Part shown: one piece after another, positions 1 through 64,000 of the stretch | How positions within the stretch are numbered: the first letter of the stretch is position 1 | Layout: each line of letters begins with the position of its first letter | NCBI GenBank assembly: GCA_030446505.1 | Contig: JAUJND010000004.1 | Span: 9,099-73,098, forward strand | Direction of reading: 5' to 3' | DNA: 64,000 nt | DNA from: Chroococcidiopsidaceae cyanobacterium YX2bin18 | GTDB taxonomy: Bacteria > Cyanobacteriota > Cyanobacteriia > Cyanobacteriales > Chroococcidiopsidaceae | Notes under the pieces: model-generated | Databases searched by the model: none | Seen by the model: only the letters and a program-made list of their open reading frames with translations | Told to the model about the DNA's origin: nothing | Position numbers and translations under genes: made by a program

Positions 1-1874
1 CAGGGACGCACTGCCAGCAGCCGTACCTCATATTGATTCTCATAACTGTTGTAATCTAGTTCCACAATTGCATCACACCGACCTTGAGGAATTTCATCAC
101 GGTAGTGTCCCCACCAAACGCCAGGAAATCCAATTTTCGCGGAGTCATCCCGAACTTTAAAATTAGTTTTGATATAGCGAACTTCTTTATCTTGAAAATC
201 TTTAATATTGCGATTCCAGATATTTTCAAACCAGCAGTTTTGTAAAAGCATTTTCGGTGCTGGATTGCCCATGCCGCAAGGCTCCAGTAGTTTCAGTTCC
301 CAAAACAAATTTTTACCCAACTCTGCCACTGTTATTACCAAGTCTGCCTGGATTACTGGCATCTGGCTACCCCCCAACAATTGCCGCGATCGCTGGTTAA
401 TCGCCTCGGTAAATAAAGGAATATTCTCAACTGGCAAACTTAACCCAGCTGCGAAGGGATGTCCGCCAAAGCGATGTAACAAATGTGCTTGCGCCTTTAC
501 TAACTCGTATAAATCAACTTTATTTACAGAACGAGCAGAACCACGAGCCAGAACAGGAGAGGAAGAGACAAGGAAAGTGGACTCCATCTATTCCCCCTTG
601 TCTCCTTGCTCCCCTTGTCCATCTATTCCCCCTTGTCCCCTTGTCTCCTTGTCCCCTTGTCCATCTATTCCCTCTGTACTCAACAAAACTGTAGGTCGTC
701 CGGTTTCTTGTGCTACTTGTCCGGCGACTAGCCCCAACACCCCAACAGACCATTGGGCATCTTCTAGGACGATAACGCTGGTTGTTGATAAGTCGAGTTG
801 CTTCAGCTTTTGCGTTACTTGGTAAGAAACATCTTTTTGTAAAGACTTACGCCGGGCGTTTGCCAGTTCCGTATCTTCAGCCAACTGATTACAGCGCTGC
901 ACATCACGGCTAGTAAGCAACTCCACACAAAAAGAAGCATCGCCTTGAATACGACTGACGGCATTAATTCGGGGACCAAGACCAAAAGAAATATCTGTTG
1001 GGCGATCGCCGTTTTTTCGGCATAATTCCAGTAAGCGCCCTACCCCTGGTCGTCGCCGTTGTTCTGGTGGTTGTTTTAAATACTGTTGGAGTTTTTCAAT
1101 TCCCCGTTGTGCCAAATAGCGACAATCTCCACTTAGTTGAACTAAATCTGCAATTAGACCAATCGCCACCAAATCTAGTAAATCTTCTACAGGCTGTTGA
1201 GCTATGTGCGGTAGTGTTTGATCAAGTGCTTCCACTAGCTTATAGGCAACAGCTACTCCTGAAAGATGAAACAGTTGGTGGTCTACAGGTAGATAGCGGG
1301 GATTAATGATAGCCGTAACAAGTGGACGCTCAGGAGGTAATGTATGGTGATCCGTAACAATTACATCTATTCCTAGCAAGTTTGCATAGTTAATTTCATC
1401 AATATTTGTACTCCCAGTGTCGCAAGTAACAATTATATGACAGCCTTGCTTAACTAACTTATCTATTCCTTGACAGTTGAGACCGTGAGATTCTGTCAAC
1501 CGATTGGGGATGTAGTAAAAAAGCTGGCTATTTTGAGCAAAAAACTCTCCTAAGCCATCCCATAAAACAGAGGTGGCTGTGATGCCATCAGCGTCAAAGT
1601 CTCCCCAAATGGCGACAATTTCCTGGCGATCGCGTGCAACTCGCAATCGTTCCACAGCAAGGTGCATTTCTTGACCAAACTCAAACGGACTTGCTGGTTG
1701 ATACAAGTTTGGATTGACAAATCCAGCCAGATGTTGCCGATCTCGAATTCCCCGCTGCCATAGTAGTTGAGCGGCATTTTGTCCAGAATCAGGGGCATAG
1801 TCTCTCACCGCTTGAACGAACCACTCTGGCGGGTGTTCTATTGGTGCTATAGTCCATTGCTGTTGCTCAGGCAT
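1..1874 (-). pseudogene. recJ: RecJ single-stranded-DNA-specific exonuclease (DHH/DHHA1), interrupted by an in-frame repeat insertion carrying a TAG; 3' end runs off the window
   Basis: ORF 588..1874 has DHH-family motifs (GDFDADGITAT, VTDHH). My translation of the same minus-strand frame below 587 continues MESTFLVSSSPVLARGSARSVNKVDLYELVKAQAHLLHRFGGHPFAAGLSL...GMGNPAPK... to position 1. The two halves are separated by the repeat block 588..674 and by TAG (588..590) immediately followed by ATG (585..587). Confidence 0.85.
588..674. repeat. Tandem 35/42-bp units built from CCTTGTCC-type octamers, inserted in recJ
   Basis: ctattcccccttgtctccttgctccccttgtccat (588..622), ctattcccccttgtccccttgtctccttgtccccttgtccat (623..664) and a partial ctattccctc (665..674). 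Same octamer family as the arms of the element at 50526..50863. Confidence 0.8.
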
Positions 1875-1883
1875 TGTTGTGGA

Positions 1884-2672
1884 TTAAATTGCTACTTCTT
1901 GAATGGTAGCGAGATCTAACAGTTCATTTGTACTGGTGGTTGCACTTTCTGACAGAACTGAATCTTTGTCACAAGTATTGCGATCGCACCGAACGGCAAA
2001 TTGACAGGAATCACACTTGTTACCTTCAGCTACTTGTGGAAATAACTCTCCCTGCTCATAGCGTTGCAGCCAATAAGTTAGCTGCTTTAATAGCTGGTGT
2101 AGTTTCTGTTCAGTTTTTTGGTGCTGAGTATTGTTATACGTTAATTTAATGCTTTGGGGAGCTTCGGACTGGACAAACCAGTAAGTCATTGAAATCTGTT
2201 CCGGCAGATAATCACTAGTTTCAGCCAATACATATAAATATAGGAGTGTTTGCCAATTCTGTTCTAACCAACGTCTATTTTGCGGTTTGGGGTAAGTTTT
2301 CCAGTCTAGAATTTGAGCAGAGCGCTCGTCTGCAATCAACAAGTCATAGATAACTGTTAGCAAATAGTCTTCAACTTGCAGTGTGCGACAGTGTTCACTT
2401 TCGCGGAATTGACTATTTAGAGGTGTCAAAATATCCGGTGCTGCACTAGCAAAGGCAGTCATCCAGCGTTGCAACTGAGCATCTTCTTGCACTAGCGATG
2501 CGATCGGTAAGCCTAGTTCTCGTTGCTGCATTAGCAAGTGAAAGCGGCTTCCCCAAGTTTGTCGTTCTTGATGCTCTGGATTGGCAGGAGATGCAAGTTG
2601 CTCTAAATAAGTATGTTGAAACTGACGCGGACAACGTTCTAATAAGTTCAGCTGCCCTTGGGATAATCGCAT
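1884..2672 (-). CDS. PD-(D/E)XK nuclease superfamily protein, Cas4/AddB-like with Cys cluster
   Basis: 262-aa ORF. One N-terminal Cys (LLERCPRQF) plus C-terminal CDSCQFAVRC, the typical 1+3 Cys Fe-S arrangement of RecB-like nucleases. Sits 10 nt downstream of recJ on the same strand. Confidence 0.6.
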   Translation of the reverse strand: MRLSQGQLNLLERCPRQFQHTYLEQLASPANPEHQERQTWGSRFHLLMQQRELGLPIASLVQEDAQLQRWMTAFASAAPDILTPLNSQFRESEHCRTLQVEDYLLTVIYDLLIADERSAQILDWKTYPKPQNRRWLEQNWQTLLYLYVLAETSDYLPEQISMTYWFVQSEAPQSIKLTYNNTQHQKTEQKLHQLLKQLTYWLQRYEQGELFPQVAEGNKCDSCQFAVRCDRNTCDKDSVLSESATTSTNELLDLATIQEVAI

Positions 2673-2735
2673 ATAGATATCAGCTTTTTTAGCTGAGTAG
2701 AACTTATGTATTGATAGAAATACAATAGAGTAGAT

Positions 2736-3134
2736 TCATTGGTAGTTAGTACCAGCCTCTGTTGATTCGTAAAACGTGATGCAGACACCAGCCTGATCTA
2801 AAACTGCAAACTCCTTTGTTCCCCAAGGTTTTGATTGCAGCTTTCCATTTTTGTGAATCATCTGCCCACCTTTTGCCAGATACTCTTCGTAAAGCTGCTC
2901 AACGTGCTTAACTTCAATGCGGAAGCTGGTTTCTTCTGCCAGATGCTTGTCGTCATTCTTGCAGAGGAAAATTTCAACCGCATCGCGTTTAACGATCACC
3001 ATCGTAGGTGGGCTGTCCTCTTGATAGATTTTTGTAAAACCAAGCTGTTGCTCATAAAACCTGATTGCCTTGTCAACGTTACCTCCTGCTGGAATAAGTG
3101 GGGTTAGGTTGCCAAGTATGGGGGTGTTGCTCAT
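2736..3134 (-). CDS. VOC/glyoxalase-bleomycin resistance family protein
   Basis: ORF 2736..3194; likely start is the internal MSNTPILG at 3134. Small beta-alpha-beta-beta-beta type sequence (AIRFYEQQLGF, FRIEV, WGTKEFAVLDQAGVCITFYE). Confidence 0.6.
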   Translation of the reverse strand: MSNTPILGNLTPLIPAGGNVDKAIRFYEQQLGFTKIYQEDSPPTMVIVKRDAVEIFLCKNDDKHLAEETSFRIEVKHVEQLYEEYLAKGGQMIHKNGKLQSKPWGTKEFAVLDQAGVCITFYESTEAGTNYQ

Positions 3135-3215
3135 GGTTGAGTCCTTAAGTTTAATTTTAGTGGCAGCCAATCTTTTAAACCTACACTCTGCCAACTTTAT
3201 TATTAATGCGTTTCT

Positions 3216-4005
3216 GGTAGTAATGCATAGTAATGGTAAGCTGGGAAGCCAGAAACTTAAATCATTGTAGACGACTCAATGAACTGTCCCAAGTGCCAAT
3301 CAACTCAAATCATCAAATACGGACATACGCACCTACGGCAAACCTCGATTTCGTCGCCAAGACTGCGGACGACAGTTTGTAGAGAACGCGAGCCGACAAC
3401 CGATTGCTCAGGCAACTCTCGCCAATTGATTGATAAACTGTTGCTTGAACGCTTGGCACTAGCAGCCATTGCACAGGTGACGGGAGTGTCTGAGCGTTGG
3501 CTGCAACTGTACGTCAATCAAAAGTATTATCAAACTCAAAGACAGTAGAAGTTGCCCCAAAAAAGGGGTCGGTTGACGATGCAACTGGACGAGATGTGGT
3601 CATTTGTCGGTTCTATGGGAACAAACAATGGATTTGGTTAGCCATCGATGCTGATAGCCGTGAAATTGTCGGTGTATTTGTTGGTGATCGTTCTCGTCAA
3701 GCGGCAAAGGGGCTATGGCAATCGTTACCTACGGTTTATCGCCAGTGCGCTATCTGCTACACCGATTTCTGGGAAGCCTATGAACAAGTATTGCCCAGTA
3801 ACCGGCATCGAGCAGTTGGTAAAGAAACAGGAAAAACCAGTTATATTGAGCGGTTCAACAACACCCTGCGGCAAAGAGTGGGGCGCTTAGTTCGCAAAAC
3901 CTTGTCTTTCTCCAAAAAGTTGAGCAATCACATCGGGGCGGTTGGTACTTTGTGCATCACTACAATACCTCCCTTCGCTCCTGACCATTACTATTCACCA
4001 CTACC
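3216..4005 (+). mobile_element. IS1-family insertion sequence (about 790 bp) with 22-bp terminal inverted repeats and an 8-bp target-site duplication
   Basis: IRL ggtagtaatgcatagtaatggt (3216..3237) matches the reverse complement of IRR (3984..4005, ggtagtggtgaatagtaatggt) at 19/22. GCGTTTCT is duplicated directly at 3208..3215 and 4006..4013. Internal InsA/InsB-like coding sequence. Confidence 0.85.
3279..3984 (+). pseudogene. IS1 transposase (InsA zinc finger/HTH plus InsB DDE), several frameshifts beyond the usual programmed one
   Basis: MNCPKCQSTQIIKYGHTH, then TYGKPRFRRQDCGRQFVEN in another frame, then LIDKLLLERLALAAIAQVTGVSERWLQLYV. InsB-like QLDEMWSFVG, KQWIWLAIDADSREIVGVFVGDRS, YTDFWEAYEQVLP, GKETGKTSYIERFNNTLRQRVGRLVRKTLSFSKK. 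The end WYFVHHYNTSLRS is again in a different frame. Confidence 0.8.
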
Positions 4006-4209
4006 GCGTTTCTATTATATTTAGTGGGGAAAGTCAGTGAGCGCCTTGAATAGCTCTAGTTTAACAAGAGGCGATCGCTCCTACAGAAACACGGTAGCGA
4101 TTACTTTTGCTTAAAGACTTAGTTAAATTAAGTTTGAGGCAGTAGAATAAGCGGTATTTAGTGAGAAGTTAGACTAAAGATAGCTCACTTTCTGCATTCC
4201 TGAAGCGGT

Positions 4210-4476
4210 ATGAATCCTTTGAAAGAAATTGTGGAAAAACTGGAATACTTATCTGAATCTGACCTTCAGGAAGTTCTCGACTTTGTTGATTCGCTCGTGA
4301 CTGCCAAAGAACACACATTACCAGGGGAATGCAATCAGCGACAGACAGAGAACAATGAGAACTACTCTGTTGAGTGGATTGGGGAAGTGTTGGTTGTGCA
4401 AGGTGAAGGGCAGAGAGACTGGGTATCTGAGCATGAACTACGAGAAGAACGTATCAGACATTTGGCACGAGAGTGA
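4210..4476 (+). CDS. Putative type II antitoxin (DUF2281-like small acidic protein)
   Basis: 88-aa ORF overlapping the downstream PIN ORF by 4 nt (ATGA-type coupling). Assignment rests mainly on position and size. Confidence 0.45.
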   Translation: MNPLKEIVEKLEYLSESDLQEVLDFVDSLVTAKEHTLPGECNQRQTENNENYSVEWIGEVLVVQGEGQRDWVSEHELREERIRHLARE

Positions 4477-4908
4477 AAGTATTGTTTGATACCTCAGTAC
4501 TAGTGGCAGCGTTTATAGCCAATCATCCTGAACATACCGATAGCTTGCCTTGGTTGCAGCGCGTTCAAGCAGAAAAAATTGCTGGCTTCATTTCTGCTCA
4601 TACAATAGCTGAACTTTATGCTGTACTAACTCGCCTGCCTCGCCAACCTCGAATTAGCCCCTGCTTTAGCCCAACGATTAATTAAAGAAAACCTGAACAG
4701 ATTTCATACTGTTATTCCTACTACCGAAGATTACCAAGAAACAGTTGCCAGAATGGTCAGTTTAAATCTTCCAGGGGCAGGAATTTATGATGCGTTAATT
4801 GCCCAGGCTGCTATCAAAGCAGAAGTGGATGTGTTGCTGACGCTCAATCCAAATGATTTTAGGCGTTTGGGAGAAGATGTTGATCAATTGGTACGTTTAC
4901 CAGTGTGA
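4473..4908 (+). pseudogene. PIN-domain (VapC-like) toxin with one frameshift near 4665
   Basis: MKVLFDTSVLVAAF... (PIN N-terminal acidic motif) in ORF 4473..4685. It continues in another frame as ALAQRLIKENLNRFHTVIPTTEDYQE...GIYDALIAQAAIKAEVDVLLTLNPNDFRRL to TGA 4906..4908. Confidence 0.7.
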
Positions 4909-5073
4909 AAAAAATGTTAATTCACTGTTGCAGTTGTAGGCGATCGCCATATCTATCTCTAGTTGCTGGCTTAAATTATAGAATAGCGATTACTCTTGTT
5001 GCCTCACAAATCAACAAATAACCCGCCAACTTAGCTAAACTAAATTTGTGCTATTGTTGCAGGTTCAAGCATC

Positions 5074-5777
5074 ATGTCTGTTACCAAATTAGATCCAGAT
5101 GTTGAGCTAGAAGATGTTATCTTTCCTCCTGGCGACTTACTCAGTGATGAACCTCCCTTGGAAACTGAACTACATCTGCGGCAACTGGTACTGCTGATTC
5201 AATGCCTGGAGTTGTGGTGGAAAGATCGCCAAGATTACTATGCTTTTGGCAATCTCACTATCTACTACAGTCCGCGCCCAACTCAAATCAGAGCAATTTC
5301 GGGGTCCTGATTTTTTTGTAGTGCTAGGTACTGAGCGTAAACCACGTAAAAGCTGGGTTGTCTGGCAAGAGGATGGCAAGTACCCCAACGTAATTGTTGA
5401 AATTCTCTCTAATACAACAGCCAAAACTGACAGAGGTTTAAAAAAGCAAATCTATCAAGATACTTTCCGTACTCCTGAATATTTCTGGTTTGAACCCAAT
5501 AGTTTTGAATTTCAAGGATTTCAATTAGTTGGTGGTCAATATCAAGCGCTACAGCCTAACTCCCAAGGCTGGTTATGGAGTCAACAACTAGAATTATATT
5601 TGGGTATCCATGCAGAAAAAGTTACGTTTTTTTACCCCTGATGGTCAGTTAATATCCACTCCCGAAGAAACAGCCGCCGTTGAACAACAGCAGAGGGAAT
5701 TGGCACAACAACAGGCTAAAGAACTAGAGTCTTTATTGGGTCGCTATCGAGAACGCTTTGGTGAGTTACCGGAATGA
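5074..5777 (+). pseudogene. Uma2-family (DUF820) restriction-endonuclease-like protein, two frameshifts
   Basis: ORFs 5074..5310 and 5240..5641 plus the tail DGQLISTPEE...RYRERFGELPE. Uma2-like blocks PDFFVVLG, VVEILSNTTAKTDRGLKKQIYQDTFRTPEYFWFEP. Shifts sit at cgccc (about 5278) and a T7 run (about 5630). Confidence 0.7.
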
Positions 5778-5779
5778 AA

Positions 5780-6364
5780 TCATACCTTAGTCAGCACGAA
5801 CACACTACCTTCGTTACCTCGCCCAATTCGCAGATCCTGATCAAGATAGGTAATGTCCAGCCAGCCTTGTTGGTTGCGGCTATTAAGACCAAAATCAATT
5901 GCTGTAAATTTTGCGCCCGACTCAATCTTTTGGATAAAATCAGCTGGAGATTGGTAGTTAATTAAGCGTTGTAAACCTAAGATAGACCGCTCAAATTTAA
6001 CTTCAACCCGGCGTTCTGACACTGGCTCAAATCGAGCAGCAACGCTGACTAATCCCTCAAGGTAGGGTAAGCCATAAACCTCAGCAATGTTATACACACT
6101 CTGCGTTTTAACGCCAATATATTGATATATTTGTCCTAGCTTAAGTAATGGCAGTTGGTCAATGTTCAACAGACCTTTACTCGTGGTGTAGAGTAATCGC
6201 CAATTGCCGTCAAGTAAATCGCCAGATTCAACCGGACGCGGTGTGGGGTTGCGGTCTTCTAATTGAGCGATCGCCATTAAAATAGCTTGTTTGTCCCGCT
6301 CAGTTGCCACTAGTCCGCGATTTGTTCCGGCGATCGCTTCCATTAGTGCTAATTTTCCAATCAT
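5780..6364 (-). CDS. PAP/fibrillin family protein
   Basis: 194 aa; GTNRGLVATERDKQAILMAIAQLEDRNPTP and LLDGNWRLLYTTS are typical fibrillin blocks. Confidence 0.75.
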   Translation of the reverse strand: MIGKLALMEAIAGTNRGLVATERDKQAILMAIAQLEDRNPTPRPVESGDLLDGNWRLLYTTSKGLLNIDQLPLLKLGQIYQYIGVKTQSVYNIAEVYGLPYLEGLVSVAARFEPVSERRVEVKFERSILGLQRLINYQSPADFIQKIESGAKFTAIDFGLNSRNQQGWLDITYLDQDLRIGRGNEGSVFVLTKV

Positions 6365-6609
6365 TGCTCACCTTTATTCTATTGGTGCAACTAAGAATTC
6401 TGATAATTCTGTACTACCTTTATCTAAGGTCATATCATTACCTCTTACCTCATCTTATTCATCAATCTTCTACTGGTTTGCACTATAAGATTTGATAATT
6501 TTTTTGACTGTTATCTTGACATCTAGTGTTAATTTACCCATCTCTATTTCTGAAATGATAAACTCTATAGTGTCTAAGTTAGATTATTTTATTCCGACTA
6601 AACTTTTAT

Positions 6610-6846
6610 ATGCTCAAATCTCCGCTACGTGAAGAACCCCGTGAACAGAAAGCTGCTGTGATTCGCTCGAAGCATGAGTCTTCTCTATTGGACTGGTTAG
6701 AGGCAAGTGGACGTTTAATAGCGCGTGATATTCAAGAACCTGAGTATCTGGAAGCAGAAGAAGAAATTTCCGGGCTGATAGATGTTGATGATGTCACCTA
6801 CGATGATATTGAAGATGACGACGATGCCCTAGATTTAGAGGAGTAG
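6610..6846 (+). CDS. Small acidic conserved cyanobacterial protein (DUF3134-like)
   Basis: 78 aa; N-terminal SPLREEPREQKAAVI and SLLDWLEASGRLI, with a very acidic C-terminus. Family name is from memory, not verified. Confidence 0.45.
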   Translation: MLKSPLREEPREQKAAVIRSKHESSLLDWLEASGRLIARDIQEPEYLEAEEEISGLIDVDDVTYDDIEDDDDALDLEE

Positions 6847-6881
6847 TCTATTGTGAGTGTGTGGTGTAAACGGTAAATTTC

Positions 6882-7976
6882 GTGGAAGCTAAATCATCTT
6901 CAGATTCGTCCTTCAATCTCTCTGGAAATAGTCTGCTTGCAATACTTAGTGCCGTAATAAGTCTAGCGGTAGTAATTATTGATTGGACAGCAAATCGACT
7001 ACCGTGGCAACCGATATCACTTACACTTCCTTTACTACTCTGTGCTTTGATAACATCTGGGTTAGGCTACTGGGTAGTGCCGCTCCTCCAGAAGCTAAAA
7101 ACTGGGCAAGTTATTCGAGAAGATGGTCCTCAAAGTCATTTAAAAAAAGCAGGCACTCCAACCATGGGCGGGGTGTTTTTTGTCCCTGTGGCGGTAGCAG
7201 TTGCCCTTGTATTGTCTAGCTTTGCTGCGCCTGTTGTTGCCGTGTGTACACTCACTTTGGGCTATGCGGTGATCGGCTGGGTGGACGATTGGCAAATCCT
7301 GCATCGTAAGTCCAATAAGGGCATCTCACCCCGGATGAAACTTGCTTTGCAGATTATTTTTGGAGCATTGTTTTGTCTGTGGCTGGCATGGAATCAATCG
7401 GGTAATATCACAACAATTGCTTTACCCTTTAGTTTTACCCTACCATTAGGGCTACTATTTTGGCTGTTGGCTGTATTTGTGCTTGTTGCCGAAAGTAATG
7501 CTACAAATTTAACAGATGGTGTTGATGGTTTAGCGGCTGGAACTGCTGCGATCGCCTTCTTAGGATTAAGTGTTCTGATTGCTCACACTTCACCAGAGTT
7601 AATGGTTTTTTGTGCTTGCATGAGTGGCAGCTGTTTGGGCTTTTTAACTCATAACCGCAACCCAGCCCGTGTTTTCATGGGGGATACAGGTTCTTTGGCA
7701 TTAGGAGGTGCTTTAGCTGGTGTAGCTCTGTTAACTAATACTCTGTGGGCGCTATTTATTCTCAGTGGTGTCTTTTTTGTGGAAACTCTCTCAGTAATGG
7801 CGCAGGTAAGCTACTACAAAGCGACCAAGGGTTCAGACGGCATCGGTAAGCGCCTATTCAAAATGGCACCGTTACATCATCATCTTGAGCTTTCTGGCTG
7901 GTCAGAACTCCAAGTGGTTGCTGTGTTTTACACGATTAACGCAATTTTGGCTCTGCTATGTTTTTGGCTACGCTGA
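6882..7976 (+). CDS. mraY: Phospho-N-acetylmuramoyl-pentapeptide transferase
   Basis: 364-aa polytopic ORF (GTG start) with MraY blocks KAGTPTMGG, NATNLTDGVDGLA, FMGDTGSLALGG, APLHHHLE. Confidence 0.9.
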   Translation: MEAKSSSDSSFNLSGNSLLAILSAVISLAVVIIDWTANRLPWQPISLTLPLLLCALITSGLGYWVVPLLQKLKTGQVIREDGPQSHLKKAGTPTMGGVFFVPVAVAVALVLSSFAAPVVAVCTLTLGYAVIGWVDDWQILHRKSNKGISPRMKLALQIIFGALFCLWLAWNQSGNITTIALPFSFTLPLGLLFWLLAVFVLVAESNATNLTDGVDGLAAGTAAIAFLGLSVLIAHTSPELMVFCACMSGSCLGFLTHNRNPARVFMGDTGSLALGGALAGVALLTNTLWALFILSGVFFVETLSVMAQVSYYKATKGSDGIGKRLFKMAPLHHHLELSGWSELQVVAVFYTINAILALLCFWLR

Positions 7977-8027
7977 GTAATTAGCAGACTGTATATACTG
8001 AGAGAACACCATAGCCTGAATCTGCTT

Positions 8028-8603
8028 ATGACTGCGTTCACCATCAGTCTGGAACCAGTAATTCACATGAGTGACGAACAGTTTTATCAGCTGTGTCGTG
8101 TCAATCCTGATGTGAAGTTTGAGCGCAGTGCAACTGGGGAACTCGTTGTTATGGCACCAACTGGAGGAGAAACAGGCAGTTACAACTCAGAAATTAATGC
8201 TGATTTTGTGATTTGGAATCGTCAAGCTCAACTTGGTAAAGTTTTTGATTCTTCAACCTGCTTTAAACTCCCTAAAGGCGGCGATCGCTCTCCAGATGTT
8301 GCCTGGATTGCTCTAGAACGATGGAATAAGCTCAGTCGTGAACAACAACGCAAGTTTCCGCCTATTGCACCAGACTTTGTACTAGAACTTCTTTCCCCAA
8401 CTGATAACTTGGAGAAGACTCACGCAAAGATGCAGGATTATCTCAACAGTGACGTGAGGTTGGGTTGGTTAATTGACGCAGACAATCGCATTGTTGAAGT
8501 TTACCGGATAAATCAGCCAGTAGAAGTTTTGAAGGAACCGAAACAACTCTATGGAGAAAATGTGCTGCCTGGATTTGTTTTGGATTTGAACAGTGTTTGG
8601 TAA
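8028..8603 (+). CDS. Uma2-family (DUF820) endonuclease-like protein
   Basis: 191-aa intact ORF; FERSATGELVVMAPTGGETG, SPDVAWI, APDFVLELLSPTD are typical Uma2 blocks. Confidence 0.75.
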   Translation: MTAFTISLEPVIHMSDEQFYQLCRVNPDVKFERSATGELVVMAPTGGETGSYNSEINADFVIWNRQAQLGKVFDSSTCFKLPKGGDRSPDVAWIALERWNKLSREQQRKFPPIAPDFVLELLSPTDNLEKTHAKMQDYLNSDVRLGWLIDADNRIVEVYRINQPVEVLKEPKQLYGENVLPGFVLDLNSVW

Positions 8604-8671
8604 ATACGCTAACGCAGTAGGGACTTGTAAGGGCGTAGGCAAAGCCCGCCACAGGCATCGCCTCAAATTTG

Positions 8672-9043
8672 TTAAGGGGAAGTTAATTTGTCTTGCAACG
8701 GGGCAGGATCATCCAACTCAGCAAAAGCGACTTTTACACACGCACGAACACCCTTCCAATCACGTTCTGATAATTTACCAATTAAAACTAAATTAGCAGA
8801 GGGTGGCAGAGTGACAACAAAACTGCGGAAAACAGATGCAACCCGCAAACCTGCTGTTTCCCAATCTTGAAGTGCATAGTCAGTAGCTCCTAGACCAGTT
8901 CTCTGAGAAGTAATGAGTCCAACTATCACATCGGGACGAATTTTGTGGTATTTAGCTGACGATAGAACTACAGCAGGGCGACGTTTTATCCCAGTAACAG
9001 CAGGAAAATCTACTGTGACTACATCACCTGGATTAAAAGTCAA
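8672..9043 (-). CDS. PemK/MazF-like type II toxin
   Basis: 123 aa; N-terminal GDVVTVDFP...RPAVVLS...DVIVGLITSQ pattern of MazF/PemK. 4-nt overlap with the upstream small ORF. Confidence 0.65.
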   Translation of the reverse strand: MTFNPGDVVTVDFPAVTGIKRRPAVVLSSAKYHKIRPDVIVGLITSQRTGLGATDYALQDWETAGLRVASVFRSFVVTLPPSANLVLIGKLSERDWKGVRACVKVAFAELDDPAPLQDKLTSP

Positions 9044-9261
9044 GCAAGCTCCTCGTCTTCAGGGAAGATTGTAGATGCATATTGCAATGAGAAATTTGCT
9101 AGATCAGTTTGATCTTGTTCAGTCCAAGTATCACCTTGATCGATAACAGACTCATTTTGCTGGACTAACTCATTGAGGATAAGGGTTGCTAAACGTAGCC
9201 GCTCATTTGGTGACAGGATACGAACAACTTGGCTATAAACTTCTTGAGCAGTGGTTGGCAT
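9040..9261 (-). CDS. Putative antitoxin partner of the MazF-like toxin
   Basis: 73-aa acidic ORF translationally coupled to 8672..9043. Assignment by context only. Confidence 0.45.
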   Translation of the reverse strand: MPTTAQEVYSQVVRILSPNERLRLATLILNELVQQNESVIDQGDTWTEQDQTDLANFSLQYASTIFPEDEELA

Positions 9262-9576
9262 AAATAAGTTCTCCTAACGTTCATCCTAGCCTGAACTAGT
9301 CATCCAATGTCGTAATGCGTCTGGCTGCAACGATATTTAGTTTCTGCATAGCCATGCATCTTACCTCCAATAGAAGTAATCTTTAATAAATCTGTTGCTC
9401 AACCTTATCCTGATAGTAATATCAACCTTTATCTTCAAAGTCTAAAGTTTAACTGATTTCACATGGCTCAAGACTCAAGCTCAATAAGTTTCATAAGTAC
9501 GCTCTATAACCTAGAACACACAACTGACAAAGCTAACTAGCCGTTCGGTGCAGCAATTTGTTAGGCTGCGGACTAG

Positions 9577-10638
9577 CTAATGTACTTGACTACTGCTGCC
9601 TACTTCTTGAACACCTTGCGCCACAAAACTGGGATAGCTTGAGCTTTGCTGACCCTGCCACTTTCTAAAAAGTTTAGAAGGGTCGCGGGACTGTTTCAAG
9701 TTTTCTTTTATACGAATCGCCTGCCAAGTCGTATCAAACTGATATGCACACTTTGGCTCAACCGAATACATAAAAGCAATCAAACCATCAATCCTCAAAA
9801 TATACAACCCTATCGAATCTGGATCTTGAATACCAATCTTCTCTAAATGGTCTTCTAGACCGTATTTGTAAGCGTAATATAGTAATTGTCTAAGTTGCAT
9901 CTTCACTTGTTTTGGCAGTCGGGGCATCACTTCATCAAAAACTGTCAGTCCAGTTACATATTGAGGTTTACCTCGGCACTGGCACTTCCATTTATCTGGG
10001 TTGAGTTTGAAGCCATAGCTTTCAATGCATCGAGAAATTTTCTTCTTTTTGGGGACTTCTTCACCGGAAAATGTGATGTCATCCGCATATCTAGAGTATG
10101 AACAACCATATTCCTGACCTATTTCAACTAACTTCTTATCTAGTTCGATACAAACTAAGTTAGCTAAAATCGGACTCGTGTTAGCTCCCTGTACTAAGCA
10201 TTCATTGAGAGTACAAACCTGTGCAAATATAGATGCAACCTCCTGATTACATCCAAGTAGTTCTTCAAAGACCTGAACAACTTTATCAATTTTGATGGAT
10301 TCAAAGAAATCTTTGATATCTAAGTTAAGAACATACCTACGACCTAAATGTATAGAGGCATTTGTAACGATTGACCTTTTAGATACAAATCCCTGAACAT
10401 ATTCAGGAAAATCAACCTTTGCGGCAATGGATGTAAGAATATTCTTATGTATGTTTTTGAGATTATCATTTACCTCGTATACGATTCGAGGTTCTGAGCG
10501 TCTCTTCCTTGGAACACATAATGATTTGTAACAACTAGCAGGATAATCAAGTACATACTGAATAAAGTTTGGTTGACAACCCAGTACCCCTGCAACATCC
10601 TTAATATTATCTAGTTTTTCAAAGTCAAAATAATTCAT
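9577..10638 (-). CDS. Retron-type reverse transcriptase
   Basis: 353 aa. RT motifs LNLDIKDFFESI, LVQGANTSPILANLV, YSRYADDITFSG, GFKLNPDKWK, plus retron hallmarks SKRSIVTNASIH (NAxxH) and QYVTGLTV (VTG). No maturase/X or endonuclease domain. Confidence 0.85.
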   Translation of the reverse strand: MNYFDFEKLDNIKDVAGVLGCQPNFIQYVLDYPASCYKSLCVPRKRRSEPRIVYEVNDNLKNIHKNILTSIAAKVDFPEYVQGFVSKRSIVTNASIHLGRRYVLNLDIKDFFESIKIDKVVQVFEELLGCNQEVASIFAQVCTLNECLVQGANTSPILANLVCIELDKKLVEIGQEYGCSYSRYADDITFSGEEVPKKKKISRCIESYGFKLNPDKWKCQCRGKPQYVTGLTVFDEVMPRLPKQVKMQLRQLLYYAYKYGLEDHLEKIGIQDPDSIGLYILRIDGLIAFMYSVEPKCAYQFDTTWQAIRIKENLKQSRDPSKLFRKWQGQQSSSYPSFVAQGVQEVGSSSQVH

Positions 10639-10924
10639 TAGGAGAGATCCGAGGGAGTAAGGTTACTAAATTGAGATATCCTGAACCGAGCGCGACTCGC
10701 ACCCAGTAGCTAATGTTTACGCCCTCAGATCCACACTAAATTATACCCTAACTAAAATTAGACTTGCCAGTTCTCAATTACACGAAGGGATTCTTGCGTG
10801 TAAAAAATTCTCCTGTTCCATAATTGTGAATAACTCTGATTTTAGGACGCAGCATAGAAAAGTGCCTTGCTTGCCAAGAGCCTGAGTTGTCACACTTATT
10901 AATCTCTCCACCTTTTGCATCCTC
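10639..10924 (-). ncRNA. Candidate retron non-coding RNA (msr-msd) region; boundaries not determined
   Basis: 286-nt ORF-free spacer between the DUF3800-like gene and the RT on the same strand. Nested inverted repeats (minus-strand sense): GGAGAGAT (10909..10902) with ATCTCTCC (10648..10641); GGATCTGAGGG (10732..10722) with CCCTCGGATC (10655..10646, one G-U); AATTGAGA with TCTCAATT; local hairpin ACACGCAAG/CTTCGTGT. Confidence 0.35.
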
Positions 10925-11515
10925 CTAATCCTTAAATACAGCTGCGACATAGTCTGCTACGGCTAGGCATGATTCTTCTTTACCAGCACTTCTGACTACT
11001 GGAGGACTAAGGAATTTACATACATCTTTCAACTGAATTTCATGAACTAATCGCTCTGTAATGGTTTTTAATTCCTGTTCACGAGCATTTAAAGAATTAG
11101 TATGCTGCTCGAAACAGATATTGACGATTGAATTATTATATTTACGCAGTCGATCATGCATCAACTTGCCAAAAAGTTGGTCGTACCAACCAAATCCTTC
11201 ACTAGCACAAAAGTCATGCCTCTTGCGTTTGTAACATATGTAAGCTTCAAATGGCAGTTCAGAAATTAAGTCAATAACTTTACTTCTAACATCCTGATGA
11301 TCTTCACAGTAATGAAAGCCTTTTTTTTGCAAATTTTTGACACTTGGAATATCTTTATATTGCTTCTCTTTTGGTAGGTCTAGCTTAAATTTTTCTAACC
11401 TATCCCTTAAATGTTTTGGTTCGCTTGTTGTAATACAGGCGATTGCAAGAATCTTTGATTCTTCATCAATACCTGTTTCATCAATGAACATGAAAACATT
11501 TTGGGTTGCCATCAC
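10925..11515 (-). CDS. DUF3800-like protein, putative retron effector
   Basis: 196 aa; N-terminal VFMFIDETGIDE resembles the FIDESG signature of DUF3800. Co-oriented directly upstream of the RT. AT-rich by eye. Confidence 0.6.
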   Translation of the reverse strand: MMATQNVFMFIDETGIDEESKILAIACITTSEPKHLRDRLEKFKLDLPKEKQYKDIPSVKNLQKKGFHYCEDHQDVRSKVIDLISELPFEAYICYKRKRHDFCASEGFGWYDQLFGKLMHDRLRKYNNSIVNICFEQHTNSLNAREQELKTITERLVHEIQLKDVCKFLSPPVVRSAGKEESCLAVADYVAAVFKD

Positions 11516-11549
11516 AGCTACTCAAGACTCAGGACTCAGCGCTCGCAAT

Positions 11550-12049
11550 TCAGGATTTACGTAGTTGGCTTACTAGGTGAGTTAGTTCTGGCAAAATCAG
11601 CTGTTGCATAGCTAGCTTGACAGCGTTGGTTGAACCAGGAAGGGAGAAGACTAATTTATTTTGATAAACACCAGCGATCGCCCGTGACGCGATCGCTCGT
11701 GAACCAATTTCTTGATAACTCAGCCAGCGAAATAACTCTCCAAATCCGGGCAAGGTTTTTTCTAGCAAACCCTCAATTGCATCGTAAGTAGTATCTCTGG
11801 GCGCAATACCAGTACCACCATTAAAAATCACAGCGTCCAAATCCGAGCGACCCAGCACTTCCATTTGAGCTTGAATCTCTATCGGTTCATCTTTGACAAT
11901 TGTGTACGCTCCCAAACTGTGATCCGCATCAAGGAGTAGTTGCTTAATTAACTGTCCACTACGATCTGTTTCAAGGGAGCAGTATCACTAACTGTAATCA
12001 CAGCGCAATTCACTATTAGCTTAGCGGTGTCAGGGTGAGGTTGCGCCAT
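11550..12049 (-). pseudogene. moaB: Molybdenum cofactor biosynthesis protein B (MoaB/Mog family), one frameshift near 11985
   Basis: ORF 11550..11915 has GGTGIAPRDTTYDAIEGLLEKTLPGFGELFR and SLPGSTNAV. The N-terminus MAQPHPDTAKLIVNCAVITVSDT (ATG at 12049) is in another frame and rejoins as ETDRSGQLIKQLLLDADHSLGAYTIVKDEP. Confidence 0.75.
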
Positions 12050-12096
12050 TCAATTAAGGGTTAAAACTGATAGATAGTAGGCAATTGGCTACAAAA

Positions 12097-12433
12097 CTAG
12101 GACTTGTTAAATCCTAGACCATGATCTCCGGCATACCTTTCCATAAAGCGCATGAAGCGATTCCATTCATCTGCCGATCTCATCAGGTACAACACTTCTA
12201 AAGCTTCAGGCTTACCATTAACAAATTTGCCTTTAACTTCGCGGGTTACTAATTCCCCTTCCTCATCAACCATGTACATCCCAGTAATTTCGTCAGCGCT
12301 GCCACTGTTTAAAGCTTTTGGGATTCTGGAAATAAAATGTCGCAGTACCATTGCTACCATCCCGCGAACGGGTGAGACGCACATCTGGGATAACTTCTTC
12401 ATCGATACCTCTGGCAAATTGAATTTGAGCCAT
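12097..12433 (-). pseudogene. psb28: Photosystem II assembly protein Psb28, single frameshift at an A4/T4 run (12316..12319)
   Basis: C-terminal [32 protein letters not shown]...[23 protein letters not shown] is a strong Psb28 match. The N-terminus [39 protein letters not shown] reads in the adjacent frame from ATG 12433. Confidence 0.85.
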
Positions 12434-12751
12434 AATTAGGGCAATTAAACTTTGTATAAGTGTTAATCTACTATTTTCTCATTATTTAGATCAAACCTGT
12501 ATCGCTGCTGCTGATGTTAAGTTGCTTCGTACTCTAAAAAATCCTTGATTAAGCAATCTGAGTAGAAAACTAAAGTTGCTGCCTTAATTTAAGACTGAAC
12601 AAGCGCGATCGCAATTGGTTGGTCAATTGCAAGTAACTCCTTAACTGCCCTTGAACTTGATATTGCAATGATTTCGCCGTGTTCTTATTTTCTCGCTCAG
12701 GTTTTAGTCTACAGATGCATCAAGAGATTTTTACAAAAGGAAAAGTTTTGG

Positions 12752-12791
12752 GATGGTACGCATTAGGCATCAAATATGGTAGCGTACCATC
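12752..12791 (-). terminator. Stem-loop downstream of the methyltransferase gene
   Basis: Perfect 10-bp inverted repeat GATGGTACGC (12752..12761) / GCGTACCATC (12782..12791) with a 20-nt loop, about 40 nt past the stop at 12829. The T-tract is weak. Confidence 0.35.
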
Positions 12792-12828
12792 TCCACTTTT
12801 GCGACACAACCCGAATTGCTGCCAAGAT

Positions 12829-13962
12829 TTAAGCAAGGGTTAATAAATACTGACCGTTGCCGTTATATTCACCATCACAGGTTTCAAAAATTGTCCCCAG
12901 CAGCAGTAAGTAGAATCTCCAAATCCGACGGAACTTGGCGTAATCCATGCCATAGTCTAAATGCTTGACACTCTCTTGATGAGCATCAAATCTCTGCAAC
13001 CAGTCCGTCAATGTCTTATGGTAGTTCATGCCGTTCATGTACCATCTGCTGATGGTTTTAAGATCTCGGTTATGACTAGGAACAGCATCATAATTCCAGT
13101 AGCGACCATGAGGAAAAATATACTTGTGCGTAAAGCCAGACGACATATTGTTGGGGATGCGAACAGTGATGATATGAATAAATACCTTACCGTCACTCTT
13201 TATGAGAGAAGCCAGCTTTTGGAATGCATTTGTCAAATTTCCTACGTGGCAAAATACACCAATCGAGAGAACTTTGTCAAATTTTTCGGCAAACTGAGCA
13301 TCGTTTAAATCACCCTCGTATAAGGTAAATCGGTCTGAACTCAGGTAGCTCTCAGGATCTTGCATTTTGTGGCGGATATATTGGCATTGTTCATGACTTA
13401 AATTCAGCCCCGTGAACCGCACATTGGGGAACTTAGAAAGAATATAGTTGGGTACACAGCCCCAGCCACATCCAAAATCCAAAATATGGTCTCCATCCTT
13501 GATCTCTAGTCTCTCAATCACCTGATCGATCATGTGCATTTGGGATTCTTCTAGATCGGTTGCTCCTCGTTCCCAGAATCCTGTACTGTACTTGGGGTAA
13601 ATTAGTTTCCAATCCCCCAACATTCTATTCAGCATTTCTTGAGGTAAGTCATACTGAACCTTCATCAGTTCTCGCGAACCTTCAGCAAGGTGCTCGGATT
13701 CGTTTAATACCCAATCATAGGGAGCAAGCAGACTAGGACAATGTTGAAACAGAATGGGCATAGAGGTATGTAAAAGTGCTCGGAAGACGGAATCCGGTAT
13801 TTCTAAACCATCAATATACGCTTCTGCCAATGCCATTTGAGCCGCATTGAAAACTGTAGCTATTTCCCTCGTAGCTTTGTACGCTATCGGACTTTTTAAA
13901 TTGATATCTCCCATAATAGGGATGTGCTTTTCGATATCTAGGAAAACATTTGTAGAAGTCAT
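12829..13962 (-). CDS. SAM-dependent methyltransferase of the cyclopropane-fatty-acyl-phospholipid synthase (CMAS) family
   Basis: 377 aa; SAM motif I ILDFGCGWG, with length and block order typical of CFA/mycolic acid synthases. Confidence 0.7.
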   Translation of the reverse strand: MTSTNVFLDIEKHIPIMGDINLKSPIAYKATREIATVFNAAQMALAEAYIDGLEIPDSVFRALLHTSMPILFQHCPSLLAPYDWVLNESEHLAEGSRELMKVQYDLPQEMLNRMLGDWKLIYPKYSTGFWERGATDLEESQMHMIDQVIERLEIKDGDHILDFGCGWGCVPNYILSKFPNVRFTGLNLSHEQCQYIRHKMQDPESYLSSDRFTLYEGDLNDAQFAEKFDKVLSIGVFCHVGNLTNAFQKLASLIKSDGKVFIHIITVRIPNNMSSGFTHKYIFPHGRYWNYDAVPSHNRDLKTISRWYMNGMNYHKTLTDWLQRFDAHQESVKHLDYGMDYAKFRRIWRFYLLLLGTIFETCDGEYNGNGQYLLTLA

Positions 13963-14184
13963 TTTGAATATCCGCTAAGGGTACTAGTCAAATCATGGGT
14001 TATGAAGTACATCGAGAGGATTGACAACAGGTCAAGAAAGTCTTATTACACCTCGGTAAATTGAAGTTTTATTAAGGCGGTATGCAGATATCTATATTCC
14101 AAATACTGACTTGATATTCACCATAGAGGAATTTGAGGAATTGATCCAGCACAAAAGCCTCGATAAGCAATTGCTCTTTCATCG

Positions 14185-15130
14185 CTAATGTTCGGAGCAG
14201 AGTTCTTTAACTAGCTCTCGGAATAGCAAATCGACTGCTTTCGAGCAAACACGCGATCGCGCTAATTTGACTGGTCGATGTTTCTTCTCATTGTCGAGCG
14301 TTTCGCCTAAAAGCTGTCCGGTCGGATTCTTAAGCCGACTTTTACGAGGCTCAATTCTTGTGAATAACCACTGCCAAAGCGCCATGCGACACAGGTTAGA
14401 ACCAGCTTTTTTAGTGCGAGTCTTGTCTCCTGAGTCCTCACGAGTAGGAGCTACGCCTAGCGCTTTCTGGAACCGTCGCCGCGACAAGTGGCGCTTGGTA
14501 GGATTGCCAGACACCTTAGACTCGCCAACCAATGAATCCACAAGGAGCAGCCCGAATTGCTTTTGGGCAGTACACGGCGTGGCGGTGGGAAGGCATGGGA
14601 CGAGCGATCACCACGAAGCATTGGTACAGGTGGTTGAAGTCAAGGTGCATCGAGATTTGAACAAAGATATGCAGCGGACGGGCGATACCAGAGTTACTGC
14701 CCAGGCAGATCGCACTGATACCGGACTATTCGGCATCAACCAAAATTAGGGTTACGATATGCCGACGAACAATATTGCTAATGCCAGCGCTGGCTGCTTG
14801 CTTGGCCGCACACGGGAAGGGCATCGGGAATTTATGCAGCTGATTAAGGGAGATAGCAGATATCAGCGCGATCGCTCCTTCATCTTCACTACTACGGTGA
14901 TTGCTGGTGATGATTTGTTTAAACGTCTTGGCTAGTACTGCTCTTAAGAGTGTTCTCCACAAGAAGGCTTAAACGCGATCATAGTTCAATAGATACCTCA
15001 ATTAAAGCGATGCTCCATGCCTGTAATTCAACGGGCAGCTTGTCCTCAATTGGACCGAGTTGCTCCTTAAGGAAGCGCTTGAAAGCATCCTTGAGTATCG
15101 TCTGGGGCGTTTCGTTGAGGTCTTCGGGCA
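14185..15130 (-). pseudogene. Degraded IS110-family-like transposase remnant
   Basis: ORF 14185..14541 contains FQKALGVAPTREDSGDKTRTKKAGSNLCRMALWQW, resembling the Transposase_20 C-terminal block (aGLtPxxxxSGxxxxgkxrisKxGnxxLRxaL). Upstream fragments lie in several frames. No ends identified. Confidence 0.4.
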
Positions 15131-15196
15131 TTTTAAGTTTTGTAACAAACTTACACAAGTCGCACAAGTCACACAACTCATAGTTTACGCCACAAA

Positions 15197-15412
15197 GAGG
15201 CAGGGGAGCAGGGGAGATGGGGAGCTGTTCTTGGCAACCCCATAGATAAATCTAGGGGAACCTGTGATAAGGACGTGCGTGAACCTTGCTGCAAGCAGTC
15301 TCGGTCCAATTAATTCTTGTTCTCCACAACTAAAGTTGGGGGCTTGTACCACATGGCAGAGGGGCATTTTTCTTCTTTCCCCCCTGCCCCTCTGCTCCCC
15401 TGCCCTCCTGCC
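15197..15412. repeat. Octamer-armed inverted-repeat element (MITE-like), copy 1
   Basis: G-rich arm ggcaggggagcaggggagatggggagc (about 15197..15226) and C-rich arm cccccctgcccctctgctcccctgccctcctgcc (15379..15412) are inverted repeats. The core shares three colinear blocks with the element at 50526..50863 in opposite orientation. Confidence 0.7.
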
Positions 15413-15753
15413 TTTTGGTCAAAGCCTATCTGTGGGGATTCAGTGTACAGCGACTAGCCAGTATTTCCGAATTTATAACGACTTGGGAGTGCTACCGTTG
15501 TCAGCATTGGACGTGAAGTTAGACGTGCCAGTAGATTTGTTTACAGCAGATGATCGGCTACTCGACCCCCGACTACGACGGCAGACCAACAGCGTTGTGT
15601 CAAAAACTTAGCCGAAGGGAAGCGCTCACGGTTGCAACATCCTGAATTCGATTAGAACTACGCAAGCTTTTGTCTACCTTGGGTTGTACCCAGTGCTTGA
15701 AAAATTCCCTAGCCTGATCTTAAAGAGCACTTAAATATAGGAAAAACAATTGT

Positions 15754-16313
15754 ATGACAACCGATATTTCTACTGAGAGTAAAAGGTGGTAATAGTTCAC
15801 TTTTGATTGGCGTTCTCCTAATTGTTTTGGGGGATTGTGGCGATCACTCAACCAGCAGTATCGACGATTTTCGCTGAGACTTGGTTTGCTGTAATCCTGA
15901 TTTCAGCAGGAGCAGCTAAGGTAGGCTACGCGTTTCAAACACGCAACTCTGGCGGCTTCATCTGGAAGCTTTTATTAAGCATTCTCTACATTGCGATCGG
16001 ACTGATGCTGTTTTTTTCCCCTTAAGGGTGTCCTAACACTGACCCTGTTGCTTGGTAGCTTTTGCTGACTGAAGGCGTATTCAATCTGATCCTGGCATTC
16101 CGGTTGCGTGGGCAACAAAACTGGACATGGGTATTGGGTGACAGCATCATTACTCTACTGCTAGGCGGAATGATTTGGTTCCAGTGGCCCTTCAATGCTC
16201 CCTGGCTGATTGGGACTCTGGTTGGTGTCAGCGTTCTATTCACTGGCATTTCACGGGTGATGCTGTCGTTGAATGCGCGAACAGCCCTGAATCCTTCTGA
16301 ATCCGCTTCTTGA
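15754..16313 (+). pseudogene. HdeD/DUF308 family membrane protein, at least three or four frameshifts
   Basis: MTTDISTESK..., then SSLLIGVLLIVLG, GIVAITQPAVSTIFAETWFAVILISAGAAKVGYAFQTRN, and LTEGVFNLILAFRLRGQQNWTWVLGDSIITLLLGGMIWFQWP...VGVSVLFTGISRVML, in different frames. One shift is at a T7 run near 16010. Confidence 0.65.
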
Positions 16314-16439
16314 GCGCGAATAAACTTAGCAGACTACCCTAGCTGCTGAATTTACTCGCGGTAATCACTCACAAGCGACCTTATTGTTTCTCGGTAGTAG
16401 TCCTAACTCATTTAGGACTACCAAGACTTAGTAACTGGA

Positions 16440-16862
16440 GCTAAGCAATGCCATGCTATTCTGCTTTACCCGATATTGCAGGATATTCGTATTTATCAGT
16501 ATATTCACAAGCTCCACCAGCCTCAGTAGCGATGTTGGAGCAGCGTTTTCCAAGGCAGTCTTGCAGCAGGTGGAATTGCTGCCCTTGCCAGGATTGCAGC
16601 AGCGGGTGAGCCTGTAGGGGCAGGTGTATGTTCTGTACCAAGTAACCAAACGATGGAGATTGCAGGTATTGGTGTACGTGCTACCTTCCGCCGTCGAGGT
16701 GTGGCAGGAGCACGCATGACTCGATAATGCAGGAAGCTTTTGCTGCGGGTATTGCTGTATCCTTCTTGATGGCTGCACATGAAGCAGAAGCAAGGATATA
16801 CGCTCGTGCAGGCTTTTTCCGTGCTCGGTGAGATTCTACATATCTCGCGTCCGCAAGCCTAG
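16440..16862 (+). pseudogene. GNAT-family N-acetyltransferase fragment(s), frameshifted
   Basis: My plus-strand translation gives MEIAGIGVRATFRRRGVAGA (GNAT motif A), then IMQEAFAAGIAVSFLMAAHEAEARIYARAGFF and EILHISRPQA-stop (16860..16862) in shifted frames. The N-terminal extent is unclear. Confidence 0.5.
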
Positions 16863-17165
16863 ACAATCCCGTTTGAAAGCAAGCAACGCAACACCGCCAA
16901 AACCGAGGAAGTGAAATTTTATAATCATGGCTGGGGCTGCTTACTAAAAGGCGATCACCTGGAACGCAAATTACAGTGCTATAACTTCGATCTGATGAAG
17001 TCAGAATTCCTGAGTTAGATTCGAGCGTTGGTTCCGAAGCGAGGACGAAGCGCGGTAAGCGAAACCATGCCGAAGGCGATTTGCCTTTGGCAGTACCGCT
17101 TGGTATCGCCACCATCAGCCATGGTAGAGTCGAGGGCGGGTATTATCCCGCGCCCCTCTCTGTTA

Positions 17166-17199
17166 GATCCGTGCGTAAAACTTTCGCCTTACACGGCTC
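17166..17199 (-). ncRNA. Group II intron domain V
   Basis: Minus strand reads GAGCCGTGTAAGGCGAAAGTTTTACGCACGGATC: a 34-nt hairpin with the AGC triad and a GAAA tetraloop, as in the domain V consensus. Confidence 0.8.
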
Positions 17200-17371
17200 C
17201 CGATTCAATTAGGCAGTGCCTTTGCTCATGTGTATGTAATCGTGGCAGGACTCGTGTAGAGCTTCCAGATTATTTAATTTCCAGTTGTGTTGGTTTCCGT
17301 CCTTGTGATGCAAGTTAACTTGCTCCTCGGAGAGTTGTCTTTAGTCCACATCTAGCACATGAATGGTTTTG

Positions 17372-18751
17372 TCATTTTAAGACTTTAGAGGTTACACCTT
17401 CATAGAGCTTACTATTACGTTCGCTCCAGTAGGTCAGATCGCCGTCAAAAGGTGATTTATTACCTTTGACGAGTATGTGTCTGTTTTCGGAGTAAGGAAC
17501 AGATGGAAAAGCTTTATCTAACAATTTCTTGCTAGTGTTGCGATTCTGTTTCGATTCCTTGTTGAATACCTTAAACGCTCTTGTTTCAATGTGAAATAAC
17601 GAGTTTCTCGACCCATCCATTTTGCAATAGCGGTGGTAGTTCCTCCAACCCCTAACTACCGGGGCTAATTTCTCAGCCTTTGTGGTAGCGCCATAGTTCG
17701 AGTTGTTGACTATGTGTTTTACTTTCCGTCGAAAAGATTTAAAGTTGTCCACAGAAGGAACGCATCTAAACTTTCCGTTGCTCTGCACTTTGAAATGCCA
17801 GCCGAGGAAATCAAACCCATCTGTCGTTGCGGTTAATTTCGTCTTCTTTTCACTTACCTTTAATCCTCTTTCTGCTAGGAATTGACTAATTCGTTTCAGT
17901 ATTTCCTCGGCATTGTCTTGGGGTCGAAGTATTATCACCATGTCATCCGCATAGCGGATTGTTGGTGTAGATAGATGTCCATCGTTTCTATAACTATGGA
18001 TACTTTCGATGCCGTTTAACGCGATGTTGGCAGTGGGCTAACGACCCCGCCTTGTTGCGTTCCTTGTTCAGAAAAATCCTAGGTTAACTCCTGATTTAAG
18101 ACAGCGAAAGATTCCTGTCTTAATGCCTGCTGGGGCGATGAGTCTGTCCATTATGGATGAGTGGTTAATCCTGGTCGTTGCCATTTTTCGATATCGAGTT
18201 CGATGACTCGCTTTTCTATTCCGTGTGCGAAGGAGCGCAGGTTTATAAACAGGATTTTCTGGGCATCATGTGCCGAGCGTCCAATCCTAAACCCATAGCT
18301 TCTTGCATGAAACGTTGCTTCGTGGGCAGGTTCTAGCGCGTATTTTGCGAGGCATTGCCATGCTCTATCTGCGATAGTAGGGACTCTTAGGATGCGTTTC
18401 GTTCCATCCTTTTTTGGGACGGGAATTTCCCGCAGCTTATTATGAATCCAAGTGTTAACGTTCTCTTTGAGTAACACACTCAAGTTGAAGCGTTCCTCGA
18501 ATGTAAGGGACGCTTTGCCGTCAACACCCGCCGTTTTCTTGCCATCATTCAACTGAGTGACCTGACGTATTGCCAGATACCTCGCAGCCTTTGACTTCAA
18601 GATTAGTTTCTGAAGTGACTTTGCTTTGCGCTTGTCTCCAACTGAAACTGCTTTGAACACTCGTTTTTGCAAGCGGAATAAGTCTATCCGAAATTTCTTC
18701 CAGGGTAGATTCTTCCAGAGTTCACTCTTCTTTGCTGCTGTGTCTAACCAT
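17372..18751 (-). pseudogene. Group II intron reverse transcriptase/maturase, fragmented by frameshifts
   Basis: ORF 18151..18672 (TAGVDG, RVPTIADRAWQCLAKYALEPAHEATFHARSYGFRIGRSAHDA), RYADDMVII spanning about 17941..17965, and ORF 17372..17941 (FDFLGWHF, RGWRNYHRYC maturase X). The N-terminus MVRHSSKEE at 18751 is in another frame. The region 17942..18150 is out of frame. Confidence 0.8.
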
Positions 18752-19685
18752 GCTCTGCTCCAAAAAGTGTTGTCTTTGAACCTTGGCTCAATTACAAGCC
18801 ATCCTACCCAGCCTGCGGAGTTCCGCTGCTCGTAAGTGCCTACTGAGGGTACGAATCCTCAGACCTAACAGACTGTTTTTATTCGTTCCTCTCGTTTGAT
18901 TGCTCGTTCCCTTAGACTGATTCAATTCAACCGCCAGAACCCCTTACTCTTGTCGCTATGGATACGAAGACGCGACGGGATACTAATCTCTCTGGCGGGT
19001 CAGGCTTTTCAGGCTTCCCTGATTTACGCCCTGCCCGCGGCTAGGTCACTTTTCTAGAATCTGTTTCATCGTAGGAACTCCCTATTAGCGCCAGTGTCAG
19101 CCCATAACGGCTGTCTGATTGCGCCCTGTTCCCAGCTTAAGCCTGCAAGAAACGAGCTTGCTCACTTTGGGCAGATAAGGAGTCACGTCCGAGTTTGACG
19201 GGTAGGACTTGCACCTACATCAACCCTTGAAGTTCAGCCAGACTTAGTAGCCTTGGTTGGAATGCCTATGTACGGACTGATTACCGTGATTCAGCATTCA
19301 ACGAATCGCACCATATCTCCCGCTAAACTCAGTCATAAGTTCAGCTACACTCCAGCCACTGCCATAACTTGCTCAATTTGGTTTATTTATGGGCAAGTCT
19401 GAGAGACTAAATCGAGTGAACAGTTGGTGAAGCCGTCCTCTGGCTTTGGGAACCCATCCATCATTTATGGGTAAGTTGGTCAAAAGACGTGGTTTCAAAA
19501 TTACCTTGTTTGCAGTTTGCGGTTTCGTTGTTTGCAAGTCGCTACACTTACTTATTCAGCACTACCCGTTAAGGTTCCACCTGCTTCACTTTTTGCAACA
19601 GAGCCGTTTAGTCAAAATACAAATCCATCTATTGACATTTCTTCTCATTAAATTTATTCTTTATCGTTAGCAACCAACAGCTTGT

Positions 19686-19700
19686 TGAAAATCTTTCTCA
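19686..19700. promoter_or_regulatory. Fur-box-like 7-1-7 motif upstream of the siderophore operon
   Basis: TGAAAATCTTTCTCA matches TGATAATnATTATCA at 11/14 positions and lies just upstream of the first biosynthetic ORF. No experimental or PWM support. Confidence 0.3.
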
Positions 19701-19716
19701 AGTCTTTAACTCTAAT

Positions 19717-21255
19717 TTGTATTTATGGGCAGAAGCCCAGAGGTTTTTGAAAGTGCAACCAACTAATAATGGTTCACCTCCTGATGCTCAGGATTTAGTG
19801 TTGCCACTAGCATCTCCTGCTTCACCAAGCATCACAGAGTCTGATTTTCAAAATTGTCAGTGCTTACCTGGTACGCGAGAAGTTGCTTTACCTGGACCCG
19901 CATCAAAGCACTATCTAGAGCGCCAGCAAGAGCGAGAATCCAATGCTAGAAGCTATCCACGCCGTATCCGCATGGCAATTAGTGAAGCTAAGGGCATTTA
20001 TGTCAAAGACGCAGACGGTAATCTGTATTTTGACTGTCTAGCTGGTGCTGGCACATTAGCACTAGGACACAATCACCCAATTGTACTTGATGCCATGCGG
20101 GCGGTTCTAGACGCGAATCTTCCCTTGCATACTCTCGACTTAACTACCCCAGTTAAGGATGCATTTGTGGAAGAACTATTTGCTAGTTTGCCATCTGAAT
20201 TTGCTCAAAAGGCGCGGATTCAGTTCTGCGGTCCCTCTGGGGCAGATGCCGTTGAAGCAGCAATCAAACTCGTTAAAACAGCGACTGAGCGACGCAGCGT
20301 GTTGTCATTCCACGGTGGCTATCATGGCATGACGCACGGAGCTTTGAGTTTAACTGGTAATCTAAGCCCTAAACAAGAAGTGGCGGGATTAATGCCAGAT
20401 GTGCATTTCCTTCCCTATCCCTATGAGTACCGCTGTCCCTTTGGTCTTGGCGGCGAGGCAGGACATCGTATAAGTAGCCGCTACATTGAATCAATTCTTG
20501 ACGATCCTGAAAGCGGCATTATTACCCCTGCGGGGATGATTCTGGAAATTGTCCAGGGAGAAGGCGGTGTAATTCCGGCTCCCGATGAGTGGGTACGGCA
20601 AATTCGGCATCTTACCCGCGATCGCCATATTCCCTTAATTGTGGATGAAATTCAGACAGGTCTTGGTCGTACTGGAAAACTGTATGCCTTTGAGCATTCC
20701 GGAATTACGCCAGATGTTGTGCTGTTATCCAAAGCGATCGGCGGTAGCTTGCCTTTATCGGTAGTGCTGTACGACCAAGCATTAGATAAATGGTCACCAG
20801 GCGCTCATGCTGGCACTTTTCGGGGTAATCAATTAGCAATGGCAGCGGGAATTGCCACATTACGCTACATCTTGGAGAACCGCTTGGCAGAGCGTGCGGC
20901 AGCAATGGGCGATCGCTTGATGTCTTATCTTTGTCAAATTCAAGCAGAATCTCGCTGTATGGGTGAAGTTCGTGGGCGCGGATTGATGATTGGCGTTGAG
21001 ATTGTCAATTCAGAGGCACAAGCCGATCGGTGTGGCAGTTATCCTGCCCATCCACTGCTGGCAAGTCGCATTCAAACCGAGTGTCTGCGTCGAGGTCTGA
21101 TTATCGAAATCGGGGGACGCTTCGGTAGCGTTGTCCGCTTTTTACCACCCTTGATCGTTACTGTTGAGCAAATTGATAGCATTAGCGAAATTTTCCAGAA
21201 GTCAGTTAAAGCAGCCGAAAAACAGGTGTTACCCATACTCTCCGAGGTGGGCTGA
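19717..21255 (+). CDS. rhbA: Diaminobutyrate-2-oxoglutarate aminotransferase (class III PLP aminotransferase, RhbA/EctB-like); true start uncertain
   Basis: ESNARSYPRRI, DCLAGAGTLALGHNHP, EIVQGEGGVI, LIVDEIQTGLGRTG, LSKAIGG. First gene of an rhbABCDEF-ordered cluster. The ORF begins at a non-ATG codon, so the real start may be an internal GTG/TTG. Confidence 0.8.
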   Translation: MYLWAEAQRFLKVQPTNNGSPPDAQDLVLPLASPASPSITESDFQNCQCLPGTREVALPGPASKHYLERQQERESNARSYPRRIRMAISEAKGIYVKDADGNLYFDCLAGAGTLALGHNHPIVLDAMRAVLDANLPLHTLDLTTPVKDAFVEELFASLPSEFAQKARIQFCGPSGADAVEAAIKLVKTATERRSVLSFHGGYHGMTHGALSLTGNLSPKQEVAGLMPDVHFLPYPYEYRCPFGLGGEAGHRISSRYIESILDDPESGIITPAGMILEIVQGEGGVIPAPDEWVRQIRHLTRDRHIPLIVDEIQTGLGRTGKLYAFEHSGITPDVVLLSKAIGGSLPLSVVLYDQALDKWSPGAHAGTFRGNQLAMAAGIATLRYILENRLAERAAAMGDRLMSYLCQIQAESRCMGEVRGRGLMIGVEIVNSEAQADRCGSYPAHPLLASRIQTECLRRGLIIEIGGRFGSVVRFLPPLIVTVEQIDSISEIFQKSVKAAEKQVLPILSEVG

Positions 21256-22785
21256 TGCTGAAAACACCAATCAACTCTCAGACCGCAAGCGAGCTTAGTT
21301 TAATTAATCACTTCCTAACGAACTCAACGGCTAGTTTAGCTGCTTATCGGGAAGCGATCGCTACAGCACAAGAAGTCCTAATCAAATACTTTGCTAGTCA
21401 GACTCAGCCTTACAGCGGAGCGCATCCAGAACGATTAGCGATAGCGTTAGCCACCAACAACGTTTGTTCAGAAACTGGACAAGATTTGAGAAATATTCTC
21501 AAGTATGTTGGTGAGAATATTCTCAAGAAAACTGTTGTTTTTTCTCACCCCAGAAGCAATTCTCAATTCAACTTTCCACCACAGATACCAGCATTGTCAG
21601 CCGAGGATTTAATCAGTGCAAGCAATCAGTCGATGGACTCTTGGGATCAAAGTCGGCAGCAACTGTATTGGAACAGCAGGTAGTGAATTGGCTGTGCAAT
21701 TTGTTTGGTTACGATACTGAGGCAGATGGCATTTTCACCAGTGGCGTACCCAATCTAATTTCATGGGACTTTTGCTGGCACGCGACGCTTTTGCCTACGC
21801 GCAACTTAACTGGCAGGTGCAACAACAAGGATTACCGCCAGAATCCAATCGCTTTCCGCATTCTCTGTTCAACGGTGTCTCATTTTACTATCCGCCAAGC
21901 CGCTGCCTTACTAGGGTTGGGTGAACAGGCAGTAGTAATGGTGGAAACCGATGCAAATTATCGCTTGTGTCCTGCTGCTGTTGAGCGGCAACTGGCACAG
22001 CTAAAGCAGAAAGAACTACTACCAATCGCGCTTGTTGCAACAGTTGGAACTACAGACTTTGGCAGCATTGATCCACTGCCGGAGTTGGCGGCTTGTGCCA
22101 AAAAGCATAGACTATGGCTACACGTCGATGCTGCGTATGGGGGTGCTTTGATACTGAGCGATCGCCATCGTCATAAACTTATCGACATTGAAGCAACTGG
22201 ATTCGATCACTATAGACTTCCATAAACTATTTTATCAGCCGATCGAGCTGTAGTGCTTTTCTGCTCAAAAACTCCTCATACTTTGATTTAATCAAACTGC
22301 ACGCCGACTATCTCAACCCGGAAACAAATGCAGAAGCAGGAGTCCCCGACTTAGTTACCAAGTCTGTGCAAACTACAAGGCGATTTGATGCTCTAAAACT
22401 TTTCATCTCCCTGCAAGCATTAGGAAGGAAACAGCTAGCAGACATGATCGACACCACAATTAACTTAGCTGAAGCAACAGCAAGCTTAATTGCTGCTGAA
22501 CCAAGGTTGGAATTAGCAACCTATCCCACAATCAACGCTGTAGTATTCCGTTACTGTCCCGCAACTCCTTCAGAAAGACAACCAGAAGCCTGGGCGAATC
22601 AAATCAATAGCCAAATTCGGATGACTCTGCTGCAAACCGGGGAAGCTATTCTAGCTCAAACCAGAATTGGCAACCTTACCTATCTAAAATTCACCTTACT
22701 CAACCCCTGCACAAAGCTGGCAGATATCGCCACAATTTTGATTGCTGTCAAGCGGTTGGGTAAAAAATTGGAGACAACACAATGA
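21255..22785 (+). pseudogene. rhbB: L-2,4-diaminobutyrate decarboxylase (group II PLP decarboxylase, RhbB-like), at least four frameshifts
   Basis: Pieces 21255..21683, 21641..22225 and 22366..22785. Two compensating shifts (about 21744 and about 21855) hide GTQSNFMGLLLARDAFAYAQLNWQVQQQGLPPESNRF. The PLP-lysine block DFHKLFYQPI (about 22215..22245) is out of frame. Confidence 0.75.
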
Positions 22786-24664
22786 CAGAACAAACAATTG
22801 TCAAGCCTGCAAATCCACAAGCGGCTCTCAACTGCACAGATAAGCAGATTGCTGAACAAGCAACAATCCAAAGCTTTCTCAATTGCTATTTGCGAGAGAT
22901 CGGTATTGGTAAGATAAATAAAATAATCGCGCAACCCCTCTGTATTAACGGTGATAAGACAGAGGCAGCCATAACTGAGGTATTCACTCGTACTGGCACT
23001 GAATCCTTAATTTGCTGTAAATTGAGCCATCAAGGTGTGCAGCTGTTGATTGGTCTGCGGTACTGGTCACCAACCGGAAGACATTTGTTTTCCTTCCCAG
23101 TTTATTATCAACCAGCGGGTGATCGTGTCTTAGAACTTGACTACGTTACATTAGTCGCTTTGATTACTAAAGAATTGGCTTTAGTTAGTGGCAGCAACAG
23201 TCATCAGGATGAATTGCTGTTACGGGTAATCCAAAGCTGTAGCAATATTGAACAGTTTGTCCAGCAGCGGCGGCAGGACGAACGACTTTATACGTTCAAT
23301 AGTTCCTTCATTGCTACTGAACAAGCTCTAGTGTTTGGACACCATCTGCACCCTACACCGAAAAGTCGTCAAGTTTTTTCTGAGCAGGAATTGTTCACTT
23401 ATTCACCAGAATTGCAGGGTAGTTTCCGCTGCACTACTTTCGCGCCCATGACTCAATTGTGCAGGAAGGTTCAGCGCTGCCGCAGACAGCTACAGCACTA
23501 ATTAAGCAAGAACTATTGTCAGACCCGGCAATAGACGCAGACTTTAAAACAACTTACTGCGGTGAAGATGAATATGCGCTGCTGCCAGTACATCCTTGGC
23601 AAGCAAATTTTCTGCGATATCAGCCAGCAGTTCGGCAGTTATTAAATCAAGGATTGCTGCAAGATTTGGGATTACAAGGTCGAGCTTATCTGCCTACTTC
23701 TTCGATTCGCACAGTTTATCACCCGGATGCAACGTTCATGTTGAAGCTGTCGTTAAACGTTAAGATTACAAACTCTGTGCGAACCAACTTGTACAAAGAA
23801 TTGGAACGGAGTGTAGAAGTTTATCAACTTCTTGCTGGTGAAATTGGTAAAGATTTAGGCGATCGCTTCCCCAATTTCAACATCATTCGTGACCCCGCCT
23901 TTATTACTCTGAAAATAGACGGTGAACCAGCAGCAGGCTTCGCCACAATTTTGAGAGAAAATCCTTTCTTAGTGAATCCGACTACTGACGCAACTTGTTT
24001 AATTGCCCTGTGTCAAGATGCTATTTTGGGTAATGGTTCGCGCTTATCTCAGATTATTCGCCAGTTGGCACAACAAGAAGGACGCTCCACAACTGAAGTG
24101 AGCCTAGACTGGTTCCGCTGCTACTTAAAGATTTCCCTAGAACCGATTTTGTGGCTTTACTTTACCTACGGTATTGCGATCGAAGCCCATCAGCAAAACA
24201 GTTTATTGCAGTTACAAGATGGCTATCCTGATCACTTCTTTTACCGCGATAACCAGGGATATTACTATCGGCGCTCTTTTTATCAACGATTAGATGCCAT
24301 CTTGCCTGGAATTAGCCAGAAAAGCCAAACAGTTTGTGATGATGCCGTGATTGATGAACGGCTGGGTTATTACCTATTCATTAACAATTTATTTGGACTA
24401 ATTAACGCCTTTGGTGTAGCAGGACTGGTGGATGAGCGATTACTTTTAGCAGAACTGCGAACAGCCTTAGCAACACAACCAGCCTTGATTCAAGGTTCTT
24501 CTACTTTGCTGCAACATCTACTGTGTCAATCACATTTACGTTGTAAAGCCAATCTCCTCACCCGCTTTCACGATCTGGATGAACTAGTAGGACCAGTATC
24601 TACCCAATCTGTCTATGTTGCAATTGACAACCCCCTTGCCAGCAGAGGTGTCCATGTCGCTTAG
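22782..24664 (+). pseudogene. rhbC: IucA/IucC-family NIS siderophore synthetase (RhbC-like), one frameshift near 23460-23500
   Basis: ORFs 22782..23501 and 23459..24664. Blocks HHLHPTPKSR, LLPVHPWQ, LPTSSIRTV and AHQQNSLLQL are typical of IucA/IucC. Confidence 0.8.
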
Positions 24665-25226
24665 TACATTGGAATATTCTTATCAGACATGGGACTCAAA
24701 GATTAATAAATTCATTGCCTTTCGTCCAGTTGTTTTAGAAGATTTACCACTGATTCACAACTGGATGAATCAACCTCATGTGATTCCCTTTTGGAACTTG
24801 GCATATGACATGGAGCGGATGCAGCAACACTTGCAAAAAGCAATCGCCGATCCCCATCAAACTCTTTACATCGGTTTGCTAGATGATCTGCCGATGAGTT
24901 ACTGGGAATCTTACTGGGCGGCTGATGATATTGTTGCCCGCTATTATCCCGCTCATCCTGCTGATCAGGGGATTCATTTATTAATTGGTTCCCCAGAGTT
25001 TTTAGGCAAAGGCTACGCACTGCCACTATTACGCGCTATGACATTTTTTCAGTTTCAACATCCAGAAACATCAAAGATTGTGACTGAACCAGATAGTCGT
25101 AACTCCAAGATGATTCATGTGTTTAAACGCTGCGGCTTTGAATTCCAAGCAGAAATTGATTTACCCGATAAACGGGCAGCTTTGATGTTTTGCGATCGCC
25201 AAAGTTTCATGGGAAGGTGGAGATAA
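24654..25226 (+). CDS. rhbD: Siderophore N-acetyltransferase (IucB/RhbD-like GNAT)
   Basis: LPLIHNWMNQPHVIPFWNL, HLLIG and the GNAT fold tail TEPDSRNSKMIHVFKRCGF. ATG at 24654 lies within ORF 24615..25226 and overlaps the upstream stop. Confidence 0.75.
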   Translation: MSLSTLEYSYQTWDSKINKFIAFRPVVLEDLPLIHNWMNQPHVIPFWNLAYDMERMQQHLQKAIADPHQTLYIGLLDDLPMSYWESYWAADDIVARYYPAHPADQGIHLLIGSPEFLGKGYALPLLRAMTFFQFQHPETSKIVTEPDSRNSKMIHVFKRCGFEFQAEIDLPDKRAALMFCDRQSFMGRWR

Positions 25227-26524
25227 TGTCTGATTGTGTTTATGACATTATCGGTATAGGAATTGGACCATTTAATTTAGGTTTGGCTGCGCTTTTAAAA
25301 CCAGTAATAGAAATTAACGCTCTGTTCCTAGAACAGAAACCGCAATTTCAGTGGCATCCAGGCTTATTAATTGAGGGAACGACAATTCAAGTTCCGTTTC
25401 TAGCCGATTTAGTAACAATGGCTGACCCTAGTAGCCGATTTAGTTTCCTCAGCTATTTACAGGCGAAATCTCGACTTTATCACTTTTATTTTTGGGAACA
25501 GTTTCACATTCCGCGTCGGGAGTATAACCACTATTGTCAATGGGTAGCTGAACAACTGCCAAGCTGTCGTTTCGGTCAAAGGGTAGAAACAATTTCTTGG
25601 GAAGAAACCTCTAATTATTTTGAGGTAAAAACACGGGATGTTGCATCAGGAACTATATCTACTTATCACTGTCGAAACTTAGTTCTAGGAGTTGGCAGTG
25701 TTCCGCGTGTGCCTGCTTGCTTGCGAGATCTACTGTCGGAAAATGTATTTCACTCCGCAGAATTTTTGCACCGACGCGATCGCTGTCGTCAATCCAAATC
25801 AATTACAGTCATCGGCTCAGGCCAAAGTGCGGCTGAAGTTTTTTATGAACTGTTGCAAGAACAGGAAACTTACGGCTATCGCCTGGAATGGCACACTCGT
25901 TCTCAAGGTTTCTTGCCAATGGAATACTCTAAGCTAGGATTAGAGCATTTTTCCCCCGATTACATCCACTATTTCCATCAACTTTCCCCAGAACGGCGAA
26001 ATCAAGTATTAGCCCAGCAAAACCTACTCTACAAGGGAATTAGCTTTAGCACTATTGCTGATATCTATAACTTGCTTTACGAGCGTTCTGTTGCAGATAA
26101 TTCTCCAAATGTGCGGTTACTGTCTTTGGTGGAAGTAAAGGAAGTCGAGATAATAAGCGATCGCTATCGTTTAGGATATCGACACTTGCAGCAGGATCAG
26201 CGATTTACCCATGAAACCGACTGCATTATTCTCGCCACTGGATATCACCATGCGATTCCTGATTGCATCGCTGGCATTCACTCTTTAATTCAGTGGGATC
26301 AAGGGCGTTATGTGGTCAATCTTGACTATCGCCTGGAACTCACTCAAGAAATTCCCAACCAAATTTTTGTCCAGAACAACGAGTTACATACTCACGGCGT
26401 TGGCGCACCAGATCTGGGATTAGGCGCTTATCGCAACTCTGTGATTATCAACACCATCACAGGACGAACTGTCTATCCAGTTAACAGCCGCAATGTCTTT
26501 CAACAGTTTGGTGTTGCCGCATGA
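25226..26524 (+). CDS. rhbE: Diamine/lysine N-hydroxylating flavin monooxygenase (IucD/RhbE-like)
   Basis: YDIIGIGIGPFNLGLAA (FAD GxGxxN), VIGSGQSAAE (NADPH site), ILATGY. ATG at 25226 overlaps the rhbD stop (TAATG). Confidence 0.8.
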   Translation: MSDCVYDIIGIGIGPFNLGLAALLKPVIEINALFLEQKPQFQWHPGLLIEGTTIQVPFLADLVTMADPSSRFSFLSYLQAKSRLYHFYFWEQFHIPRREYNHYCQWVAEQLPSCRFGQRVETISWEETSNYFEVKTRDVASGTISTYHCRNLVLGVGSVPRVPACLRDLLSENVFHSAEFLHRRDRCRQSKSITVIGSGQSAAEVFYELLQEQETYGYRLEWHTRSQGFLPMEYSKLGLEHFSPDYIHYFHQLSPERRNQVLAQQNLLYKGISFSTIADIYNLLYERSVADNSPNVRLLSLVEVKEVEIISDRYRLGYRHLQQDQRFTHETDCIILATGYHHAIPDCIAGIHSLIQWDQGRYVVNLDYRLELTQEIPNQIFVQNNELHTHGVGAPDLGLGAYRNSVIINTITGRTVYPVNSRNVFQQFGVAA

Positions 26525-27729
26525 AACATCGGCTGCAATTAGTGTTAGGCGCACTATTTCTGTGCGTATTCTTAGCTATATTCAACGAGGTATTACTCTC
26601 ACCGTTCTATCCCCAGTTTTTTCGCAAGGTATTTGGGGTTGAGGATCTAGCCTATACCGGATACTACATCTTTGTTTGTCGGTTGACAGTGGTGCTGTGC
26701 GCTCCGTTTTGGGGCATTTTAGCTCGTCGATTTGAAGTTAAACATCTGCTGTATATCGGACAGGCGGGAACAGCAGTAATGACAGCTTTGATGGGGACAT
26801 CAAAGAGCGCCAATCAGTTTCTCATCTACACGATTTTGTTGCTGCTGTGCAAAAGCAGCTATTTACTGGTGTATCCCTTGATTATCCAATTAGCAGGTGA
26901 GGACAAAAGAGCGACTGTAGCCGGAACTTATCAAGCGGTATTTCACGGCGCAATTATCACCGCTACGATCGCTGGTGCTTGGATGGTGAATCTTGATGCC
27001 CCTTTATTCTTGTTCTACCCAATTGCAGCGGCAGATGTGTTGCAACTTGGTATCTGCCTTTATATCCTGCGGGGATCGACACAACGCCTAGATACCGCAG
27101 CAGAAAGCCAGCCTCCAGTAGTGGGCAATCAGGCGGGTTTTATTGTGGCGCTTGGAATGGTGATTCTCAGCTTCCAGCTAGCCAATAATCTGGTGCGTCC
27201 CTTTTTCACAGCATATGTCACGGCATCAGCACCCTTTGGAACGAGCCTGCTGGAAAGTAGTTTTCTGTTCATGATTCCCAGCATCATGGCGATCGCTGCT
27301 TTGCCCTACATCCGTAAATCCTGTCGTCCACAAAGCTTGAGTCCTATCTACTTGGTTGGCTTGTGTCTCTTAGCTGGGAGTTTATATCTCCAAGGCTGGA
27401 CACAACACCTATCAGTTCTAGTTTTAGCAAGGGTAGTTTACGGATTTTGTTTAGCCGTGACTCAAGCTACTTTGGAACTGCAATTATTCGGTAGCAGCAC
27501 TGCCAAGAGTCTCCATTTCAACTACAGTCTCGCAACTTCGTTTGCCAATGTGGGACATCTGGGCGCACCACTAATCGCTTCATGGCTGGCTAGCACCTAT
27601 AGTTTAGCTGCCCCATTTTTGGTAGCGGCAACGATTTGCTGTGTCAATTTACTTTTTGCCCGATTCACAGTTCTTCGCAAGCCGTCTTTACGCCTTCAAC
27701 CATTACCCATTCCCGAAAAGGAGTCATAA
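26521..27729 (+). CDS. MFS transporter, likely siderophore exporter
   Basis: 402-aa hydrophobic ORF with about 12 predicted helices by eye. Embedded between biosynthetic genes with a 4-nt start/stop overlap. Confidence 0.65.
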   Translation: MKHRLQLVLGALFLCVFLAIFNEVLLSPFYPQFFRKVFGVEDLAYTGYYIFVCRLTVVLCAPFWGILARRFEVKHLLYIGQAGTAVMTALMGTSKSANQFLIYTILLLLCKSSYLLVYPLIIQLAGEDKRATVAGTYQAVFHGAIITATIAGAWMVNLDAPLFLFYPIAAADVLQLGICLYILRGSTQRLDTAAESQPPVVGNQAGFIVALGMVILSFQLANNLVRPFFTAYVTASAPFGTSLLESSFLFMIPSIMAIAALPYIRKSCRPQSLSPIYLVGLCLLAGSLYLQGWTQHLSVLVLARVVYGFCLAVTQATLELQLFGSSTAKSLHFNYSLATSFANVGHLGAPLIASWLASTYSLAAPFLVAATICCVNLLFARFTVLRKPSLRLQPLPIPEKES

Positions 27730-27731
27730 CA

Positions 27732-29552
27732 ATGAATCAGTTGCAAATTCTTACTCAAGCTTTACAGCCACAAACCTGGCAGTCTGTAGGTAGCAAGCTG
27801 CTAGCTAAGATGCTCTCCGAGTTTATGTATGAGGAGATTATTCAACCGGAGGCAGTTGAAACTAAGGGAGAATACACTCTTTACCGACTCTCGCTTCCCG
27901 AAGGTATCGCTTATGGCTTTGAGGCTAAACAACGCTTATTTGATAGTTATCGGGTAATTCCAGAATCAATCCAACGCTGGGAAGGGACTGAATGGTTGCC
28001 AGCGTCCAACCCCCTGGAATTTGTCCTAGATGTTCATATAGCAGTGGGAATGACAGCGGAAACTACTGCCCATCTACTGAAAGAACTGAGTAACACTCTC
28101 CTCGCCGATGCCCACATCAAAGCAGCAAAGGAAAATCAGGGTACAGATTTACTAGAAATGGACTATCCCCACCTAGAAGGAGAGATGGAAGGACACCCCT
28201 GGATTACTTTCAACAAAGGGCGGATTGGTTTTGGCTATGACGATTATCTGGCTCATGCGCCAGAACGCAAACAGGCGATCGCTCTATTCTGGATTGCAGT
28301 TAGACAAGATCGCGCTCAGTTTAATGCTGTTCCTGAACTCGATTACCCAACATTGATGCGGGAGGAGTTAGGGGAAGAGACGCTAGCTGAATTTGAGACG
28401 ATATTGAGAGCGCAAAACCTACCTGTCAACTATTACTTTCTACCAGTACATGAATGGCAGTGGAAAAATATTATTATTCCGTTGTTTGCAGAGGATTTAG
28501 CCATAGGAGCAATTATGCCTCTTGGTTACAGTCGCGATCGCTATTTACCGCAACAATCAATTCGCACCTTCGCTAATATCAGCCATCCCCAAAAACGCTA
28601 TGTCAAGTTACCCCTAAGTATCCTCAACACCCTTGTCTATCGTGGCTTGCCGGGTGAACGGACGGTAATTGCTCCCAAGGTTACAGAATGGGTAAAGTCT
28701 ATTTGCGATCGCGATGCGTTTCTCCGGGATGAATGCCGCCTAATTCTGCCAGGGGAAGTAGCTAGCATTAACTACGATCACCCCTACTACACGCAAATAT
28801 CGGGCGCACCGTATCAATATAAGGAAATGCTGGGCTGTCTCTGGCGCGAAAGTGTTCTTGCCTACGTAGAACCAGATGAACGCCCCATAACTTTAGCCGC
28901 ATTACTCCATGTAGATAGTAACGGGCAACCGTTTGTTTCGCGGCTGGTAGCGCAATCAGGACTTAGCCTGGATGCTTGGTTGGAACGCTTATTCGATGTC
29001 GTTTTGCCACCTCTACTGCACTACCTCTACCGCTATGGTATTGTGTTCTCTCCGCACGGTGAAAACACGATTTTGGTACTGAAGGATTTTGTCCCGCACC
29101 GTCTGGCAATGAAAGACTTTGTAGATGATGTCAACATCAGCCGCCATCCCTTACCAGAATTGGAATCCTTACCTCAAGAATTAAAGGCAGTGATGCTGAG
29201 TGAACTACCGGAAGGTTTGTGTCAGTTTATCTTTACTGGATTATTTATTTGTCATCATCGCTACTTATTCGATTTGTTGGCAGTCCACCACAACTACTCA
29301 GAACGCACTTTTTGGAGGCAAGTACGCGATCGCATTTTGAATTACCAACGTCGCTTCCCAGAACTGCAAGAACGATTTGAGCTATTCAATTTACTGGCAC
29401 CGCAGTTTACAAAGCTCTGCCTGAATCGGAATCGCTTGCTAACCTATGGCTACGCTGATGATGGCGATCGCCCTCACGCAGCTGCCTTTGGCAAGGTCAC
29501 CAATGCATTGTATGAAGTAGGGGCTGGTTTAACAGAAGTATCTTTAGGATGA
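27732..29552 (+). CDS. rhbF: IucA/IucC-family NIS siderophore synthetase (RhbF/IucC-like)
   Basis: Start MNQLQILTQ at 27732. Blocks GHPWITFNKGRIGF, FLPVHEWQW, LPQQSIRTF and SPHGENTIL are typical IucC blocks. Confidence 0.85.
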   Translation: MNQLQILTQALQPQTWQSVGSKLLAKMLSEFMYEEIIQPEAVETKGEYTLYRLSLPEGIAYGFEAKQRLFDSYRVIPESIQRWEGTEWLPASNPLEFVLDVHIAVGMTAETTAHLLKELSNTLLADAHIKAAKENQGTDLLEMDYPHLEGEMEGHPWITFNKGRIGFGYDDYLAHAPERKQAIALFWIAVRQDRAQFNAVPELDYPTLMREELGEETLAEFETILRAQNLPVNYYFLPVHEWQWKNIIIPLFAEDLAIGAIMPLGYSRDRYLPQQSIRTFANISHPQKRYVKLPLSILNTLVYRGLPGERTVIAPKVTEWVKSICDRDAFLRDECRLILPGEVASINYDHPYYTQISGAPYQYKEMLGCLWRESVLAYVEPDERPITLAALLHVDSNGQPFVSRLVAQSGLSLDAWLERLFDVVLPPLLHYLYRYGIVFSPHGENTILVLKDFVPHRLAMKDFVDDVNISRHPLPELESLPQELKAVMLSELPEGLCQFIFTGLFICHHRYLFDLLAVHHNYSERTFWRQVRDRILNYQRRFPELQERFELFNLLAPQFTKLCLNRNRLLTYGYADDGDRPHAAAFGKVTNALYEVGAGLTEVSLG

Positions 29553-29636
29553 CTGAAGTTATAGAGCAGGCTGCTCGCAAATTAATGCCTAGCTTTTTCA
29601 TTGTGATGCAGCGATTGATTAAGCTATAAATAGCTT

Positions 29637-30899
29637 TCAGGCTCGACGTTGCTCAGCAGGCTCTCTAACATCATTAGGGCTGCCCAGTTTTGCCCGATAA
29701 CGATAGCGCCACATCACGAAGCCAGTAATAAACAAAACCAAAGGTGAAAGCCCCACAAATAGATAGAAAATGCGTGTTGGCAACCCCCCAAAAGTGCCGT
29801 AGTGTAGGGGCGTAAAGGAATTGAGAATGCGATCGCCTAGTCCTCCTGTACGGCTATCTTGCACGTATAAAGCCTTGCCGCTGAATTGGTCAAGTTTGAC
29901 GTAACTATTAAAATCTTCTGAATCTCCCGGCACTTTTTTGTAAATCTCGAATACGTCTTCGGGCTTTTTAGGCAGATTAATAAATGTATTTGTCGCACTA
30001 GGAAGCGCTACATCTGAGGAGCGCAAAATCTGATCCAGTTCTAAGGTTGGCTTGCCATTGACTATGGTGGATTTCACTGCTGGCGGTTTGGGGGTAAACG
30101 TTGCGGCGTAAATTGCTGGTTCTGCATAGTCGTAAAAGTTCCAGCAAAAACCTGTAAAAGCGATCGCGGTGAGAAATACTGCGGTGATAATGCCAGCCAC
30201 TTTATGGATATCGAAGTTGAGGCGTTTGGGATTGGCGTTCCACTTGATTTTGAAACCACCGATCAGCTTTCGCCATCCTGGCCAGAGAACTATACCTGAG
30301 AATTACCAGCAAAAAGGCAGCAATACCAACGATGACCTTAAACCAAGCCAGAGAATTATACTTGTGATACTGAGAATTACCAGCAAAAAGGTAGCAATAC
30401 CAACGATGACCATACCTGTGTTGCCAACCAAGAGGGTATAGTGTAGCTCCAGAACCCGGCTAAATAAGGCAGTTTCTCGCTGGCGATCGCCCATGATTAC
30501 ACCCGTATAAGGATTAACAAAAACCTCCCACTGGGTATCATCAGGACGGTTGAGTCGAATGGTATAAAATTCCTGTTTGGGTAACATTTGCACTTGTCCT
30601 ACCTGCCAATCAGGATGATTGGTATAGGCTGCCTTGACACCATCTACCAAAGTTCCCGTAGAGAGGCGTTGTTCTTGAGGAACCACATAACCAAAGCGTT
30701 GCTGGATCGCCCATTCATCCATTTCATGCTGAAAGACCAACAAGCTACCAGTTAAGCCGACGATGACTAAAATTATTCCCACTGCTAAACCGATATAGCG
30801 ATGCAGCGTAAAAGCAAGATTACGTAGTTTTCTAGACTTCATGGCAGCTCCTGATTGATTAGGGTAACAATAACTACCTCTGACAATTCCTATTAACAA
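29637..30899 (-). pseudogene. PepSY-associated TM-helix (PiuB-like) membrane protein with one in-frame TAA created by a 66-bp quasi-duplication
   Basis: ORFs 30303..30899 and 29637..30200 are in the same frame (both ends are 2 mod 3). Read-through gives ...LWLGLRSSLVLLPFCW*FSGIVLWPGWRKLIGGFKIKWNANPKRLNFDIHKVAGIIT..., the classical PepSY_TM block. Confidence 0.75.
30281..30410. repeat. Imperfect tandem duplication inside the PepSY gene
   Basis: gccagagaaCtataccTGAGAATTACCAGCAAAAAGGcAGCAATACCAACGATGACC (30281..30337) recurs at 30347..30410, with 3 substitutions in the shared blocks and an extra ~8-nt tgtgatac-type segment. Confidence 0.8.
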
Positions 30900-30928
30900 G
30901 CGGGTTCTAACTTCTTCCCCTTAACAAC

Positions 30929-33499
30929 TCAAAACTGCACTGAAACTGAGCCAATTACAGTGAAAGGCTCACCAGGATAAACGGATTCTCTAAATCCCGC
31001 AGCTGACCGGATGGAATCAATATTGAAAAGATTTTGGAAATTGAGAGCCGCTCTCCAATTGTTTCTGCGGTAATAAATTGCTGCGTCTGTACGCACATAG
31101 CTAGGTAACTGAAACGAATTATCCAGATCCCCTTGGCGATCGCCGACGAAAAACAACCCGGCTCCAAACCCTAACCCCTGCAAGCTACCTTTTTGAATTT
31201 CGTAAGTCGTCCACAAACTGGCGCTGTTCTCTGGCACATTAGTTAGCCGATTTCCCACCGAAAAAAAATTATCCTCAGTAATTTCAGCGTCCGTGTAGGC
31301 ATAAGACGCAATAATGTTCCAACCGTCTGCAATTTCTCCGACAACATCGAGTTCAATGCCGCGACTTCTGACTTCACCAACAGCAATGCTAAAGTCAGTA
31401 TTATTTGGATCGGTGGTGGCGACATTTTCTTTAGTAATTTCATAGGCTGCTAGCGTTGTAGAGAGTCTGCCATCAAGAAATTCACCTTTAATGCCAACTT
31501 CGTATTGATTGCCAGTTGTCGGTTCTAGGGGTGAACCATCAGCGCTAATCGAAAAAATGTCAGGGTTAAACGACTGACTAAAACTTGCATAAAGCGAAAC
31601 CTGTTCGCTGGGTTGATAGACCAAGCCAATGCGAGGACTGAAGCGTTGACGCTCTTGATTAAAAGTAGTGTTTGACACCAAATCGATAGAGCGTTGGTCA
31701 AATAAATCGAAGCGTCCACCTAGCAACAATTTCAGGTTATCTGAAAACACAATTTGGTCTTGCAGATATATCCCCAGCGTATCTACTCGGTTATTCTCAT
31801 TCCGGGCAAACAATGTCAGATCTGAAAGATCAGGCTTGGAGATCGGATCTGCTTCTTCAGTAAAAATATTGAGGAAGAAAGATGGATCACCAGGCAACCG
31901 CCTTTGTCCTCCTACCCTAGTTTCACGATTTAGATCGACACCAAATAAAAGTGTGTGGTTAATTGCACCCGTTTTAAACTCACCGACTAAGTTGGTTTGG
32001 AAGGCATAGCTTTCGTATAAATCATCGTTAGACCTCCATCTGCGATCCAGTTGCCCTGAGTCCTCTATAATCCAAGAAGTCAGCCGGAAGTCGAAGCTAT
32101 CAGATGAAAGAAATCGAAAAGCGTTGCGGAGCGTCCAATTTTCACTGAACCGATGTTCCAGTTGATAGCCAGCGCCAAATTCTTCGGCCGTCCTGACAGC
32201 GTCTGGATTTTGAAAAATGCGATCGCGCGGCACATCTGCAATCCCTGTACCAATAGCAACAAGACCGTCATCAAACGGTCGCTCGTCATTCAAATAATCA
32301 AACTCAAGTGTTAGATCCGTGTTTTCACCAACTTGCCAAGTCAATACAGGCGCGGCAAAAACACGCTCCACATTCTGATCAAAATCACGGAAGCCGTCAT
32401 TGCCTTCGTAAACTGCATTCAAGCGATAAAGCAATGTTTTATCTGAGTTTAACGAACCAGACAAGTCAATATTCGGTCGATAAAAGCCATAACTTCCTAC
32501 TAGCAGTTCCGTAGAGTAATAGGGTTCACTCAAGGGTTTCTTGGTGACTAAGTTAACGACTCCCCCTGGTTCTAGATTGCCGTATAAAACCGAAGCTGGC
32601 CCTTTAAGAACTTCTATCCGTTCAAGATTCGCAGTTTCTCGTAAGCTAAACTGGCTCTGCCTAAAGTTATCCCGCAGAAAGACATCCTGGGTAAAACCGC
32701 GAATGTTAATTCGGTCTATCGTACCTGCGAAACTATCGTCAGCCCTAACCCCGCTCACATTGCGGAGAGCCTCATTTACTCGGATAGCTTGTTGATCTTC
32801 TAAAACCTGTTGCGGAACAACCTGAATTGACTGGGGAATATCACGTAGCGGAGTATCTGTTCTCGTTCCTGTTGTGGCGTTTGGTGCTATATATCCTCCT
32901 TCTTGCTCACCCGTAACCACAATTTCAATTTCTTCATCCTCATCAGCCGACGTTTCACCTTGCTGTGCTTCACTTCCAGGTTGGACGTGTTCAAGAGTTT
33001 CTGCTGATTCATCACTGGGTTGCGTCGTCTCTGTCTGATTCTCAGTTTCGACTCCTTCAGGCGTTTGAGGCGTTGGGGGTTGTTGTGCTTGCGTATCAGG
33101 TGCAGCAGGCGTAAAGCTGAAAATCAAACCTTCGTCACTATCAAATAACTCAACTTTTGGCACTACTTCGGAACCCGTCACTGTTACCCGGATACTATTG
33201 GCAGCTTGTGTTACCGTTACAGCAGTAATTCCTTCAGTCGGGTTATCTGTGCGGAACGTATTGCCGCTGGGTAAGCGCAGTTGAGTGTTAGGAATGTCGG
33301 CAATATAGGTATTGCTATCAATTCTTGGTAATACTCGTAATTGCTTGGCTGCTGAGGTGACTAAAATTACCTCAATCCCGTTTTCAGTTGGATTCAACTC
33401 AACTGCGGTAACTTCTATAACCTGAGCAAAAGCTGGTTGTGCAATTAAGACTGTTACTGCTCCTGCTAGCAGAAAAGAAGGCAAGAGTTGTGCTTTCAT
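30929..33499 (-). CDS. TonB-dependent siderophore receptor (FhuA/FhuE-like) with AMIN-like N-terminal domain
   Basis: 856 aa. Signal peptide, then VIEVTAVELNPTENGIEVIL...IADIPNTQLRLPSG...IRVTVTG (AMIN-like), a P/E/Q-rich linker, plug (IEVLKGPASVLYG, GGVVNLVTKKP), barrel and terminal aromatic residue (VSVQF). Confidence 0.85.
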   Translation of the reverse strand: MKAQLLPSFLLAGAVTVLIAQPAFAQVIEVTAVELNPTENGIEVILVTSAAKQLRVLPRIDSNTYIADIPNTQLRLPSGNTFRTDNPTEGITAVTVTQAANSIRVTVTGSEVVPKVELFDSDEGLIFSFTPAAPDTQAQQPPTPQTPEGVETENQTETTQPSDESAETLEHVQPGSEAQQGETSADEDEEIEIVVTGEQEGGYIAPNATTGTRTDTPLRDIPQSIQVVPQQVLEDQQAIRVNEALRNVSGVRADDSFAGTIDRINIRGFTQDVFLRDNFRQSQFSLRETANLERIEVLKGPASVLYGNLEPGGVVNLVTKKPLSEPYYSTELLVGSYGFYRPNIDLSGSLNSDKTLLYRLNAVYEGNDGFRDFDQNVERVFAAPVLTWQVGENTDLTLEFDYLNDERPFDDGLVAIGTGIADVPRDRIFQNPDAVRTAEEFGAGYQLEHRFSENWTLRNAFRFLSSDSFDFRLTSWIIEDSGQLDRRWRSNDDLYESYAFQTNLVGEFKTGAINHTLLFGVDLNRETRVGGQRRLPGDPSFFLNIFTEEADPISKPDLSDLTLFARNENNRVDTLGIYLQDQIVFSDNLKLLLGGRFDLFDQRSIDLVSNTTFNQERQRFSPRIGLVYQPSEQVSLYASFSQSFNPDIFSISADGSPLEPTTGNQYEVGIKGEFLDGRLSTTLAAYEITKENVATTDPNNTDFSIAVGEVRSRGIELDVVGEIADGWNIIASYAYTDAEITEDNFFSVGNRLTNVPENSASLWTTYEIQKGSLQGLGFGAGLFFVGDRQGDLDNSFQLPSYVRTDAAIYYRRNNWRAALNFQNLFNIDSIRSAAGFRESVYPGEPFTVIGSVSVQF

Positions 33500-33560
33500 G
33501 CTTTATTGACTAACAAGGTTTATAGTGTTGCTTCAAATTGGAAAGGAAAATTAGTAGCTT

Positions 33561-36092
33561 TTACCAGTTGATAGAGTATCTAAGGCTCAACGTCCTGCCT
33601 CTAGCCGCAGCATAGGCAGCATCAGTGCTTTGCAATTGCGAGACGACAGGGAAATATTGGCTGTTGAACAAATTTTCAATCCCAAGTTGCAGCGTCCCGG
33701 AACCAATATCGATGCTGCTGATATAGTCCACTGTCAAGTAACTATCTACTGCTCTCCTACCAAATGCGGGGTCGTCGTTGAAACGAGCGCGACTTCCAGA
33801 AAATAGAGCTTGTAAGCGATTATGCCAACCTGGTAGCGTCTCATTCTCTACATAAGCCCTAATAATTAAAGGCGGAATCCGAAACCCATCAAGGGGGTCA
33901 TAGTCTCCGTCATCATCGGTATCAATTTCACCTTCTACCAAACTTACCGAGCCACCGAGTTGCCAGATATCGCTTGGCTGGACATCAAGAGTGGCTTCGA
34001 TGCCGTAAATTTTTTCGGGAGCGCGAATAACTGTTCCAGGAGCCGTAAAGGTTGTGCCTAAGTTGGAGTCATTGTAAAAGCCAACAAGGGAAGCCTGCAC
34101 TGACTCCCAGTTTCCCCTTATCCCGATCTCATAGTTATTTACCTTTTGCGGTTCCGGGCTAAGAGACTCTACTGAAAATCCTGCTGACGCATTGCGGAGT
34201 GCTAGACCAATATCTGCTAGAGAAAAGCCTTGGGAGAAGTTTGTAAATAAATTTACTTCCTCCGTTGCGGAAAATACAGCACCGATATTAAACAGAGTCG
34301 CATTGAAGTCTAGTTCTCCGCCGGAAATATTGTTCCCAGCTAAGGTGGTAAAGTCGTCTACATTAACGTCAGCATCTTCGTGGCGAATTCCGCCGCTAAC
34401 ACTCAAGCGATCGCTAATATCCCAGTTGAGTTGAGCAAATAATCCTAAACTGTTTAGTTCTAGAGGTGGAGTCCAAATGCGATCGCCAATTTGACGAAAA
34501 GCTAGACCACCACTGTTGTCATAAGTTGCCGGATCAAAAATGCCAACAGGCTGAGATGTATCTTCATTGAAGTAATCGAGTCCCCACAGCAGACTGGCAG
34601 TTCCTTGGTTAAATAAAGGTGTCTCGATCTGTAATCGTCCCCCAACTTTTTCCGATTCCACCCTTGATTGAAAAATTGAGTTGCCCAAGCTAGCAAAATT
34701 TCGTGCATCAAAGGGAAAGAAACGAGTAAAAAAGTCTCGATAATACACTTGACCCTGAACGCGACTGCCGAAAATGTTGTCGTGGGTGTAATCGAGATTA
34801 ATTACAGTATTTTCAGTTCCTTGAGGATCTTCTAAATCTAGTCCTTCGAGGGCGCGGGCTTTTTGTCTGCCTGCAAGAGTGTTGACGATTGGATCGCTGG
34901 TAAACTCAGTGTCTTGGCTAGTATCAAAACGATTAAAAGTAAGTTCTAGGCGTTGTTGCTCGTCAAACTCAACCCCAAATTTGCCAAATAAATTCACAGT
35001 TTGGGCATCTGCTAAACCACCTTGACCGTTAGGATCAGCAGGAATGCGATCGCCTGCGGCATCAAAAAAACTGCCATTATTTGTGAACGCGGCGCTAACG
35101 GTGAAGTCAAAATTGTTATCTCGACCAGAAATTAAATGCCGAATATCGTTGCCAAAACTATCTTCTAACTGGGTCAAGGAAGCGTTCACACCTAGCTCAG
35201 TTGTAGAACTAAGTTTTTCTTCAGTTGGTGTCCGCGTAATAATGTTGATTACACCACCTGTTGCCCCGTCACCATAAATAGCAGTAGGTCCACGCAGCAC
35301 CTCAATTCGCTCTACAGCACCAGGATCAATGGTTCTTAGATCGCGAAAAACATTGCGACTTGTGGACTGAGGCACACCATCAATCAACACTAAAGTATTG
35401 CGACCCCGCAGAGATTGCCCAAACGTACTCAAGCTTTGAGTTGGTGGAGCCAAACCCGGTACTACCTTTCCTATAATCTCGCCTAAGTCTCTCGACAAGT
35501 TTGTTTGTTGTTCAATCTCTTCACGGTTAATTACCGTCACACTTCGTGGTACATCAGTTACCTGTTCTTCGGTGCGCGTAGCAGTAACTACGATATCAAT
35601 TGCTTCATCTCCTTCAGCCGCCGCTGTATCTGGCTGTTCACTTCTAGGCTCAACTGTATCAGGCGTTTCCGGTTGCTGTGATGCCTGCGTGTTAGCTCCA
35701 GGCGTGAAGCTAAAAATTAGCTCCTGATCACTGTCAAATAACTGAGCTATTGGTACAACTTCAGAACCCGTTACTGTCACCTGGATACTATTGGCAGCTT
35801 GGGTCACTGTTACTCCAGTAATGCCCTTTATTGGATTATCTCTGCGGAATGTATTGCCATTAGGTAGGCGCAGTTGGGCATTCGGGATGTCGGCAATATA
35901 GGTATTGCCATTAGTTCGCGGGAATACTTGTAACTGCTTGGCTGCTGAGGTTTCTAAGATTACCTCTATTCCGTTTTGGGTTGGATTCAACTCGATTGCT
36001 GTAACTTCTATAACCTGAGCAAATGCTGGTAGTGAAATTAATACAGATGCTGCTCCGGCTAGGTAAAAACAAGGGAATAATTGCGATTTCAT
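33561..36092 (-). CDS. TonB-dependent siderophore receptor (IutA/SchT-like) with AMIN-like N-terminal domain
   Basis: 843 aa. Same N-terminal module as 30929..33499, plug (IEVLRGPTAIYGDGATGGVINIITR) and C-terminal RGRTLSLRYSINW. Confidence 0.85.
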   Translation of the reverse strand: MKSQLFPCFYLAGAASVLISLPAFAQVIEVTAIELNPTQNGIEVILETSAAKQLQVFPRTNGNTYIADIPNAQLRLPNGNTFRRDNPIKGITGVTVTQAANSIQVTVTGSEVVPIAQLFDSDQELIFSFTPGANTQASQQPETPDTVEPRSEQPDTAAAEGDEAIDIVVTATRTEEQVTDVPRSVTVINREEIEQQTNLSRDLGEIIGKVVPGLAPPTQSLSTFGQSLRGRNTLVLIDGVPQSTSRNVFRDLRTIDPGAVERIEVLRGPTAIYGDGATGGVINIITRTPTEEKLSSTTELGVNASLTQLEDSFGNDIRHLISGRDNNFDFTVSAAFTNNGSFFDAAGDRIPADPNGQGGLADAQTVNLFGKFGVEFDEQQRLELTFNRFDTSQDTEFTSDPIVNTLAGRQKARALEGLDLEDPQGTENTVINLDYTHDNIFGSRVQGQVYYRDFFTRFFPFDARNFASLGNSIFQSRVESEKVGGRLQIETPLFNQGTASLLWGLDYFNEDTSQPVGIFDPATYDNSGGLAFRQIGDRIWTPPLELNSLGLFAQLNWDISDRLSVSGGIRHEDADVNVDDFTTLAGNNISGGELDFNATLFNIGAVFSATEEVNLFTNFSQGFSLADIGLALRNASAGFSVESLSPEPQKVNNYEIGIRGNWESVQASLVGFYNDSNLGTTFTAPGTVIRAPEKIYGIEATLDVQPSDIWQLGGSVSLVEGEIDTDDDGDYDPLDGFRIPPLIIRAYVENETLPGWHNRLQALFSGSRARFNDDPAFGRRAVDSYLTVDYISSIDIGSGTLQLGIENLFNSQYFPVVSQLQSTDAAYAAARGRTLSLRYSINW

Positions 36093-36167
36093 GTATGAAA
36101 AGGAATCGAACTGGTTTTAAAGAAAGTAATCACGCTGTAAATATTGCTATGTCAGCTTGTTTAGGCT

Positions 36168-38596
36168 TTACCAGGTGAGTGAGTAGCCAACTCGTAGCGT
36201 TCTTCCTCTTAGTCCAACCAGGTAATGTCTCATTCTCGACATAAGCCGTCAGTTTTAGGGGTGCAATGCGGGAACTTGTCAGGGCTAAATAATCGTCATC
36301 TTCGTCTTCATCACTCTCACCCTCGATCAAACTTAAAGTGCTACCCACTCGCAGGCGTTCGGTTGCTTGCCAATCAATGGTTGCTTCTAACCCGTAGATC
36401 CGCTCTGGAGCGCGAACCAGTTCTAGGAACCCACCTTCTAGGGTATTAAACGACAGCCCTAGATCTGAAGTATTGTAAAACGCAGCTAGAGAAGCCTGGA
36501 CTGTAGACCAGTTACCGCGAATGCCAATTTCGTAGTTATTGACTTTCTGCGGGCTGAGGTCACGCACAGAATCTGCGATATTTGTAAATCCGGTTGGTGG
36601 GTCACGCAGAATCAGACCAAAGTCTGGCAACCCAAAGCCTTGAGAGAAGTTGCCAAACAGACTAACTTCCTCGGTGAGATCATAGACTGCTCCCATATTA
36701 AAGACAGTAGCGTCAAAGTCGCTCTCCCCCTGGGACAAACTGCCCCTCTAAACGTGGTGTAATCATTCACATTCAAGCCAATGCGTTCGTGACGGATTCC
36801 TCCGGTTAGTTCTAGGCGATCGCCAAGACTCGCCTGCAACTGAGCAAATAAGCCCAGGCTATCAACTTCATAGGGGCGCACAAATGTGCGCTCGCTAATT
36901 TTACGGTTAACTCTACCGCCGCTTTGCGTCGTAATCTCCCCAAGTCAAAAATATCGAAAGGCTGTTCGCTGTCTTCATTTACATAATCGGCTCCCCAAAG
37001 CAAGCTCACGGTTTTTTGTTGATTAAAAGGAGTCTCAATCTGCAATCGTCCTCCTAGCTGCTCTGAATTTCCTTGAGAGCGAACTACGCCTAAGTCTTCT
37101 GGAAAGAACCCAAAGGGTCGAGAATCTAGAGGAATGCCAATGTTGGTGTTATTGCGATAATAAATTTGCCCCTGAAGTTCGCTGCCGAAAATATTGTCGT
37201 TGATATATGCCAAATTCAGAACTGTGTTTCGGTTGCCAGGACCGGGAGTGTCAATGAAATCTAGTTCGCCTACTTCAATCGCACGCGCTTTTTGCGTACC
37301 TGGAAGCTCGTCAACAAGGGGATCGGAAATAACATCTGGCTCTTGACTGTCATCAAAGTGATTGAACGTTAATTGCAGTCGTTGCTCTGGAGTTAGATCA
37401 ACACCAAACTTCAGCAATCCGTTTAAAGTAGTGCTGCTGTCTCCACCCAATTCAAACAAAGGAATCGATCGCCTTCCGCATCATAAAACGACCCGTTGTT
37501 GCGATTGAGAAACTAGCCGTAACGTCAAAATTGTCTTCTCGCGCCGAAATTAAATGCTGGAGATCGTAGCCAAAGCCGTCTTCTGAGTTGGTTAGGGAAG
37601 TATTTAGACCCACATAAGTTTGCGAGTTAGCCCAGACTCGCTAGGTCTGCGCGTAATAATATTAATTACACCTCCAGTTCCCTGACTGCCATAGGTGGCA
37701 CTAGGTCCGCGAATCACCTCAATTCGCTCAATTGCAGAAGGATCAATTGTTCTGAGGTCTCTGTTAAAAGTCTGGAGGTTGGTGGTTTGAGGTACGCCAT
37801 CAATCAAGACAGATACACTGCGCCCGCGCAAGTTTTGCCCAAATAAATTGATGTTTTGATTTGAGGGTGATAAACCAGGAACTGTAAAGCCAAGAATATC
37901 TGTTAAGTTTCTCGACAATCTCGTCTGCTGCTCAATCTCTTCGCGGTCAATCACCGTTATCGAGCGCGGTATATTCGTGACTTCTTCTTCCGTGCGCGTT
38001 GCTGTTACTACAATTTCAATTGGTTCATCTCCCTCAGCCGTAGTTTCATTTGGCTGTGTCTGGTTCCCAGGTTCAACTGCTTCAGGCTTTACTGGCGTTT
38101 CAGCACTCGGTTGAGTCGTTTCTTGGTGTGTCTCGCTTCCAGGCTCAAGTGCATTAGGTGTTTCTGTTTGTTGTTCAGCCTGCGTGTTAGCTCCAGCTGG
38201 CGTGAAGCTAAAAATAAAACCTTCATCACTGTCAAATAACTCAACAGTTGGCACACCCGATGAACCTGTTACTGCCACCCGGATGCTATTGGGAGCTTGG
38301 TTTGTTACCGTTACCGCAGCAATTCCTGCAATTGGGTTATTTTGGCGGAATGTATTACCACCTCTTAGACGCAGTTGAGCATTTGGAATGTCGGTAATAT
38401 ATGTGTTGCCATCAGTTCGTGGCAATACTTGTAACTGTTCTCCAATTGGTGTTTCTAAAATTACCTCAATACCGTTTTCAGTTGGATTAAGCTGCACATT
38501 AGTAACTTGTACGACTTGCGAAAATGCAGGTTGAGCCACTAACACTGATACAACTACTGCCATCCCAAAGCAGTTAAGTAGTTGCTGTTGTCTCAA
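36168..38596 (-). pseudogene. Third TonB-dependent receptor paralogue (closest to 33561..36092), multiple frameshifts and an internal C-terminal deletion
   Basis: Fragments 37604..38596, 36812..37459, 36612..36881 and 36130..36738 lie in three frames. After ENETLPGW the paralogue-colinear about 80 aa are missing, and the barrel end RGRTLRVGYSLTW-stop (36168..36170) is in another frame. Confidence 0.8.
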
Positions 38597-38964
38597 GAAT
38601 GTCTCCTTATACTTAATTCCACACGGATTTGGGGGATAAGCTCACGGCTTACCCCGTCCCAAACGGCTTCTACTGCCATGTTCGTTTGACAGCTGATTTT
38701 CCCAGCCTCAGAAAACTGGCTGTAGCTGTGCTAGTAAAATTTAGCTTTATTGCAACTAAATATCAGTTGCAGCAATCAGATTAAGGTTGATAGGAGCAAT
38801 TGTCAACTAGTATAAAAGCGGCAAGGGTTAAATTTCTACGATGTCAGGGTTACAGAAATAAGCTTTGATAATAGTTACAGCTTTTTGTAACGGTAGATAA
38901 ATTCATTTTTAAAGTTATTAAACAGGAAAATGTCTAATTAAATTTTTGTAAAACTAGATTTTTT

Positions 38965-38979
38965 TGAAATTAATTGTCA
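38965..38979. promoter_or_regulatory. Fur-box-like palindrome upstream of exbB
   Basis: TGAAATTAATTGTCA is self-complementary at 13/15 and matches the 7-1-7 Fur consensus TGATAATnATTATCA at 11/14. It lies about 60 nt upstream of the exbB ATG in an AT-rich divergent region. Confidence 0.4.
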
Positions 38980-39037
38980 TCAAGTATGCTTAAATATGCC
39001 GATAAGACCTTTTATGGATGGCTCTAAAAGATAAAAA

Positions 39038-39691
39038 ATGGCAATAAAGAACTTGTTTGCAGCGGGCGGCGTGGTCATGTGGCCATTGCTGGGATTTTCA
39101 GTGGTGGCGATCGCGCTGATTAGCGAACGGATTATATTTTGGGCAAGAGTAAATAAACGTCAAAACCGAGTAGTCAAAGAAGTATTGCAGCTGTATCGGC
39201 ATGAAAACGTTGTTGGGGCAATAGACAAGTTAAAGCAAAATGCTGATTTGCCAATAGCGCGAATTTTTTTAGCAGCATTAGAACTAGAGCAACCAACCCC
39301 GGAAGAGTTTCGGCTGGCATTAGAAAGTGAGGCACAAGCAGAGTTGCCCTTACTCAAAAGGTTTAACACTATATTTGACACAATCGTTAGTATTTCGCCG
39401 CTATTGGGACTTCTGGGTACAATTTTGGGTTTAATTAACTCCTTTGCTTCACTCAACATCGGTGATGTCGGCGGGAGCAGAACAGCAGGTGTAACCTCTG
39501 GTATTAGTGAAGCGCTGGTGTCTACAGCAACAGGATTAGTAGTAGCAATATTTACACTGTTATTTGCGAATACGTTCCGTGGGTTTTACCTGCGCCAGAC
39601 AGCACTGATTCAGGAATATGGCGGTCAAATAGAACTACTTTATCGTCGTCGTTATCAACAACAGGAAATTTCCTATGCGTCTACCCGATGA
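39038..39691 (+). CDS. exbB: MotA/TolQ/ExbB proton-channel protein
   Basis: 217 aa, three TM segments; ISPLLGLLGTILGLI and GISEALVSTATGL are typical ExbB blocks. Confidence 0.85.
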   Translation: MAIKNLFAAGGVVMWPLLGFSVVAIALISERIIFWARVNKRQNRVVKEVLQLYRHENVVGAIDKLKQNADLPIARIFLAALELEQPTPEEFRLALESEAQAELPLLKRFNTIFDTIVSISPLLGLLGTILGLINSFASLNIGDVGGSRTAGVTSGISEALVSTATGLVVAIFTLLFANTFRGFYLRQTALIQEYGGQIELLYRRRYQQQEISYASTR

Positions 39692-40076
39692 ACCAGAACT
39701 GCCAACTACAATCAACATCGTACCGATGATTGATGTGATCTTTGCGATTTTGACCTTTTTCATCATTTCGACTTTGTTTTTAACCCGTTCGCAGGGGTTG
39801 CCCGTAAATTTACCCAAGGCTACCACAGCCCAAACTCAGGGTTCTAACCCGATTACGGTGACGCTTGATGGAAAAGGACGTTTGGCATTGAACCGCAAGC
39901 TGATTGCAATTGATGCTCTTGAAGGGCAAGTTCGGAGTTTGATTGCTCCAAATCAGGAAGTGGTCGTGGTGCTAAATGCCGATACGCAAGTCAATCACGG
40001 TCAAGTTATTGCGGTGATGGATCGCTTACGTCGGGTTCCAGGTACAAAATTGGCTATCTCTACCCAACGTCCTTAG
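39675..40076 (+). CDS. exbD: Biopolymer transport protein ExbD/TolR
   Basis: 133 aa; INIVPMIDVIFAILTFFI anchor, periplasmic domain, overlaps exbB by 17 nt. Confidence 0.85.
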   Translation: MRLPDEPELPTTINIVPMIDVIFAILTFFIISTLFLTRSQGLPVNLPKATTAQTQGSNPITVTLDGKGRLALNRKLIAIDALEGQVRSLIAPNQEVVVVLNADTQVNHGQVIAVMDRLRRVPGTKLAISTQRP

Positions 40077-40198
40077 TAGCACTTTGCTGAGCAGGTGACA
40101 GAAAAGCTAAGTATTCCTACATAGGTAAAAATTCATTGTAGTGGTGGCTAAAACACTAAACACCACTGTATTTTGACAACTTTGTAGGAGTTGGATAA

Positions 40199-40357
40199 CT
40201 CAGATCTTGCACCAAGCTTAAATGCTTTCACAATAAGTGTTTTGGCTAAACTTCATCCGATCCAGAACCCCGTCAGATAAGGCTTTCAAGGCTAAAGGCA
40301 ATCACTTAAGCAAATAAGAGGACTTGAAAACCTTATTTTTCTGTTAGGTGCAAGATA
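40199..40357. mobile_element. MITE copy A (about 160 bp)
   Basis: Ends CTCAGATCTTGCACCAAGC ... GTTAGGTGCAAGATA form terminal inverted repeats (GATCTTGCACC core). Both ends match copy B (41557..41717) in inverted orientation. Confidence 0.75.
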
Positions 40358-40606
40358 TAAGTAACCCTATATAGCCAGCCCCCTATAGGGTTAGTAATGT
40401 TTCACCAGAGAAAAATATAGGGTAAGAACCTTGAAAGGAAGTGGGCAACTCTTGGTTAGCTAGTTGGTTAAGGTGTCCCCTGTTGATAAACTTGTGCTGC
40501 CCAAAATTTGGACACTACGCTTCCATCTGGTGATTGGATTATTTATTAATCGCTACGAGTTTGGAGTAGCCGTCTAGCACTTTATCAACATCTCTACAAC
40601 ATCCTC

Positions 40607-41269
40607 CTACCAAATAAATGGAATCAAACGAGAGCTAGATTGTTGATACTCTGCATACTCTGGATACTTGACAGACATTGCCTGTTCTTTTTGAGATATA
40701 CGCCAGAGATAGAAGATAAAAATGTATCCCGGCACTAAATAAGCCCAAAAGGAGCCAGCTACAACGCTAAAACTCAAGTAACGCAGTAAATCTGCAAAAT
40801 AATTAATATTGCGAGAAAAACGCCATATGTTGTCACGTACTAGCCCAGCTTTAAACTGTTTGGCAGTGAGCTTTTGGACATCGGCAGTGGCATTTATCAG
40901 ACTACCAAAAATGTAGAGGAAAAGTGCAATAGCAGCTGTTGCCATTGATAAGGAAGCAGGATTGATAAATGCTAAGTATCCAGGCAAGACGTAAAAAAAT
41001 CCTACACTTAATAATATAAAAATGAAAGTTCCTAACCTAGCTGACTCATTAAATATCTTTTGTCGCTCTGGAAATAACCACTGTTCCAGCAACCACCACA
41101 AACAGTAGCTAATATGCAGGCACATATAAATAACCTGCCGCCAGTCTTGGATACCGAAAACGATAGCAAAACTAACCAAACAAACAATTGTAATCACCTT
41201 TGCAAAATTAATCGCTTTTAATACGGTCACTCCAGGTTTATCAGCATTAGCGTTGACAGTGTTCTGCAT
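40607..41269 (-). CDS. Polytopic membrane protein of the ICMT/DUF1295 methyltransferase-like superfamily
   Basis: 220 aa, 5-6 TM segments. The C-terminal block RFSRNINYFADLLRYLSF...EQAMSVKYPEYAEYQQSSSRLIPFIW resembles the RHPNY...Y..Y...T..LIP signature of ICMT/DUF1295 proteins. Confidence 0.5.
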   Translation of the reverse strand: MQNTVNANADKPGVTVLKAINFAKVITIVCLVSFAIVFGIQDWRQVIYMCLHISYCLWWLLEQWLFPERQKIFNESARLGTFIFILLSVGFFYVLPGYLAFINPASLSMATAAIALFLYIFGSLINATADVQKLTAKQFKAGLVRDNIWRFSRNINYFADLLRYLSFSVVAGSFWAYLVPGYIFIFYLWRISQKEQAMSVKYPEYAEYQQSSSRLIPFIW

Positions 41270-41396
41270 AAATTAAGTTATTGCGATAAAAACTGTTAAT
41301 ACTTTTTTGATATCACGTATGGTAATAGGTAGCTTACTAGTCTTTCCCATAAAACAAGTGTATTGCAAAAATCGCTGCCTTACTAGTAGTGGTTTG

Positions 41397-41556
41397 TCAA
41401 GCTTTAATTGAGGGGTAAAGGTGATGAAGTTTGACCCGTGCGTCGGCGGTGTTAAAGCGCCAATTAATCCAAGTCTGCTGATGATTGCGTTGCTCTTCCC
41501 AAGCGGCTACCTCCTGTTGCAAGACAGCAAACTCTGGAATGCGTCGGTTCAACTTA
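41397..41556 (-). pseudogene. C-terminal fragment of an IS630-family transposase
   Basis: LNRRIPEFAVLQQEVAAWEEQRNHQQTWINWRFNTADARVKLHHLYPSI is the conserved IS630/Tc1 C-terminal tail. The upstream part is replaced by MITE copy B. Confidence 0.7.
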
Positions 41557-41717
41557 TATCTTGCACCTAACGAAAACACAAGGTTTCTAAGCTTTCCTAT
41601 TTTTTAAGCGTGATCGCTTGATAACTGGAGAGCTTTACTTAGAGGGAAGATTCGCCTAAAGGTAAATAAGCTAAAACATTTGTAGTAGAAGAGTTTGAGC
41701 TTGGTGCAAGATCTGAG
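41557..41717. mobile_element. MITE copy B, inverted relative to copy A
   Basis: TATCTTGCACCTAAC ... GCTTGGTGCAAGATCTGAG. The reverse complement aligns with copy A over about 20 bp at one end and about 30 bp at the other; the interior has diverged. Confidence 0.75.
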
Positions 41718-41861
41718 ATAACGTTTTTCTTAGTAAACGTGCTCTTTACAGCAAAATGTAATTTGAGCGCTCAATCGAGTTATTACTATTCTTTCTGTTT
41801 GCAGGTCGATTTAACTACAAGGACTCTAATCTTTGAAAATAGAGGTAAAAAGCACTGAAAA

Positions 41862-42281
41862 TTAATCATGGGTTGTGCCATCCGGCATGATCGTACCTTG
41901 TATTTTTGTGGCAGTTAGGGATGCTCCCCAGAGACTAGCTCCTTGTAAATCTGCCCCCCTCAAGTCTGCCTGAGTAAAATCTGCCATTTTCAAGTTTGCC
42001 CCGCTCAAGTTAGCATTTTTGAGGTTAGCGGCAAACATATTTGCTCCATTGAGGTTAGCTTCAGTTAGATTTGCCTCACTCAGGTTTGCCATACTTAGCG
42101 ATGCCTCTGTTAAATTCGTCCCAACTAAGTCGGCTTTACTTAGATCAGCTTCACTAAGGGATGCTTCTTGCAAATTAGCTCCACTTAGATTCATCCCACT
42201 CAAGGAAGTGCCAATCAGGTTTGCGCCTTTAAAATCTCTCTCTCCTGCTGCATAACGTCTTAAAAGGTCATTTGCGTCCAT
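41862..42281 (-). CDS. Pentapeptide-repeat protein
   Basis: 139 aa, with consecutive A(D/N)LxG/A pentads (ANLSGANLQEASLSEADLSKADLVGTNLTEASL...). Confidence 0.9.
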   Translation of the reverse strand: MDANDLLRRYAAGERDFKGANLIGTSLSGMNLSGANLQEASLSEADLSKADLVGTNLTEASLSMANLSEANLTEANLNGANMFAANLKNANLSGANLKMADFTQADLRGADLQGASLWGASLTATKIQGTIMPDGTTHD

Positions 42282-42449
42282 AGCATTTGCTCACTACCAC
42301 TTACTTGTAGTAGTGTGACTCAAATAGAAGATTATAAAAGTAAAAATAGGTACTAAGCAAGGTGTCAATATTGTAATAGCTAAAACTGTTAAATTTTTAG
42401 ATAACTTTAATCACACAAGGCAATTAGTATTTTCCGCAACAAACTACCA

Positions 42450-42815
42450 ATGCAAGTTACCCAATGTCTCCATGCGGCTGTTCTCATTTCTGACTTGAAA
42501 CAAGCTGAATATTTTTATGGCAATGTGTTGGGATTATCTAAGGTAGAACGAGCGCTCAAATACCCTGGTGTCTGGTATCAAGTTGGGGAGTTGCAATTTC
42601 ACCTGATAGTCGCGCCTGACTTTGTTCCCTCTAAACTACAAAACCCTGAAAAATGGGGACGCAACCCGCACATTGCCTTTGCTGTTACTAATTTAGAAGC
42701 TGCCAAGAATCAGTTAAACGCTCACAACTGCGCGACACAAATCAGCGCCTCCGGTAGAAACGCAATCTTTACCCAAGATCCAGACGGCAACATTATAGAA
42801 CTAAGTCAACTTTAA
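42450..42815 (+). CDS. VOC/glyoxalase I family protein
   Basis: 121 aa; HAAVLISDLKQAEYFYGNVLGL and HIAFAV...QDPDGNIIEL. Confidence 0.7.
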   Translation: MQVTQCLHAAVLISDLKQAEYFYGNVLGLSKVERALKYPGVWYQVGELQFHLIVAPDFVPSKLQNPEKWGRNPHIAFAVTNLEAAKNQLNAHNCATQISASGRNAIFTQDPDGNIIELSQL

Positions 42816-42861
42816 AATCTTGCCTTGGTGTCTAAGGCGCAACGTCGCTGGCGGAACGTTT

Positions 42862-44169
42862 ATGAAAATCATTGCCTACTCCTATAGTGATCCTCTGTTG
42901 GAACAAACACCTAACCCTGCTGTTTGGGGTTGGGAAGTGGAGCGGATTTATCAAGATTTGGGGAAACGCGAGGAGCTAGAGCAGCTAGTTTGCGATTGTC
43001 AAATAGAGCCAGCTGATTACCTTTTAATTCGGCGGCTAGATGAACTAGGAGATTCTCTACAGGAAGTAAGTTCGCGCATTGCTGAATTAGAAGCGCTAGG
43101 AGTTCACCTGATTGCCACTGAACAAGCCTACAACTCATTTGCTCAGGGGCAAGATCCTACTAATTTCCGGGCAGATTTGCTCCTGCTGCTGCAAGAAATC
43201 CAGCGTGAGCAGCGTAGCCGCCGCATTCGCCAGGGACACGCCCGCAATCGGATTAGCGCCTTGCCACCCCCTGGAAGATCACCCTACGGCTACCGCCGAG
43301 GCAAGGATAAATATGCACTTGATCGCAGTGCTTCTCCAATAGTCAAGGATTTTTTTGAACAGTTTCTCCTCTATGGCTCTTTGCGGGGAGCGGTTCGCTA
43401 TCTCGCGCAAAAATACGGCAAGAAAATTTCTGTATCGACAGGGCGGCGCTGGTTAACTAATTCTGTCTATCGTGGTGACACAGCTTATCAAAATGGTGAG
43501 GTTATCTCTAATACCCATGTCCCGATCATCTCTAGGGAAGAAGCAGCACAGATTGATCGGCTGTTGCGGCGCAACCGTCGCTTGCAACCTCGTAGTGCTA
43601 GTGCGCCTCGCTCTCTTGCTGGATTAGTTATCTGTCAAGAGTGCCAGTCGCCGATGACAGTGGTTCGCGTTACTATTCGACACAAAAAAAACGAATATCT
43701 CTACTTACGTCCAATCAACTGTCCTAAACGCCCCAAGTGTCGGGCAATTCCCTACGCGCAGGTGTTGGAGCAAACAATTAGAGCAATTTGCTGTGACTTA
43801 CCGCGTGCGGTAGCTGGAACAAATTTACCACAACTGGATGCAGTTAAGAGTTCTTTGACAGATGCGATCGCCCGACAGCAAGAAATACTCGCCCAATTGC
43901 CTACTTTGATTGAGACTGGAATTTTGGATTCAGAAACAGCGCAACTTAGAGCTTATAAACTCCGCACTGAAATCTCACAAATCCAAGCAAAACTAGCGAC
44001 TCTACCACCAGTGAATTTGCGTTCTGTTGCTCAAGCTGTCTCAATTCCCCAATTTTGGTTAGATTTATCTGAATCTGAGCGGCGATTTTACTTTCGGGAA
44101 TTTATTCGTCAAATTGAGATTATCCGCCAAGATTCAGTGTGGCAACTCCAACTTATTTTTATATTTTAG
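42862..44169 (+). CDS. Large-serine-recombinase homologue (resolvase-like N-domain, recombinase domain, zinc ribbon, coiled coil) with non-canonical catalytic positions
   Basis: Start MKIIAYSYSDPLLEQ. RRLDELGDS in place of the LDRLGRS block. GRSPYGYRRGKDKY and NSVYRGD (recombinase domain). CQECQSPM...CPKRPKC (zinc ribbon). C-terminal heptad-rich region. Confidence 0.65.
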   Translation: MKIIAYSYSDPLLEQTPNPAVWGWEVERIYQDLGKREELEQLVCDCQIEPADYLLIRRLDELGDSLQEVSSRIAELEALGVHLIATEQAYNSFAQGQDPTNFRADLLLLLQEIQREQRSRRIRQGHARNRISALPPPGRSPYGYRRGKDKYALDRSASPIVKDFFEQFLLYGSLRGAVRYLAQKYGKKISVSTGRRWLTNSVYRGDTAYQNGEVISNTHVPIISREEAAQIDRLLRRNRRLQPRSASAPRSLAGLVICQECQSPMTVVRVTIRHKKNEYLYLRPINCPKRPKCRAIPYAQVLEQTIRAICCDLPRAVAGTNLPQLDAVKSSLTDAIARQQEILAQLPTLIETGILDSETAQLRAYKLRTEISQIQAKLATLPPVNLRSVAQAVSIPQFWLDLSESERRFYFREFIRQIEIIRQDSVWQLQLIFIF

Positions 44170-44192
44170 AAGTGTGAACCCCGGAGAAATTG

Positions 44193-45590
44193 ATGCACCC
44201 AATTGTTCAGGTTCAACCACCGCTAAAATTTATTCCCCCAGCCCTGAATCCTCTGGTTTTAAAGGGTACTCAACTGCTGTTACCTGCTTGGTTGCGATCG
44301 CGGACAGCAATTACTCAGATCAAAGCCGAAAATGTAGAAGTTTTAGTAGATCTTTATCACCAGTTTCAAGCAGGTAAGATTCGCTTTTTAATGGCTTTTC
44401 GTCATCCCAGCACTAATGATCCGCTGTGTATGGCATACCTGCTTTCCTACATAGTTCCACGAGTAGCACAACAACAGAAAATATCACTACAGTACCCGAT
44501 TCATTCCCACTTTATTTATGATCGCGGAATTCCCCTATGGGCTGGAGCGCAGGTGGGCTGGCTATATTCTCGTTTGGGGGGAATTCCTATCCATCGCGGC
44601 AAGGTAGATCGGCTTGGTTTGCGCTCAGTTCGCAATTTGTTCGCCCACAGTAGTTTACCAATGACAGCAGCCCCAGAGGGAGCAACTAATGGTCACAATG
44701 AAATCGTTAGTCCTCTAGAACCAGGTGTTGCTCAACTAGGATTTTGGTGTGTTGAAGATCTCCTCAAGGCTGGAGGCTCTGAGCAAGTTTTTATTGTGCC
44801 AATCGGTATTCAGTACCGTTACGTTGAACCTCCCTGGAAAGCCTTGGAACAGCTGTTGAATGAATTGCAAGTTGATAGCGGATTTCAGCCAGCAGGAGAA
44901 GAAGCAAGTTCGCTTGGCGAAGCCTCTCTCTATCGGCGGCTGAATCAATTAAGTGAACACTTACTGTCGTTAATGGAGGAATTTTATAGTCGTTTCTATC
45001 ATCAAATACCGACGACAACAAAAGTAGGTACTTCCGAAGAATTAAAATTACCGAGTTCTGAGCAAAAGTTTATGACTCGGCTTCAAGCGTTACTGGACAC
45101 AGCATTACAGGTAGCAGAGCAGTATTTTGGGATTTTGCCCAGAGGCAGTTTGAGCGATCGCTGTCGTCGTGTAGAACAAGCAGGCTGGGATTATATTTAT
45201 CGAGAAGACATTAAAGATATTGAAGCACTTTCCCTTATAGAACGAGGACTCGCTGATCGCATTGCGGAAGAGGCGAACCTGCGAATGTGGCATATGCGTC
45301 TAGTAGAAAGTTTTGTGGCAGTAACAGGCGATTATGTTATGAAAAAGCCTACAGTAGAGCGGTTTGCTGAAACAACTTTGCTGATGTGGGACATGATTAC
45401 ACGCATTAAGGGTGGCAACCCTTTTCATCGTCCGCGCTTGGGTAAACAATCGGTGCAAATGACGGTGGGTGAACCAATACCAGTCTCAGAGCGTTGGGAA
45501 ATTTATCAAGGCGATCGCCGTAGTGCGAAACTTGCTGTCACGGATCTAACTCACGATCTTCAAACTGCGCTAGAGGGAATGATTGAATGA
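44193..45590 (+). CDS. PlsC-family acyltransferase with long C-terminal extension
   Basis: HX4D motif FRHPSTNDP and later AAPEGATNG (PEG-type block). 465 aa from ATG 44193. Confidence 0.65.
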   Translation: MHPIVQVQPPLKFIPPALNPLVLKGTQLLLPAWLRSRTAITQIKAENVEVLVDLYHQFQAGKIRFLMAFRHPSTNDPLCMAYLLSYIVPRVAQQQKISLQYPIHSHFIYDRGIPLWAGAQVGWLYSRLGGIPIHRGKVDRLGLRSVRNLFAHSSLPMTAAPEGATNGHNEIVSPLEPGVAQLGFWCVEDLLKAGGSEQVFIVPIGIQYRYVEPPWKALEQLLNELQVDSGFQPAGEEASSLGEASLYRRLNQLSEHLLSLMEEFYSRFYHQIPTTTKVGTSEELKLPSSEQKFMTRLQALLDTALQVAEQYFGILPRGSLSDRCRRVEQAGWDYIYREDIKDIEALSLIERGLADRIAEEANLRMWHMRLVESFVAVTGDYVMKKPTVERFAETTLLMWDMITRIKGGNPFHRPRLGKQSVQMTVGEPIPVSERWEIYQGDRRSAKLAVTDLTHDLQTALEGMIE

Positions 45591-45641
45591 GCGCGGTGTA
45601 GATACTTTTTCTTAAAATGGCAAACTAATCACAGGTAGTCA

Positions 45642-46685
45642 TTACCCTAGTCTCAACATCCATTTTGCAAAGCTTTTCAAAAAACTATTGGGAGTTAGTA
45701 GTTGGCTCCACACCCAGCGGCTGAGCCAGCGATTGAACCGGGGTAGTAGATAGTCCCGCGATAGCTCCCAGATTACTATTATCAGTAAGGGCAACAACCG
45801 CATTTTTATTCCATCTAAAAAATCTTGCCGCTGTATTATTCCATCTAAAAAATCTTGCCATTGCCCTTGTCCTATATTTTTTAAACATTTAAGCTCTCTA
45901 CAAATCATGTTTAAATATTTAAACTCTCCACAAATCATGCCTAATGTAGGCATAACCCAAAAAAATACATCCAAGTAGTAGGTTGTACTAGTGTGGAGAT
46001 GCTGCAAAAGTTTATTAATTAGCCAGTGGTGAGCCGAGATAATCTCCCAACAGCGGGGGTAGTTGAGATAATCTTTACAAACCTGCTGAAATATATCTCC
46101 ATCTAAGGAAATTACTGTCCGCACAACCTTTGAACTACACTTATCCAGATTTAGTAGTCCCTGCTGGCTCTCTTCAGGATCAATGTAATAGTGAGTACAG
46201 AATGTTAGTCCAGATTGGAAATATACTCTCTTTACTTGCTTCTTTTTATTTAACCCATCCGCTAACAAAGCGTTCTGTCGCAAATTTGTAAGCAACTTGT
46301 TGGGAAGTTGCAGCTCGTAACGATTATTACGCGCCTGGTGAATTTGTTGCAGTCCTTCGTTAGTGAGATGGAAGATAAATTCTCCCTGTTCAAAGGTAAC
46401 GGTAATTTGCTCACTAGTAAGGTGAGTGTTTCTTGAGTGAGAAGGAATGGTATGGCGTAACTGTAGCCAAGTAGCTTGAATTGTCTGACGCAGGGTAGTG
46501 ATTGCTTTTAAGTTCCATCGCCTTATTACATAACGGAGGCTAAAAACAATTTGATTGATCAGCTTCAATACTGCTTTTACATCCAGCGATCGCACAGGGT
46601 TTGCAGAGGAGACAAAGCTGATTTGATATTTTATGATGCTCTCATCTTGGCGTGGTTTATTTTTGACCATTCTCAGAAGGTGCAA
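45642..46685 (-). CDS. Hypothetical protein (347 aa) with LDGDI motif, internal 30-bp tandem duplications and a hydrophobic C-terminus
   Basis: Intact ORF, last gene of a three-gene minus-strand operon. Motif RTVISLDGDIFQQV. Repeats QDFLDGI x2 and MICxEhKxL x2. No family recognised. Confidence 0.55.
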   Translation of the reverse strand: MHLLRMVKNKPRQDESIIKYQISFVSSANPVRSLDVKAVLKLINQIVFSLRYVIRRWNLKAITTLRQTIQATWLQLRHTIPSHSRNTHLTSEQITVTFEQGEFIFHLTNEGLQQIHQARNNRYELQLPNKLLTNLRQNALLADGLNKKKQVKRVYFQSGLTFCTHYYIDPEESQQGLLNLDKCSSKVVRTVISLDGDIFQQVCKDYLNYPRCWEIISAHHWLINKLLQHLHTSTTYYLDVFFWVMPTLGMICGEFKYLNMICRELKCLKNIGQGQWQDFLDGIIQRQDFLDGIKMRLLPLLIIVIWELSRDYLLPRFNRWLSRWVWSQLLTPNSFLKSFAKWMLRLG

Positions 46686-47478
46686 TTCCGTTAGAACTGC
46701 GTTGACTAGACTTACCCCAATTCACCATATTTTGTACAAAGTTCACCATAAAATCTAATAACTTGTGCCACTGTTGCCCTCCGGCAATCACTCCTTCATT
46801 GTGGATTTTCATGATTAGGTCTTTTACGTCTTCATCTTCCTGAAACAGTTGTTTATGGTAACGGGTGATGATATCTCCGTCTAACTGCATTACAGTTTGG
46901 GCATAAATAATATCAATTTTGTTCTCGCTAACCTTATCGCTATCGAGTGCAGCTTTAAGTTCAATAATTTTACGCAGACTGAGCAGGAATTCGTTAGCTT
47001 TAAAAATTTCTCGAATCTCCATCCAACCATTTACTTCCGTTGGATCGGGCAGTATTGGTCGAGCTAGTTCTATATAATCTGGATCAGACTCAACTATTTG
47101 TCCTTGATGTTGTTTTAACCATTCAATTCGCTCACCATATCTTTTCACCTTTTCATCCCGTACTTTAGAAAGTAGATTAGGAAGTTTTACATTTGGATCA
47201 ATAAGAGTGTAAAAATACTCTTTCTCAAGTTTTTCAAACAAATCTCTGTAACGCTTCTGTTGCTCTTTATCTTCAATTTCTTTTACCTTAAAGTAGTCTT
47301 TATCACTTATAGAGTAAATTGCTTGATATGCCTCCCAAGGACTGAACTTTGCAGCTGTAATTTTTTCTACAACCATAGTATTTACTTCTAAAGCTGTGAT
47401 GTCATTAAGTAACTCACCAATAGATTTCACAAATCTATCTAATAATTTTTCAGCTTTATCTTGAGTTTCATTAGGCAT
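46657..47478 (-). CDS. Hypothetical protein (about 273 aa) with LEVNT and LDGDI motifs
   Basis: Intact ORF (ATG 47478; GTG 47487 also possible). ITALEVNTMVVEKI near the N-terminus and AQTVMQLDGDIITRYH near the C-terminus. Overlaps the downstream ORF by 29 nt. No family recognised. Confidence 0.55.
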   Translation of the reverse strand: MPNETQDKAEKLLDRFVKSIGELLNDITALEVNTMVVEKITAAKFSPWEAYQAIYSISDKDYFKVKEIEDKEQQKRYRDLFEKLEKEYFYTLIDPNVKLPNLLSKVRDEKVKRYGERIEWLKQHQGQIVESDPDYIELARPILPDPTEVNGWMEIREIFKANEFLLSLRKIIELKAALDSDKVSENKIDIIYAQTVMQLDGDIITRYHKQLFQEDEDVKDLIMKIHNEGVIAGGQQWHKLLDFMVNFVQNMVNWGKSSQRSSNGIAPSENGQK

Positions 47479-47495
47479 AGCGATCACCTCTACGT

Positions 47496-47963
47496 TTACA
47501 GTTGTGTGGAACTGATCTTAGTTTGCTGTGAAGTTTTGCGAGATTTTTCTAACATTTCCATCAAAACTTCAAACAACTTCTGTACACTCTCAATATTTTT
47601 TTGGATAATTTCACGACTTTCCTTAACCTGGCTTAGGTGGAAGTCCCGAAGTTCTGTGTAAGGTCCACTACTAAGAAATTGACTGCCAACTTCATTGTTT
47701 ATATCGCCGTCAATAAGATTAATCAAGGTATACATCCGATTACCTGATTTGATGCTTTCTGCCTCATTTGTTTCTAAACTACTTTGCCCATCAGATGGTT
47801 CAGAAACCCAAGTAGTAATTTCTAATTCAACAACTTCAACTAATGCCGTCTTGATAACATCAATAATGTTTTTAGCATCAAGGGGTCTTTTATCAGTATT
47901 AAGTTCCTTAAGTTCCTCTTGAAATTTTTTACTTGCTTTAGAAGCCTCTTCATTTGTTCCCAT
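47496..47963 (-). CDS. Hypothetical protein (155 aa) with LEITT and DGDI motifs
   Basis: Intact ORF, first gene of the operon. VELEITTWVSE and YTLINLIDGDINNEV have the same motif order as the next gene. No family recognised. Confidence 0.55.
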   Translation of the reverse strand: MGTNEEASKASKKFQEELKELNTDKRPLDAKNIIDVIKTALVEVVELEITTWVSEPSDGQSSLETNEAESIKSGNRMYTLINLIDGDINNEVGSQFLSSGPYTELRDFHLSQVKESREIIQKNIESVQKLFEVLMEMLEKSRKTSQQTKISSTQL

Positions 47964-48256
47964 GACAGTATTTCCTATGAAATAGTAAAATCACAATGAA
48001 ATTGAGTCCATGAAAATTTTACATAGTATTGAAAAACCTAATTATTTTATTAACTCAAAACAATTAATTTTAACAAAACTTAAACTTTTAATTAGAAGTA
48101 TCTGTATAAAGTTATGCATTTTCAGAGAGGATTTTAACCAGTGCAGCTAGCTTCGCTTTCCCTCCAAAAATGTCATATTTTTAGAGAAATGTGCGCTCTA
48201 GAGGCGATCGCATTTCTAAGTAATCTATACAGCTGCCCAGACTATAATTCCGGAAT

Positions 48257-49867
48257 ATGCACAATCAAATGCTTAATTGGGGTGATTCAAAAAACTCAAC
48301 TCGCCGTGCTGACAGTAGGGTTGAAGCGCTATGGATTCTAGGGCTGCTACTCGCGGCAGTTATCCTGTTTAGCATTAATCTTGGTGGACTGCCGCTACGA
48401 GATTGGGATGAAGGTACTGTGGCACAGGTTGCCCGTGAAATCTGGCGTAGTCCAGCCGATTCCCTATGCTGGCTTTACCCGACATTAGGGGGTGAACCTT
48501 ATCTGAATAAGCCGCCCTTGATGCATCTGCTAATTGCTTTTGCCTACTCAATCGGTGGTGTAAATGAGTGGACATCGCGCTTACCAGGGGCAATGTTAAC
48601 CGCTATTTCTGTGCCGCTACTGTATTGTATTGGTCGAGAAATCTTCCCTCAACGCACTCCAGCTCTTTTCTCAGCCTTGGTTTACCTAACTTTGCTCCCA
48701 GTGGTACGTCATGGGCGACTGGCGATGCTAGATGGAGCGGTGGTATGTTTCTTTCTATTGATGATTTGGTGTTTATTGCGATCGCGCCGCAATCTCTGCT
48801 ACTGCTTAGGCGTAGGCATTGGGTTTGGGCTGATTTGTTTAACAAAGGGAATTTTAGGAATATTACTAGGGGCGATCGCGCTTTTGTTTCTCCTCTGGGA
48901 TACGCCGCGATTACTTACTAGCTGGTATCTATGGTTAGGAATTTTGATCGGTACTGCGCCCGTAGCTTTGTGGTACACAGCCCAATGGCAACACTATGGT
49001 CAGTCTTTCACCGATACTGGCATTGTGAATCAATCCTTCAGCCGGATTTGGGCAGCAGTTGAAGATCATGCTGGACCACCCTGGTATTACATTTTAGAAA
49101 TACTGAAGTATGCGTGTCCTTGGCTACTGTTTTTACCGCAAGGTTTGAGACTAGCTTGGGAAAACCGCAACCTTAGCTGGGCAAAGCTTGTGTTGGTGTG
49201 GACTAGCGGTTATCTACTGACGATTTCAATCATGGGAACTAAACTTCCCTGGTACGTCTTCCCTATTTACCCAGCTATTGCCTTGGTTGTGGGAGTGCAA
49301 CTAGCCCAAGTATGGAATTTGCCGCGTCCAACATCTTATCCCCGCGCCTGGGTTGCGTTTTTGGCACTAATGGCTGTGGTGGCTACAGTCGGTAGCCTTT
49401 ACTTTATTTGGAGTCCCGCCTCAGATTCGGAGTTACAGCTGATTTTGGCAGCGGCGGCTGGAACAATGACTTTGGCAACTATTTTAGCAGTGCAAGGCGA
49501 TCGCCAATTTCTCCTGATTTTGGTTTGGGGTATGTATGTCTCACTGCTATTGCTGATGACTTCTAAGCATTGGGTTTGGGAGTTGGCAGAAGCCTATCCG
49601 GTTAAACCAGTAGCTGCAATGATCCAAACTAATACTCCAGCTAATCAGAAGATTTACACATCCTATCCCTACGGTCGTCCTTCCTTGAATTTTTATAGCG
49701 ATCGCCAAATTATTCCAGCTAGTACCAATCTTCAAAATTACTGGCAACAGCAACAACCCTATCTCCTGCTTGATCAATCTACATTTGACAACTTGACACT
49801 AAACTCTGTGAAACAGGTTGGTACAGCCGCAGGTTGGACACTGATTACAAAAGCAAGTAGAGAGTAG
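48257..49867 (+). CDS. GT39/ArnT-like dolichyl-phosphate-mannose-protein mannosyltransferase family glycosyltransferase
   Basis: 536-aa polytopic ORF. The N-terminal loop LRDWDEGTVAQVAREI and YLNKPPLMHLLIA is typical of ArnT/PMT_2 proteins. Confidence 0.75.
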   Translation: MHNQMLNWGDSKNSTRRADSRVEALWILGLLLAAVILFSINLGGLPLRDWDEGTVAQVAREIWRSPADSLCWLYPTLGGEPYLNKPPLMHLLIAFAYSIGGVNEWTSRLPGAMLTAISVPLLYCIGREIFPQRTPALFSALVYLTLLPVVRHGRLAMLDGAVVCFFLLMIWCLLRSRRNLCYCLGVGIGFGLICLTKGILGILLGAIALLFLLWDTPRLLTSWYLWLGILIGTAPVALWYTAQWQHYGQSFTDTGIVNQSFSRIWAAVEDHAGPPWYYILEILKYACPWLLFLPQGLRLAWENRNLSWAKLVLVWTSGYLLTISIMGTKLPWYVFPIYPAIALVVGVQLAQVWNLPRPTSYPRAWVAFLALMAVVATVGSLYFIWSPASDSELQLILAAAAGTMTLATILAVQGDRQFLLILVWGMYVSLLLLMTSKHWVWELAEAYPVKPVAAMIQTNTPANQKIYTSYPYGRPSLNFYSDRQIIPASTNLQNYWQQQQPYLLLDQSTFDNLTLNSVKQVGTAAGWTLITKASRE

Positions 49868-49887
49868 GGTTAGATCTTATTTCCTCT

Positions 49888-50292
49888 TCAAGATTTTTCC
49901 GGTGGGTTTACTATATCTGTAACTTGTTCTAATAATCCCTCAAAAGGTTTCTGCTGAGGGTTTAAGCTTTCCATAGTGAGCACACTAACACCAAGGAGAA
50001 TAGCACTTCCTACAGCAATAATTACGGCAGGACGCTTAAAGATCCCGAAGTCACGGACAATCCTTGCCCAAGGTCTGCTTTCGCGGCGTAATACATGGGC
50101 GATCATTACCTGTTTACAGTTATGAGGATCACGGACGTAATGACCACTCCAGCTAACCACCAGGCGTTCCTGGCAATATGGACACGTAAATAGTCCATTG
50201 CACATCTTGAACGGCTTTAAGTTGCCGGTTCGTTGGCAAATTGGGCAAGTAACAGAATGATTACCAAAGGTGTGAGTGTTCATCAGCGTCAA
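49888..50292 (-). CDS. Hypothetical zinc-ribbon protein with one TM segment
   Basis: 134 aa; CPICQ...CPYCQ pair followed by the hydrophobic helix AVIIAVGSAILLGVSVL. Confidence 0.5.
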   Translation of the reverse strand: MTLMNTHTFGNHSVTCPICQRTGNLKPFKMCNGLFTCPYCQERLVVSWSGHYVRDPHNCKQVMIAHVLRRESRPWARIVRDFGIFKRPAVIIAVGSAILLGVSVLTMESLNPQQKPFEGLLEQVTDIVNPPEKS

Positions 50293-50525
50293 CCTAGTTC
50301 ACTTATTCGCTCTACTACAGAGCTATATGGGTTTGATTAAAAGTTCCTGCGTTTCTCCCTAACTTTAGTTTGCCCATTTTTAAATTAAAAAATACATATT
50401 AGCTGGCATCCTCATATAAATTAATGCTTTTAACTCAGTCTAGCTAAAGCCTCCAGTCCAATTTTTGTCCGTTGTCTCTTTTATGGTAAAGGGTGGGTAA
50501 AGTGACCTTTGGGCAATGACCAAAG

Positions 50526-50863
50526 AGGAAGGGGGGACAAGGAGACAAGGGGACAAGGGGGGGAAGATTGATCAAGCCCCCGACAAATGGTCTCAAGCCA
50601 AGCGAGCTTTCGGGAAAGAAGCTTCTTTCCCGAAACGTCGCGCCCCGACTTTAGCCGTGGAGAGAAAGAAAAGAATTGTGCCGAGGCACACAGTGCGCTG
50701 TTTTTTGGGGCAAATACTTTGTCCCCTTGGTCTCCTGAATTTCACTCCAGGAGCTGCAAGGACTTCACGCCAAAATAACAGCATGAGCTACAAAGCGTCA
50801 TTGTTACAGGTTCCCCTACTTTCAAGTGCCGGGTTTCTTTGTCCTTGTCCCCTTGTCCTCTTC
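50526..50863. repeat. Octamer-armed inverted-repeat element (MITE-like), copy 2, possibly composite
   Basis: G-rich arm gaggaaggggggacaaggagacaaggggacaaggggggg (50526..50563). C-rich arms ttgtccccttggtctcc (about 50718..50737) and tttgtccttgtccccttgtcctcttc (50838..50863). The core shares TAGGGGAACCTGT (50818..50806, minus) and two further blocks with copy 1. Internal 28-bp perfect palindrome at 50608..50635. Confidence 0.7.
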
Positions 50864-51040
50864 TGTGACAAGGCTAATGGTTAGGTAATGCTGCAATTGC
50901 TCTTACTCTCATAATCTAAATTTTCTCAGTGACTGGTTTAAGCAAAGCTGATTAAATCTAGATCCAACTTAACTTGTCCGGTTGTTGAAAGATCAATCAA
51001 AATGAAAAGTAAGATATAAAAATTTAACTTTTTTCTCACA

Positions 51041-53017
51041 TTGCTCCCGCCTTTTAATAACTGCCACTTGCCTCCTATTCCTCAAGCGGATTCCGACTTC
51101 CCCCAATCCTCAGACCCTACTGAGTTAAAGAAGCTGCCGGAAACACCCATACTTCCGACTCCTTCCGCTGATCTAACCCGCCTGCTTAACCGTTTTCAGC
51201 CATCCCCAGAAAGTGTTGTTTTGCTTTTAGCCCTACTGATTGGCGGCAGCACTGGCATAGCTATAGTAACTTTTCACTATTTGATCGAGCTAGTTCACCA
51301 GTTAATGCTGGAGGATTTGATGGGAGTGATTTCAGTTTGGGGAGCTTGGACTTTAGCCTGTATTCCCACTTTAGGAGGTTTAATCGTTGGCTTAATGCGC
51401 GGCGCAAAGCAAGACTTTGGACCTGGGCTTTCCTCATTAATTGCAGCTGCCCAAGGAGGCGCAGCACGGCATTGGTCACCCCGACCAGTTACGAAGATGG
51501 TAGCAGCATCGGTTTCCTTGGGCAGTGGTGCTTCTTTGGGTCCAGAGGGACCGAGTGTGGAAATTGGGGCGAATTTTGGGATGTTATTGGGTCAAGTGCT
51601 GCAAATGTCTCAAGAGCGGCAACGCTTGCTTTTAGGAGCAGGGGCTGCTGCTGGCTTGGCAGCTGGATTTAATGCCCCGATCGCTGGGGTTTTCTTTGCC
51701 CTAGAGGTGGTGTTGGGTACCACATTTGCAACTTCAGCGGTAAGTGTGGTGCTGCTGGCGGCGGTGGTAGCGGCGTTGATTGCTCAAATTGGCTTGGGAG
51801 GACAACCTGCCTTTACTCTCCCTGTTTACGAAGTCCGCAGTCCGCTGGAATTTCCTTTATATATGGGATTAGGTATTGCTGCCAGTCTAGTTTCTATTAC
51901 TTATACCAAGTCACTGCGGCTGGCAAGAGCTTGCTTTGAAGGTGAAGTTCCAGGTTTTCGCTGGCTGATGCAAATACCGCCATACATTCATCCTGTAATT
52001 GGTGGAGCCTGTGTTGGTGGAGTTGCGGTGCAATGGCCGCAAGTCTTGGGCATTGGTTATGAAACCATCGAAGCGATGCTGCAAGATGTGAAGTTTTCCT
52101 TGCAACTTTTGGTTTTGCTGCTGGTAATTAAGCTAGTGATGACGGCAATTAGCCTGGGTAGTGGTTTAGTGGGCGGTGTTTTTGCACCAGCAATGTTTCT
52201 AGGTGCTTCTTTAGGAGCGGCTTATGGAAAAATCATAGCGACACTTATCCCCTCATTAAGTGAATATATGGCTGCTCCTCCCGCTTACGCGATGGTAGGA
52301 ATGGCTGCGGTTTTAGCTGCAAGTGCCAGAGCACCTCTGACAGCAATTTTATTACTGTTTGAGTTAACACGGGACTACCGCATTGTTTTGCCGTTGATGG
52401 CAGCAGTGGGTTTGAGTGTCTGGCTGGTGGAGCGAATGCAGCCGACATCAACTTCAGGCTCGAATTTGCAACAGCTGGTGAATGTAGAAAAGACAGAAAT
52501 TTTGCCGCAAATTTTGGTAGCGGAAGCAATGCATCAGTCTCCGTTGATGTTACCAGCGACATTATCCGTTTTGCAGGCAGGTTTAACAATGACGCGCGAT
52601 CGCTGCCGTAGTGCTTTGGTAATGGATCAAGCACAGCTAGTTGGTATTGTTACTCTTGAGGATATTAACCGCGCTATTTCTGTTTGGGAGTATGCTCTAG
52701 CCAAAGGCGGAACAGATCACGCACCTAACTCCCAACCAGATTCTAATTTACCCTTATCAAAGCTGATTGATATTTGTACTACTGAAATCCTCTACGCTTA
52801 TCCTGATGAACCCTTATCTGAAGCTTTAGCACGAATGGGTGCGCGGGGGTTACATCAGTTACCAGTAGTAGAGCGAGACAACCACGAGTGTGTTTTAGGC
52901 TTGCTAGAACGAGATCAGATTGCCTTAAGCTGTAATATAGCAGCAACACGCAAAGCCCTTTGTCATTATTTACCAGTACCACCAAAAACAGAGGAACTGC
53001 CTCTATCCACTCCTTAA
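51041..53017 (+). CDS. ClC-family chloride channel/transporter with C-terminal CBS pair
   Basis: 658 aa (non-ATG start). Selectivity motifs GSGASLGPEGPSV and GFNAPIAGVFFALE, GGVFAPAMFLG. The C-terminal LVGIVTLEDI and HQLPVVE are typical of CBS domains. Confidence 0.85.
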   Translation: MLPPFNNCHLPPIPQADSDFPQSSDPTELKKLPETPILPTPSADLTRLLNRFQPSPESVVLLLALLIGGSTGIAIVTFHYLIELVHQLMLEDLMGVISVWGAWTLACIPTLGGLIVGLMRGAKQDFGPGLSSLIAAAQGGAARHWSPRPVTKMVAASVSLGSGASLGPEGPSVEIGANFGMLLGQVLQMSQERQRLLLGAGAAAGLAAGFNAPIAGVFFALEVVLGTTFATSAVSVVLLAAVVAALIAQIGLGGQPAFTLPVYEVRSPLEFPLYMGLGIAASLVSITYTKSLRLARACFEGEVPGFRWLMQIPPYIHPVIGGACVGGVAVQWPQVLGIGYETIEAMLQDVKFSLQLLVLLLVIKLVMTAISLGSGLVGGVFAPAMFLGASLGAAYGKIIATLIPSLSEYMAAPPAYAMVGMAAVLAASARAPLTAILLLFELTRDYRIVLPLMAAVGLSVWLVERMQPTSTSGSNLQQLVNVEKTEILPQILVAEAMHQSPLMLPATLSVLQAGLTMTRDRCRSALVMDQAQLVGIVTLEDINRAISVWEYALAKGGTDHAPNSQPDSNLPLSKLIDICTTEILYAYPDEPLSEALARMGARGLHQLPVVERDNHECVLGLLERDQIALSCNIAATRKALCHYLPVPPKTEELPLSTP

Positions 53018-53128
53018 AAATCAATCTTCTAGGAGCAGAATACAAATTTGAGAATAAAGAATGGAGCAATTTTTCATTATTCTCCATCCTTTATTTTCTA
53101 GAATTAAAGTTATTCTTACCCTGACATA

Positions 53129-53536
53129 TCAAGCTGTTGCTTCGACTTCTGCAAGTTCGTCTTCACCTAGTTGCTTTAGACGAATGTGTTTACGACCTAA
53201 AGTAATTTCAAACTCATCCCCAGGCTTTAAGCCCATCTGTTTTGTATAAGCTGAGCCGATCAGTAAGTTTCCATTTGACTGCACACTAATCCGAAAGCTA
53301 GCACTGCGTCCTCCACGCCCATTCGCATTTGGAGTGCTGTCTAACTCAATGCCTTCTGCATCAATCAGGGCATTTAGAAACTTCATCATATTGACGCGCT
53401 CGACACCATTTTTGGTCTTGGTATAGTAGCCGCAGGCTTTAGCCTTTTCTTCTTTACTTAAAGTTTCTTGCTCTTTGACTTTCTTAATGAGTTCGTCACC
53501 GACTAGCGGCTCCATCTTTTTTGTTTTTGACATCAA
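53129..53536 (-). CDS. Cyanobacterial AbrB-like (cyAbrB/CalA-type) transcriptional regulator
   Basis: 135 aa. N-terminal KACGYYTKTKNGVERVNMMKFLNALIDAEG and the C-terminal SpoVT/AbrB swapped-hairpin block GNLLIGSAYTKQMGLKPGDEFEITLGRKHIRLKQ. Confidence 0.8.
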   Translation of the reverse strand: MMSKTKKMEPLVGDELIKKVKEQETLSKEEKAKACGYYTKTKNGVERVNMMKFLNALIDAEGIELDSTPNANGRGGRSASFRISVQSNGNLLIGSAYTKQMGLKPGDEFEITLGRKHIRLKQLGEDELAEVEATA

Positions 53537-54077
53537 CTTAGGTAGAAAACGAATGGATTAAGTGGTTGACTGAATTATATCTTAGCTTAGCAAAATCCTA
53601 GCTTATTAACGCTCTTAGTCAATATGTCTTAGATTTATATCAGCTTAGCAAACTATATTACACTAATTAGGATAACTGTTTAACCACTATCAACATCATT
53701 AATCTCTTGCAATCTGTCGTAAACAGTATTAGGACATGATAATTATCTAGAGTTTGTAAATCCTTGATACACTTTAATTGTTTGAGTTACCTAAAACGCA
53801 TCACTAACCTAACTACTGACTGCACGCTTAATCCTAATTGAGGCTGGAACCTGACTAAGATTCAAATCCAGTAGGCGAAAAAAACTTTAAGCGTAGTGTG
53901 TTTATCTTAAAAAAGAGTATTCTCTACTTCGACTAAACACTTGATGAGACTCCGGCTTCTAAGAGTCAAGCAATGGGAATATTTAAGGAGTATTGTCAGT
54001 AGTTGGATGCGATCGCTCTTTCCAGCTGGAATTGATTAAAGTAACTCGCTTCTATAATTTCTGACTATCAGCATTGA

Positions 54078-54521
54078 ATGAAACTAACAACACGTGGACA
54101 CTATAGTGTTAAAGCATTGCTTGATTTAAGCTTACAGCAGGAGTATGGACCTGTATCTGTAAAAGTAATCGCAACTCGCCAAGATATTCCCGCTCCTTAT
54201 CTAGAAAAACTGCTGATTGAAATGCGCCGCGCTGGGCTAGTTCAATCAATTCGCGGAAGTATGGGCGGATATAAATTAGCGCGATCGCCTGCACAAATTT
54301 CTTTAGGACAGATATTAGAGGCGGTGGGCGAAACAATTGAACCTTTACCTCACCACAATCCAGCGCAATCACAAGCAGAAGATTGGGTAACTTTTACGCT
54401 TTGGCAACGGTTGCATCAAAAGCTTAAAGAAGCGTTATACAGTATTACCCTAGCAGACCTTTATTATGATGCCCGTAGTTGGCAAGCATCTCTTGGAGAG
54501 GCAACGAGTTTTGTTGTTTAA
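54078..54521 (+). CDS. Rrf2-family transcriptional regulator
   Basis: 147 aa; MKLTTRGHYSVKALLDL, IPAPYLEKLL, LVQSIRGSMGGYKLAR. Confidence 0.85.
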   Translation: MKLTTRGHYSVKALLDLSLQQEYGPVSVKVIATRQDIPAPYLEKLLIEMRRAGLVQSIRGSMGGYKLARSPAQISLGQILEAVGETIEPLPHHNPAQSQAEDWVTFTLWQRLHQKLKEALYSITLADLYYDARSWQASLGEATSFVV

Positions 54522-55549
54522 AAGAGGAGCCATTGGTTATTAGTCATTGGTTATTAGTAAATGACTCCGGACAAAGGATAGTTGTTTTAATCATTGCTGC
54601 GATTCTGGATTACTTCATTGGTGATCCCTGGGGTTGGCCTCATCCAGTTCGAGTTATGGGCTGGGTAATTTCTTGCTTTAGCAAATTTGCCTTTATCCAT
54701 TTTCACCGTCCGCTAACACAACGTTGGGCTGGAATAGGATTAGGTATTGGACTGGTGGGAGGTAGTGGCTTATTAGGATGGTTAATTATTCGTAGTGCTT
54801 GGCTGCATCCGCTACTGGGGATTACTGTAGAGAGCATTTTACTAGCCAGTTGTTTTGCTGGAAGAAGTTTAAGAGCAGCAGCTGAAGCCGTTTTACAGCC
54901 CTTAATAGTTGGCAATTTGAGTCAGGCTAGTTCTAGTTTAAGCCTTTATGTCGGTAGGGATACAGAGAACCTTTCAGAATCAGAAATCTTGCGAGCAATT
55001 TTAGAAACGGTAACGGAAAATGCTACAGATGGAGTGATGGCTCCTTTGTTCTATTACGTGGCTGGGGTATTCGTGCCAACTATAGGCGTTCCTCTAGCTC
55101 TTGCTTATAAAGCCGCAAGTACCCTGGATTCTATGGTTGGCTATCGGGAAGCGCCGTATACTGATTTAGGCTGGTTTAGTGCGCGGCTGGAGGATAAGCT
55201 AACGTGGTTACCCTGTCGCTTAACCGTGATAACTCTAGCGCTTCTGTCTGGTAAACCACAGCACGTTTGGAGAATTTGCTGTCGGGATGCAATCAAAGAT
55301 CCTAGCCCTAATTCTGGCTGGAGTGAGTGTGCCTATGCAGCGGTGCTAGGTGTCCAATTAGGGGGTACAAACTGGTATCGTGGGGTTGCCAAGCACAAAC
55401 CATTACTGGGAGATCCAATTAATCCAATTACGCCAGCGCGAATTCAGCAAGCTTTACAGTTGACTCGCTATTGCTTTTTGATTTGGCTAGGGGTGGCGTT
55501 AGCCCTAAGCGGAGGTTCATCTCTCATTGCATTTCTATTAGTAATTTGA
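54479..55549 (+). CDS. cobD: Adenosylcobinamide-phosphate synthase CobD/CbiB; start uncertain (probably an internal TTG/GTG near 54530)
   Basis: ILDYFIGDPWGWPHPVRVMG, VTENATDGVMAPLFY, YKAASTLDSMVGY, PNSGWSE. Confidence 0.8.
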   Translation: MASISWRGNEFCCLKEEPLVISHWLLVNDSGQRIVVLIIAAILDYFIGDPWGWPHPVRVMGWVISCFSKFAFIHFHRPLTQRWAGIGLGIGLVGGSGLLGWLIIRSAWLHPLLGITVESILLASCFAGRSLRAAAEAVLQPLIVGNLSQASSSLSLYVGRDTENLSESEILRAILETVTENATDGVMAPLFYYVAGVFVPTIGVPLALAYKAASTLDSMVGYREAPYTDLGWFSARLEDKLTWLPCRLTVITLALLSGKPQHVWRICCRDAIKDPSPNSGWSECAYAAVLGVQLGGTNWYRGVAKHKPLLGDPINPITPARIQQALQLTRYCFLIWLGVALALSGGSSLIAFLLVI

Positions 55550-55592
55550 ACCGTCAGAGCGATAAGGAAAGTTTTAAGTTAGGGTTATAACT

Positions 55593-56129
55593 ATGGTTGC
55601 TAAAGTAGTTGAAATTTTATCACCTGAAGAAATCCGTCGTACTCTGACTCGCCTTGCTTCGCAGGTTGTAGAGCGATCGCGTGACCTATCATCACTAGTA
55701 ATTTTAGGTATTTATACGAGAGGTGTTTTCTTAGCTCAATTGTTGGCGCGTCAAATCGAAGTCTTAGAAGGAGTATCAGTACCAGTAGGAGCATTAGATA
55801 TTACGTTCTACCGGGACGACTTGGATCGAATCAGTGTGCGAACGCCAGCTAAAACAGAAATTCCCTTTGATCTAAGCGGCAAGACGATTTTGCTTGTAGA
55901 TGATGTAATTTACAAAGGACGTACGATTAGAGCCGCATTGAATGCAGTAAACGAGTACGGTAGACCATCAACAATTTGGTTAGCTGTACTTGTTGATCGT
56001 GGTCATCGGGAGTTACCAATTCACCCAGATTTTACTGGTAAAAAACTGCCCACTGCTAAGGAAGAACAAGTTAAAGTTTACTTGCAGGATTTGGATGGAC
56101 GGGATGCGGTGGAATTGATTGGTGATTAG
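55593..56129 (+). CDS. pyrR: Bifunctional pyrimidine operon regulator / uracil phosphoribosyltransferase PyrR
   Basis: 178 aa; [19 protein letters not shown] and the PRPP-binding motif [18 protein letters not shown]. Confidence 0.9.
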
Positions 56130-56155
56130 TTTTAGATGGAATTTGAGGAGCGTAA

Positions 56156-56383
56156 CTAGCTTTCTTCCATAATCCTCACTACCTGATAATATTGCTCAAC
56201 TATATTATTATCGTGTCCAGCTTTTGGAATCAGGAGCAACTGCTTAGGCGCTAAAGCAGCACTAAATAAGATGGATGCTCCTGAGCGCAAAGAAATTTTA
56301 GGAGCACGAATGCCATAAATTAAGAGAACTGGTGTTTGGCCAAAGCTAGTTTTTTGGCAAGATTGGTTAGAGTTAATTTTCAT
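56156..56383 (-). pseudogene. C-terminal remnant of an alpha/beta hydrolase
   Basis: The PVLLIYG...KQLLLIPKAGHDN block (catalytic His region) is present, but there is no room for the nucleophile-elbow part upstream. Confidence 0.45.
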
Positions 56384-56522
56384 GCCCTAACTGTTTTAAC
56401 CAAGCTAAACTTAATGAGATTATCGCTGCGCTATAAATATTTTGGCAATAGGGCTGCTTTCAGCGGCACACTATTACAAGTAAAACGTATAAAACGAGTA
56501 TTACAGCATTAACACCCAATCT

Positions 56523-58046
56523 ATGCAGACTCTTGAAAAAATTCATCCGAAACTGCAAGAACTGAAAACCAGTCTTACAGAAATTAACGATCTTGAATCA
56601 GCCGCCGCACTACTCTACTGGGATCAGGCAACCTATATGCCTGATGGTGGCACAGCAGCGCGTGGACGGCAGATGGCTACTTTGCGACAAATTGCTCACA
56701 CAAAATTTACTGACCCCGCCATAGGACAGCTATTGGAAGATTTACGCGACTACGAAGCTAGCTTACCCTACGACTCTGACAAAGCTAGCCTAATTCGTGT
56801 TACTCGACATGATTATCAAAGAGCCGTAAAAATTCCCCCTTCATTTACAGCTAAATTTTCTTATCATTCTGCTGAATGCTATGAGGCTTGGGCAAAGGCG
56901 CGACCTGCAAATAACTTTGCTGCTGTACAGCCTTACCTGGAAAAAACCCTGGAGCTTAGCCGGGAAATGGCGAACTTCTTTCCAGGCTACGAACATATTG
57001 CTGATCCGCTGATTGAAGATGCTGATTATGGGATGAAGGCAAAGAGTGTGCGAGCGCTATTTGCTCAGTTGCGAGCCGCGCTGGTTCCGATCGTGGATGC
57101 GATCGCATCCCAACCACTTGTCGATGCTTCAGTTTTACACTCCTCTTTTCCAGAAGCCGAGCAAATAGCATTTAGCCTTAAGGTAATTAAACAGTTAGGC
57201 TATGACTTCCAGCGGGGACGACAAGATAAAACACTGCACCCGTTTATGACCAAATTCTCTATTGGCGATGTGCGAATTACCACCCGTGTTAAAGAAAATG
57301 ATCTGAACGAAGGGCTATTTAGCACTATCCATGAAACGGGTCACGCTTTGTACGAGCAAGGCATCAATCGAGAATTTGAAGCTACGCCCCTAGCAACTGG
57401 TACGTCATCTGGTGTCCATGAAAGCCAATCTCGCTTGTGGGAAAACTTTGTTGGGCGTAGCCGCAACTTTTGGCAGTTCTTCTATCCCCAATTACAAGCA
57501 GTGTTCCCTAGCCAGTTAGGTAATGTTTCGCTAGATAAGTTTTATCGGGCAATTAATAAAGTCGAGCGATCGCTGATCCGCACTGATGCTGATGAAGTGA
57601 CCTACAACCTGCACGTCATGATTCGCTTTGATTTAGAATTACAGCTACTAGAAGGCTCTCTAGCAGTTCGCGACCTCCCCGAAGCCTGGAATGAACGTTA
57701 CCGATCTGATTTAGGTATTATCCTGCCCAATGACACTGACGGGGTGTTGCAAGATGTGCATTGGTACGGTGGCATGATTGGCGGGATGTTTCAGGGGTAC
57801 ACATTAGGTAACGTGATGAGCGCCCAATTTTTTGCAGCCGCTGTAAAAGCTAATCCAGAAATTCCGAGCCAAATTGAGAAAGGTGATTTTAATACTCTGC
57901 ATAATTGGCTGAAAGAAAACATTTATCAGCACGGTCGTAAATATACAGCAGCTGAATTAATCGAGCGTGTCACAGGTGGTGTTTTAAGTATTGATCCCTT
58001 TATCAACTATATTCAGCGGAAATATGGAGAACTCTATGCCCTGTAA
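56523..58046 (+). CDS. M32 carboxypeptidase (Taq-type metallocarboxypeptidase)
   Basis: 507 aa; HPF, zinc site HETGHALYEQG, GVHESQSRLWEN, IRTDADEVTYNLH, DVHW. Confidence 0.9.
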   Translation: MQTLEKIHPKLQELKTSLTEINDLESAAALLYWDQATYMPDGGTAARGRQMATLRQIAHTKFTDPAIGQLLEDLRDYEASLPYDSDKASLIRVTRHDYQRAVKIPPSFTAKFSYHSAECYEAWAKARPANNFAAVQPYLEKTLELSREMANFFPGYEHIADPLIEDADYGMKAKSVRALFAQLRAALVPIVDAIASQPLVDASVLHSSFPEAEQIAFSLKVIKQLGYDFQRGRQDKTLHPFMTKFSIGDVRITTRVKENDLNEGLFSTIHETGHALYEQGINREFEATPLATGTSSGVHESQSRLWENFVGRSRNFWQFFYPQLQAVFPSQLGNVSLDKFYRAINKVERSLIRTDADEVTYNLHVMIRFDLELQLLEGSLAVRDLPEAWNERYRSDLGIILPNDTDGVLQDVHWYGGMIGGMFQGYTLGNVMSAQFFAAAVKANPEIPSQIEKGDFNTLHNWLKENIYQHGRKYTAAELIERVTGGVLSIDPFINYIQRKYGELYAL

Positions 58047-58624
58047 TGTTTGTCTAAAAGGAAATAGATCTAAATTTCTAGTATAAATGTAAGGGTATTT
58101 CTAGCACAAATCTCTTTTTTGAGCTACGGTAAATTTACCAGATTAAAGTAAATTTGAGGTACAAAAACTGGTTGAGTCTTCAGTGGCAAAAAAGGTTGTA
58201 GAGTCATACTCCTAAGTCCAGTATGTGTACTTTAAGCGGCGCTTTATTGGCATCAAACTTGCGTATATTGCTATATTGGGCAATGCATCTTTACTCTAAA
58301 AATGTTTACATTTGTAGGTAAGGCAAGGAATGTCACGCTGCTTCCCAGAGGCAAAAGACCTTGTATAACCTCCTTCCAAGACGAATTGCTGCGATCGCTT
58401 ACCTTAAATTTCCTGAGAAAAATTCTGGATAATATACCGTGCTTTATGCCCGTTAAAACTCACACGTCAGATGCACGAAACAATTGAAGTTTTACACTTT
58501 TCTTTTACACAAACTAGAAAGTACAGCAAGAGAAAGGCTAGTAATTAAAAGAGAAATTGTTAACTCAGTAAAACTTTGTAACTTAGTAGTCATAATATTT
58601 ATTAATTTCCCTTAAGGAGTTGCC

Positions 58625-61045
58625 ATGTCCGATTTGATACAGTCCGTTCTTAACACTGAGGAAAAAAGCGATCTACGCTCGTTCGTTAGTGAGTTACGCC
58701 GCCAAGAAAAGCGGTACTTACTGCGTAACGATATCCTTAGTGCTTATGCAGAGTATTGCACTAAAAACAACAAGCCAGAAGAATTTTATCACTCCTCCAA
58801 CTTAGGGAAATTAGTTTACTATACTCAAGAAATTATTCAAGAAAACGGCAACCTCTGCCTGATTATTCGACCTAAAGTTGCCAGTCAAGAAGTTTATCGG
58901 CTGACAGAAGACTTGAACGTTGAGCAGTTGAGCGTACAGGAACTGCTGGATTTGCGCGATCACTTTGTCAACCGCTTTCACCCCAACGAAGGCGAAATCC
59001 TAGAAATAGATTTTGGTCCATTTTACGACTATATCCCGACAATTCGTGATCCTAAAAACATTGGCAAGGGGGTACAGTATCTTAACCGCTATCTATCGAG
59101 CAAATTATTCCAAGATCCCCGGCAATGGCAAGAGAGCTTGTTTGATTTCTTGCGCCTCCACCAATACGAGGGTAGCCAGTTACTGATTAACGGGCGGATT
59201 CAATCACAGCAGCAACTCTCCGACCAGATCAAAAAGGCTCTAACCTTTGTCAGCGATCTCGGCAGTGAGGAACCTTATGAAAAATTCCGGTTTGTGCTGC
59301 AATTAATGGGTTTGGAACCTGGGTGGGGTAACACTGCTGGTCGTGTGCGGGAAACGCTAGAGATTCTCGATGAACTGATTGATTCTCCAGATCACCAGAC
59401 CTTAGAAGCTTTTATTTCTCGAACTCCAATGGTCTTTAAGATCGTCTTAGTGTCTCCCCACGGTTGGTTTGGGCAAGAGGGAGTTTTGGGACGACCTGAC
59501 ACTGGTGGACAAGTGGTCTACGTGCTCGATCAAGCAAAGAGCTTAGAAAAACAGCTGCAAGAAGACACTACCCTAGCCGGGTTGGATGTGATGGGTGTTA
59601 AGCCGAAAGTGATTATCCTCACTCGCTTGATTCCTAATAGTGATGGCACTCTTTGTAACCAACGCTTAGAGAAAGTTCACGGAACGGAAAATGCCTGGAT
59701 TTTGCGCGTGCCTTTAAGGGAGTTTAATCCCAAGCTGACTCAAAACTGGATTTCGCGGTTTGAGTTTTGGCCTTACCTGGAAACCTATGCTGTTGATGCG
59801 GAAAAAGAACTGCGCTCAGAGTTTCAAGGCAAGCCTGATTTGATTGTCGGTAACTATTCTGATGGTAATCTGGTAGCTTTTCTGCTAGCACGTCGGATGA
59901 AGGTGACGCAGTGCAATGTTGCCCACGCCTTGGAAAAGTCAAAATACCTGTTTAGTAACCTCTACTGGCAAGATCTGGAGGATAAATATCATTTTTCCTT
60001 GCAGTTCACGGCTGATTTGATTGCGATGAATGCAGCTAATTTTGTTGTCAGCAGCACCTACCAGGAAATTGTTGGGACACCAGATAGTGTAGGGCAGTAC
60101 GAGTCTTACAAATGTTTCACGATGCCAGAACTGTACCACGTAGTTAATGGAATTGAGCTATTTAGTCCCAAGTTCAACGTAGTGCCGCCAGGAGTGAATG
60201 AGAGTTACTATTTCCCCTACTCGCGTACCGAAGACAGGCTAGAGAGCGATCGCGTTCCGGTAGAAGAAATGCTGTTCACCCAAGAAGATCCCGGCCATAT
60301 TTTGGGGAAACTGGATCACCCCAATAAGCGACCCATTTTCTCAATGGCGCGTCTTGACCGAATTAAAAACTTGACTGGCTTGGCAGAATGCTTTGGTAAG
60401 AGCGAGGCTTTGCAAGAACAGTGCAATTTAATTCTGGTTGCCGGGAAGTTGCGCGTGGAAGAATCAGGCGACAATGAAGAACGCGACGAAATCATCAAAC
60501 TCTACCAAATCATTGACCAGTACAATCTCCACGGTAAAATTCGCTGGCTGGGTGTACGCCTGTCCAAGACTGAATCTGGTGAAATCTACCGCGTAATTGC
60601 TGATCACCAAGGAATCTTTGTTCAACCAGCTTTATTTGAAGCCTTTGGTTTAACAGTTCTAGAAGCAATGATTTCTGGAGTGCCGACGTTTGCCACGCAG
60701 TTTGGCGGTCCTTTGGAGATTATTCAGGATGGGGTAAATGGCTTTTACATTAACCCAACGCATTTAGAGGAGATGGCTGAAAAAATTCTGGAATTTGCCT
60801 CTAAGTGTGAGCAGAATCCTAATTATTGGTATGAAATTTCTACGCGCGGCATTGACCGAGTTTATAGCTCTTACACTTGGAAAATCCATACTACACGGCT
60901 ACTATCGTTAGCCCGAATTTATGGGTTTTGGAACTTTACGTCACAAGAAAAGCGCGAAGATTTATTGCGCTATATCGAGACATTGTTTCATTTACTTTAC
61001 AAGCCCAAGGCGCAACGGCTGTTAGAACAGCACCGCGATCGCTAA
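58625..61045 (+). CDS. susA: Sucrose synthase
   Basis: 806 aa. The N-terminal sucrose-synthase domain and GT4 core HGWFGQEGVLGRPDTGGQVVYVLDQ, NFVVSSTYQEI, PALFEAFGLTVLEAM. Length and blocks match plant/cyanobacterial SuS. Confidence 0.9.
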   Translation: MSDLIQSVLNTEEKSDLRSFVSELRRQEKRYLLRNDILSAYAEYCTKNNKPEEFYHSSNLGKLVYYTQEIIQENGNLCLIIRPKVASQEVYRLTEDLNVEQLSVQELLDLRDHFVNRFHPNEGEILEIDFGPFYDYIPTIRDPKNIGKGVQYLNRYLSSKLFQDPRQWQESLFDFLRLHQYEGSQLLINGRIQSQQQLSDQIKKALTFVSDLGSEEPYEKFRFVLQLMGLEPGWGNTAGRVRETLEILDELIDSPDHQTLEAFISRTPMVFKIVLVSPHGWFGQEGVLGRPDTGGQVVYVLDQAKSLEKQLQEDTTLAGLDVMGVKPKVIILTRLIPNSDGTLCNQRLEKVHGTENAWILRVPLREFNPKLTQNWISRFEFWPYLETYAVDAEKELRSEFQGKPDLIVGNYSDGNLVAFLLARRMKVTQCNVAHALEKSKYLFSNLYWQDLEDKYHFSLQFTADLIAMNAANFVVSSTYQEIVGTPDSVGQYESYKCFTMPELYHVVNGIELFSPKFNVVPPGVNESYYFPYSRTEDRLESDRVPVEEMLFTQEDPGHILGKLDHPNKRPIFSMARLDRIKNLTGLAECFGKSEALQEQCNLILVAGKLRVEESGDNEERDEIIKLYQIIDQYNLHGKIRWLGVRLSKTESGEIYRVIADHQGIFVQPALFEAFGLTVLEAMISGVPTFATQFGGPLEIIQDGVNGFYINPTHLEEMAEKILEFASKCEQNPNYWYEISTRGIDRVYSSYTWKIHTTRLLSLARIYGFWNFTSQEKREDLLRYIETLFHLLYKPKAQRLLEQHRDR

Positions 61046-61190
61046 TCCTTAGAATTAGCGATATTGTTGGCAATTGGATATCGGGAGAGATCACCTATAT
61101 AAAGTCCTTAGTCACTAGTCAAAGTTAATAATGATTAATGACTAAGGACTTCAAGCGTGACTGCCCAGTTAATTCAGAGATGGGAAAAGT

Positions 61191-61769
61191 TTAGCGTCCC
61201 ATATTTCGCTTCAACTGCTCTAGTTCATCTTGAGTTTCCCAGCGGCGAAATGTAGCTTCTAGGTCATCACCGCCAGAAAAATTGCGACTTTGATTCCAGC
61301 CAGTAGTTTCAAAACTCTGTGAAGCTTGATAACTGGTGCGAGTGGCTTGTGCTTCCGCTGCTTTAGCTTGTACCTCTTGTCGGCGTTGTTGAATCCGCTT
61401 TAACAGTTCCTTTGCCTGAGTGGTGCGTTCTTTTAACCCTTGCATTTGTCCCCAGCGCTGATTACCTTCTCGGAGCAGAGCAGCTTCTCGTTCTTGTGCC
61501 GCCTGTGCCAAGTCTTGTCTACCTGCTGTTTTTGCTTTTTCAACTCGGATATGCCAGCGCTGGATCTCTTGAGCGGTAGCAAGAATTTCGTCCTGCGATC
61601 GCTGTTCTTGCAGTTTGAGGTCTGCAATTAGCCGTAGTGTGTCTTCCTCTTGTTCGCGCAGTTGCTCTAAGAGTGCTTCTAACTCTAAATGTGGATTATT
61701 GCGTAAGAATTCTTCTAAACGGCTTTCTAAAAATCGGTTGAAATCATCAAATAAACCCACTGCAAGCAC
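61191..61769 (-). CDS. Conserved coiled-coil protein of unknown function
   Basis: 192 aa (GTG start). GLFDDFNRFLESRLEEFL N-terminus followed by a long Q/E/R/A-rich heptad region. Confidence 0.5.
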   Translation of the reverse strand: MLAVGLFDDFNRFLESRLEEFLRNNPHLELEALLEQLREQEEDTLRLIADLKLQEQRSQDEILATAQEIQRWHIRVEKAKTAGRQDLAQAAQEREAALLREGNQRWGQMQGLKERTTQAKELLKRIQQRRQEVQAKAAEAQATRTSYQASQSFETTGWNQSRNFSGGDDLEATFRRWETQDELEQLKRNMGR

Positions 61770-61905
61770 TCCACAGCGCAGATACGTTAATTTATTTTAG
61801 CGTTCAGCGGGGAAAGCAACGGCAAAAAGTCACCAATGGAACCGCAGATTAAGAAAGCTGCTAAATTTATTCAGGCTGTGTCTGGTGCAACAAAAAACAC
61901 CTAAT

Positions 61906-63391
61906 CTACCTTACTGAAAATGCCTCGCTAAATCGACGAGTAACTGGCTCAATTAAGAAAGTTAACACTGATTTTTTCCGAGTAACAATTTCTCCAGTAG
62001 CAGCCATACCTGGAGTTAACTTTATATTTTGACCCCGAACGTTAATTGCGTGGCGATCAAGCTTAATCCGGGTGGGGAAAACTAAACCTAATTTTTCATC
62101 AGTGGTCGCATTTGGGCTAACCCGAACTACTTCACCATTAATTGTGCCAAATTCTTGGAATGGGAAAGTAGCCATTTTCACCTTGGCTCTCATCCCTTCG
62201 CGAATAAATCCAATATCTCGGTTAAGGACTTTAACTTCGAGTAGAAGCTCTTCGCCTTCTGGCAGAATTGATAACAACTCTTCCCCAGCCTGCACTGGAC
62301 CTCTTGTTGCTTTGACACTGTAGATTGTGCCTGCAACCGGAGACTTAATCACATTCTGTTCTTGCTGTTTGCGAGCCTGTACCAACTCACCTTCAACTGT
62401 TGTCTGTTCTTCATTACGTCTATTAATTTGAGTCAAAATTTCGCTCTGGCGCTCAGATCCAACACGTGCAGCTTGATTGCGAGCGGCTTGATACGCTTGT
62501 TCAGCTTGGCGAATTTGTTGCGCTTGACCTGCAATTTCTTTTTCTATTGACGTAACTCTATCTTGGGCTTCAGTAACTTTGTTTTGGGCATTGGTAATGC
62601 CGTCTTCAGAGGTAGTAACGCCAGCTTCAGCCTGAATAACTCCGTTTTGAGCTTCTATGTAATCAAGTCGAGGTACAGCACCATCGGCTATCAGGCTACG
62701 TAGTCCTTGTTCGCGTTTTTGAGCGTTTGCCAGAAGGCTTTTTGCCTTGGCAACAATGCTTTGAGCATTGACCAAGTTTGTTTTAGCGTTGGTGACGCTA
62801 GTTCTGCCGTTGATTAAGTTTTCTTGCAGACGGCTGAGGCGAACTTTAGCTTCATTCATCACTGCAAGTTGGCTATTTGCTTCTGCAATAGCAGCCGCGC
62901 GACGAGATTCAAAGTCTTGAGAACGAGAAGTTTGGAGTTGGTCTTGCAAATTCGTTCCGGTACTTGCCGCTCCCGCTCGTTCTGCTTCTAAACGCCTGAG
63001 ATCTTCTTGGATTAGTCGGGCAGATTTAGCTAAGCGGTCAACTTCTGCTTGGGGCAAGTCTGAGTTACGTTCAATCAGCACAGTTGCGACGCCTTCTTTA
63101 ACTTTAATATCTCGAATTGTACCTTCACCTAGCGATCGCACTGGTCGTACTTGAGTCGAACCCAGCAATTCACCAGGGGCAACAGCTACTTCATCAACCT
63201 TACTAAAATGCGCCCAACCAATTGCCCCAAATACTAGTAAGCTAATACTTCCTGCCATAAGTCTTGTGTACAAGGCGGTAACTCTTGCACCGCCTTACCT
63301 AACTCGTAGGACAGGTAATCTTCTGATTTGGCAAATTATGTTTATTCTGCCGCGCTTGGGCAGGTGAAGATGCTAAAGTTGAGCTTTTCAT
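61906..63391 (-). pseudogene. HlyD-family membrane-fusion (periplasmic adaptor) protein, N-terminus frameshifted
   Basis: ORF 61906..63273 has a TM anchor, long coiled-coil hairpin, and barrel-sandwich/beta-barrel blocks (VKSPVAGTIYSV, PGMAATGEIVT). Upstream MKSSTLASSPAQARQNKHNLPNQ (ATG 63391) and EDYLSYELGKAVQELPP read in two other frames. Confidence 0.7.
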
Positions 63392-63663
63392 TTGATGCGT
63401 AAATTTATTTTAAGATGAGTAATATGAAATGATGCTATCTAATTAAAATAAGTGCCAATTATTAATAAGTTTACTATCTCTAAATTTGAATGAATTATAG
63501 TTTTGCCTAAAAATATTCAGAGAGCTTAATTAATATCCTAATTTTTTCCAAGTAACAGTAACGTTCTTATTTATTTTACCCGCACCTGAAAGAGTTGTCA
63601 TGTTTCAACTGCTCTATTTCCTAATTCACGTCCTGCAACCGTATTTAGTCCCAATTTGCTTTT

Positions 63664-63885
63664 GTGTGCCTGGACATTAACTACTCTAGTGGTTTGAGTC
63701 TCTGGGCTGCCGTTCGAGATACTGTGACTACTGGTAAGCGTCTGCATCAAATACCCTGCGCCAACTGTCAATATTTCACTGGGGATTATCGGCTCAAGTG
63801 TACAGTGCAGCCCTTTATTGCTAACTCAGAGGCGGCAATTCACTGTCTCGACTATCAACCGAAGACTAATGGTTTACAATACTAA
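63664..63885 (+). CDS. Small Cys-containing hypothetical protein; N-terminus possibly longer and frameshifted
   Basis: 73-aa ORF with CANCQYF...C...C. An upstream ATG at about 63600 (MFQLLYFLIHVLQPYLVPICF) reads in another frame. Confidence 0.35.
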   Translation: MCLDINYSSGLSLWAAVRDTVTTGKRLHQIPCANCQYFTGDYRLKCTVQPFIANSEAAIHCLDYQPKTNGLQY

Positions 63886-63920
63886 ACAAAAAGCGTGTAA
63901 AGCCTTCTCCTTACTCATAA

Positions 63921-64000
63921 ATGCTAGTACAAAAACTTAACGCTTGTGATGAATTTATTGCTGGGGATAGTACCCGCTTGCGAGAATTGTTACACCCCGA
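63921..64000 (+). CDS. Cupin-like protein, 5' partial (runs off the window)
   Basis: MLVQKLNACDEFIAGDSTRLRELLHP... resembles the N-terminus of small cupin_2 proteins. Only 26 codons are visible. Confidence 0.35.
   Translation, partial: MLVQKLNACDEFIAGDSTRLRELLHP

Follow-up and report, generated by a model that had tools for sequence, protein, structure and literature searches.

The window, a 64,000-nucleotide stretch from the Chroococcidiopsidaceae cyanobacterium YX2bin18, carries on its minus strand a DUF3800 effector gene, a predicted sigma-70-type promoter, a structured RNA of ∼88 nt, and a retron reverse transcriptase (RT) gene, in that order (Table 1). An earlier note on this DNA had described two minus-strand open reading frames, of 353 aa (9577–10638) and 196 aa (10925–11515), with 286 nt between them; both were found at these positions, and the module was indeed more AT-rich than its flanks (GC 0.34–0.41 vs 0.42–0.46). 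The neighboring genes named there were likewise identified with Pfam as PemK/MazF (8672–9043), Uma2 (8028–8603), and MoCF_biosynth/MoaB. Nucleotide homology to relatives had the DUF3800 start and the RT stop codon as its exact limits and formed a single high-scoring segment pair running across an in-frame TAG. Because this homology ends at the RT stop codon, the MazF pair lies outside the system. Flanking genes varied from locus to locus and were all different, with toxin–antitoxin or defense genes frequent among them; the MazF pair as a component of the system was rejected, as the toxin–antitoxin neighbors were not the same across loci. A profile scan of genome contigs with the RT alignment was swamped by other retron types and returned one close relative (L001), a metagenome scan for relatives returned eight loci, and a search for the effector in viral contigs, plasmids, and phages gave no matches.

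Table 1 Features of the retron locus, in window coordinates
Feature	Position	Strand	Basis
RT gene, 353 aa, apparently intact	9577–10638	−	ORF; Pfam RVT_1; PADLOC and NCBIfam retron models
Structured ncRNA core, ∼88 nt, P1 5′ arm to P1 3′ arm; candidate msr-like RNA	10645–10732	−	Covariation
P1 3′ arm (a2-like), CCCUCGGAUCU	10645–10655	−	End 6 nt from RT ATG
3′ linker, single-stranded, ending in invariant CCUUAC (10657–10662); candidate short template	10657–10685	−	Alignment
P2 hairpin, 9 bp, AGU triloop, invariant CGAGUCG core	10686–10706	−	4 compensatory pairs
CGUAAA directly 3′ of P1 5′ arm	10716–10721	−	GUAA invariant, first base C or U
P1 5′ arm (a1-like), GGAUCUGAGGG	10722–10732	−	Pairs with 10645–10655
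TATAAT −10 box, predicted ncRNA–RT promoter	10740–10745	−	Conservation, 16 loci
DUF3800 frame, full length, broken by internal TAG	10778–11515	−	tblastn, PADLOC
Effector C-terminal module, 48 conserved codons 3′ of the stop	10781–10924	−	Alignment, PADLOC
Premature in-frame TAG in place of a conserved Tyr/His codon	10925–10927	−	Homologue alignment

Judged by its sequence, the RT is of the retron class. Pfam returned RVT_1 alone (3.5e-20), in agreement with the earlier statement that no maturase or endonuclease domain is present, and the retron motifs that had been singled out were all located: TNASIH (NAxxH), QYVTGLTV (VTG), and RYADDITF (YADD). Among 42 homologues the corresponding columns are invariant or nearly so, both for the retron signatures (N93, at ≥90%, A94, H97, V228, T229, and G230) and for the YADD box (Y184, D186, and D187). 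NCBIfam retron models scored 181 to 196 bits (retron St85, 181), as compared to 45 for group II, 44 for Drt3a, 37.5 for Drt2, and 13 for AbiA. With PADLOC, 82 retron-type RT models matched; the top one was RT_III-A (263 bits), and RT_VIII (250) also scored slightly above RT_VII-A2 (245). The type VII label of the earlier note is therefore less clean at the level of the RT, since a canonical VII-A2 RT (locus L003) scores 464 bits on RT_VII-A2; the other elements of that description, a retron RT with an adjoining DUF3800_VII gene and a structured RNA, held. In a neighbor-joining tree of 94 RTs, built without bootstrap, all DUF3800-linked RTs, whether separate or fused, formed a single clade that includes the window RT and leaves the phosphoribosyltransferase (PRTase)-associated III-A RTs outside; the window RT may thus belong to clade 4 of Mestre et al., that of the DUF3800-associated RTs. 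We read the locus as a type VII-A2 retron carried in a chromosomal island, probably from a divergent, mainly cyanobacterial subclade.

The upstream partner is a DUF3800 protein, as had been proposed (Pfam score 22.7 bits, cut-off 21; PADLOC DUF3800_VII, 148.5 bits, E = 4.8e-44). NCBI annotates it as a 195-aa product (P0121). A complete effector ORF is absent from the window: the TAG takes off 48 conserved residues, and the frame beyond it runs on through these codons to a TAA at 10778–10780. The position of the stop is a sense codon in 39 of 39 aligned homologues, which measure 232 to 257 aa, and is Tyr in P0166, which clusters with the window protein at 90% identity. When the 245-aa homologue P0122 was used as a tblastn query, all 245 residues aligned across the stop at 86.9% identity; the 48 codons past the TAG are 85% identical to P0122, about equal to the region upstream of it. 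In PADLOC, these codons match the C-terminal portion of the DUF3800_VII and RT–DUF3800 fusion profiles, and they hold the family-invariant residues K225, R227, I229, and F237. With the TAG read as Tyr, the DUF3800_VII score rises to 178 bits, over profile positions 3 to 225 of 233. Because the DUF3800 frame continues through the TAG to the TAA, the true intergenic region is 139 nt (10639–10777), and the first 147 nt (10778–10924) of what had been taken for a 286-nt noncoding spacer belong to the DUF3800 gene, whose conserved 3′ end they form without a change of frame.

These observations bear on the view that the locus is an intact three-part system of a 196-aa DUF3800 effector, a 286-nt noncoding RNA gene, and an RT. 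The ORF coordinates are as that view describes, the annotated product agrees with it in length, and inverted repeats are present within the 286 nt. However, 44 of the 45 effector homologues found are longer than 196 aa, the 48 conserved codons past the TAG match PADLOC DUF3800 profiles, and no relative was found in which a 196-aa effector is the conserved state. Folding the 286 nt by themselves gave nothing unusual (z = −1.22), and the inverted repeats that reach 10900–10930 are located in a coding linker where the protein alignment varies most; structure above chance is confined to 10645–10732. An a1/a2 pair formed by GGAGAGAU (10902–10909) and AUCUCUCC (10641–10648), which would have delimited a 269-nt RNA, was rejected because its 5′ arm sits in this variable, unconserved coding linker of the effector. 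An intact system with a 196-aa effector is thus extremely improbable.

Having lost a conserved C-terminal module of 48 aa to the TAG, the effector is truncated, and the sequenced system, in which RT and RNA are intact, is probably disarmed; the exception would be a TAG that arose as a sequence error. Effector genes are also broken at L085/L088, by an IS630-type insertion, and at L089, by two 1-nt deletions; in both cases the RNA and the recovered part of the RT are unbroken. Among ∼18 loci, the difference between three broken effectors and zero broken RTs is not statistically significant.

Alternatively, the TAG and a frameshift in moaB might both be assembly or sequencing errors, in which case the organism has an intact, armed type VII-A2 retron. 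The moaB lesion makes assembly errors a possibility: it is a second gene-breaking lesion ∼1 kb away, it lies in a housekeeping gene, and a full MoCF_biosynth match (profile positions 1–144; 108.6 vs 88.6 bits) is regained once a single base is inserted near 11980. Moreover, the sequence past the TAG shows no added decay, and the source appears to be metagenome-derived, the same RT being found on a 2-kb Logan contig. However, an independent Logan assembly (SRR24765286; contig L081) agrees with window positions 8762–10783 with 0 mismatches, and the sequence neighboring the TAG is therefore accurate; the contig ends at 10783, short of the TAG, and a search for an independent assembly spanning it found none. 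A stop-creating substitution is also unlike the typical indel error, and the effectors broken by other means at two other loci make real inactivation plausible. On this evidence, error is a possible explanation of the TAG, if on balance an unlikely one.

The intergenic length lies between 132 and 157 nt across the 28 locus look-ups measured, the window among them, and an alignment of 16 related loci (A3) defined the RNA within it. P1 is an 11-bp closing stem in which both sides change in 9 of 11 pairs across homologues, and over the 16 loci RNAalifold found 13 of the 26 pairs with compensatory changes, as compared to 3 to 5 in controls with slid partners. Paired cells amounted to 98.2%, vs 34 to 46% with slid partners, and 0 of 500 shuffles reached the observed value. 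The structure is strand-specific: in the window, a covariance model scored 130.8 bits on the minus and 21 on the plus strand, and across loci 101 to 132 bits on the gene strand vs 19 to 37 on the opposite one. A 2-bp hairpin proposed by RNAalifold had no compensatory support, and when the 3′ linker was screened for an additional covarying helix or a pseudoknot, covarying pairs never occurred consecutively and the signal amounted to noise from the two subgroups. The GUAA of the 10716–10721 element is able to pair with UUAC at 10657–10660, a pairing without covariation evidence because its four pairs never vary. Upstream, the −10 box reads TATAAT in all but one of the 16 loci, the exception having TAAAAT, and stands 6 to 7 nt before P1 (7 nt in the window), with a −35 TTGACA also present at locus L094. 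A generic promoter and terminator scan missed the conserved TATAAT site and gave output no better than chance; the predicted promoter consequently rests on conservation.

Beyond the cyanobacterial set, the covariance model detected an RNA ahead of the RT in non-cyanobacterial VII-A2 loci and in RT–DUF3800 fusions, with 54 bits at L002 and weaker scores at L005, L006, L003, and L004, and the RNAs of L002 to L006 fold as a closing stem plus a hairpin, as in the window. Rfam gave nothing significant on 9000–12200 at E up to 10, nothing in this part of the window at gathering scores, and no family for the III-A and VII-A1 RNAs; RT-7 matched at 12.8 bits, below its gathering score of 116.8, and within coding sequence. 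The ∼88-nt RNA could be the noncoding RNA of type VII retrons.

In retrons, a branching G is expected after a1, commonly with UUA before it (PMC10849725). In all 16 loci the base after the P1 5′ arm is C or U, followed by the invariant G of GUAA(A), and no UUAG occurs; G10720 is a candidate priming G. A long stable msd stem-loop was sought in the RNA and is absent, the RNA offering only the 9-bp P2 and an unpaired linker of 25 to 35 nt. In the mechanism that we propose, the RT would bind P2, by analogy with characterized retrons, and the P1 duplex would set the conserved G10720 (of CGUAAA) opposite the 3′ linker. The RT would prime from G10720 and copy part of the ∼25–30-nt single-stranded linker, yielding a hairpin-free cDNA much below the usual length. 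The complex of RT, RNA, and cDNA would hold the RNase H-like effector in check until phage infection disturbs it. Both msDNA synthesis and an anti-phage function are putative here, assigned by homology.

A different role for the RNA would be that of a cis-acting leader controlling RT expression, for example with the RT bound to P2 and P1 occluding the start, no msDNA being made and the RT acting in some other manner. In keeping with this, the P1 3′ arm stops 6 nt short of the RT ATG, neither an msd stem-loop nor a UUA-G branch context is present, and a 2024 census obtained almost no RT-DNA from clade 4 retrons, a result for which its authors suggested a noncanonical ncRNA (PMC10849725). The scarcity of clade 4 RT-DNA fits a wrong or very small template and equally fits no msDNA at all; the census possibly used wrong ncRNA predictions or gels blind to very short products. 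Against a leader, P2 has the CGAGUCG hairpin of the msr part of III-A RNAs, which carry canonical msd stems, the succession of promoter, closing stem, and RT is the retron layout, and the invariant sequence in loops and linkers exceeds what occlusion of a start site needs. We judge a leader to be distinctly unlikely. The retron mechanism, together with a divergent type VII-A2 retron whose effector is truncated by the TAG and whose msr-like RNA spans ∼88 nt, is as a whole the probable reading of the locus.

Extended to clade 4 as a whole (A1 and A2), a step that is on balance unlikely to be right, the retron mechanism would mean a minimal msr-like RNA without an msd hairpin, a cDNA of ∼20 to 35 nt or merely a primed stub, and an RNase H2-like DUF3800 protein acting directly on the RNA–DNA junction or hybrid. 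If this is true, the retron's own product would be the substrate or switch of the effector rather than a passive scaffold, and such an arrangement would explain why earlier surveys found neither ncRNA nor RT-DNA for this clade.

The effector itself is predicted to have an RNase H2-like fold with four carboxylates, DE...E...D. When an AlphaFold2 model of an 88%-identical homologue (pLDDT 90.3) was submitted to Foldseek, the top 20 matches were all RNase HII, H2, or H3 (probability 1.0; E 1e-6 to 1e-4), with modest query-normalized TM scores of 0.33 to 0.49; a PDB sequence search with the effector profile gave chance-level matches only. All of the 39 aligned homologues have D12, E13, E136, and D188, and the window ORF keeps these residues within FIDETG, FEQH, and ADY. 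The same likeness to RNase HII/H2 was obtained by threading by Mestre et al., who described the carboxylates of DUF3800 as a DEED site (PMC7736814).

Such a fold is also compatible with DUF3800 being the retron's own RNase H, serving in template removal or junction trimming rather than as a toxin, with the output coming from the cDNA or another factor. The predicted RNase H2/HII-like structure and its conserved D12/E13, E136, and D188 would suit that function. In retroviral RTs the RNase H domain is fused after the RT, and the VII-A1 DUF3800 domain, fused at the RT C terminus, follows the same order. DUF3800 genes, moreover, generally adjoin structured RNAs (PMC5737381). However, the retron accessory genes characterized to date are effectors (PMC7736814 and later work that it cites), and the three independent DUF3800 disruptions in which RT and RNA were kept, small as their number is, resemble relief from a costly or toxic gene. 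A processing role for DUF3800 is accordingly considered unlikely, less so than a leader role for the RNA, and we continue to treat DUF3800 as the effector.

Type VII retrons are already known, as a computationally defined group, and a literature search found no member with experimental msDNA, toxicity, or defense. The paper that classified them did not find an ncRNA for the type VII RT clade (PMC7736814), and according to a 2026 preprint neither VII-A1 nor VII-A2 has an identified msr-msd (10.64898/2026.04.27.721009). What is added here is a covariation-supported candidate ncRNA that can be tested. The family supplies an RNA with a predicted promoter and start site and with defined bases to mutate, its CGAGUCG hairpin provides a sequence link to retron RNAs that carry msd stems, and the question of the type VII ncRNA is now open to direct experiment.

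Among known proteins, RNase HII/H2 enzymes (PDB 3p83, 1eke, and 3puf) are the closest match to the predicted effector fold. The effector differs from them in its sequence (10–15% identity), in a catalytic set of DEED rather than DEDD (PMC7736814), and in an additional conserved C-terminal helix and β-hairpin. Structured RNAs beside DUF3800 or RT genes have been described by Weinberg et al. as the DUF3800-I to DUF3800-XI and RT-1 to RT-19 motifs (PMC5737381), whereas the window RNA matches no Rfam family. Like canonical retrons such as Retron-Eco1 (Ec86), the window locus has its own promoter, closing terminal inverted repeats, an internal hairpin, and an RT immediately downstream; unlike the msr-msd of these retrons, its RNA has neither an msd hairpin nor the UUA-G branch context. 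Canonical msr-msd RNAs also measure ∼150 to 250 nt, well above the ∼88 nt seen here.

Type III-A retrons (PRTase plus RT) provide the nearest RT profile, but true III-A RTs score 386 to 449 bits on III-A models, as compared to 263 for the window RT. Their RNAs have the CGAGUCG triloop hairpin upstream of the RT, as in P2, where it stands just before a long msd stem; examined likewise, the III-A RNAs possess this stem-loop and the window RNA does not. A PRTase or winged-helix partner, the mark of III-A, was also sought, and the neighboring ORFs scanned gave no PRTase match and no winged-helix partner, whereas true III-A loci have a PRTase. With VII-A1, in which RT and DUF3800 are fused, the window locus has both domains in common, and at the VII-A1 loci L004 to L006 the fused gene is preceded by an RNA that combines a long closing stem with a CGAGUCG hairpin. 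However, DUF3800 lies at the RT C terminus in VII-A1 and is a separate, upstream gene in the window, in the reverse order, and the GUAAA and CCUUAC of the window RNA are absent from the fusions.

Type VII-A2 (PMC7736814; PADLOC RT_VII-A2 and DUF3800_VII) has, as here, a separate DUF3800 gene that immediately precedes the RT and shares its strand. The present locus differs from VII-A2 in its TAG-cut effector and in an RT whose best PADLOC model is RT_III-A, and from the canonical locus L003 in its DUF3800_VII score (178 bits, repaired, vs 281). The window effector shares with that of VII-A2 an N-terminal DE motif as well as the E and D carboxylates, and the RNA plan of L003, a closing stem, GUAAA, an AGU-type hairpin, and CCUUAC, matches that of the window.

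The module on the minus strand consists of a DUF3800 effector gene, a structured RNA, and a retron RT, and these parts are conserved among related loci (see the table). RVT_1 is the sole Pfam domain in the 353-aa RT (E = 3.5e-20), with nothing else attached, in keeping with the earlier note's account of an enzyme without a maturase or endonuclease domain; the retron motifs named there (TNASIH, QYVTGLTV, and YADD) are all present, at positions that are invariant or nearly so across 42 aligned homologues. NCBIfam retron models score the RT at 181–196 bits, whereas group II intron RT models reach 45 bits and the Drt/Abi classes no more than 44 bits; several PADLOC retron RT models match it at 245–263 bits. 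PADLOC recovered the DUF3800_VII partner (E = 4.8e-44) and left the RT type nearly tied, with III-A (PRTase and RT; 263 bits) above VIII (250), VII-A1 (RT-DUF3800 fusion; 249), and VII-A2 (separate DUF3800 and RT; 245), so that automatic typing could mislabel or miss the system. In a neighbor-joining tree built from 94 RTs of the collected loci, a single clade holds all DUF3800-associated RTs, III-A RTs fall outside it, and the cyanobacterial group that includes the window RT nests inside it, adjoining those of loci L002 and L086. Because the tree lacks bootstrap values and a reference set, membership of the window RT in the DUF3800-associated clade is considered likely rather than proven. Predicted retrons are common in cyanobacteria, and a different retron RT lineage, forming its own clade at 34–36% identity to the window RT, occurs in many Nostoc, Microcoleus, Leptolyngbyaceae, and Richelia genomes (loci L021, L025, L027, L034, L039, L046, L051, L052, L061, L064, and L069).

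Features of the retron module and its neighbors (window positions; RNA elements as aligned in 16 sequences)
Feature	Position	Strand	Basis or remark
DUF3800 ORF, 196 aa	10925–11515	−	ORF reading; 286 nt from RT ORF
In-frame TAG	10925–10927	−	sense codon, mostly Tyr or His, in 39/39 aligned homologues
True intergenic region, 139 nt	10639–10777		between effector TAA and RT start
TATAAT box	5′ of P1		invariant bar one TAAAAT
P1 (closing stem), 11 bp	10722–10732 and 10645–10655	−	6–7 nt past TATAAT
(C/U)GUAAA	directly 3′ of P1 5′ arm		conserved
P2 (inner hairpin), 9 bp	10686–10706	−	AGU triloop, invariant CGAGUCG
Linker, 25–35 nt	between P2 and CCUUAC
CCUUAC	directly 5′ of P1 3′ arm		invariant
RT ATG	6 nt past P1
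Retron-type RT ORF, 353 aa	9577–10638	−	ORF reading, Pfam, PADLOC, NCBIfam
PemK/MazF toxin and small 73-aa upstream ORF	8672–9261	−	Pfam; directly after RT
Uma2 nuclease	8028–8603	+	Pfam
MoaB	from 11550	−	Pfam

The upstream partner had been described as DUF3800-like, and the 196-aa ORF does match the family, barely exceeding the Pfam cutoff (22.7 bits; cutoff 21) and with the low PADLOC E value given for DUF3800_VII. However, 44 of the 45 DUF3800 homologues found exceed it in length (the exception is a 113-aa partial), the 39 aligned homologues spanning 232–257 aa. Beyond the TAG, 48 conserved codons continue in frame to a TAA at 10778–10780; the window reading across the stop is ...VAAVFKD*EDAKGGEINKCDNSGSWQARHFSMLRPKIRVIHNYGTGEFFTRKNPFV*, and the corresponding stretch of P0122, an 88%-identical homologue, is ...VVAVFKDYEDVRDRETNKCDNSGSWQARHFSMLRPKIRVIHNYGTGEFFTRQNPFL. 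P0122 was aligned by tblastn across the stop over all 245 residues, and blastn against relatives returned one unbroken HSP that opens at the DUF3800 start and closes at the RT stop. Reading the TAG as Tyr lifts the DUF3800_VII score to 178 bits (148.5 otherwise) and widens profile coverage from 3–186 to 3–225 of 233; RT-DUF3800 fusion profiles are then covered to their last residues. Since the frame continues to the TAA, the true intergenic region is that of the table; the 286 nt claimed as a noncoding spacer do separate the two ORFs, but 147 nt of them are effector coding sequence.

An AlphaFold2 model of the effector, built from the 39-homologue alignment, is confident (pLDDT 90.3, pTM 0.89), and among solved structures it most resembles archaeal RNase HII and the RNase H2 of human or mouse (E 1e-6 to 1e-4, TM 0.4–0.5), a result with which published threading of DUF3800 agrees (PMC7736814); elsewhere DUF3800 is described only as an RNase H-like fold tied to ncRNAs and defense loci (PMC10910872, PMC13594972, PMC5737381). 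Invariant D12/E13, E136, and D188 all precede the TAG. In the predicted model, truncation at the TAG cuts helix 183–204 and removes the last helix (214–225) and a β-hairpin (226–238), and the lost piece carries the family-invariant K225, R227, I229, and F237. The TAG may be a real mutation, as an independent Logan assembly of SRR24765286 equals the window over 8762–10783 with 0 mismatches, ending just short of the TAG. Alternatively, it may be a sequence error: divergence after the stop is no greater than before it, and moaB, ∼1 kb off, is frameshifted near 11980, where one added base restores a full-length MoCF_biosynth match. P0166, an effector in the same 90%-identity cluster as the window protein, has Tyr at the TAG position. 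In moaB (11550–12048), 33 N-terminal codons (MAQPHPDTAKLIVNCAVITVSDT...) lie in one frame and the remainder in another; with the added base, the MoCF_biosynth profile is matched over 1–144 at 108.6 bits, as compared to 88.6 bits.

Approximately 18 distinct related DUF3800-RT loci were collected from metagenomes and genomes, and the distance from effector stop to RT start was 132–157 nt (28 look-ups, window included). The 16 distinct sequences that align well define an ∼88-nt RNA (10645–10732) behind a TATAAT box, to which one locus adds TTGACA at −35. Support for the RNA structure is strong: RNAalifold gives 26 pairs with compensatory changes in 13, the specified structure pairs 98.2% of cells as compared to 34–46% with partners slid by 1–3 columns, two-sided changes occur in 13 pairs versus 3–5 in slid controls, and none of 500 shuffles matched the observed pairing values. 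Pairing of GUAA with UUAC is only a possibility, as these pairs never vary. A covariance model from the alignment finds one strong match in the window (130.8 bits, minus strand), the sole other being a 21-bit reverse-strand echo at the same site, and favors the gene strand by 65–112 bits in all loci. By analogy to characterized retrons, transcription would start at P1, the RT would recognize P2, and P1 would bring a conserved G (candidate G10720) opposite the 3′ linker; cDNA synthesis would copy part of that linker, yielding a very short, hairpin-free product, and the complex would restrain the RNase H-like protein until infection. Two alternatives are that the RNA may merely regulate RT expression or that DUF3800 may be the retron's own RNase H, not a toxin, the C-terminal DUF3800 fusion in VII-A1 mirroring retroviral RT-RNase H.

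The module was correctly described as more AT-rich than its flanks (GC 0.34–0.41 versus 0.42–0.46 alongside), and the MazF-type pair, Uma2, and moaB are present as claimed. The HIP1 octamer GCGATCGC, a cyanobacterial hallmark, marks the window as cyanobacterial, with 60 occurrences versus 0.4 expected, but no site lies between 8289 and 11673 (3.4 kb, toxin–antitoxin pair and retron), where ∼3.2 would be expected from the window average of one per ∼1.07 kb; this absence and the lower GC are consistent with recent horizontal acquisition. Homology with relatives extends from the effector start codon to the RT stop and no further. Flanking genes are unlike in every locus, often of toxin–antitoxin or defense type (PemK, Gp49/HTH, ParE, YhaV, Abi_2, GmrSD, and Uma2); neighbors of related loci are nonhomologous, and PemK/MazF and Uma2 lie outside the conserved module. 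No copy was found in the plasmids, phages, and viral contigs searched. Elsewhere in the window, an Rfam group II intron catalytic domain match (17124–17201, minus strand, 54.3 bits, above the gathering score) lies in a GC-rich, ORF-poor stretch at ∼14200–17300; as no long intact ORF is nearby, it may represent a group II intron that is degenerate or lacks an ORF.

Effector genes are broken in some relatives. In MAG QQTW01 (L085:2973–2998, L088:1233–2347), an IS630-type element with HTH and DDE_3 transposase ORFs and matching terminal inverted repeats interrupts the DUF3800 gene after residue ∼157, and the downstream RNA and RT are unbroken (RT complete in L088). Two 1-nt deletions break the DUF3800 frame of L089 (2431–3181) relative to the near-identical, intact L086 (2432–3181), again with RNA and RT unbroken, the RT being seen over its first ∼190 residues only; both are GC-rich, non-cyanobacterial metagenome contigs. 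Counting that of the window, three effectors are broken as against no RT among ∼18 loci, a difference that is not statistically significant but hints that the effector is costly.

The pairing of RT and DUF3800 had been assigned to type VII, which is borne out by the 2020 classification (Mestre et al., PMC7736814) and by type VII models in PADLOC; the window system therefore adds a new and divergent example to a known type. The classification gives no ncRNA for clade 4, the type VII RT clade (PMC7736814), and in a 2026 preprint VII-A1 and VII-A2 still figure among the types for which no msr-msd has been identified (10.64898/2026.04.27.721009). No ncRNA for type VII retrons was found in the searchable literature, prior description in subscription-only papers being possible. 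Cyanobacterial retrons were predictions only, as of a 2019 review.

The covariance model also matches directly upstream of the RT in distant loci (54 bits in L002; lower in L005, L006, L003, and L004). By profile search, loci with a model match are exactly those with a DUF3800 domain, which is separate in L002, L003, and L086 and RT-fused in L004, L005, L006, and L018. Single-sequence folds of the distant DUF3800 loci show a short hairpin enclosed by a long closing stem, as in the window RNA, except that no such fold was seen upstream of the RT in L018. L003, a canonical VII-A2 retron by PADLOC (464 and 281 bits), also keeps the GUAAA and CCUUAC of the window RNA. Clusters of the CGAGUCG 7-mer 250–380 nt upstream of the RT match occur in loci without DUF3800, and all five checked are type III-A with a PRTase partner (RT_III-A, 386–449 bits). 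A P2-like hairpin with the CGAGUCG core lies ∼110–310 nt upstream of the RT start in L007, L011, L022, L023, L030, L031, L059, and L079; these III-A retrons come from Firmicutes and Proteobacteria, and no Rfam family covers their hairpin RNAs. In several III-A retrons, most clearly L030, L031, and L023, the CGAGUCG hairpin is part of a larger closed RNA and immediately precedes a long msd-type stem-loop. On our reading of these sequences, P2 would be homologous to an msr hairpin, and the type VII RNA would be a retron RNA without the long msd stem.

Follow-up and report, generated by a model that had tools for sequence, protein, structure and literature searches.

An AT-rich, vertically inherited three-gene operon of cyanobacteria encoding likely diverged paralogs of a previously undescribed domain

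Filamentous cyanobacteria constitute the main bacterial model of multicellularity, and many of their lineage-specific conserved genes are unnamed. PopZ-like hub proteins, in which an oligomerisation domain is joined to an acidic, proline-rich disordered region, offer a described architecture with which one form of the cluster studied here can be compared. The closest known counterparts of this cluster at the sequence level are the adjoining genes alr2558, alr2559 and alr2560 of Nostoc sp. PCC 7120, which represent an uncharacterised family, as no function has been described for them or for their orthologs; our literature search found no paper mentioning any of the three, and the text of Stucken et al. 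(2010; PMC2821919), concerned with genes common to filamentous cyanobacteria, is without an alr2558-alr2560 tag.

In this work, we analysed three genes, here called A, B and C, within a window of 64,000 nucleotides (i.e., the whole stretch of DNA under study). Our results indicate that the triad is a vertically inherited, cyanobacteria-specific operon, not a defence or toxin cassette gained by horizontal transfer, and that its AT-richness is a family-wide trait. According to our main reading, to which we assign a probability of roughly 45%, its products are three diverged paralogs that would assemble into a hetero-oligomer with a scaffold role, C being the membrane anchor. The cluster was present in essentially every Nostocales genome examined and in several other cyanobacterial orders, and comprises three to four paralogs of a domain without a Pfam or NCBIfam family, with a predicted membrane anchor among them and, in the ancestral form, a very large acidic disordered arm. 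Should the proposed complex be true, it would constitute a new cell-biological module with a genetic handle in Anabaena/Nostoc PCC 7120 (alr2558-alr2560); should it be false, a false horizontal-transfer or defence call is still removed, and the case illustrates that a gene family can inherit a strong AT bias.

The three ORFs lie tightly packed on the minus strand, as follows:

47496..47963, minus strand: gene A, 155 aa; minimal form of the putative shared domain, ortholog of alr2558
46657..47478, minus strand: gene B, 273 aa from ATG; both motifs, set apart by some 140 aa of helical insertion, ortholog of alr2559
45642..46670, minus strand: gene C, 342 aa from the ATG at 46670 (347 aa with the TTG at 46685); fast-evolving, predicted to be membrane-associated, presumed ortholog of alr2560

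The longest ORF of B begins with a GTG at 47487 (276 aa), and the ATG at 47478, with GAGG just before it, leaves a gap of 17 nt between the stop of A and the start of B. Regarding C, the longest ORF starts with the TTG and overlaps B by 29 nt, and the ATG reduces the overlap to 14 nt; the latter start is favoured because of the ortholog alignment (MKTSRPKSD... versus MVKNKPRQD...). Thus, the three minus-strand ORFs and the 17-nt gap of an earlier reading made from the sequence alone (hereafter the sequence-only reading) were retained, whereas its 347-aa C with a 29-nt overlap was revised to 342 aa and 14 nt; the operon-like unit that it had proposed was supported.

Database searches retrieved 163 homologs of A, every one unnamed or annotated as hypothetical protein (E down to 1e-52), and 464 homologs of B (E down to 1e-86). 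The cluster of B-type sequences contains alr2559, that of A contains the PCC 7120 protein BAB74257, which adjoins alr2559, and A and B are 55-65% and 47-62% identical, respectively, to alr2558/alr2559-type orthologs. A word-indexed search with C returned only C itself; with tblastn, the gene immediately following B proved to be a C homolog in 78 of the 80 Nostocales loci (E 1e-5 to 1e-14), and a C HMM matched non-Nostocales C proteins at E values of 1e-27 to 1e-29. On these sequence grounds A and B are orthologs of alr2558 and alr2559, and C is presumed to correspond to alr2560. The order A-B-C was kept in 78 of the 80 Nostocales genomes examined, the remaining two contigs ending before C; every locus displayed tight spacing or a B-C overlap, and in most Nostocales genomes the orthologs lie in synteny with housekeeping genes, from ftsH to ackA. 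Co-occurrence of the triad, which the sequence-only reading had raised as a check, was thus found in these 78 genomes and also in other cyanobacterial orders, the taxa so far named for the A, A', B and C proteins being Nostocales, Coleofasciculaceae, Symploca, Leptolyngbyaceae, Elainellaceae and Xenococcaceae. Compared to the PCC 7120-type clusters, the window holds orthologous genes in the same order and with the same motifs, but its copy has other neighbours, a 17-nt A-B gap instead of about 100-150 nt, and a C that resembles the shorter C of non-Nostocaceae lineages, with approximately two hydrophobic segments, unlike the PCC 7120-type protein.

A four-gene form, A-A'-B-C, was identified in five non-Nostocales loci (Leptolyngbyaceae, Symploca, Coleofasciculaceae), where the A, B and C families, their order and the tight spacing are the same as in the window and the difference is an additional paralog, A', between A and B; no A' was found anywhere in the 64-kb window. 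A' proteins (507-961 aa) consist of an A domain followed by 400-800 aa of a very acidic, proline-rich disordered tail, and A and A' correspond to a tandem duplication within the cluster (E of about 1e-41). More broadly, the A domain was N-terminal in 690 representative proteins, most of them 350-1700 aa long with acidic disordered tails of 28% D+E, 10% P and a net charge of -0.24 per residue. The combination in A' of a small oligomerisation-type domain with a long acidic, proline-rich disordered region is reminiscent of PopZ-like hubs, a likeness that concerns A' only; no sequence relationship is known, and the domain order is reversed.

The sequence-only reading had pointed to an LDGDI core in all three proteins, and to a (V/A)LE(I/V)(T/N)T(W/M)V block that precedes it in A as well as in B. 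Both were present at the following positions:

47805..47828, minus strand: A motif 1, ELEITTWV, on predicted strand 1
47700..47717, minus strand: A motif 2, LIDGDI, in the turn that joins predicted strands 2 and 3; the conserved NEVGSQFxGxGPYxELRxFH comes next
47368..47394, minus strand: B motif 1, ALEVNTMVV, with residues invariant in the family alignment
46870..46884, minus strand: B motif 2, LDGDI, inside IYAQTVMQLDGDIITRYH, with residues invariant in the family alignment
46092..46106, minus strand: C motif 2, LDGDI, with AHHWL 21 residues after the motif

These blocks are the most conserved parts of the A, B and C families. Among 50 A sequences, L47, I49, T51 and V53 of motif 1 were invariant and E46, T50 and W52 were at least 90% conserved; in the motif 2 region G86, I88, N90, E91, G93, Y102 and E104 were invariant, and the first Asp varied across the family (DGT, SGD, NGD, EGD). 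Invariant positions among 60 B sequences were D26, I27, A29, L30, E31, N33, T34, M35 and V37 in motif 1, which is also retained by the Leptolyngbyaceae, Symploca and Coleofasciculus orthologs, and Q194, T195, Q198, D200, G201, D202, I204, R206 and Y207 in motif 2. In the alignment of the C family, the conserved stretches are LQsGlTFNsYY, GDI.hKI and HYWL.EQ.L, with hydrophobic segments after them. An h-x-(L)DGDI block is common to A, B and C and invariant or nearly so within each family, with only GD(I/V) conserved in the case of C, and a His is found 24-26 residues past the first Asp of the motif in all three.

The third protein had been described as a membrane-associated member with a Trp-rich C-terminal tail. 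The tail was found to be basic and to be preceded by two hydrophobic segments, which support, as a prediction from sequence, the membrane association of C:

45927..45980, minus strand: C hydrophobic segment 1, YYLDVFFWVMPTLGMICG, matching the hydrophobic block in the alignment of C orthologs
45762..45803, minus strand: C hydrophobic segment 2, MRLLPLLIIVIWEL, with a Kyte-Doolittle value of 1.51 over 19 residues
45645..45731, minus strand: basic and amphipathic tail of C, rich in Trp, RWLSRWVWSQLLTPNSFLKSFAKWMLRLG; C orthologs outside Nostocaceae keep it as LP...RW..R.L..LL......A..L

Most Nostocaceae C orthologs carry three to five hydrophobic segments, compared to about two in the window's C, where they are also weaker. 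A hydropathy scan of A and B revealed no such segments.

None of the three proteins could be assigned to a known family, in agreement with the sequence-only reading: Pfam, NCBIfam, PADLOC and PHROGs gave sub-threshold noise only for A, B and C, as did Pfam for the 50 A-family and 60 B-family members, and PDB sequence profiles for A and B gave nothing below E = 0.3. The AlphaFold2 (AF2) model of A (pLDDT 76) comprises helices 7-20 and 30-44, strands 46-52, 76-82 and 88-92, and a long helix 103-153. In the model of B, residues 45-180 are confidently helical (pLDDT 80-95), and the motif segments 23-42 and 183-208, at pLDDT below 50, are drawn as low-confidence helices rather than strands; the models thus provide no confirmation of a fold shared by A and B, although low pLDDT at the most conserved segments of B would be expected if those segments fold only against partners. 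Foldseek found no match at E ≤ 0.001 for the A model against PDB and BFVD or for the B model against PDB. Several candidates were considered and rejected. YbaB/EbfC proteins (alpha, three strands, alpha) resemble A in the order of secondary-structure elements, and the YbaB-family structure 1ybx was third in the Foldseek ranking for A; however, this match was not significant (E = 1.4, probability 0.12, TM 0.24/0.35), no Pfam match was obtained, and hhalign of the A-family and YbaB alignments gave P = 0.5. Prefoldin-type subunits, which are helix, beta hairpin, helix paralogs assembling into a hetero-oligomer, share a general architecture only, with long helices around a small beta element and several co-encoded paralogous subunits; the Pfam match covered just the C-terminal helix of A (E = 0.013, 15.9 bits against a cut-off of 23.2) and recurred below threshold in one of 50 A-family members, Foldseek linked no prefoldin to A, and prefoldin lacks a membrane-anchored subunit. 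Gas-vesicle proteins GvpA/J/M, suggested by the h-h-h-GDI strand, were dismissed since Gas_vesicle was absent among the Pfam matches listed at E ≤ 1 for A, B and the 50 A and 60 B members. The loop spacing, read from the sequence, does not fit an EF-hand, and a DxD glycosyltransferase motif is at odds with the first Asp, which is not conserved in C and varies in A.

The sequence-only reading had further proposed paralogous domains with variable insertions, and profile comparisons restricted to the core support this view. With hhalign, the core-only profiles matched for A-B (P = 7.5e-4), A-C (P = 6.6e-3) and B-C (P = 8.9e-5), and for all three pairs the observed score exceeded each of 150 column-shuffled controls; for these reasons A, B and C are likely diverged paralogs built on one core with variable insertions, a core that is a previously undescribed domain. 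Moreover, the A HMM at E ≤ 10 recovered 62 of 73 B proteins, compared with 11 of the 2378 other ORFs, and the B and C HMMs weakly matched the same DGDI block in A and A' representatives; with a wider A+A' profile the best E values were 1.0 for B and 1.6 for C, so that neither was reached, and no natural A-B or A-C fusion was found among 165 representatives. The core would run from an N-terminal helix to a strand (ELEITTWV/ALEVNTMVV), a variable segment (loop or insertion), a strand-turn-strand around (D)GD(I/V), and a long C-terminal helix beginning near the conserved His. A would represent the bare domain, B the domain with its helical insertion between the motif blocks, and C the domain with an insertion of its own, the C-terminal hydrophobic segments and the basic tail. 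An association of the three proteins and a membrane location of C are in line with their joint inheritance, their closely spaced or overlapping genes, the core that they share and the hydrophobic segments of C. In the proposed mechanism, the short gaps and the B-C overlap would allow the subunits to be made in fixed proportion, A, B and C would associate through the shared core into a hetero-oligomer at the cytoplasmic face of the membrane, and C would anchor it there; outside Nostocales, the fourth paralog A' would add its very long disordered tail to the complex. This tail points to a platform for scaffolding or recruitment more than to enzymatic, toxin or defence functions. A farther-reaching version, which we regard as rather doubtful, holds that A, A', B and C embody a new cyanobacterial fold and, anchored to the membrane, a hetero-oligomeric scaffold of a new kind, whose A' tail would recruit partners; cyanobacteria of complex morphology would thus possess an organiser of the cell's architecture (septum, envelope or thylakoid) that has so far escaped recognition.

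The common ancestry of the three proteins has to be weighed against an unrelated origin, with convergence on a short motif only, such as a docking peptide for one partner. In favour of convergence, pairwise BLASTP among A, B and C gave no significant match, full-length profile comparisons were marginal (P = 0.011, 0.03 and 0.0019), and the AF2 models of A and B differ in secondary structure at the motifs. Nevertheless, A and B carry two distinct blocks in matching order, the second of these extends over about 36-38 columns, up to the conserved His, in all pairs, every pair beat its shuffled controls, and duplication of the domain in tandem within the cluster is proven for A and A'; we therefore judge convergence unlikely. 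The same residues invite another interpretation, since many invariant or near-invariant polar positions of A (E46, R76, N82, N90, E91, Y102, E104, H109) could equally form a ligand or catalytic site. On this view, the shared block would serve, as a small DxD-like or acidic loop, in catalysis or in binding a ligand or metal, and an enzyme or sensor, with the three proteins as its subunits or isoforms, would take the place of the scaffold. The invariant polar and Gly-rich surroundings (DGDIxNEVGSQFxGxGPYxELRxFH in A, QLDGDIIxRYH...H226 in B) and the His at its constant distance speak for such a site, but the variability of the first Asp in A and its loss from the conserved GD[IV] of C, the departure from EF-hand spacing, and the size of the domain, only about 100 aa and matching no enzyme family or fold, make it improbable to a similar degree.

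A vertically inherited operon with a proposed scaffold role also stands against the suggestion that the triad is a horizontally acquired defence, toxin or toxin-antitoxin-like cassette, an AT-rich island brought by a mobile element for anti-phage or competitor-killing purposes. The compositional observation behind it, made in the sequence-only reading, was confirmed: with 37.5% GC against 43.9% in the window, the triad is the lowest-GC stretch of the window and falls in the lowest 1% of its 2.3-kb windows. Furthermore, no known family matches, and its neighbours here are unlike those in other Nostocales, with a large serine recombinase some 1.5 kb away. However, the orthologous triads are themselves AT-rich (about 33% GC against about 41.5% in their flanks), more so than their flanks in 70 of 70 genomes tested, and this holds at all codon positions (GC3 0.22-0.28 against 0.37-0.41). 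Together with a gene order shared by 78 of the 80 Nostocales loci and by other cyanobacterial orders, the housekeeping synteny in most Nostocales, and the lack of homologs on 72,556 plasmids and in 50,697 phage genomes, this leaves AT-richness unsupported as a sign of horizontal acquisition. As for defence or toxin functions, PADLOC yielded 0 families for A, B and C at E ≤ 1, PHROGs gave no noteworthy match at that threshold, and no toxin or antitoxin domain was matched above threshold in Pfam, NCBIfam or PADLOC; the module is single-copy and core-like in inheritance, and instead of the patchy distribution expected of defence islands it was near-universal in the Nostocales loci examined. The cassette interpretation is consequently very unlikely. 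Low GC and the lack of family matches could also be produced by spurious ORFs in an AT-rich non-coding region, yet each ORF stays intact and keeps its protein motifs in some 80 genomes, spanning several orders, with identities of 25-65%, which leaves this last alternative a negligible probability.

Regarding the surroundings of the triad, the divergently oriented GT39-type glycosyltransferase proposed in the sequence-only reading gave a clear PMT_2/PMT match, whereas the PlsC-like acyltransferase on the other flank was borderline only (PF01553, 22.7 bits against a cut-off of 23). Gene A and the glycosyltransferase gene are separated by the following region:

47964..48256, no strand assigned: AT-rich intergenic region separating the divergent A and GT39-type genes, 30% GC, holding a promoter-like block

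Alignment of the sequences upstream of A among Nostocales revealed common TTGTTTTGA(C/G)TT, TTTCAA and TAAAAT blocks, which are conserved and promoter-like.

The minus strand of the window between 45642 and 47963 holds three ORFs, here called A, B and C; no long ORF competes with them on the opposite strand. The close packing described in the sequence-only reading was recovered, and every motif quoted there was located in A, B and C.

47963..47496, minus strand: gene A, 155-aa ORF
ATG at 47478, minus strand: gene B, 273 aa, 17 nt past the A stop, GAGG just before the start
TTG at 46685, minus strand: gene C, longest ORF, 347 aa, 29-nt overlap with B
ATG at 46670, minus strand: gene C, alternative start, 342 aa, 14-nt overlap with B

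For B, the ATG at 47478 is the most plausible start; for C, the ortholog alignment points to the ATG at 46670 rather than the TTG at 46685 as the putative start. Regarding the flanks named in the same reading, the divergent GT39 gene encodes a clear PMT_2/PMT (GT39-type) membrane glycosyltransferase, and the PlsC-like acyltransferase is a borderline assignment, with PF01553 at 22.7 bits, just under its cut-off of 23. Directly upstream of this acyltransferase-like gene, about 1.5 kb from the A-B-C triad, lies a large serine recombinase (42820-44169, plus strand) with Resolvase, Recombinase and Zn_ribbon_recom domains. The gene at 49888-50292 (minus strand), which converges on the GT39-type gene, encodes a zinc-ribbon-like protein of 134 aa displaying two CxxC pairs at the N-terminus, a hydrophobic stretch near the C-terminus and a weak zf-Di19 match slightly under the cut-off.

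Database relatives numbered 464 for B and 163 for A, all unnamed or designated hypothetical protein except for a few evidently automatic names (ClpS, CheZ, J-domain); taking one genome per GTDB species, 188 species carry a B relative. Among the best 80 of the B-bearing loci, A was found upstream of B in all 80 and C downstream in 78, the remaining two contigs stopping just after B. Cluster look-up placed alr2559 of Nostoc sp. PCC 7120 (BAB74258) in the B family and the adjacent alr2558 (BAB74257) in the A family, and C would therefore correspond to alr2560, which is followed by ackA. C diverges much faster than A or B, being 20-32% identical to its Nostocaceae counterparts and matching nothing besides itself in a word-indexed search; despite this divergence, the family keeps its ORF, its motifs and a hydrophobic C-terminal half. 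The nearest relative of B, which comes from a metagenome, shows the three-gene form yet has other neighbours, so the conserved unit is the module and not its surroundings. Four loci, labelled as an Acetobacteraceae MAG (L056), Chroococcales MAGs (L012, L079) and a Leptolyngbyaceae MAG (L016), carry Nostoc- or Anabaena-type triads with typical Nostocaceae spacing and a B 47-52% identical to that of the window; mis-binning or mislabelling of Nostocales contigs is the probable cause.

Conservation within each family peaks in the motif blocks: ELEITTWV and (R)MxTxINLiDGDIxNEVGSQFxGxGPYxELRxFH in A; DITALEVNTMVV and IYAQTVMQLDGDIIxRYH, then H226, in B; and a weaker first block (aDv.Ls...qIPQg), then vLQS.i.L.GDI.hKI...HYWL, in C. 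What stays invariant is G-D-(I/V) preceded by a hydrophobic strand and not the whole LDGDI; the first Asp is variable in A and in C. Pairwise BLASTP among the three gave no match, and full-length hhalign was marginal (P = 0.011 for A-B, 0.03 for A-C and 0.0019 for B-C), with the expected motif blocks aligned in every pair. Upon removal of lineage-specific insertions, P values were 7.5e-4, 6.6e-3 and 8.9e-5, respectively, and the score of each pair exceeded those of 150/150 column-shuffled controls (z about 3.5, 4.0 and 6.3). Furthermore, when 2608 ORFs were searched at E <= 10, the A HMM picked up 62 of 73 B proteins versus 11 of 2378 unrelated ORFs, and the B and C HMMs gave weak matches to the same DGDI block in distant representatives of A and of A', an A-domain paralog. 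These alignments, controls and HMM matches make it very probable that A, B and C have a homologous, though diverged, core in common; the proposal of paralogous domains with variable insertions is the better-supported part of the earlier interpretation.

The AlphaFold2 model of A (50-sequence alignment, pLDDT 76) comprises two N-terminal helices, a three-stranded sheet built from both motif blocks, with a disordered variable loop between strands 1 and 2, and a 50-residue C-terminal helix. In that of B (60 sequences, pLDDT 68), the less conserved insertion at residues 45-180 forms a confident helical bundle (pLDDT 80-95) and the invariant motif segments, 23-42 and 183-208, are the least confident (pLDDT < 50), which fits segments that would fold only against partners. 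Foldseek found no significant neighbour for either model, and the sole topological echo, YbaB/EbfC, failed the profile test.

A profile search with A against 1.84 billion representative proteins (E <= 1e-3) gave 690 matches, the majority of 350-1700 aa and with an A domain that spans residues 8 to about 120. Outside that domain, these long proteins are extremely acidic, proline/serine-rich and of low complexity (28% D+E, 10% P, net charge -0.24 per residue); some tails bear dispersed L-x-x-LF-(G/A)-(D/E)-like motifs, and the tails frequently terminate in poly-Pro or DPFADF. Every named member comes from cyanobacteria (Funiculus, Trichocoleus, Coleofasciculus, Leptolyngbyaceae, Elainellaceae, Xenococcaceae). 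In five loci outside Nostocales the gene order is A, A', B, C (142-147, 507-961, 262-291 and 233-295 aa), where A', lying between A and B, consists of an A domain plus an extremely acidic, Pro/Ser-rich disordered tail of 400-800 aa. Most of the 690 representatives are of this type, which is absent from the window and from Nostocales.

L081, 2943-5828: A'
L082, 8602-10236: A'
L084, 1489-3012: A'
L085, 6532-8064: A'
L086, 2561-4396: A'

The triad genes are co-inherited and tightly spaced, and A and B are presumably cytoplasmic, since neither has a strongly hydrophobic segment. We propose that the three products would join as a hetero-oligomer via their shared strand-plus-helix core, that C would tether it to the cytoplasmic face of a membrane, and that the ancestral A' tail may point to a scaffold or recruitment role; taken as a whole, we give this reading a probability of about 0.45. 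The main alternative, that residues around the acidic turn make up a small site for catalysis or for binding a ligand or metal, seems unlikely, and a convergent docking motif in otherwise unrelated proteins, the next one, is similarly improbable. Regarding novelty, database entries for these genes are hypothetical proteins only, no paper mentioning alr2558-alr2560 was found, none of the three matched a curated family, and A and B matched no solved or viral predicted structure. By these comparisons the A/B/C family is outside known kinds; it is a well-conserved module that is open to genetics in a multicellular model bacterium.

Windowed GC bore out the AT-richness noted by eye, the triad being the window's AT-richest stretch of 2.3 kb. 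Its reading as a sign of horizontal acquisition is undercut by the orthologous triads, which average 33.2% GC versus 41.5% in their flanks and are lower than these in 70/70 genomes; by housekeeping synteny, the cluster being bounded in most Nostocales by ackA on one side and on the other by a conserved block (ftsH, a class-IV aminotransferase, GNAT and lastly a divergent TPR-like gene); and by 0 homologs among PLSDB plasmids and INPHARED phages. Low GC extends to every codon position (GC2 about 0.30, GC3 0.22-0.28 versus 0.37-0.41 in ftsH and ackA), and the AT bias is an inherited trait of the gene family. A defence or toxin cassette is likewise not supported, as PADLOC gave 0 matches and PHROGs only noise for A, B and C, besides the lack of plasmid and phage homologs. 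Across the 80 fetched Nostocales loci, low GC3 is common to A, B, C and the TPR-like gene (0.23) and not to ftsH, ackA or the aminotransferase (0.37-0.41); Nostocales therefore carry a small, stably AT-rich chromosomal patch at the triad.

Upstream of A, a promoter-like AT-rich block is conserved across Nostocales (48010-48075 in the window; about 40-115 nt upstream of A in the fetched loci), reading ATTAAGTTGTTTTGACTT..TTACTTTT.TTAAGTAAA...TTTCAACAT...TAAAAT and containing ATTAAGT as a direct repeat whose copies lie at a distance of about 30 nt. Two 8-mers, TATTAAGT and TTACTTTT, are present in 57/80 upstream regions apiece, and the window retains TTGTTTTGAGTT, TTTCAATAC and TAAAAT. No known regulator site was recognised in the block; over the upstream regions, LexA-type and HetR-type patterns occur in 0/80, DIF1 in only 2/80 and the NtcA-type GTA-N8-TAC in 33/80.

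The C of the window resembles the non-Nostocaceae type: it has about two hydrophobic segments, and its basic tail is conserved. It holds two in-frame tandem 30-nt duplications, at 45880-45939 (GEFKYLNMIC/RELKCLKNIG; confirmed with Tandem Repeats Finder) and 45798-45857 (QDFLDGIIQR/QDFLDGIKMR; read from the translation only), which form an insertion between the hydrophobic segments that is absent in all aligned C orthologs. Elsewhere in the window, 17124-17201 (minus strand) matches the Rfam group II intron RF00029 at 54.3 bits over the full 77-nt model.
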